The notes under the pieces: model-generated
The model's input: the letters and a program-made list of their open reading frames with translations, nothing else
Databases searched by the model: none
Told to the model about the DNA's origin: nothing
Position numbers and translations under genes: made by a program
Assembly (NCBI RefSeq): GCF_002087085.1
Contig: NZ_MWQY01000019.1
Span: 52,768 to 72,767, forward strand
DNA: 20,000 nucleotides
Direction: 5' to 3'
Shown here: positions 1 through 20,000 of the stretch, piece after piece
Numbering within the stretch: position 1 is the first letter of the stretch
Layout of the letters: each line of letters starts with the position of its first letter

Positions 1-1035
1 AAGGGCAAGGACGAGAATCCCGGTAAGGGGCAGAATAAAAGCCAGGTTATATACAAAAAGCCAGAATATCTGTATACCCGCCCCTTTCCCTGCCCCGGAT
101 TGAAGCATGTACGCGATGGTGGGAAGGTAGATCTGTCCCGTGCAGGCGAGCTCAAGCAGGGCGACAATAAATCCGGAAACAACAAATGCGATAAGCAGCG
201 GGACAACCGGAGTGCCCTTTCCCGAAGGGTTCCTTCGAATCACCCCATGGATTCGCCTCTTCAGTCCTTTCGGCAATTGAAGGAGCATGGTACCGGCCTG
301 CCCACTGCCTGCCCGGAGAGCATCCTTGAAGGAAAGCAGCGCCAGCAGCAGGGCCATACCAGCAAACAGATACCGAACTGCCAGACGCAAAAGATCCATG
401 GCAGAGGCGCTGCGTAGAAAAGCCAGCAGCCCGAAGCCGATCCCCAGGTAGGCAATAAAAACGCCCGAGATAAAAGCGCCGCCGGATAAGAGAATACGCC
501 GACGTCCGCCTCCCCTTAAGGTAATCCAGGAAATAAAAAAGAGCATCGTCACAAAAGCGCAGGGATTAACACCATCGATGAGGCCGGCGAGAAACACAGG
601 CACCACAGCAAGGCTTACCGGAGAGCTCTTATTCGCCGTCCCTTTTTCCGGGACCCGGGGGCGGTATTCCCCATGCTCTGCAAAATGGATTAATTCTTCC
701 GGAAGGTTCTCTTCCACGGCACTGTTTCCCTGGTAGACGTTATTGCCGATAACGAGAACCGGGAAAACAGTAAATTCATAGCCCCGCCGGGAAAGCTCCT
801 GTTCGCAGCGTTCATATCCTGACCGGGACAGAATATCGTAGTAGTTGGCCGAGGCCCTGATGCCGGCCTCCTCCTCCGCCTGGGGAAGTACCTTTTCTGC
901 AAACAGATCACAGTGGGTACAGCCGATTTCGCCGTAGTAATCAAAGACGACGGGACTCCCCTCTTCACCCAGAAGGGTGGAGCCGGAGCAGTGGAGAATA
1001 ATGAGCAATGCAGTAAACAAGAATGATCTTTCCAT
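1..1035 (-). CDS. Cytochrome c biogenesis CcdA/DsbD-like membrane protein with N-terminal thioredoxin/glutaredoxin-like domain (3' end beyond the window)
   Basis: Absent from the ORF track because no stop lies in the window. Hand translation from ATG 1035 is open to base 1: MERSFLFTALLIILHCSGSTLLGEE (signal-like), YYGEIGCTHCD (CxxC), FTVFPVLVIG (cis-Pro loop), then hydrophobic helices with AGLIDGVNPCAF, LLELACTGQIYLPTI and YNLAFILPL, typical of CcdA-like proteins. Confidence 0.85.
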   Translation of the reverse strand, partial: MERSFLFTALLIILHCSGSTLLGEEGSPVVFDYYGEIGCTHCDLFAEKVLPQAEEEAGIRASANYYDILSRSGYERCEQELSRRGYEFTVFPVLVIGNNVYQGNSAVEENLPEELIHFAEHGEYRPRVPEKGTANKSSPVSLAVVPVFLAGLIDGVNPCAFVTMLFFISWITLRGGGRRRILLSGGAFISGVFIAYLGIGFGLLAFLRSASAMDLLRLAVRYLFAGMALLLALLSFKDALRAGSGQAGTMLLQLPKGLKRRIHGVIRRNPSGKGTPVVPLLIAFVVSGFIVALLELACTGQIYLPTIAYMLQSGAGKGAGIQIFWLFVYNLAFILPLTGILVLAL

Positions 1036-1045
1036 GTCCTTAGGG

Positions 1046-1074
1046 AAACTATCACATTCCACGACTGCTGTCAC
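1046..1074 (-). promoter_or_regulatory. Putative sigma70 promoter of the CcdA-like gene
   Basis: Minus strand GTGACA-N17-TAGTTT with TG extension, ending 10 nt before ATG 1035. Confidence 0.4.
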
Positions 1075-1106
1075 TGAAATTTAGAGGATGCAGATCAGCG
1101 GATCAA

Positions 1107-1115
1107 TGGTATACT
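1107..1115 (+). promoter_or_regulatory. Putative extended -10 promoter for the DUF1349 gene
   Basis: TGgTATACT about 48 nt upstream of ATG 1163; no clear -35. Confidence 0.45.
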
Positions 1116-1162
1116 GACTCAACTAAGCTTCGCTTCACAGAATGAAAAAGGAGTATCTCCAC

Positions 1163-1792
1163 ATGAACAACTATCCTCCTGTCGATACCGATCTTCTTTC
1201 AGCACAGCCTGAAATCCCTGGTTTCGAATGGTTTAATCCTCCGGCGGAATGGGTGATCGAAAAAGGATCGATGATTATTACCTCTGAACCGGAAACCGAT
1301 TTTTTCCGTTCCCCCCGGGGAGTCCAGCCGAAGGACAATGCCCACTTCCTGTTTTATCCGGTTTCTGGTGACTTCTCCGTTAAAACGCACCTGAAGGCTG
1401 ATCTCAAGGCATTCGGTGATGCCGGCGGGCTGACCATTCGTCTGTCAGCGGAAAGATGGGCAAAACTCTGCATAGAGAGAAGCCCCGCGGGAGAAATCAA
1501 CATTGTCAGCGTCGTGACCGACGGCTACTCGGATGATGCCAACAACGAGCTGCTCACCCAGCCGGAAGCCTTTTTACGGATCACCCGGCGGGGGGGCCTG
1601 GTGGGATTTCATTACAGTCTGGATGGAAAGATCTGGCGTTTTGCACGAAACTTCCGTTTTCCTGTTCCCGACGGAGAGGCTCTTCTTACAGGAATTCATG
1701 TTCAGTCTCCCTACAGCGATGGCTGCAGTGCGGGATTCAGAGAATTAGTCTTTTCCAAGGATACCGTTGAAAATTTCAAATCGGGAGAATAA
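1163..1792 (+). CDS. DUF1349 / regulation-of-enolase-1 (Ree1)-like protein, concanavalin A-like fold
   Basis: Family-like motifs WFNPP, ETDFF, DNAHF, WAKLCIE, IVSVVTDGYSDD, YSLDGKIW, QSP. Start moved from 1142 to ATG 1163 because the SD AAGGAG lies just upstream of it. Confidence 0.85.
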   Translation: MNNYPPVDTDLLSAQPEIPGFEWFNPPAEWVIEKGSMIITSEPETDFFRSPRGVQPKDNAHFLFYPVSGDFSVKTHLKADLKAFGDAGGLTIRLSAERWAKLCIERSPAGEINIVSVVTDGYSDDANNELLTQPEAFLRITRRGGLVGFHYSLDGKIWRFARNFRFPVPDGEALLTGIHVQSPYSDGCSAGFRELVFSKDTVENFKSGE

Positions 1793-1810
1793 GCAGGCAT
1801 ATCGTTTTTT

Positions 1811-3667
1811 ATGAAAAAGGTTAATGAGGAAATAAAAAGACAGATTCTTGGCCTGCTGGCGGTGGTACTTTTTGTAGGTACAATATGGGGAATAGTAAAC
1901 AGCTGGTACTTCGCCCTGGCCAGAGAGTACACCCGTAACCATTTTGTTGAACTCGCCCTTCCCTACCGGGAATCCTTCATCGGGGCAATAAAGGAGCGCT
2001 TTGCCCTGGTTGAAGGGCTGGCCTCCTTTGCGAGTGCGGTCCCCGAAGAGACCGTATCCACCGCGTTCAATGATTTCGCCGCAGGTATCTTTGATGAAAA
2101 AAAAGGGATACGCAACATATCCATAGCCCCGGGGGGAATCCAGAAGTATGTGTATCCCCTGCGAACGAACGAGATTGTTTCCGGTCATAATCTATTGAAG
2201 GATCCCAGACCGGAGGTTCAAAAGGATATAAAGCTCGCCATGGAAACCGGGGAGCTGATAATCAGCGGCCCTTACGAACTGCGTCAGGGCGGTCAGGGAC
2301 TTATCGCCCGAAAAGCCTTGTTCAGAGACGACAGCTTTCAGGGCCTTGTAACCATCGTACTCGATATGCCACCCATTTATCGGGAAAGCGGAATACAAGA
2401 TGCCCGGAAGATTTCTATAACCCTGCTGGATGCACAGCAGCGCCTGTTTTTCGGTCCTGAACCGGGAGAAAATCCCATAAACCTGAAAATGCAGATAACA
2501 GATGAAGTCTGGCAGATGCTGGTGATGCCTAAAAACAGCTGGCAGATCGAGTACTTCCGCGTAATGCAGCCCTTTTTCTTCATGACCATAATAATTGCGC
2601 TGTTTTCCGGCGGCGGCCTTTTTCTCCTGGCCCGGAAGATGTTCTCCCTTTCCCGAAAAGCCCGACTGGAACAACTGCGCTACAAAAACCTTTTTAACAG
2701 CATCAGTGATGCTATTTTTGTCACCGACGAACAAAGACGCATCATTGATGCCAACCAGCCTGCCCTGCAGAGCATGTTCGGGTATGACCTGGACGAGATT
2801 GCCGGAAAGGATACATCCCTGATTTATGCATCCCGAAGTGACTTTGATAAGATCGGGAATCTGCTTTCAGAAAAATCCACAGACAGAACCGGCACCCTCC
2901 TGGAGGTAGCTCTTAAACGGAAGGACGGTTCAGTTTTTCCGGCGGAAATAAGCATTCCCAGGTATCTGGATAACCGGGGAAAAACCATCGGTAAAATCGG
3001 AATAATCCGGGACATAACGGACAGAAAATTAGCCCGCGAAGCCCTGCACCGTGAAATCGAAGAAAAGAAAACACTCCTGAGGGAGATTCATCACCGGGTA
3101 AAAAATAACCTGAACATCGTGGCCAGTCTGCTGAATCTGCAAAAGAACGAGTTCCAGACCGAGGTATCGGCCCGTCAGTCCTTTGACGATATGGCAAAAC
3201 GTATCCACTCCATGGCCATGATACATGATTCCCTCTACAACAGCGGAAGCCTTTCCAGTGTTACCATGTCAACGTATATACGGAAACTTATCAGCGAACT
3301 GAATGCCTCCCTGGGAAGACCTCCGCTGATAAGGATTGATGCCGACCTCGAGGACATCCAGCTGAATATAACCAGCGCTGTTCCCTGCGGAATTCTCATC
3401 AACGAACTGATTACCAACGCCATCAAGCATGCGTTCCGGGACCGTTCAGAAGGCAGAATCCATGTGTCCCTTGGGAAAAAAACTGGAACGCATACCATTG
3501 TGCTGACAGTCAAGGATAACGGCAGCGGCCTGAATCCCGATTTCTCACTGGAATCATCTGCATCCCTTGGCATGCGACTGATACAGCTTTTGACATCCCA
3601 GCTGGACGGTACCTTGAGCTACAACAGTAACCAGGGCGCGACCTTCAGCGTGGAGTTCGAGGAGTGA
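1811..3667 (+). CDS. Membrane sensor histidine kinase (TM-CHASE-TM-PAS-HisKA_2-HATPase)
   Basis: Two TM segments flank a CHASE-like region (YVYPL..NE..GHNLL..ISGPYELRQGGQGLIAR). PAS (LFNSISDAIFV..MFGY..KRKDGSVFP..RDITDRK), H-box EIHHRVKNNL, N-box NELITNAIKHAF, DNGSG and SLGMRLI follow. Confidence 0.9.
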   Translation: MKKVNEEIKRQILGLLAVVLFVGTIWGIVNSWYFALAREYTRNHFVELALPYRESFIGAIKERFALVEGLASFASAVPEETVSTAFNDFAAGIFDEKKGIRNISIAPGGIQKYVYPLRTNEIVSGHNLLKDPRPEVQKDIKLAMETGELIISGPYELRQGGQGLIARKALFRDDSFQGLVTIVLDMPPIYRESGIQDARKISITLLDAQQRLFFGPEPGENPINLKMQITDEVWQMLVMPKNSWQIEYFRVMQPFFFMTIIIALFSGGGLFLLARKMFSLSRKARLEQLRYKNLFNSISDAIFVTDEQRRIIDANQPALQSMFGYDLDEIAGKDTSLIYASRSDFDKIGNLLSEKSTDRTGTLLEVALKRKDGSVFPAEISIPRYLDNRGKTIGKIGIIRDITDRKLAREALHREIEEKKTLLREIHHRVKNNLNIVASLLNLQKNEFQTEVSARQSFDDMAKRIHSMAMIHDSLYNSGSLSSVTMSTYIRKLISELNASLGRPPLIRIDADLEDIQLNITSAVPCGILINELITNAIKHAFRDRSEGRIHVSLGKKTGTHTIVLTVKDNGSGLNPDFSLESSASLGMRLIQLLTSQLDGTLSYNSNQGATFSVEFEE

Positions 3668-3705
3668 TAGAGTTGATACTTAGCCATACATAATTAATAT
3701 ACAGA

Positions 3706-5268
3706 TTATTCTTCTGTTGTAAATATATAGCTCGAACTATAAACCGTACCCCCACGTGAATGGGTAACATAACGCCATGTATAGGTTACACCAGGCTGAA
3801 GTTTCTGTGAAAGAGGGACAATAAAATAATTAACATCCAGACCTGGAGCAACTGTTGTCCAAACATGACCGTTCAATATCTGCAGATCGTAGGTGGCAAG
3901 AAATGTGCCCGGCCATTGTATCGTCGGGGTCAGGGAAACCCCCTTCTCCTTATTGAATGGATATACAGGTGAAACATAGATTATCCTGCTCCCTGCAGGC
4001 GACCAGTTGTATCGGGCATCCCGTTCCATGACAGACACTGTATTGCTTCCATACGCAAGACTCGATCCGGGTGTATAACTGGTTGCTGTGGTAGAACTGC
4101 TCCAATTCCCGCTGTTCAATCTGTATTGATAGACGCCAGCTCCGCCGTTACCCCCGGTAGACCAGCTCCACGTGGGTGTACGGTCCAAAGTAGGTGATGT
4201 TCCGGATACAGACGGGGCATTCGGAGGAATAGAATCGATGTAAATCGTATCGGAATCCTGGGAGAAATTGCCCGCCCGATCATACACTGTAACTGTTGCA
4301 GATTTATTCACATAATTTGCCGCACCAAAATAGGCATTTGTCGATACGGGTGAACTTGATATATGTGTAAACAAGCCTGCGATATCCGTAGTATCAACCT
4401 TAACAAAGAGCTCACTAAGAGAACTGCTCCCCGCGTCGGACACTGAATATGTAAGTGGTACAGCGGTTGATGTAGAATATGAGGCTCCTCCGGCCAGGGA
4501 TACTCCTGATACGACAGGATCGAGACTGTCCAACTTAATGTTAACTGCTACAGGATTTCCTATAATATATGTGCCGCCTATCGTACATGAAACTCGAAAC
4601 CACACAGTTTTATTACCTTCGCCTGTGGATAATTCAAAGGGAACTGTTGTTGCTGTTAAGGCGCTTAATGAACCATTTACTTTCGGATCCCCAAAGTTCT
4701 CGTTTTCACTGACCACATAGTCGATTGACGAACCAGCATCATTTACAGAAATACCGATATTCACAGTCCGTGAATCCGTATAGCCACTGAGACTGGCTGG
4801 ATTCTGACTGATGACAGTAAATGATCCTGCCGGGAATTTGCCGGTAGTGAATCCCCATGAAACGCTCTCCTGTAAGGAGCTGTTATCAGTTCCACGCACC
4901 CCATTCACGGTTATAGTGTACGAGTGCTCACTCTGGAAGGGGGTTTCCGGTCGTATGGTCAGAACGTTTGTTACACTGTTAAAATCAGGATTATCAAAGG
5001 CGAGTCCGCTTGTCCCATCGCTGATATACACTGTGTCAGAACTTACTGACGTTAGAGCAACAGACCTGTCGAATTCTATTTCCAGAGGATCCTGCGGATT
5101 AATATTTTCAGCGCCTTTTCCCGGACTAAAACTTACCACCTCCAAAAACAGATCATTCGCGATCTTTACCTCAGTCTCGACCTCCGTGACAAAATCTATG
5201 GGTTCCGAGCAGGTTGTAACAAGGAGCAAGGCTGCAGAGAGCATAAAAATACCGATTAACCGTTTCAT
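3706..5268 (-). CDS. Putative lipoprotein with about five tandem Ig/FN3-like beta-sandwich domains (N-terminal SbsA/Big_5-like)
   Basis: Signal peptide MKRLIGIFMLSAALLLVTT-C. Big_5-like FLEVVSFSP..GAENI..IEFD..SWGFTT; Ser/Thr-rich repeats ending IKLDSLDP and YDRAGN..IYIDSIPP; TPTWSW..YQYRL module; C-terminal PGVTYTWR..YIFTT. SD GAGGAG lies in the end of the upstream gene. Confidence 0.8.
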   Translation of the reverse strand: MKRLIGIFMLSAALLLVTTCSEPIDFVTEVETEVKIANDLFLEVVSFSPGKGAENINPQDPLEIEFDRSVALTSVSSDTVYISDGTSGLAFDNPDFNSVTNVLTIRPETPFQSEHSYTITVNGVRGTDNSSLQESVSWGFTTGKFPAGSFTVISQNPASLSGYTDSRTVNIGISVNDAGSSIDYVVSENENFGDPKVNGSLSALTATTVPFELSTGEGNKTVWFRVSCTIGGTYIIGNPVAVNIKLDSLDPVVSGVSLAGGASYSTSTAVPLTYSVSDAGSSSLSELFVKVDTTDIAGLFTHISSSPVSTNAYFGAANYVNKSATVTVYDRAGNFSQDSDTIYIDSIPPNAPSVSGTSPTLDRTPTWSWSTGGNGGAGVYQYRLNSGNWSSSTTATSYTPGSSLAYGSNTVSVMERDARYNWSPAGSRIIYVSPVYPFNKEKGVSLTPTIQWPGTFLATYDLQILNGHVWTTVAPGLDVNYFIVPLSQKLQPGVTYTWRYVTHSRGGTVYSSSYIFTTEE

Positions 5269-5270
5269 GT

Positions 5271-7334
5271 CTACTCCTCCTCGTCCCAGCTGCCCACTTC
5301 CCGCTTAAGCGCCTGGGAAGCCCGTCCGGTCCCCTCCTGCGCTGATCCAAGATAGGCAAACTCCGATGCCAGTCCCGGAGCAGTGCTCCGGAGTTTCTGC
5401 AGAGCCCTGTCGGTCTCATCGTAGCGTTCCAGTTCGTAACTCGCCCTGGCCACCCCCAGGAGGGCCTTACTGTTGTTTGGAGCCGTCCTGCTCGCCCGGT
5501 CGTAATACTCCAGGGCCCGGGACATCTCTCCCTGCAGGTAGTATATATTTCCCAGGTTGACCATGGCGGGGACATATTCACTGATCCTGAGTATGGCCCT
5601 GAACTGCTCCGCCGCTTTATCCAGCACACCGAAGCGGGCATAGAGAATCCCCAGCTTGTTCCTGGTCCAGACGGTATTTGTCGCCGAGGCGAGCTGTCCA
5701 TTCAGTTCAATTACCCTGGGTTCGATCTGCCGGTTGATAAAGGTAATCAGGGCCTTCCGGTAGTTTTCCATCAGCCGATCCTCGTTGGGAAGCATGATGC
5801 CTGCTCCCCCTGCTGCGAAACCGACGGGTTCATAAAGCTTCCAGGCCTCCCGGACGGAATAGAAACCGGCTGTTCCGGCCTCACTGGTCTCCCGCCACTC
5901 CCTGGCGCCGATCTGCCAGGATTTCAGGAAGCCTTCACGCACAAGGGTTATTTCCACGGGAATCCAGGTATCATCTTCACGAAAGATCAGTTCCCGGGTG
6001 TCAATAAACAGCTTCTCCGCCTGCTCCGGGGCCATTCCAAGGGCAAAGGCCATGTAGATGTGACCGGGGGCGGTTATAAAAGCCGTCCTGATTCCCACTG
6101 ACTCCAGCAGAGCTGCATACAGAATGGAGAGATCGTCGCAGTCTCCCGCCTTGTAGGCGATGGACTGGTTCGGAAACTGAAGATAATCAAGGGCTTCTTT
6201 GTTGGCAGAGAATTCGGCATAGGGAGTAGTCGGGTCCTGAACATATCCCATGCCGTATACTCCCAGGGCTTCGTAAACGCCAAGGGCGGTGCGAAAGTTT
6301 TCGTTGATGGCGGTGGATTTATCGGAACCCACAACGGCGGCGACGTTCTTGGCAAAACTCATGACCAGGGGGTCCCGGGCGGTAACGAAGGCCGCAGCCT
6401 TGCGGTCATCATCCCAGGTCATGGCGTTCCGGTTATTTACGATTACGGTAACCGGTACGGTGGTACTCATGGATGTTCCGATATAGTCGTACTCCAGCAG
6501 CAGTTCCCCCGCGACCTTGGTGCCTTCGGTCACCCGGAATATCTCCTCGGAAAACAGGGCATATACAGGAACCGTCTCCTGTGCACCGGCCGGAAAGGTC
6601 CTGTACTCGGCGCACAGCTTCGGCTGGTCCATAAACTGCCGGACATAAAAACTGACCTTAAGGCTGTTCAGGGGTAAGGAGTCCCGGTTTTCCAGGTGAA
6701 GTACACCGGCGGGGTTATTTTCGTAATAAGAATAAAAAAGCGGAAATATGGGTATAAGCTCCGGGACATAGTAGAGGTCTGCCCCCCTGGAGGCGCCCCC
6801 AAGCTGGTAACGGACCCCCAGACCAAAACTCAGCCCCTGAAGGGCAGACTCACCGCTTGTCATATAATCACGATACTCGGCATCCAGACCAATGCTCAAA
6901 CCCGGATTTATACGGTAGGCGGCAAAGGCCCCTCCCCCCCAGAAAGGATCACGTACGGACCCAGCTTCTATAATTCCCATATAGATACCGCCGAAACCCC
7001 GAAGTCCCAGATTCAGACGGGCTATCGGCTGATACTGTAATCCGAGACTTGGCCCGATACTGAGAAAACTGGCGTTCTGATCGGAACCGTTTATCGGTAC
7101 CACCGTTGCATCCAGCAGAAGTCCGGAAAGAAGATACGGCAGAGAAGACGGAGTATAGGTACCTTCGAGGCTGACGCCTCCGCCGGCGGTGTAAAAGGCG
7201 GTTCCATCATCCAGCTCGGGACCAAGGGGTACAGTAAGCATGGGCCGGGCGCTTATGTTTATATCTCCGGACTGGCAAAAAATAAAACCGGAACACAGGA
7301 GCAGCAAGGCGGGGAGCATTCCATACTTTTTCAT
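5271..7334 (-). CDS. Exported multidomain protein: putative N-terminal outer-membrane beta-barrel, Ig-like linker, transglutaminase-like Cys domain, C-terminal TPRs
   Basis: Signal peptide, then about 155 aa of Gly/aromatic alternating strands ending FGLGVRYQL. AGDCDDLSILYAALLESVG..PGHIYMAF..WIPVE follows, then three TPRs (NKLGILYA, VNLGNIYY, LLGVARASY). ATG 7334 is preferred (AGGTG upstream); GTG 7343 is the alternative. Confidence 0.8.
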   Translation of the reverse strand: MKKYGMLPALLLLCSGFIFCQSGDINISARPMLTVPLGPELDDGTAFYTAGGGVSLEGTYTPSSLPYLLSGLLLDATVVPINGSDQNASFLSIGPSLGLQYQPIARLNLGLRGFGGIYMGIIEAGSVRDPFWGGGAFAAYRINPGLSIGLDAEYRDYMTSGESALQGLSFGLGVRYQLGGASRGADLYYVPELIPIFPLFYSYYENNPAGVLHLENRDSLPLNSLKVSFYVRQFMDQPKLCAEYRTFPAGAQETVPVYALFSEEIFRVTEGTKVAGELLLEYDYIGTSMSTTVPVTVIVNNRNAMTWDDDRKAAAFVTARDPLVMSFAKNVAAVVGSDKSTAINENFRTALGVYEALGVYGMGYVQDPTTPYAEFSANKEALDYLQFPNQSIAYKAGDCDDLSILYAALLESVGIRTAFITAPGHIYMAFALGMAPEQAEKLFIDTRELIFREDDTWIPVEITLVREGFLKSWQIGAREWRETSEAGTAGFYSVREAWKLYEPVGFAAGGAGIMLPNEDRLMENYRKALITFINRQIEPRVIELNGQLASATNTVWTRNKLGILYARFGVLDKAAEQFRAILRISEYVPAMVNLGNIYYLQGEMSRALEYYDRASRTAPNNSKALLGVARASYELERYDETDRALQKLRSTAPGLASEFAYLGSAQEGTGRASQALKREVGSWDEEE

Positions 7335-7417
7335 AGCCGTCACCTACCAGGCATTATTTGCAGGCAAATGCCGAAGCTCAACAAAGCAGGCAGGACTAAG
7401 GTCTTTGTCTACCTACA

Positions 7418-7446
7418 AGTATAGCACTTTTTTGCGAATGTGCCAG
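7418..7446 (-). promoter_or_regulatory. Putative sigma70 promoter of the TPR/lipoprotein operon
   Basis: Minus strand CTGGCA-N17-TATACT with TG extension (TGcTATACT). Confidence 0.5.
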
Positions 7447-7500
7447 AATACTGCTGCTGTTTCTCCCGGCTTTCTTCGTACGTACTGCTCTTCTTACACC

Positions 7501-7529
7501 TTGTTTTCTCCTGAGCTTTGAGGTATATT
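7501..7529 (+). promoter_or_regulatory. Putative sigma70 promoter of the HD-GYP gene
   Basis: TTGTTT-N17-TATATT, 20 nt before ATG 7550; the leader has no SD. Confidence 0.45.
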
Positions 7530-7549
7530 GCAGATCACAAATAAACAGT

Positions 7550-8536
7550 ATGAGCAGATTACCTATTATTGATCAGGACTGGATTAAAGTACGCGCCACA
7601 AACCTCAAGTATTACGATAATATCGAGCTGTATTTCAAGAATCCCTTCGGCAAGATCGTCCTGTACAAACCTGCGGGTATGAATTTCACCGATGAGAGCC
7701 TTAAAAAGAAGCCTTTCCTGGGGGATCTGTATGTTAAACCTGAAGATAAAATCCGGGCGCTTCAGGAGGCCCAGAGGGGATTCAGCAATAATTTCTCCGG
7801 CAGTATAATCTCCCAGGGAACCAGGAAAGTAAAAGAAGAACTGATCAGTATAATCGACGAAACCCTGGCTGAACCCCGGGCCGGAAGTCTGGCGGTGGTA
7901 CCGGAGGCCATGGAGGCCATAATTGACGGCTACTCCCGGCAGCCCAGCGTAATTAAAAACCTGGCAAAAATTTCCCACTCTGACTACTCAACGGCTATCC
8001 ATTCCATCAATGTCATGGCTCTTGCAGTGGGATACTGCTTTTATACCTGCCGTTCCAGGGAAGAGACCTTAACCATCGGTCTTGCAGCCCTGCTCCACGA
8101 CGTGGGAAAAACTGAAATTCCCCAGGAAATCCTGACTGCCCCCCGGAACCTGAGCAGTTCCGAGTTTCTTATCATGAAGAAACACCCGGAAATAGGGGCG
8201 GACATACTGGAAACCTACGCCTCGGACCTGCTCCAGACCCTCCCCGGAACCCTGGAACATCACGAAAAACTCGACGGCAGCGGGTACCCCCGGGGGACTA
8301 CCGACATATCCGATATTGGACAGATCCTCAGTGTAATCGACTGTTACGAGGCAATCACGAATGACGAGCGCCCATACAGGAACTCAATGAAACCGATCAG
8401 CGCGCTGAAACTCCTGAAGGAAGAGACTGACCTGGGCAGATTCAACCGCCGGATCTTTGAAGATTTTGCCTACAGCCTTACGGATTTTTCATCCGTTTCG
8501 AATCACAAGACCTACCGATCAATTCTGGGAACCTGA
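7550..8536 (+). CDS. HD-GYP domain protein (putative cyclic dinucleotide phosphodiesterase)
   Basis: HSINV, LLHDVGK, MKKHP, HHEKLDGSGYPRG and DCYEAIT..RPYR motifs. Confidence 0.9.
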   Translation: MSRLPIIDQDWIKVRATNLKYYDNIELYFKNPFGKIVLYKPAGMNFTDESLKKKPFLGDLYVKPEDKIRALQEAQRGFSNNFSGSIISQGTRKVKEELISIIDETLAEPRAGSLAVVPEAMEAIIDGYSRQPSVIKNLAKISHSDYSTAIHSINVMALAVGYCFYTCRSREETLTIGLAALLHDVGKTEIPQEILTAPRNLSSSEFLIMKKHPEIGADILETYASDLLQTLPGTLEHHEKLDGSGYPRGTTDISDIGQILSVIDCYEAITNDERPYRNSMKPISALKLLKEETDLGRFNRRIFEDFAYSLTDFSSVSNHKTYRSILGT

Positions 8537-8593
8537 GTATCAGGCTCTTTCCACCTTGCGTAATTACTGCTCCCCGTTGCATACTCGGGAACC

Positions 8594-8881
8594 ATGAGCG
8601 TAAACATACGGGACCTTCTTAAAGAGTACGACCTCGAAATAGATGATCTGCGCTGGTATCTGAGCATACAGATGACAGAACGCCTGTTGACCTACCGTGA
8701 GGAACCCCTGCTGCTCACGGAACTGATCTGGCGGGGGACCCTGGGAGACGAACTCTACGATATGGAAGAACGTTACCTTCGGGAATCCCAGGAACAGATG
8801 GACCGTGGAGTTCTGGATGAGACCCGTGTGCGGGAGCAGCTCAACCAGGCCCTTAGGGCCCGGCGGCTGCGGCATCGATAA
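8594..8881 (+). CDS. Hypothetical small charged helical protein (95 aa)
   Basis: Fills the gap between the HD-GYP gene and pgm without overlap; protein-like composition; upstream TTGCGT-N18-CATACT. Confidence 0.7.
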   Translation: MSVNIRDLLKEYDLEIDDLRWYLSIQMTERLLTYREEPLLLTELIWRGTLGDELYDMEERYLRESQEQMDRGVLDETRVREQLNQALRARRLRHR

Positions 8882-8888
8882 ACTTCAA

Positions 8889-10640
8889 TCAGTCCGGAAT
8901 CCAGGATTCAAGCTCCTTTCGGATCTCCTCAAGCTGCGCGGCGACATCCTCTTCTGCTTCTTCCAGCGGAACCCCCGCAGCGGAGCGGCAGGAGGCATAA
9001 AACTTTATCTTCGGCTCGGTTCCCGATGGTCTGGCGGTTACAACTGCCCCGGTCTCCAGGAAGAACTGCAGAACATTTGAAGAAGGCAGATCGATGTTGT
9101 CGTCGCTGTCCCCTTCCTCCATGTAGTAGCTTGTTCCGTAGAGATAATCCTTGATCATGGTGACTTTGCGGGATCCGATTCTCTCCGGGGGCTCTTTTCT
9201 GAGCCGCTCCATCAGGTCACCCATTATCGTCAGTCCCTTCTGCCCCTTGAAATAGGCGGAGATGAGGCTCTCCCGGAAAAGACCGAAACGGCTGTAGATA
9301 TCCTTCAGATGGTCCAGTACCGAGCGTCCCAGGGAGCGATTATAGAGGGCCATTTCCGCTGTTAAAAAGGCCGCCGATATGGCATCCTTGTCCCGGACTT
9401 CGGTTTCTATCAGGTATCCGTAGCTCTCTTCTCCACCGAAGATGTAATCCTCGTCGGTAAACTCGAATTTCTTTATCAGATCGGCGATGTACTTGAACCC
9501 GGTAAGCACGTCATAGGTCCCGGCTCCGTAGCTTTCCGCTATAAGGCGCTGAAGTTCCGTGGTGACAATGGTCTTGACCACCCGGGGCCGGGGGGGCATG
9601 GTCCCCGCTTCTTTATGGGAAAGAAGTATATAATCCTCCAGCAGACAGCCGAGCTGGTTTCCGTTTACAAGGACATACTCGCCCTGCTCGTCGGGGACGG
9701 CTATTCCCAGCCTGTCTGAATCGGGATCGGTTCCCATTACCAGGTCGGCCTTCTCCTTTTTCGCAAGAGCCAGGGCCATCTTCATGGCAGAGGCCTCCTC
9801 GGGGTTGGGAAACTCCACGGTGGGGAAGTTTCCGTCCGGCTCCCTCTGCTCAGGTACGCTTATCACCTGTATACCGGCCTCTGAAAAAATCCTCTCCACC
9901 ATCATGGTTCCTGTACCGTGGAGGGGCGTATACACGACCTTGAGTTCCCGTCCCCGCTCCTTTACCAGATCCGGCCGGAAGCTGTAGGACTTTATAAGCT
10001 CCACAAAGGCGTCGTCGATTTCCCTGTCTATCGTTACCAGAAGACCGGCGTCCTCTGCCTGCTTCAATTCCATATCCGGAACGTCCCCTTCCACGGAACG
10101 CACCTCTTCGATAATACCCTTGTCATGGGGTTCTATGATCTGCCCGCCGTCGTCCCAGTAGACCTTATATCCGTTGTATTCCTTCGGGTTGTGGGAGGCT
10201 GTAATGACAATGCCCGAAGTACATCCCAGTTTCCGAACGGCGAAGGAGAGTTCCGGAGTCGGCCGAAGGGAACTGAACAGATAGGTCTTTATGCCGTTGG
10301 CGCAGAGGGTCCTGGCGGCTGTTTCGGCAAAATCCCTGCTGAACCTGCGGGAATCGTAGGCGATGGCCGCCGAGGGATTTTCCGAACCGGAGTTCTCCCG
10401 TATATAGTATGCAAGTCCCTGGGTTGCCCTGCGGACCATGAGAGGGTTCATGCGGTTGTAGCCGCCGCCGATTACCCCCCTCAGGCCGCCGGTACCGAAG
10501 GCGAGCTGAGTATAAAAGCGATCGGAGAGCTCATCCCAGTTTTCCGCCGCCAGAAGATTCTCCATCTCCTGCCGGAAATAGTCGTGTTTTTCCTGCTGTA
10601 TATATTCCTTTGCCCTGGAGATCAGTTCATTTCTATCCAT
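8889..10640 (-). CDS. pgm: Phosphoglucomutase/phosphomannomutase (phospho-sugar mutase)
   Basis: FGTGGLRG, catalytic ITASHNP, metal loop DPDSDR, GEESYG and RPSGTEPKIK; SD AAGGAG. Confidence 0.93.
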   Translation of the reverse strand: MDRNELISRAKEYIQQEKHDYFRQEMENLLAAENWDELSDRFYTQLAFGTGGLRGVIGGGYNRMNPLMVRRATQGLAYYIRENSGSENPSAAIAYDSRRFSRDFAETAARTLCANGIKTYLFSSLRPTPELSFAVRKLGCTSGIVITASHNPKEYNGYKVYWDDGGQIIEPHDKGIIEEVRSVEGDVPDMELKQAEDAGLLVTIDREIDDAFVELIKSYSFRPDLVKERGRELKVVYTPLHGTGTMMVERIFSEAGIQVISVPEQREPDGNFPTVEFPNPEEASAMKMALALAKKEKADLVMGTDPDSDRLGIAVPDEQGEYVLVNGNQLGCLLEDYILLSHKEAGTMPPRPRVVKTIVTTELQRLIAESYGAGTYDVLTGFKYIADLIKKFEFTDEDYIFGGEESYGYLIETEVRDKDAISAAFLTAEMALYNRSLGRSVLDHLKDIYSRFGLFRESLISAYFKGQKGLTIMGDLMERLRKEPPERIGSRKVTMIKDYLYGTSYYMEEGDSDDNIDLPSSNVLQFFLETGAVVTARPSGTEPKIKFYASCRSAAGVPLEEAEEDVAAQLEEIRKELESWIPD

Positions 10641-10719
10641 TTTTTCTTCTCCTTACTGAATTCGTAGCACGAAAGAGGATGGAGCGCAACAAGAACCGTT
10701 ATCAAACAAAAAAAGATCC

Positions 10720-10748
10720 TTGCCAAGGGAGGGCTTCTCTCCTATGCT
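10720..10748 (+). promoter_or_regulatory. Putative sigma70 promoter, probably giving a leaderless transcript
   Basis: TTGCCA-N17-TATGCT ending 6 nt before GTG 10755. Confidence 0.6.
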
Positions 10749-10754
10749 GAAAAC

Positions 10755-11696
10755 GTGGTTTCATTAGTACCTGTAGCAAGCGGAAAAGGAGGGGTCGGGA
10801 AATCCCTGATCACCGCCAATCTCGGTTTGAGCCTCGCCCGGAAAGGAAAAACCGTTATCATGGTTGATCTGGACCTGGGGGGATCGAACCTTCACTCTTT
10901 TATCGGCGTTAAAAACAAGCACACCGGCATAGGCGGATACATCTACAAACAGGCGGAGAACCTGGAGGAGTGTATTCTTCCAACGGAGTATCCCAAACTC
11001 TTCCTGATTCCCGGAGACTCCCTTCTTCCGGGCACAGCCAACCTTCCCTTCTTTACCAAGCAGAAGATCATCAGGGAACTGCAGAACTCGGTAGCGGATA
11101 TCGTTCTTCTGGATCTGGGTGCCGGGAGTTCCTACAACACGGTGGATTTTTTCCTTTCCGCCTGGTCCGGACTGATCGTCACCACCGGAGAACCGACATC
11201 CATTCTGAATGCCTACTCCTTTCTGAAAACAGCTGTCTTCAGGCTGATGCTGCGGAGTTTCCCTGCGAAATCGAGCGAACGCGCCATGGTGCAGGATTTT
11301 GTGGGTACAAAGATTGAAGGCGGCGAAGGTTCGCTCTACGACCTGCTCGATGCGCTGTACGCGGTAAACCCCGAATCCGGCCTCAACCTCAAGGAAAACC
11401 TCAGGAAACTTGTACCGCGGGTCGTGGTAAACATGGGCAGATCGGAAATGGACCTGCAGATCGGGAAAAAACTCAGGGACATAAGCCGCAAAAACATCGG
11501 GATTGAAATGGAGTATCTCTCGTTTCTGCCCTACGATGAGTCGGCACGAAACGCCCTTATCCGGAGGTCGCCTCTTATCGAGCTGTCTCCGGGGTCGGAG
11601 TTCAGCCGCAAGCTCGACATTCTGGCCTCGAACCTGATCTCCCGGCTGAAAGGGGAAGGTCCGGAGCTTCACGACGGGGATGTTGAAGAATTGTAG
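10755..11696 (+). CDS. MinD/ParA/FlhG-family P-loop ATPase
   Basis: Deviant Walker A SGKGGVGKS, switch I VDLDLGGSNLH, Walker B LLDLGAG, EPTSILNAY and VVNM. Confidence 0.88.
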   Translation: MVSLVPVASGKGGVGKSLITANLGLSLARKGKTVIMVDLDLGGSNLHSFIGVKNKHTGIGGYIYKQAENLEECILPTEYPKLFLIPGDSLLPGTANLPFFTKQKIIRELQNSVADIVLLDLGAGSSYNTVDFFLSAWSGLIVTTGEPTSILNAYSFLKTAVFRLMLRSFPAKSSERAMVQDFVGTKIEGGEGSLYDLLDALYAVNPESGLNLKENLRKLVPRVVVNMGRSEMDLQIGKKLRDISRKNIGIEMEYLSFLPYDESARNALIRRSPLIELSPGSEFSRKLDILASNLISRLKGEGPELHDGDVEEL

Positions 11697-11715
11697 AAAG
11701 AGTGCTTTCCGGTGA

Positions 11716-12729
11716 TCAGGGATAGGTTTTACGGAAACCTTCTACCCTGGCGGAAGCGGCCTCGGAAAGCGGAGAGATTCGTCCTTCCTTCAGGTAATGA
11801 TAGCCAAGACCGGCGATCATGGCACCGTTGTCGGTACAGAGTTCCAGGGGGGGAAACAGCACCTCCAGCCCCCTGACATCCGCCAGGCTTGAACGCAGGT
11901 AGCTGTTGGCTGCAACGCCGCCTCCGACTACCACACGATCAAGAGCCGTATCCTCAACCGCCCGTAAAAGCCGTTTTACCAGAATATCGATCGCCCTCTT
12001 CTGGAAAGAGGCAGCGATATTCTCCAGGGACTTTTCGGAAACCCCGTCCCAGAACTGGTCGATCTGGTTGATAACCGCATTTTTAAGGCCGGAATAGCTG
12101 ACATCGTAGCGGTGATCGCCTTTGTGCAGGTTGGGTCCGGGAAAAGCGAAGGCCTGGGGATTACCCGTCTGCGCCAGGCGATCGATGGCAACCCCTCCGG
12201 GGTATCCCATGTCGTAGTATTTTGCCACCTTGTCAAAAGCCTCGCCGCAGGCGTCATCGATGGTAGTTCCCATTACCCGAATGTCATCCACCCCGTCGAC
12301 CCTGCAGATCATGGTGTGCCCGCCGGAGACCAGGAGCCCCAGAAAGGGATAGGATATTTCCCTCTCGAGCTGAGGGGCGTAGAGATGGGCCTTTACGTGG
12401 TTTACCGTGGTATAGGGAATCCCGAGGGCCAGGGCCAGTCCCTTGGCGAAGGAGAGCCCCACAAGAAGGGAGCCCACCAGGCCGGGTCGGCTGGTGACGG
12501 CGATGCCGTCGAGATCTTCCAGGGCGAGCTCTCCGCGGTGCAGGGTCTCGGTAAAGGTGTCCCGGATCCACTCGGTATGAGTCCGGGAGGCGATCTCCGG
12601 GACCACCCCCATAAAGGGACGGTGAATGTCTATCTGGGTTGCGACGATGCTGCTGAGGATGTGCCTTCCGTTTTCAACAACAGCGATACTGCACTCGTCA
12701 CAGGAGGTCTCTATACCAAGAACCTTCAT
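11716..12729 (-). CDS. tsaD: tRNA N6-threonylcarbamoyladenosine transferase TsaD (Kae1/Gcp family)
   Basis: LGIETSCDE, VVPEIASRTH, NHVKAH, LLVSGGHT, DDACGEAFDK, GGVAAN and CTDNGAMIA. ATGA overlap with the upstream gene. Confidence 0.96.
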   Translation of the reverse strand: MKVLGIETSCDECSIAVVENGRHILSSIVATQIDIHRPFMGVVPEIASRTHTEWIRDTFTETLHRGELALEDLDGIAVTSRPGLVGSLLVGLSFAKGLALALGIPYTTVNHVKAHLYAPQLEREISYPFLGLLVSGGHTMICRVDGVDDIRVMGTTIDDACGEAFDKVAKYYDMGYPGGVAIDRLAQTGNPQAFAFPGPNLHKGDHRYDVSYSGLKNAVINQIDQFWDGVSEKSLENIAASFQKRAIDILVKRLLRAVEDTALDRVVVGGGVAANSYLRSSLADVRGLEVLFPPLELCTDNGAMIAGLGYHYLKEGRISPLSEAASARVEGFRKTYP

Positions 12730-13649
12730 TCCTCCAGATCCAGCCTTCCCAGGTAGATCATCGATCCAATATCGTCAAAGCTGAACCCCTTCTCGGTGAA
12801 CTCCGGATAGAGATCAAGAAGCAGCTCAGCCAGGTGCTCATCCCACACATGCCCGATCATAACGGCCCTTCCGCTGGTCTCAGCCAGGGAAAAGCCCGAC
12901 CGCAGGGCCCGTTCAATATAATCCCGTTCTCGTTCGTTGTCTAAAAACATGCTGTTCCTTTCTGCATACGGCAAAGAAATCTCCGCTGCGATCCTTCCTG
13001 CGACGCTTTCTCCGGTGGTTACGGAATCGAGAAAAAACATATTTCGTTCCTTCAGATACTCCAGAACCATCCTCATGGTTTCTCCGTCCGCCGTGGCCTT
13101 TGATCCCATATGGTTATTGATACCCGGGGCTCCACCCAGGGTTGCAAGATTTGTGTCGAGCAGGGTGTAGATTTCCTCTTTGCTCATGCCGGTAAAGATT
13201 GCCCCCTCCCCTGGATCGGCATCGCCCACAGGTTCCATGGGCTGATGCATAATATAATACTTTTTTGCCTTTTGGATAAGCTCCACTGACTCTCTGGTAT
13301 AGCGGCGCCGGGGCATCACGGCAAAGGTTACAGGTATGGGAAGGGAGAGGAAGGGTTCCAGTTCTTCAAGACTGTTGCCCACATCGTCGATGACGATAAA
13401 AACTTCAGGTGCCACGGGAAGGACGGCAGATGCCTTTCCTTCCGGTTTTGAAGGAACAATCACAGGGGGTTCCACCGGTCTTTCAGGCTCTGAAACAGGC
13501 AGTACCGCCCTGTCGGTTTCCGTTCTTTCCATCCAGCCCCGGACAAGGGCGATGGATATTCCAAGCATAAGCGCTGTCGTACCGAGAAGCAGGTAACTAA
13601 AATATAATTTTGATTTTCCCCGGGTACCGGTGGAGCCGGATTTTCTCAT
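12726..13649 (-). CDS. Divergent polysaccharide deacetylase family protein (YibQ/Polysacc_deac_2), N-terminal membrane anchor
   Basis: IVIDDVG, TFAVMP, MHQPMEP, GINNHMGS, FFLDS, FLDN and IGH. ATG 13649 is chosen because the TTG at 13658 overlaps the -10 box. Confidence 0.9.
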   Translation of the reverse strand: MRKSGSTGTRGKSKLYFSYLLLGTTALMLGISIALVRGWMERTETDRAVLPVSEPERPVEPPVIVPSKPEGKASAVLPVAPEVFIVIDDVGNSLEELEPFLSLPIPVTFAVMPRRRYTRESVELIQKAKKYYIMHQPMEPVGDADPGEGAIFTGMSKEEIYTLLDTNLATLGGAPGINNHMGSKATADGETMRMVLEYLKERNMFFLDSVTTGESVAGRIAAEISLPYAERNSMFLDNERERDYIERALRSGFSLAETSGRAVMIGHVWDEHLAELLLDLYPEFTEKGFSFDDIGSMIYLGRLDLEE

Positions 13650-13657
13650 TCCCACCA

Positions 13658-13686
13658 ATGGTACGAATATTATTCCCGAGGGTCAA
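13658..13686 (-). promoter_or_regulatory. Putative sigma70 promoter for deacetylase-tsaD
   Basis: Minus strand TTGACC-N17-TACCAT, ending 8 nt before ATG 13649. Confidence 0.65.
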
Positions 13687-13692
13687 TCAATC

Positions 13693-14532
13693 CTACTGAT
13701 ATACATACTCCCGAAGTTCGTCGGCATGTTCCCGGAGCTTTCTGATGGCCCGCATCTCGATCTGGCGGACTGTTTCCGGAGAGATTCCCATACGCTCACC
13801 GATGGACTTGAGGGTATACTTCTTACCGCCGTAGAAAGAAAAGCGGTACAGCAGGATCTGTCGTTCCTTTTCCATCAGGTGTTCAAGAAAGCGCATGGTA
13901 TCTTCGTGCATGCTTTTTTTTATGAGTTCGCTGTCCGGATCGTAGGTATAGTCCTCGCACATGTCCATCAGGGTTCCGGATTCGAAATTCTCATCGCTGT
14001 CCAGGGAGGCAATGGCACTGGAAGCATTCAGCAGCGATCCGACCTCTTCGGCCGCCATTCCCAGCTCCCGGGCCACCTGGTCGACGGTCGGTTTCTGCTG
14101 CAGGCGCTGGGTAAGGGTATAATAGGTTTTCTGAATCTTCTTCAGGGCTTCTTCCTTGCGGTGGGGCAGACGAATGACCCGCCGTTTATTCGACAGAGCC
14201 CGGACTATGGACTGCTTGATCCACCAGGCAGCATAGGTGCTGAAGCGAACGTTCCTTCTGTAGTCATATTTACTTGCGGCCTTTATAAGGCCCAGATTAC
14301 CTTCCTGTACAATGTCGAGAAAGCTTACATCCGTCGAGGCGTAGGCCTTGGCGATTTTAACAACAAGTCGTAAATTGGCCTTAATCAGTTTTTCCCGGGC
14401 AAGCTCGTCACCCTGCATAATGCGGCGTGATAAATCCAGTTCTTCCTCAAAACTCAAGAGGGGTGTCGTTTTTATCTGCTGGAAGTAGGCCTTCAGGGAG
14501 TCTTCGCTCCGGGTAGCCTTTCTAGCTTTCAT
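13693..14532 (-). CDS. rpoS: Alternative sigma70-family factor lacking region 1.1 (spirochete RpoS-like)
   Basis: Region 1.2 DSLKAY..PLL; region 2 ANLRLVVKIAK, QEGNLGL, FSTYAAWWIKQ; region 3 RVIRLP; region 4 TLKSIG..ETVRQIE. ATG 14532 has SD AAGGAG. The symbol rests on the recalled Borrelia gene order and the sigma54 promoter, not on a search. Confidence 0.8.
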   Translation of the reverse strand: MKARKATRSEDSLKAYFQQIKTTPLLSFEEELDLSRRIMQGDELAREKLIKANLRLVVKIAKAYASTDVSFLDIVQEGNLGLIKAASKYDYRRNVRFSTYAAWWIKQSIVRALSNKRRVIRLPHRKEEALKKIQKTYYTLTQRLQQKPTVDQVARELGMAAEEVGSLLNASSAIASLDSDENFESGTLMDMCEDYTYDPDSELIKKSMHEDTMRFLEHLMEKERQILLYRFSFYGGKKYTLKSIGERMGISPETVRQIEMRAIRKLREHADELREYVYQ

Positions 14533-14557
14533 GGCACTCTCCTTACACAAGTATATA

Positions 14558-14574
14558 TGCAAAGTCCGTGCCAA
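14558..14574 (-). promoter_or_regulatory. sigma54 (RpoN) -24/-12 promoter of the sigma factor gene
   Basis: Minus strand TTGGCACGGACTTTGCA matches YTGGCACG-N4-TTGCW. Predicted TSS is near 14547, just upstream of the SD. Confidence 0.88.
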
Positions 14575-14685
14575 TTGAGACGATCGGTCTATGGGGATAA
14601 TAAATCTTTACAGTGTAGATATTTGAATACCGACTGGCTTATTTCCGGATCCCCTGGGGTTATTTGTTATACAAAAGTATACACA

Positions 14686-14997
14686 TCAGATCGGAAGTGT
14701 ATGTTTCTGTGAAAGCTGCCTGTAGAGCATGTCGGCGAGTCCCAGATTTGCGGAGTCGGACATCTTCCGGGCATATTTTTCATAGAGCATGTCCTCAAAG
14801 ATATCCTCCGCCATTCCCCCCTGCATAAGACCGCTTTTATTTATCGTTTTGCGCATGCTGTTCAGCATCTGCTCCAGCAGGATGGTTTCAAACTCCTTGC
14901 AGGCTTCCTTGAGAGCCTGCTGATCGCCGGCTTTGGGGGCCTTCGGGGTGTTCAGCGGCCTGTAACTCTCCATCATCTGCAGGGTATTCAATTCCAT
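14686..14997 (-). CDS. flgJ: Single-domain FlgJ (rod-binding domain only, no muramidase)
   Basis: LKEACKEFETILLEQMLNSMRKT..AEDIFEDML..LGLADMLYRQL; follows flgI; SD GGAGGT. Confidence 0.9.
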   Translation of the reverse strand: MELNTLQMMESYRPLNTPKAPKAGDQQALKEACKEFETILLEQMLNSMRKTINKSGLMQGGMAEDIFEDMLYEKYARKMSDSANLGLADMLYRQLSQKHTLPI

Positions 14998-14998
14998 C

Positions 14999-16036
14999 TT
15001 ACATTACCTCCAGGGTTCCGTAGAGAGCTCCGGCATGATCAACGGCCTGCAGGATTTCGATAAGACCCTTGGTATCGACCCCGATCTCCCGCAGAAGGTC
15101 AACAAAGTCCTCAACAGTCGGCCGCTGCTCAATCAGGAAGCTCTCACTCTCCTTATCGGAATAAAGATCGTCATCCATTATGCTGATTTTCAGCCCCTGA
15201 TACGAGACTGCCACCTTTCCTATGCGGACGTCTTTTCCCATCACCACAACACCGGTGCGGGGATTGACCACCACCCGGTCGGTAAAGCCGGGGGGTACGC
15301 TGAGGTTCTCGAGCTGGGCAATCATTTCCACCGTTCGTTCTGCGTACTCTTCGGGAATCCGCACACTGATCCGGGCTGCATCGGCAAAGGCCACCTCAAA
15401 CTCACTGTTCTCCCGGATGGCCCTGGAAACCGCCGCGGCAGTACTGAAATCAGGTTCCTTGAGAAGAATGCTGACCGTACCGTTTTCGCTGACCCGGGAG
15501 TTTACCGCCCGTTCCATTATTCCGCCGCCGGGCAGAGAAGCTACAGTATCGTTGGAGGAACCGCTTATACCCGGGATACTGCCCTGGGCCACAGCGTATA
15601 CGGCACCGTCCGCTCCTTTCAGGGCTGTCTGCAGAAGCACCCCGCCGATCAGGGATTTTGCATCGCCGATACTGGACACCCGTACGCTTATACGCTCTCC
15701 CGGCTGCACATAGGCGGGAAGATCCGCGGTCACCAGCACCACGGCGCTGTTCTTGCTGCGGATATCCCGTTCGCTCACCTGCTCAGCAAAGTTGGATACC
15801 ATGTTTGCCAGAAAGCGCCTCATAAGGGGAGAAGACTGGGAGTCCCCCTTACCCGCAAGGCCGGTCACAATGCCGAGTCCGGCGAGCTGGTTCTCCCTGA
15901 ACCCCTCTACCACCGATATCTCCCGCAGACGGATCTCATCCTGGGCAAAAAGCGGGGGATTTCCGACAACCGGGCTGAGAAAAAAGATGGATACCGCGAG
16001 CAGTATCAGTTTATATTTCTGTGGTAGTGTCTTCAT
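14999..16036 (-). CDS. flgI: Flagellar P-ring protein FlgI
   Basis: Signal peptide, RENQLAGLGIVTGLAGKGD, KNSAVVLVTADLP, VSSIGDAKSL.GG.LL, VYAVAQG, VVVNPRTGVVV and AGAL. Confidence 0.95.
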   Translation of the reverse strand: MKTLPQKYKLILLAVSIFFLSPVVGNPPLFAQDEIRLREISVVEGFRENQLAGLGIVTGLAGKGDSQSSPLMRRFLANMVSNFAEQVSERDIRSKNSAVVLVTADLPAYVQPGERISVRVSSIGDAKSLIGGVLLQTALKGADGAVYAVAQGSIPGISGSSNDTVASLPGGGIMERAVNSRVSENGTVSILLKEPDFSTAAAVSRAIRENSEFEVAFADAARISVRIPEEYAERTVEMIAQLENLSVPPGFTDRVVVNPRTGVVVMGKDVRIGKVAVSYQGLKISIMDDDLYSDKESESFLIEQRPTVEDFVDLLREIGVDTKGLIEILQAVDHAGALYGTLEVM

Positions 16037-16755
16037 CAGAACCTGACCTCCCCTTCACCGGGACCTGTAAGCAGGGCGTCAAACCTGCGGCGGGTATGGG
16101 TCAGGGTAACCGGCACACGGTCGCCGACTTCGGCACCGCGATTGGTCCTGCCCTCCGCCTCAATAATTAAGCCCTTTCGGGATATGTAGACGGTAATACG
16201 GCTTCCCGCCGGAACCCGTTCTCGATCCTTTTCCGGGGTTTTCAGGAATACCACCGGTACCGGGTTATGATCCGGATCTCCGGTCTCGAGAAACCAGCCT
16301 GACCCCCGCCTGCCTGGACGAAGGTCCTGTGCCCCGGACAGCGGGATGATATCTGCTTCCGATATGGAGAAACCGTCCCCGCCGTTTCCTGATTCCCGAC
16401 TGATCAGGGATTCAATTTTTCGTAACAGAGGGCCCAGGGTATGGTTATTTACGGATGAAAAGCCTTCAGGAATCAACCAGATTCCACTGCCGATAAGCGC
16501 CCCGGGAAGACCTCCCGGAACAATACCGGAAATACCCTTCTGGCTCAGATAGACAAAGCGCCCTTCCGTCTCGACAGGAAGGGCTTCATCGTACAGTTCA
16601 TGGGCTGCCGGCACAAGGAAAAGATCCTTTATCCGTACATCTCCTCCGACCCTGACCTGTTCAGCCAGATAGAAGGTTTCCCCGTTCAGTCGACCGATTC
16701 CCGCAGTCAGAACCAGCACAATAAGCAGCACGGAAAACCCAGGAAAAACCTTCAT
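16036..16755 (-). CDS. flgA: Divergent FlgA-like P-ring assembly chaperone
   Basis: Signal peptide. C-terminal VPAGSRITV..GLIIEAEGR..AEVGDRVPV..GPGEGEV resembles the FlgA C-terminal domain. Lies between flgG and flgI with a TGATG overlap. Confidence 0.7.
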   Translation of the reverse strand: MKVFPGFSVLLIVLVLTAGIGRLNGETFYLAEQVRVGGDVRIKDLFLVPAAHELYDEALPVETEGRFVYLSQKGISGIVPGGLPGALIGSGIWLIPEGFSSVNNHTLGPLLRKIESLISRESGNGGDGFSISEADIIPLSGAQDLRPGRRGSGWFLETGDPDHNPVPVVFLKTPEKDRERVPAGSRITVYISRKGLIIEAEGRTNRGAEVGDRVPVTLTHTRRRFDALLTGPGEGEVRF

Positions 16756-16791
16756 ATCACAGCATACCCATTCTATCCTGGTATATCAGGA

Positions 16792-17586
16792 TCAGCGCTT
16801 GAGGTTGTTGGCAATGCCGAGCATCGAATCGGAAGTCTGGATCGCCTTGGAGTTGAGTTCGTAGGCTCTCTGGGCCACGATCATATTGACCATCTCCTTG
16901 ACCACCGAAACATTGGACATTTCCAGGAATTTATGGATCGTCTTTCCCATTCCGTCAAATCCGGGACGACTGCCGATGGCGTCCCCCGAGGCATTGGAGA
17001 CCTTGTAGAGGTTTTCTCCCACCGCCTGGAGACCCGCTGGATTCACGAAGCGGTAGAGTTCAAGCTGTCCGACCTCGATGGGGTCGTCGGACCCCGCCAC
17101 CTTGGTGGTTACCCGTCCGTCCTGGGAAATGCTGACGCTGTCCCGCACAAAACCCTCGGGCAGGGTCAGGTCCGGCATCAGACGATACCCGTTGGAGTTA
17201 ACGAACTGCCCCTGTGAATCGATCTTGAAGGAACCGTCCCGGGTATAGCCGTAGGTACCGTCGATCAGGAGGACCCGGAAAAATCCCTCCCCCTGGATTG
17301 CAAGGTCGGATACATTGTCCGTAGCCTGCAGAGCCCCCTGGGTATGGAGCTTCTGGGTTGCCGCCACCCGGGTACCGTGACCGACCTGGACGCCTACCGG
17401 CACGGTGGTCAGTTCCGTAGCCGGAGTCCCGGCAATGCGGGAGGTCTGGTACAGAAGGTCCTCGAAATCGATCCGGTTCTTCTTGAACCCAGTGGTGTTG
17501 ACATTGGAAAGGTTGTTGGCAATGGTATCGATATTAAACTGCTGCCCCGTCATTCCCGACGCGGCTGTCCATAATGAACGCATCAT
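16792..17586 (-). CDS. flgG: Flagellar basal-body distal rod protein FlgG
   Basis: MMRSLWTAASGM, IANNLSNVNTTGFKK, FEDLLYQ, YTRDGSF, FVNPAGL and LEMSNVSVVKEMV; SD GGAGGT. Confidence 0.97.
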   Translation of the reverse strand: MMRSLWTAASGMTGQQFNIDTIANNLSNVNTTGFKKNRIDFEDLLYQTSRIAGTPATELTTVPVGVQVGHGTRVAATQKLHTQGALQATDNVSDLAIQGEGFFRVLLIDGTYGYTRDGSFKIDSQGQFVNSNGYRLMPDLTLPEGFVRDSVSISQDGRVTTKVAGSDDPIEVGQLELYRFVNPAGLQAVGENLYKVSNASGDAIGSRPGFDGMGKTIHKFLEMSNVSVVKEMVNMIVAQRAYELNSKAIQTSDSMLGIANNLKR

Positions 17587-17599
17587 GCTGATTTACCTC

Positions 17600-18448
17600 C
17601 TATACCCGCACAGCCTGGTTTATAAGCCGGTCGGACATCTGGTCATGGGCCTGTATGGTCTTCTGGTTTGCCTCATAGGCCCTGTTTACTTCTATCATGC
17701 GCACCATCTCGCGCACCGGATTCACGTTGGACCCCTCGAGGAAGCCCTGACGCACCTGGAGTCCGTCATCCACACCGGCGGCGACGGGGTCTCCGGAGAA
17801 GCGATCGTTAACCCAGAGACTGTCTCCCTGCTTTTTCAGGTACCTGTCCCGGGGAAAATCCACCAGCTTGAGACGGTCCACAAGCTCGATGTTCTCCCAC
17901 TCGTTCTCTTCCAGGGAGACAAGACGTTCGGGGTCGTCGGCAAAGGTACTGTTCTGCCAGATCCGGCCCTCCTGGTCGACGACAAAGTTGTTCTTTTTAA
18001 GACGGATGATCCCGTTCTCTCCCATCACGGGGAGTCCCTGCTTGTTGACCAGGATTCCTTCCGGGCTTACGTGGAAGGAACCGTTGCGGGTAAAGCGCTC
18101 GCCCTGGGGGGTATCGACGGTAAAGAAACCTTTTCCTTCCAGGGCAAGATCGAAGGGATTCTCCGTCTGCTTCAGGGCCCCCTGGGAAAAAACGGTGTAG
18201 CTCTCGTTGTACTCCACGCCGGAGCCGAGAGTGCCGATAACCGGCGCCTGGTCCACCGATCCCGGGGGAATGGTAAAGACGCCGTCGTCATTCATTCGTC
18301 GCAAAAGGAGTTCCGGAAAGGCCTTGTGTACCGGGGTGTCCTTTTTGTAACCCGTCAAATCCACGTTGGCCAGGTTGTTCGAGATAGCATCAAGGTTGTG
18401 CATCTGGGCAATCATGCCGCTGGCGCCGGTATAAATCCCGCGTATCAT
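17600..18448 (-). CDS. flgF: Flagellar basal-body rod protein FlgF (FlhO)
   Basis: MIRGIYTGASGM, ISNNLANV..TGYKKD, FTRNGSF and LEGSNVNPVREMV; directly upstream of flgG; SD GGAGGT. Confidence 0.9.
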   Translation of the reverse strand: MIRGIYTGASGMIAQMHNLDAISNNLANVDLTGYKKDTPVHKAFPELLLRRMNDDGVFTIPPGSVDQAPVIGTLGSGVEYNESYTVFSQGALKQTENPFDLALEGKGFFTVDTPQGERFTRNGSFHVSPEGILVNKQGLPVMGENGIIRLKKNNFVVDQEGRIWQNSTFADDPERLVSLEENEWENIELVDRLKLVDFPRDRYLKKQGDSLWVNDRFSGDPVAAGVDDGLQVRQGFLEGSNVNPVREMVRMIEVNRAYEANQKTIQAHDQMSDRLINQAVRV

Positions 18449-18470
18449 GGATACCTCCCTCTATACTCCA

Positions 18471-18498
18471 TTATCGAAGGAAGAAGCCCCGATCCTGA
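18471..18498 (-). promoter_or_regulatory. Putative sigma28 (FliA) promoter of the flgF operon
   Basis: Minus strand TCAG-N16-TTCGATAA compared with consensus TAAA-N15/16-GCCGATAA, 22 nt upstream of the flgF ATG. Confidence 0.55.
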
Positions 18499-18519
18499 GC
18501 GCTTTTTACATGAGCTTAC

Positions 18520-18550
18520 TTGCAATAAAACAGGGTGATGGGGTATAAAT
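18520..18550 (+). promoter_or_regulatory. Putative sigma70 promoter of tRNA-Thr
   Basis: TTGCAA-N18-TATAAAT about 20 nt upstream of the tRNA. Confidence 0.55.
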
Positions 18551-18570
18551 GCAGGAGCTTAATCAGCAGT

Positions 18571-18642
18571 GCCAGAATAGCTCAGGGGTAGAGCAACGCT
18601 CTCGTAAAGCGTAGGTCGTGAGTTCAAATCTCACTTCTGGCT
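18571..18642 (+). tRNA. tRNA-Thr (anticodon CGT)
   Basis: Acceptor GCCAGAA/TTCTGGC, D arm GCTC-AGGGGTA-GAGC, anticodon arm ACGCT-CTCGTAA-AGCGT (CGT at 18603-18605), T arm GTGAG-TTCAAAT-CTCAC. CCA is not encoded. Confidence 0.97.
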
Positions 18643-18649
18643 CGTCAAG

Positions 18650-18673
18650 GCCTCCCTTCGGGGAGGCTTTTTT
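18650..18673 (+). terminator. Rho-independent terminator after tRNA-Thr
   Basis: GCCTCCC-TTCG-GGGAGGC followed by TTTTTT. Confidence 0.92.
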
Positions 18674-18811
18674 ATTGCCCTGAAAGGAATTGAGTGATAA
18701 TCTGCATCTGGATGATCCCTCCTTCCCGGAAAGTTACCGTAAAGAAAAGAACATAAACACTCAGAGGCAGCCGTCGGGGGGGAATACATTTGCGGACAGG
18801 CAGGTGATAGT

Positions 18812-19422
18812 TCAACTTTTCCAATAGAGGATATTATCGACAAACTCGCTCTGTATCATGCCCTCATTGTACAGACAGGACAGGAACGAACGTATGGTAG
18901 ATCCGACCAGCGCATACTGAGCATAGTCAAGCTGCAGATCATATTCATCGCACACAGTCTTCAGAATCACATCATAATTCTTTGCTTCCTGAAGAATAGA
19001 CACGATAAAATCTTCTATCCTTTTCACTGCATCCATGTTTAATTGGGCAATTTCACGGATATCCGTTGTAATATCGGCATGGGAAGGAACATAGTAGTTC
19101 ATCTTTCTGCTCATTATTGATTCTATTGTACGTATATATCCCCTTACATCGTAAATAAAGGGAATTCCATATTTTTCCAGAATCGGTTTTCCGAACAGTG
19201 AATCCGCGATAAACAGAACGTTGTCCGTCGTCTCTATACCGACCATATTGAAGTAATGTCCGGGAAGACGATGGACCGTGAACAGGCTGCTTATTTCCGA
19301 TTCTTCATGTACTGTTCCCGTTACCTTCGAAGGCTTGGCCCTGAAGAATTTATTCCGGATATCCTTCACCTCCATTCCTCCCCACAGGAAAGCCGCTTCC
19401 AGTTCAGGGTGTTCGATAAATA
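18812..19422 (-). pseudogene. 3' part of an MBL-fold metallo-hydrolase gene interrupted by an IS
   Basis: LPGH..MVG, LFIADSLF and YVPSH are C-terminal MBL motifs. The frame extends upstream of Met 19375 (FIEHPELEAAFLWGG) right up to the IS end. The HxHxDH motif is absent. Confidence 0.8.
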
Positions 19423-20000
19423 GGGTCTCCTGAAAAACTCAGTTTCCCCGTTTATACGGCAATTATGACCGGTTTTCTATCAAATATTACCGAAGGAAAA
19501 GCGGAAAGAAAAAGCGCATAAAGATCCTTGAGGATCTTCTCCATATTCATCACCAGCATGTTCATCATGATGGTTGTTTCACTGGTTATCCGGAGTTTCT
19601 CATACACGCAGTCCATTCCATATCTGCGTTTGCCAACACCAAATGCACCTTCGATTGCCTGGCGGATACTTTCATCCCGGCGTTCCTGTTTTCTTTTCGC
19701 CCTCAATATCTTTTTATCAATTCCTGCAGTGTTTACAGGACGACCCAGGGGAGGACCAGATAATCTGATACTACGTTCTTCACACCAGGCCCGGTTCTCC
19801 CGCGTCCGATAGATCTTATCCACATGTACCGATTCTGGGTAATGACCACATCGATCTTTATAGCGTTCCACCTGCATCTGTAAGTCGCCGCTTTCATTGT
19901 ACGGTTCCCATTCCAGCCGGTCGATATACATCAGACCATGTTCAGTAATTGCAGCAGAGATCTTGGCTCCAAACTCATAGGCTCCTCTGGCCTTACCGCG
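19423..20000 (-). mobile_element. IS5-family insertion sequence, downstream end (continues beyond the window)
   Basis: Candidate terminal IR GGGTCTCCTGAAAAACTC (19423-19440) is preceded by TA and lies 11 nt past the transposase stop. The boundary is uncertain by 1-2 nt. Confidence 0.85.
19452..20000 (-). CDS. IS5-family DDE transposase, C-terminal part
   Basis: Frame is open to the window edge: RGKARGAYEFGAKIS, then YPESVHVDKIYRTRENR, GPPLGRP and RQAIEGAFGVGKRRY. Confidence 0.92.
   Translation of the reverse strand, partial: RGKARGAYEFGAKISAAITEHGLMYIDRLEWEPYNESGDLQMQVERYKDRCGHYPESVHVDKIYRTRENRAWCEERSIRLSGPPLGRPVNTAGIDKKILRAKRKQERRDESIRQAIEGAFGVGKRRYGMDCVYEKLRITSETTIMMNMLVMNMEKILKDLYALFLSAFPSVIFDRKPVIIAV

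Follow-up and report, generated by a model that had tools for sequence, protein, structure and literature searches.

LapG, a periplasmic enzyme, has as its target the N-terminal region of a large Ig-repeat surface protein whose gene lies nearby (PMC3032545). In the Slam proteins, as PMC5449769 describes them, periplasmic N-terminal TPRs precede a C-terminal DUF560 barrel predicted to have 14 strands, and adjacency of a lipoprotein gene marked the substrates of 185 of 353 Slams. The Bacteroidota export signal (LES), according to PMC5080379, is a short, mainly acidic signal, C-X-K-(D/E)2-X or SDDDD, situated directly after the lipidated Cys. Lipoprotein sorting, display and shedding in spirochaetes are only partly understood, and one preprint reports that a Borrelia LptD homologue flips surface lipoproteins (10.1101/2022.12.21.521298).

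Here we describe two adjoining genes, A and B, in a 20,000-nucleotide stretch of DNA (the whole of which is referred to as the window). A full-text literature search found no published account of this architecture or of the pair. The cassette offers a testable pairing of a probable membrane-anchored cysteine enzyme with a lipoprotein carrying a recognisable N-terminal tag.

Results

Both genes, and every feature located below, lie on the minus strand. Gene A (5271..7334) encodes a secreted protein of 687 aa counted from its ATG, with the same sequence as the catalogued protein P0003; translation could also begin at an in-frame GTG at 7343 (ORF 5271-7343). The protein comprises, in order, a signal peptide, a barrel-like segment, a beta-rich segment, a transglutaminase-like core, TPRs and a conserved C-terminal tail. 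Its N-terminus, translated as MKKYGMLPALLLLCSGFIFCQSGD, is a signal peptide, read from the translation as approximately residues 1-22 (MKKYGMLPALLLLCSGFIFCQS; 7269..7334) and having no canonical lipobox; the first position of the A homologue at locus L013 lacks a Cys. The TPR region (approximately residues 540-660; 5355..5717) was delimited by TPR profile matches, which are significant in A (TPR_1, E 2.2e-7), and TPR_1 matches all 44 A homologues.

Gene B (3706..5268) encodes a predicted lipoprotein of 520 aa, in which five Ig-like beta-sandwich domains follow an N-terminal tag. Its signal peptide (5209..5268), which ends LLVTT-Cys20, displays the hydrophobic core and terminal lipobox Cys of a lipoprotein signal (MKRLIGIFMLSAALLLVTT-C20). 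This Cys is invariant in 22 homologues, and the -1 position is Thr, a relaxed lipobox of the kind seen in spirochaetes. The tag (residues 21-45, SEPIDFVTEVETEVKIANDLFLEVV; 5134..5208) is an extended C-x-E/N-P-hydrophobic-D stretch followed by an acidic helix that runs into the first Ig-like domain, a Big_5 domain (residues 43-142; 4843..5142; Pfam E 8.4e-12). Four further beta-sandwich domains (residues 148-518; 3715..4827) were delineated with an AlphaFold2 model and Foldseek. The model (mean pLDDT 83.9) places a helix at residues 26-37 ahead of the five beta-sandwich domains, and in Foldseek it best matches multi-Ig/FN3 ectodomains, S-layer proteins and the GhpA fibre.

The A-B junction reads GGAGGAG-TAG-AC-ATG, with the stop codon of A at 5271-5273, the intervening 'ac' at 5269-5270 and the ATG of B at 5266-5268. 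The GGAGGAG Shine-Dalgarno sequence of B (5274-5280) lies within the last codons (Glu-Glu) of A. The first-pass annotation of the window had described two genes 2 nt apart with the Shine-Dalgarno sequence of B inside A, a signal peptide and TPRs in the upstream product, and a multi-Ig lipoprotein as its neighbour; these points are borne out by the junction, by the translation of A with its TPR_1 match, and by Cys20, the Big_5 domain and the five modelled domains of B, respectively. RNA-library contigs from two studies overlap portions of A and B at an identity of at least 95%, although this support is weak because RNA libraries can contain DNA, and none of these contigs spans the junction.

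The conserved core of A (residues 186-520; 5775..6779), defined by profile A3 and hhalign, comprises the beta-rich segment and, after it, the transglutaminase-like domain. Against Transglut_core (PF01841), A alone scored 17.3 bits (E 0.006), below the 23-bit cut-off, and 41 of the 44 homologues matched at E <= 0.01 (best 8.3e-6). An hhalign comparison of a 33-sequence core profile with 18 canonical Transglut_core domains returned 96.2% and an E of 2.1e-9 over 118 columns. Profile comparison thus establishes the core as a member of the transglutaminase-like superfamily, as the first-pass annotation had supposed; that annotation had also put the Cys, His and acidic codons exactly where they are found, at residues 399, 425 and 461. 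In the hhalign alignment, the putative nucleophile Cys399 (GDCDD; codon 6138..6140) aligns with the canonical G-x-C Cys, and Glu461 (WIPVEIT; 5952..5954), the putative third triad residue replacing the usual Asp, aligns with the Asp of the canonical GW..DPT; the putative general base His425 (PGH; 6060..6062) was not placed opposite the canonical His. The spacing in A, 26 from Cys to His and 36 from His to the acidic residue, differs from that of the canonical Transglut_core domain. All three residues are invariant in the 44-sequence alignment, and 97 of 100 A family cores retain each of them; in the three cores lacking the triad, all three residues are gone together, and no lipoprotein gene adjoins. 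The putative catalytic residues are under strong constraint at the sequence level, and A looks like an active enzyme.

The segment preceding the core (residues 23-185; 6780..7268) is probably a small (~8-stranded) outer-membrane beta-barrel that would serve as an anchor. This was the sole soft part of the earlier observation; the signals are consistent but sub-threshold. Pfam OMP_b-brl (PF13505) hits A with E values of 0.029 and 0.011 (15-17 bits, below the 28.7 cut-off) and one of 44 homologues at E <= 0.01, and no DUF2715 match was found. A 29-sequence N-terminal profile searched against the PDB retrieved five chains, all of them small transmembrane beta-barrels (Opa60, NspA and designed barrels; E 0.056-0.48), and the N-terminal profile displays alternating hydrophobicity compatible with approximately 8-9 strands. 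Among 30 named language-model neighbours, 20 belong to the OMP_b-brl set (score 0.93-0.94), and the seven listed individually are small outer-membrane-barrel clusters and one TraO cluster. In some members of the A family, WD40 or TPR arrays stand in place of the barrel.

Linkage was counted in A homologues with at least 600 nt of downstream sequence, a partner being a same-strand ORF with a signal peptide and Cys at -47 to +39 nt. Such a lipoprotein gene adjoins A in 59 of 70 homologous loci and is missing downstream of the other 11 close homologues; many of these loci show A-B gene overlaps of the ATGA style. Among 36 loci, each spanning 9 kb or more, A and B are the sole recurring genes, with no third one conserved, and tandem A-B, A-B arrays occur at loci L014, L015 and L023. 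Adjacency holds even at 36-45% identity to the A protein of the window, and in varied genomic contexts. Thus, A and B constitute a dedicated, conserved pair, as first proposed from this one locus. Approximately half of 20 distant A paralogues have no adjacent downstream lipoprotein gene, and distant paralogues adjoin giant Ig/FG-GAP proteins or LVIVD lipoproteins. The core profile of A matched 4705 cluster representatives at E <= 0.001. Of 301 Spirochaetota genomes sampled, 37 contain the family, with counts of 0/28, 0/45 and 0/38 in three heavily sampled families of that sample, and the A-B pair recurs in many free-living spirochaetes.

The partner lipoproteins have in common the tag directly behind the lipid-bearing Cys, namely C-x-N/E-P-hydrophobic-D and then an acidic helix. 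Across 52 partners, N occupies +2 in 33 and P occupies +3 in 28, and no other part of B is as conserved as the tag (its mean top-residue frequency is 0.63, whereas other parts give 0.36-0.46). The remaining domains vary widely, including Big_5, Big_13, Big_7, PKD, FG-GAP, RCC1, LDL-receptor/NHL propellers, Laminin_G, FGE-sulfatase and LVIVD, and the tag is retained where unrelated first domains replace Big_5. This genome carries a single copy of A, and its only instance of the motif following a signal peptide is that in B; x-N-P was found in none of 152 crude lipoprotein candidates, and the tag is specific to B within this genome. The type of tag tracks the phylogeny of A, a correspondence that shared descent alone could produce. 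Since it is shared by otherwise differing partners, is their most conserved part, is unique in the genome and follows A phylogeny, the tag has the behaviour expected of a recognition signal. Comparison of partner tags revealed conserved Asn at +2 and in an A-N-D motif and frequent Lys, and neither a conserved Gln nor a conserved site of the Ala-Ala type, at which LapG substrates are cleaved. In the close clade, the first tag residues continue directly into the first Big_5 strand.

Discussion

We propose, with about equal weight for and against, that A works in the periplasm as a cysteine enzyme, anchored in the outer membrane, and processes the tag of its partner, and that A-B is a self-contained envelope cassette of spirochaetes. 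For the membrane topology of A, its physical recognition of the tag and the chemistry, we infer the following course. A would be exported by the Sec pathway, and its first ~160 mature residues would form a small beta-barrel in the outer membrane; were the strand number even, the remainder of the protein would lie in the periplasm. This periplasmic part would comprise the beta-rich segment, the core, in which Cys399, His425 and Glu461 would form the triad of a transglutaminase/papain fold, and the TPRs. A would recognise the tag of B, plausibly through its TPRs, and the cysteine active site would process it. The likeliest reaction would be a cleavage that matures B or frees it from its lipid anchor, modelled on the cutting of the N-terminal retention module of LapA by LapG.

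A bolder form of this proposal, which we regard as a long shot, would make the cassette an N-terminal counterpart of sortase/exosortase/PorU sorting. The tag would mark unrelated cargo (Ig-repeat, propeller, lectin-like or enzyme), and each cargo would have its own outer-membrane-anchored cysteine transpeptidase/protease cutting within the tag, possibly at Asn-Pro, and then releasing the cargo from its lipid anchor or moving it to a new one.

It is unlikely that A acts instead as an export adaptor or translocon of the Slam or LES kind, taking tagged B via its TPRs without cutting and aiding its move to the surface or into vesicles, with the tag as a sorting signal. A barrel/TPR gene beside a lipoprotein gene is the hallmark of Slams, and an adjoining lipobox gene accompanies A in 59/70 loci, against 185/353 Slams in PMC5449769; the tag is acidic and directly behind the Cys, as are the C-X-K-(D/E)2-X or SDDDD signals of PMC5080379, and the partner domains are adhesin-like or S-layer-like. 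However, a barrel-like segment of ~160 residues is too small as a protein conduit, is exchanged for WD40 or TPR arrays in some family members, and stands in a domain order opposite to that of Slam. No match to PF04575 (SlipAM/DUF560) is among those listed for A at E <= 0.1; a search of the whole genome also gave none, yet its control was likewise silent. TPR_Slam matched 2 of 44 A homologues, as generic TPR similarity. Moreover, an adaptor would leave without a role a Cys-His-Glu set that is present in 97/100 cores and lost as a unit. A Slam-like translocon role for A is therefore unlikely, and this half of the first-pass reading is not supported, whereas the dedicated pair, the constrained residues and the transglutaminase-like superfamily are.

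The transglutaminase fold predicted for the core and its invariant Cys-His-acid set would also suit a transamidase or cross-linker joining B covalently to peptidoglycan, to another protein or to A itself, perhaps after a sortase-like cut in the tag. The conserved Asn at +2 and in A-N-D and the frequent Lys accord with such chemistry. Sortase, exosortase and PorU sorting systems combine variable cargo with one constant tag, which the variable partners and constant tag seen here resemble by analogy. We nevertheless consider cross-linking improbable: the tag has no conserved Gln, most characterised bacterial members of the superfamily are, to our knowledge, hydrolases, and no acceptor can be proposed, with no third gene conserved in 36 loci.

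That the two genes are co-transcribed but independent, A acting on another envelope substrate such as peptidoglycan peptides and B being adhesin-like with the tag as a structural linker, would accommodate the neighbour missing from 11/70 close and many distant A genes, the direct passage of the tag into Big_5 in the close clade and the sufficiency of shared descent for tag type, but we hold it to be the least probable reading, as the tag persists across unrelated first domains, adjacency is kept at 36-45% A identity in varied contexts, and the three triad-less A copies are also those without a lipoprotein neighbour.

Should A process the tag, as we favour, the cassette would represent a new route for the maturation or release of envelope lipoproteins, with a large substrate set predictable from gene order alone and a portable tag-enzyme pair. 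If the sorting-system version were true, free-living spirochaetes would have a modular, one-enzyme-per-cargo control of surface display.

With canonical Transglut_core proteins of the same genomes, A has the G-x-C nucleophile motif and the W...D/E-x-T motif in common; it differs from them as a distinct subfamily that on its own falls below the Pfam cut-off, has other flanking domains, carries its conserved His at another sequence position and has Glu instead of Asp.

Like LapG, A is predicted to be a periplasmic enzyme of the transglutaminase/papain fold, in its case with a putative Cys-His-acid triad where LapG has such a triad. Its GDC(E/D)D motif shows weak local similarity (E 0.72) to 4u65_E, 'Putative cystine protease', which we take to be a LapG-type protease. 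The families listed at E <= 0.1 for A, and the 25 of 26 listed for the 44 homologues, do not include PF06035 (Peptidase_C93, LapG), which also had no match in the whole genome at E <= 1, the control being positive in Caulobacter; on this ground A is not counted as a BTLCP/LapG family member. A LapA-type substrate role for B was also rejected, as the signal peptide of B is that of a lipoprotein and the 36 loci share no third gene. Unlike LapG, A has Glu rather than Asp as its third residue and carries TPRs and a probable membrane barrel in the same polypeptide; its partner is a Sec/lipobox lipoprotein, whereas LapA is a type 1 secretion adhesin, and no LapD-like receptor or other third gene is conserved near A-B in those loci.

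A resembles Slam as an outer-membrane protein with TPRs and a barrel (predicted in A) whose gene is linked to lipoprotein genes. In A, however, the barrel-like part is N-terminal and of ~160 residues, a length that suits an 8-stranded anchor, whereas the Slam barrel is much larger; the domain order is reversed, with C-terminal TPRs, and a transglutaminase-like catalytic core sits between the two. Finally, the tag resembles the LES as a mainly acidic post-Cys signal on otherwise unrelated lipoproteins, whose fate the LES decides according to PMC5080379. Whereas the LES serves many lipoproteins per cell and has no dedicated gene adjoining, the tag described here, C-x-N/E-P-hydrophobic-D plus a helix, occurs once in the genome and always beside an A gene.

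Organisation and surroundings of the A-B gene pair

Gene A, encoding a putative outer-membrane-anchored transglutaminase-like enzyme with TPRs, spans positions 5271-7334 of the window on the minus strand, starting from an ATG (687 aa; identical to the catalogued protein P0003), and is followed on the same strand by gene B (3706-5268; 520 aa), encoding its lipoprotein partner. The A-B junction reads GGAGGAG-TAG-AC-ATG; therefore, the ribosome-binding site of B lies within the last Glu codons of A. Since a histidine-kinase gene converges with the end of B and an HD-domain gene diverges from the start of A, the whole predicted operon is A and B. An Rfam scan of the window for an upstream regulatory RNA returned a tRNA as its sole match, and promoter and terminator scans gave results no better than chance. 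In RNA libraries from marine sediment (two studies), some contigs match stretches of A and B at an identity of at least 95%; none bridges the junction, parts of both genes are uncovered, and as a sign of expression these contigs are weak at best.

The gene divergent from A (7550-8536, plus strand) codes for an HD_5/HD-domain protein, its domain type being known from HD-GYP c-di-GMP phosphodiesterases. Given that LapG systems are under c-di-GMP control, its position beside A is suggestive; in the clustering of the 36 loci that extend over 9 kb or more, this gene was not kept beside the cassette in other loci. Elsewhere in the window, an ordinary flagellar basal-body cluster (14686-18448, minus strand) encodes a FlgJ-like rod-binding protein, the FlgI P-ring protein, a FlgA-like chaperone and two FlgG/FlgF-type rod proteins, with a sigma-70-family factor gene (13693-14574) just downstream on the same strand. 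A tRNA-Thr (CGT) gene (18571-18643, plus strand), followed by a DDE transposase gene (19452-19931, minus strand) where both the window and the contig end, marks a possible insertion site. Two minus-strand ORFs, 1-1074 (358 aa, open at the window edge) and 18812-19375 (187 aa), match no Pfam family.

Lipoprotein B and its linkage to A

The first-pass annotation had described B as a multi-Ig lipoprotein, and this description is borne out by a lipoprotein-type signal peptide ending in LLVTT-Cys20, a Big_5 domain, an AlphaFold2 model (22-sequence alignment; mean pLDDT 83.9) comprising a helix at residues 26-37 and five beta-sandwich domains, and Foldseek matches to multi-Ig/FN3 ectodomains, S-layer proteins and the GhpA fibre. 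A PDB sequence search with B gave no match. The consistent downstream lipoprotein that the same annotation had looked to in homologue neighbourhoods was likewise found for most of the A genes surveyed. Among 79 loci containing A, 70 A genes had at least 600 nt of downstream sequence. For 59 of these, a same-strand ORF begins at a distance of -47 to +39 nt that is at least 150 aa long, unless truncated by the end of the contig, and that encodes a signal peptide and Cys. The remaining 11 genes lie in L043, L045, L054, L055, L059, L071 (two genes), L072, L074, L086 and L088. All-against-all clustering of the 36 longer loci recovered A and B as the only recurring genes.

The partners are very diverse in their domains, which include Ig-like domains of several families, PKD, InlB-type repeats, FG-GAP, RCC1, LDL-receptor/NHL propellers, Laminin_G, BNR and FGE-sulfatase. 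About eight of 20 distant A paralogues have a downstream lipoprotein, and four of the 20 are immediate neighbours of giant proteins (1578-1994 aa) that contain FG-GAP, Big_5, Big_7 or Laminin_G domains. These giant proteins are found at L102, L105, L106 and L107, their genes being upstream of A in the first three; that of L105 also carries a type 9 secretion C-terminal sorting domain.

A conserved segment following the predicted lipid-bearing Cys, hereafter the tag, is common to the partners, with Asn at +2 in 33/52 and Pro at +3 in 28/52, after which come a hydrophobic residue, Asp or Leu, and finally an acidic helix. It is the best-conserved part of the B alignment (mean top-residue frequency 0.63, versus 0.36-0.46 elsewhere). 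The genome of the window holds a single copy of A, and B is its only protein in which the tag motif follows a signal peptide; x-N-P occurred in none of its 152 crude lipoprotein candidates. In a phylogeny of 100 A cores (residues 186-520, the beta-rich segment plus the transglutaminase-like domain), the tag type tracks the clade: one clade is associated with C-[SDE]-N-P-[VI]-D...ANDRYLEV, another with C-E-N-x-L-L..E.DVE, and a distant one with C-P-S-x-I-S...KDE.GP.ITITSP, together with LVIVD propellers.

Core fold and putative catalytic residues of A

Pfam detected significant TPRs near the C-terminus of A and a sub-threshold Transglut_core match around its Cys (E 0.006), a family found at E <= 0.01 in 41 of 44 homologues. 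When the core was compared by hhalign with a profile built from 18 canonical Transglut_core domains of related genomes, the probability reached 96.2% (E 2.1e-9); this comparison is the decisive one, rather than those with single canonical domains of the window's genome, which were weak (47% and 4%). GDCDD of A aligned with the canonical G-x-C, and WIPVEIT with GW..DPT, thereby placing Glu461 at the position of the canonical Asp. The invariant His425 did not fall opposite the canonical His in the alignment with the 18-sequence profile, and its putative role as a triad member is proposed from its conservation. The codons of Cys399 (6138-6140), His425 (6060-6062) and the WIPVE residue Glu461 (5952-5954), all on the minus strand, confirm every coordinate of the first-pass annotation.

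Cys, His and Glu are invariant in the 44-sequence alignment of A and each is kept in 97 of 100 cores, distant paralogues included. In the other three cores all are gone together (R/E/Q in two, N/E/S in one), which is the pattern expected for residues that would act as one unit. These triad-less copies have a triad-bearing copy in tandem or a few kb away, none of the three has an adjacent lipoprotein gene, and they may represent pseudo-enzymes that partner active paralogues. Triad-less copies are listed at L071 (A genes ending at 5989 and 8424), L072 (A gene starting at 3899) and L096 (A gene 1389-3359). On the contig that carries the window, a canonical Transglut_core protein (G000:C11:2463-2759, locus L112) has Ser at the nucleophile position (GDS instead of GDC) and may be catalytically inactive or Ser-using.

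Against the PDB, the whole A profile matched TPRs only, and the core profile gave no significant match. An NCBIfam match of A to anti-phage ProA (E 3.2e-8) was rejected, as it fell far below the cut-off and the literature offered no usable lead.

The N-terminal segment of A

The N-terminal part of A showed a sub-threshold OMP_b-brl match (Pfam, E 0.029), and its profile (29 sequences) retrieved from the PDB only five small transmembrane barrels (E 0.056-0.48). Of the 30 named language-model neighbour matches, the seven listed were small outer-membrane-barrel clusters and one TraO cluster, and the profile displays alternating hydrophobicity resembling that of membrane strands. A DUF2715 profile search of the genome gave no match. 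Altogether, the evidence is consistent with, but weak for, a putative barrel and the topology derived from it; at about 160 residues, the segment would have the size of an 8-stranded anchor, not of a conduit.

Distribution of the A family

A word-indexed search retrieved more than 2247 proteins at E <= 0.001, and a core profile (33 sequences, residues 186-520) matched 4705 cluster representatives among 1.84 billion at E <= 0.001, 1770 of them at E <= 1e-30. Matches at E < 1e-40 occurred in 21 of 41 related genomes, and the named relatives are uncultured Spirochaetaceae and Candidatus Marispirochaeta associata. The core was present in 37 of 301 sampled Spirochaetota genomes and absent, within that sample, from three heavily sampled families (0/28, 0/45 and 0/38). 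The family has architectural variants (P0133, P0161, P0156 and others): some carry a WD40 propeller or a long array of TPRs instead of the putative barrel, and others have 400-aa Pro/Glu/Ala-rich tails after the TPRs. Family members of 1000-1300 aa were ruled out as A-B fusions; they have Pro/Glu/Ala-rich low-complexity C-termini or WD40/TPR N-termini, and no cargo.

Proposed function and comparison with known systems

The observations agree with A and B forming a dedicated cassette of enzyme and partner, with the tag as the element that would be recognised. We give about an even chance to the proposal that A recognises the tag of B and that its cysteine active site processes it, the simplest chemistry being proteolysis in the fashion of LapG/LapA (PMC3032545). 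That A is instead a transamidase appears unlikely. An export adaptor of the Slam or LES kind (PMC5449769; PMC5080379) is similarly doubtful, and the Slam-type translocon was the weakest element of the first-pass annotation: compared with Slam, A has a small putative barrel, the reverse domain order and no DUF560 match among the Pfam families listed at E <= 0.1, and its conserved triad would be left unexplained. A PF04575 profile search of the genome also gave no match, with the control equally silent. Mere co-transcription of A and B is the least probable reading.

A full-text literature search, whose coverage largely leaves out subscription journals, found no paper on this architecture. What is already known is the pairing of a periplasmic enzyme of the transglutaminase fold with a surface protein encoded nearby, as in LapG/LapA. 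Unlike LapG, A has no PF06035 match (Pfam), nor does the window's genome at E <= 1, and the similarity is restricted to a weak local match with chain 4u65_E ('Putative cystine protease') in the region of the putative nucleophile; on these grounds A is placed outside the LapG family. What is unusual about the predicted cassette is the fusion to a putative membrane barrel, the presence of TPRs, the Cys-His-Glu set, partners that are lipoproteins, and a tag that is specific to the enzyme clade.

Follow-up and report, generated by a model that had tools for sequence, protein, structure and literature searches.

The closest described system to the locus analysed here is the Hk2-Rrp2-RpoN-RpoS cascade of Borrelia burgdorferi, in which BosR also takes part. 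The Rrp2-RpoN-RpoS pathway is the central switch for tick-to-mammal adaptation; published accounts make Borrelia rpoS dependent on Rrp2 and call the pathway a novel or distinctive network. Residues R121 and K122 of Borrelia RpoS have been proposed to act in promoter selectivity, and its likeness to proteobacterial RpoS has been doubted, both in the same source (PMC6719511). A second relevant system is Hpk2-Rrp2 (TDE1970/TDE1969) of Treponema denticola; a 2025 paper (PMC12070737) describes Hpk2 as a PAS kinase that senses oxygen and Rrp2 as a predicted activator of sigma-54, and notes that 'Rrp2 remains unstudied'. A literature search outside subscription journals found no paper on such a cascade, or on a sigma-54 promoter at rpoS, in organisms other than Borrelia.

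We analysed a 20,000-nt stretch of DNA (the window) from a free-living, Marispirochaeta-like marine spirochete. The gene of interest lies on the minus strand at 13693..14532 and encodes an RpoS-type sigma factor of 279 aa, as judged from Pfam, NCBIfam, trees, alignment and clade motifs. The first-pass annotation had given the interval as 13693..14574, which is the longest frame, opening at a TTG that overlaps the promoter; the gene stands, but its actual start is the ATG at 14532, preceded by the Shine-Dalgarno sequence AAGGAG, read directly at 14539..14544 on the minus strand, 6 nt 5' of the ATG. That the protein lacks region 1.1, as also stated there, agrees with Pfam, which finds regions 1.2, 2, 3 and 4 only; PF00140, PF04542, PF04539 and PF04545 all score above their cut-offs, placing the protein in groups 2-3 of the sigma-70 family. 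A search of representative proteins returned 105,854 relatives, all without names. Among the matches listed in a separate search, each one named by its source is called RpoD/SigA, primary sigma factor, or simply sigma-70 (family).

With proteobacterial RpoS (sigma-38; TIGR02394, NF004207) the protein shares its being a short sigma-70-family factor with regions 1.2-4 and no region 1.1, and these models give its best or near-best NCBIfam scores. It nevertheless falls below the cut-off of every named NCBIfam sigma family, the best being proteobacterial RpoS (TIGR02394, 239.2 against a cut-off of 378.7; NF004207, 234.2 against 394). Where Escherichia coli RpoS has K173, the protein has a glutamate (E128), a feature shared with RpoD. 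It also lacks a C-terminal extension, ending two alignment columns before E. coli RpoS, and E. coli RpoS falls outside the clade described below in both trees. In region 3, R121 and K122 of Borrelia RpoS align with R125 and K126 of the protein studied here.

All eight genes of the order flgF-flgG-flgA-flgI-flgJ-sigma-deacetylase-tsaD, originally read from the open frames, were placed on the minus strand: the flagellar rod and P-ring genes flgF (18448-17600), flgG (17586-16792), flgA-like (16755-16036) and flgI (16036-14999), identified by NCBIfam and Pfam; a flgJ of 103 aa with the rod-binding domain only (14997-14686; PF10135, and TIGR02541 in part); the sigma gene; a divergent polysaccharide deacetylase gene (13658-12726; Polysacc_deac_2, PF04748, Pfam E 2.7e-65) whose start codon is uncertain; and tsaD (12729-11716; TIGR03723, 402 bits, above cut-off), the end of the conserved block. 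The run from flgF to flgI is collinear with a Borrelia-like locus (L086), and in the Borrelia-like genome too a member of the deacetylase family comes after rpoS, with tsaD in the matching position. The placement of Borrelia rpoS between flgI/flgJ and the deacetylase and gcp genes, given in the first-pass annotation, agrees with this genome, in which all eight genes are collinear around rpoS. In 31 short orthologous loci, tblastn detects the deacetylase gene next to the sigma gene in eight. As had been remarked, the DNA is more GC-rich than that of Borrelia (52% G+C in the window vs 28% in the Borrelia-like loci).

Sequence comparisons of the protein itself were also made. Borrelia-like RpoS is its reciprocal best match, with 180 bits vs 159 for RpoD in one direction and 185 vs 138 in the other. 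In trees obtained by quick searches only, the protein and Borrelia RpoS fall together in a 36-row clade (SH-aLRT 97), and in a 19-row clade when long branches are left out (SH-aLRT 100); the Borrelia branch is long (2.85). The expected grouping was thus recovered, but an AU test in which Borrelia RpoS was joined instead to a sister sigma paralogue of the same genome (the C24-type paralogue) gave a delta lnL of 22.9 and p 0.09, so that this rival placement is not rejected. Orthology therefore rests mainly on synteny and on shared motifs: P-x-R-K-[ED], which contains the R and K proposed for promoter selectivity in Borrelia, occurs in 31 of 31 clade rows, and ETVRQIE in 30 of 31, both being present in all three Borrelia rows and in none of 41 other sigma rows. 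Taken together, these comparisons support orthology between Borrelia rpoS and the gene at 14532..13693.

Directly upstream of the gene, TTGGCACGGACTTTGCA occupies 14574..14558 of the minus strand. Within it, the -24/-12 element TGGCACGGACTTTGCA (14573..14558, minus strand) has the core TGGCAC-N5-TTGCA, a perfect sigma-54 element with its GG at 14572/14571 and its GC at 14560/14559, separated by 25 nt from the ATG. The first-pass annotation had pointed to a consensus sigma-54 promoter directly 5' of the Shine-Dalgarno sequence and ATG; the exact pattern TGGCACN5TTGCW does occur there, and only there, in the window. Sites with at most one mismatch are expected 0.40 times per window, and two were reached in 12 of 200 shuffles. 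One such 1-mismatch match, on the plus strand at 14532-14547, overlaps the Shine-Dalgarno sequence and ATG and points away from any ORF start, and was set aside as chance. Following standard sigma-54 promoter geometry, 12 nt past the C of the -12 GC, transcription is predicted to start at 14547 on the minus strand, which would give a leader of 15 nt. The Borrelia-like loci likewise carry a -24/-12 element directly upstream, TTGGCA[TC]GATTTTTGC against TTGGCACGGACTTTGC here, although the motif there lies 73-78 nt 5' of the called start codon.

Across the 4.2-Mb genome, the exact consensus has 10 matches, compared with a mean of 2.4 (range 0-9) in 40 letter-shuffled genomes and none for the reversed pattern. 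Behind nine of the ten, at a distance of 30-72 nt, comes a Shine-Dalgarno sequence with the beginning of an ORF that encodes 88 aa or more, and the remaining one precedes a 434-aa ORF. Apart from the match at the sigma gene, they precede amtB, dctP, groES, hsp20, genes for a sugar-binding protein and an oxidoreductase, and three genes for proteins to which no family was assigned. Classic targets of sigma-54 are thus among them.

Further searches used the motif TGG[CT][AG]N6[TCA]TGC in the region from -250 to +120 of the ORF start, in loci of 25% to 66% G+C. Of 30 other spirochete genomes, drawn from nine family codes and not confined to one class, all 30 have it upstream of the orthologue, and it was found upstream of the Borrelia-like rpoS in three loci out of three. 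Control genes lacked it throughout (rpoD, 0/16; a third, C4-type paralogue, 0/7; 0/24 overall, including L056), while the C24-type sister paralogue, encoded at another place in this genome, is likewise preceded by a sigma-54 promoter. The suggestion that the cascade is ancestral gains support from this distribution. It also bears on the possibility that the motif match is fortuitous, or that the gene is an unrelated RpoD-like paralogue, the likeness to the Borrelia cascade being superficial. Such an explanation could draw on the shortfall against the NCBIfam cut-offs and on the AU result, but it would have to accommodate a motif before every orthologue and no control gene, a gene order equal to that of the Borrelia-like genome over eight genes, reciprocal best matches with Borrelia-like RpoS, and two clade-specific motifs in common with it, and we regard it as very improbable. 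That a real sigma-54-dependent promoter drives an RpoS orthologue is, on the contrary, highly likely.

A different question is how much of the expression of the gene this promoter would account for. The genes from flgF to tsaD all lie on one strand with short gaps, and no terminator-like site was found on the minus strand between flgJ and the sigma gene, so the gene might be expressed mainly by read-through from the flgF-flgJ operon, or from a sigma-70 promoter, with the sigma-54 element acting as a conditional boost. In Borrelia, a promoter further upstream gives rise to a longer rpoS transcript as well, which we count in favor of this idea. Against it, no sigma-70-like promoter was found in the flgJ-sigma spacer, and this spacer, 153 nt in length, keeps its enhancer and promoter across genomes of 25%-66% G+C, which would be costly for a minor role. 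In several orthologous loci, moreover, the upstream neighbour is non-flagellar, and the promoter or enhancer is still kept; G347 has an activator gene at this place, and the T. denticola-like genome has different genes again. Read-through, or a sigma-70 promoter, as the main route thus appears unlikely.

RNA data were available as assembled contigs from four metatranscriptome runs belonging to three studies. These contigs cover the sigma gene and bridge into the deacetylase gene, which we take as presence only, as neither start nor strand can be read from assembled contigs and DNA carry-over is possible. A gap in their coverage was considered as evidence for the start site. Among the contigs listed, those on the sigma side end at 14530, 14523, 14506 and 14463 and those on the flgJ side at 14621 and 14633, with none listed spanning 14531-14620, and the depth in the bin 14524-14637 is 0, 1.03, 0.87 and 0 in the four runs. 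A start within the gap would suit this pattern, but it was not counted, the data being contigs, 13 more of which lie outside the list, with ends that do not coincide.

Classical enhancer-dependent sigma-54 promoters of NtrC-family activators, such as glnAp2, have a GG-N10-GC element and, some 100-130 nt in front of it, a palindrome to which the activator binds; the present locus has the same arrangement. An 18-bp near-palindromic, enhancer-like site, GTTATACAAAAGTATACA as written on the plus strand, lies at 14666..14683; it starts 3 nt beyond the flgJ stop codon, and about 103 nt separate its midpoint from the -24 GG downstream. It was identified with a weight matrix built from the upstream regions of 31 orthologous loci, with the query and Borrelia left out. 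The matrix gives this site its best score in the window (23.4; next, 14.9) and also its best match in the whole genome, and in most orthologues the palindrome lies at -100 to -127. The locus differs from the classical ones in that its output is a sigma factor rather than a metabolic operon, and in having one strong upstream site, the other candidate, at -58, being weak (score 12.0). Of the 36 loci scored, 4 have two strong sites, set 24 nt apart. Pentamer positions show a weaker CATACA half-site inside the last flgJ codons. A strict regular expression for the enhancer matched just 7 of 35 loci, given the variation in spacing and half-sites, and was superseded by pentamer counts and the weight matrix. 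A second genomic match to the matrix, on contig C65 (152463), has TGGTAT..TTGC 190 nt away, but this motif lies inside an ORF of the opposite strand with no good ORF behind it, and was put down to chance.

In this feature the locus is unlike Borrelia, as the three Borrelia-like loci score 5.4-10.8 with the same matrix, against a 99th percentile of 13.6 for random sequence. Borrelia Rrp2 reportedly activates in an enhancer-independent manner, which the Borrelia-like loci without the palindrome would fit.

As to the regulators, the first-pass annotation had named rpoN, hk2-rrp2 and bosR as the genes to look for in the genome. One intact rpoN is present on contig C65 (474 aa, with Sigma54_AID, CBD and DBD domains). 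Orthologues of hk2 and rrp2 adjoin each other on contig C17, in the order murG-cvpA-holB-hk2-rrp2 seen in the Borrelia-like genome: rrp2 at 7496-6135 (57% identity to Borrelia-like Rrp2, 505 bits; next, 343) and hk2 at 8658-7486 (38% identity, 234 bits; next, 123). The C17 kinase has a PAS domain beside HisKA and HATPase, and the activators have receiver, AAA+ and Fis-type HTH domains. For bosR the search was negative: the genome has three Fur-family genes, of which the best reaches 30% identity over 127 residues with Borrelia-like BosR (E 5.5e-8), and none is a clear orthologue. With Borrelia the organism thus shares the orthologous sigma gene, the eight-gene neighbourhood, an intact rpoN, the hk2-rrp2 order and the region 3 R/K pair. 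With T. denticola it shares the activator, the T. denticola-like genome having a 66%-identical orthologue of the C17 protein, and a PAS-bearing kinase.

The C17 pair is the obvious candidate for the input to the promoter, but unlike the Borrelia-like genome, with its one real activator, this genome has 15 strong NtrC-type activator genes, none of them in the window. Because 14 others are encoded, we give the Hk2-Rrp2 pair, on sequence comparisons, about an even chance of being the input. The signal may be oxygen or redox, if Hpk2 of T. denticola, a haem-PAS kinase, is taken as a guide. A further possibility accepts the promoter as real but has one of the 14 other activators bind the palindrome; Rrp2 would ancestrally have driven the C24-type sigma gene, and its takeover of rpoS would be confined to Borrelia, where just one activator was retained. 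Several observations agree with this. In one genome (G080) the Rrp2 orthologue ends 254 nt 5' of the C24-type paralogue and not of the rpoS-type gene; that paralogue carries a sigma-54 motif itself. In two others the Rrp2 orthologue and the C24-type paralogue are 7 kb (G210) and 10 kb (G380) apart. A Treponema pallidum-like genome has an Rrp2 orthologue (64% identity) and a sigma-54 motif at its C24-type gene, while an rpoS-type gene was not found in it. The upstream repeats of the two sigma genes differ, TGTATA-N6-TATACA for the rpoS type and, by eye, GTCAT-N4-GACAC for the C24 type, and the absence of the palindrome from Borrelia-like loci fits a changed mode of activation there. No site matching the enhancer matrix was found near hk2-rrp2 of the query genome, which tells against the C17 pair as input. 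On the other side stand the published dependence of Borrelia rpoS on Rrp2 and the presence of an Rrp2 orthologue in 10 of 10 tested genomes with an rpoS-type gene; gene proximity is in any case weak evidence, as rrp2 of the Borrelia-like genome is itself 7 kb from rpoS, and the neighbourhoods seen in the other genomes are ambiguous. We consider another activator a substantial possibility, though one that we would not favor. The activator adjoining the orthologue in G347 (L013) was considered as a possible cognate regulator, but it has 38.5% identity to Borrelia-like Rrp2 and its best match in the query genome reaches 40%; it is not an Rrp2 orthologue and therefore does not point to the cognate activator here.

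Whichever activator is involved, we suggest that the sigma gene is most likely transcribed by RNA polymerase with sigma-54 (RpoN) from 14573..14558, with a start near 14547. The closed complex would be opened in an ATP-driven step by an NtrC-type activator, as at any sigma-54 promoter, and this activator most likely binds the palindrome at 14666-14683 as an oligomer, with the DNA between looped out so that it reaches the promoter. Once made, the sigma factor would direct core polymerase to a separate regulon; in a free-living marine host this cannot be the plasmid lipoproteins of Borrelia.

A joint reading of these observations, which we offer tentatively and as somewhat speculative, is that a sigma-54-to-RpoS module, consisting of the 18-bp palindromic enhancer, the -24/-12 promoter and the PxRKE sigma factor, may go back to the ancestor of much of the phylum Spirochaetota. 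It would have run in parallel with a sister sigma factor that is likewise under sigma-54 control, and possibly with one more. The input at first may have been the oxygen- or redox-sensing Hk2-Rrp2 of anaerobic free-living spirochetes. In the line of Borrelia the module would have been passed on, but with the enhancer and the remaining activators lost and activation rewired around BosR. Treponemes would have retained the sister cascade; those with T. denticola-like genomes would also have an rpoS-type promoter, weakened to TAGCAC, that still has two enhancer sites.

For annotation, a spirochete "RpoS-type" clade, marked by PxRKE and ETVRQIE, can be separated from two other short sigma paralogues. 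The reading would also provide a first candidate class of targets for T. denticola Rrp2, and it offers harmless, culturable organisms for the study of how Rrp2-type activators find promoters, of the ancestral regulon and of the Hk2 signal. If it is true, the oddities of Borrelia, namely its enhancer-less activation and BosR dependence, would be secondary changes. Because the same gene, in the same chromosomal place and with the same kind of promoter, is present in a free-living marine spirochete, the host-adaptation switch looks like an old spirochete circuit and not an invention of Borrelia; and if the gene, the promoter and the two-component system are indeed the same in free-living marine spirochetes, the switch would be an old one that Borrelia has re-used.

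The sigma gene on the minus strand of the window (14532..13693) encodes a 279-aa product that lacks sigma-70 region 1.1, and it lies in the order flgF-flgG-flgA-like-flgI-flgJ-sigma-deacetylase (PF04748)-tsaD, both as the first-pass annotation had read them. Regions 1.2, 2, 3, and 4 are all present. Among named proteins, the closest comes from a Marispirochaeta species (96% identity), and the window's genome measures 4.2 Mb at 53% G+C. The proposed sigma-54 promoter, TTGGCACGGACTTTGCA (14574..14558, minus strand), was read from the sequence, and its TGGCAC-N5-TTGCA core is the only exact consensus match in the 20-kb window. Counting from 14559, the C of the -12 GC, the standard geometry of sigma-54 promoters would place the transcription start at approximately 14547, upstream of AAGGAG (14544-14539) and the ATG start codon (14532), all on the minus strand. 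The longest frame found by ORF calling opens at TTG 14574, within the promoter, which accounts for the interval 13693..14574 originally assigned to the gene.

The suggested kinship with Borrelia RpoS was supported by reciprocal searches, synteny, and phylogeny. The best match of the query in the three Borrelia-like genomes was a 267-aa sigma gene at ~820 kb (41% identity, 180 bits vs 159 for RpoD), and the reverse search with that protein returned the window gene as the best match in its own genome (185 bits vs 138 for the next). The Borrelia-like locus comprises flgF, flgG, a 212-aa ORF, flgI, a rod-binding flgJ, the sigma gene, Polysacc_deac_2, and TsaD, an eight-gene order identical to that of the window, gene order being, along with a G+C content of 28%, among the criteria on which three genomes were labelled Borrelia-like; beyond this block follow pdxK, murG, cvpA, holB, hk2, and rrp2. 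With 77 sigma proteins in a quick maximum-likelihood tree, four spirochaete clades were recovered, namely RpoD, two clades of short paralogues (C4-type and C24-type, represented on contigs C4 and C24 of the window's own genome), and a 36-row clade (SH-aLRT 97) uniting the query with Borrelia RpoS and 30 orthologues. After 31 rows were dropped (26 redundant ones and the long branches L045, L049, L074, L080, and L083), a second quick tree still placed Borrelia RpoS with the query, in a 19-row clade with an SH-aLRT of 100. A rival grouping of Borrelia RpoS with the C24-type clade was not rejected by the AU test (delta lnL 22.9, p 0.09). At the level of sequence, two motifs back the Borrelia orthology independently of the tree: P-x-R-K-[ED] in region 3 occurs in 31/31 clade rows and ETVRQIE in region 4 in 30/31, each in all three Borrelia rows and in none of the 41 other rows. 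The R and K of the former align with R121/K122 of Borrelia RpoS, for which PMC6719511 proposes a role in promoter selectivity.

E. coli RpoS, in contrast, falls outside the clade of the query and Borrelia in both trees, the position of its K173 is a glutamate in the window sigma factor, and the window protein scores under the cut-offs of the NCBIfam RpoS models. We therefore regard the gene as an orthologue of Borrelia RpoS and not as a proteobacterial sigma-38.

Relatives of the sigma gene are present in all 401 of the 401 Spirochaetota genomes searched. The 29 best foreign loci and one more, covering nine family codes and 25–66% G+C, were scored for the GG-N10-GC pattern TGG[CT][AG]N6[TCA]TGC just ahead of the ORF, and it was found there in 30/30. 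The pattern also precedes all three Borrelia-like rpoS loci; it was found at none of 16 rpoD and 7 C4-type loci, nor at one orphan. It stands ahead of 9 of 12 C24-type loci and of the own-genome C24 copy, so that no fewer than two sigma genes of the window's genome are sigma-54-driven. This second gene (C24 ~26342-25533, minus strand; L102:3492-4364) encodes 290 aa, with its sigma-54 motif, TTGGCATGTAGATTGCAT, ~20 nt ahead of the ATG. The C24-type clade takes in T. pallidum-like (311-aa) and T. denticola-like (286-aa) sigma genes, both with sigma-54 motifs. A third, C4-type paralogue lies at C4:125630-126535, with a Fur-family gene (C4:127239-127625, L108) ~700 nt downstream on the same strand.

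The search for rpoN revealed one complete RpoN with AID, CBD, and DBD domains, and the genome also holds 15 strong sigma-54 activator genes. The exact consensus occurs 10 times genome-wide, compared with a mean of 2.4 (range 0–9) for 40 letter-shuffled versions and 0 for the reversed pattern. A Shine-Dalgarno sequence and ORF start follow 30–72 nt downstream in nine of the ten matches, and a 434-aa ORF lies behind the tenth. The genes behind the nine matches other than that of the sigma gene include classic sigma-54 targets, among them an ammonium transporter, a DctP-type binding protein, a sugar-binding protein, and an oxidoreductase, as well as groES and hsp20. The perfect consensus is 72 nt ahead of groES (C56:181250, L116) and 44 nt ahead of the Hsp20-family gene (C75:35935, L117), such that sigma-54 seems to control chaperone genes of the heat-shock response here. 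Another perfect consensus, at C45:86131, precedes a 292-aa ORF (86073-85195, L115) without a Pfam match.

Of the input components of the Borrelia cascade, hk2 and rrp2 were recovered together on contig C17: an Rrp2 orthologue (57% identity, 505 bits, next 343) directly preceded by an Hk2 orthologue (38% identity, 234 bits, next 123) that has a PAS domain, in the order murG-cvpA-holB-hk2-rrp2 of the Borrelia-like genome. No clear counterpart of BosR was found, the best Fur-family match reaching 30% identity. The C17 pair may act on the window sigma promoter. Among 15 other genomes surveyed, the best Rrp2 match has 51–72% identity in 13 (Borrelia-like 57%, T. pallidum-like 64%, T. denticola-like 66%), where further matches reach at most 55% over part of the protein. 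The match is only 45–47% in the Leptospira-like genome and in one genome of family code f41, and no rpoS-type gene was found in either. PMC12070737 describes T. denticola Hpk2 as a PAS kinase that senses oxygen, and states that Rrp2 “remains unstudied”. In genome G080 (C1:562863-565272, L081), a C24-type sigma gene follows 254 nt after the end of an rrp2 orthologue (63% identity), an arrangement that raises the question of which sigma-54-driven sigma gene Rrp2 served ancestrally; in G347, the rpoS-type gene adjoins an activator that is no rrp2 orthologue. The window itself carries no sigma-54 activator gene. It does encode a PAS-containing histidine kinase (1811-3667, plus strand; best match PhyK, 115 bits against a cut-off of 750) as well as an HD-domain protein (7550-8536, plus strand; Pfam HD_5) weakly matching a c-di-GMP phosphodiesterase model. 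Near the contig end is a 159-aa C-terminal fragment of an IS5-family transposase (19452-19931, minus strand), matching profile positions 299–418 of 419.

Upstream of the orthologues, 47 of 61 ATACA/TGTAT pentamers fall at -140 to -81 from the -24 element, and 15 of 35 loci have at least two at -150 to -70; in 500 shuffles the mean was 1.6 and the highest value 6. The repeat upstream of C24-type genes differs, reading GTCAT-N4-GACAC by eye. An 18-nt weight matrix (consensus TGTATAAAAAATTATACA), trained on 31 loci without the query or Borrelia, has its top match in the window, and in the entire own genome, at 14666-14683 (23.4; next in the window 14.9; 99th percentile of random 220-nt own-genome pieces, 13.6). 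This site starts 3 nt past the flgJ stop codon, ~103 nt ahead of the -24 GG. The second-best site at the window locus is weak (12.0), and only 4 of 36 loci scored have a strong second site. In the T. denticola-like genome (G015, L089:9182-9400), the rpoS-type gene (L045), which has a 276-aa product with the PVRKE signature and a very long branch, retains two strong copies of the 18-bp palindrome (23.1 and 20.5), 24 nt apart, and has TAGCAC instead of TGGCAC at -24; its promoter may be weakened or altered.

All or part of the stretch occurs in 20 public runs, six of them recorded as RNA. Three studies of marine or other sediments supplied four metatranscriptome runs whose contigs span the sigma gene into the deacetylase gene; these show presence in RNA libraries only, as the contigs carry neither start nor strand. 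No contig across the promoter region was found among those listed, and this was not counted as evidence. RNA-contig depth peaks at 14182-14295, reaching 63 in one run, and many contigs end loosely at 14207 and 14244. As the peak falls in the conserved sigma region 2, sigma genes of other organisms are the probable source of the additional pieces.

The closest known system is the Borrelia Hk2-Rrp2-RpoN-RpoS cascade, with which the window's organism shares the orthologous sigma gene, its promoter, rpoN, and hk2-rrp2. Unlike Borrelia, it has an enhancer-like site (the three Borrelia-like rpoS loci score only 5.4–10.8 with the matrix), no BosR counterpart, and many activators, and the regulon of its sigma factor is necessarily other than that of Borrelia. 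In the openly accessible literature, we found no report of the cascade outside Borrelia. As judged from these comparisons, the circuit looks old and enhancer-dependent, and simplified by Borrelia. To those who study Borrelia such an origin would come as a moderate surprise, and it is testable in harmless organisms.
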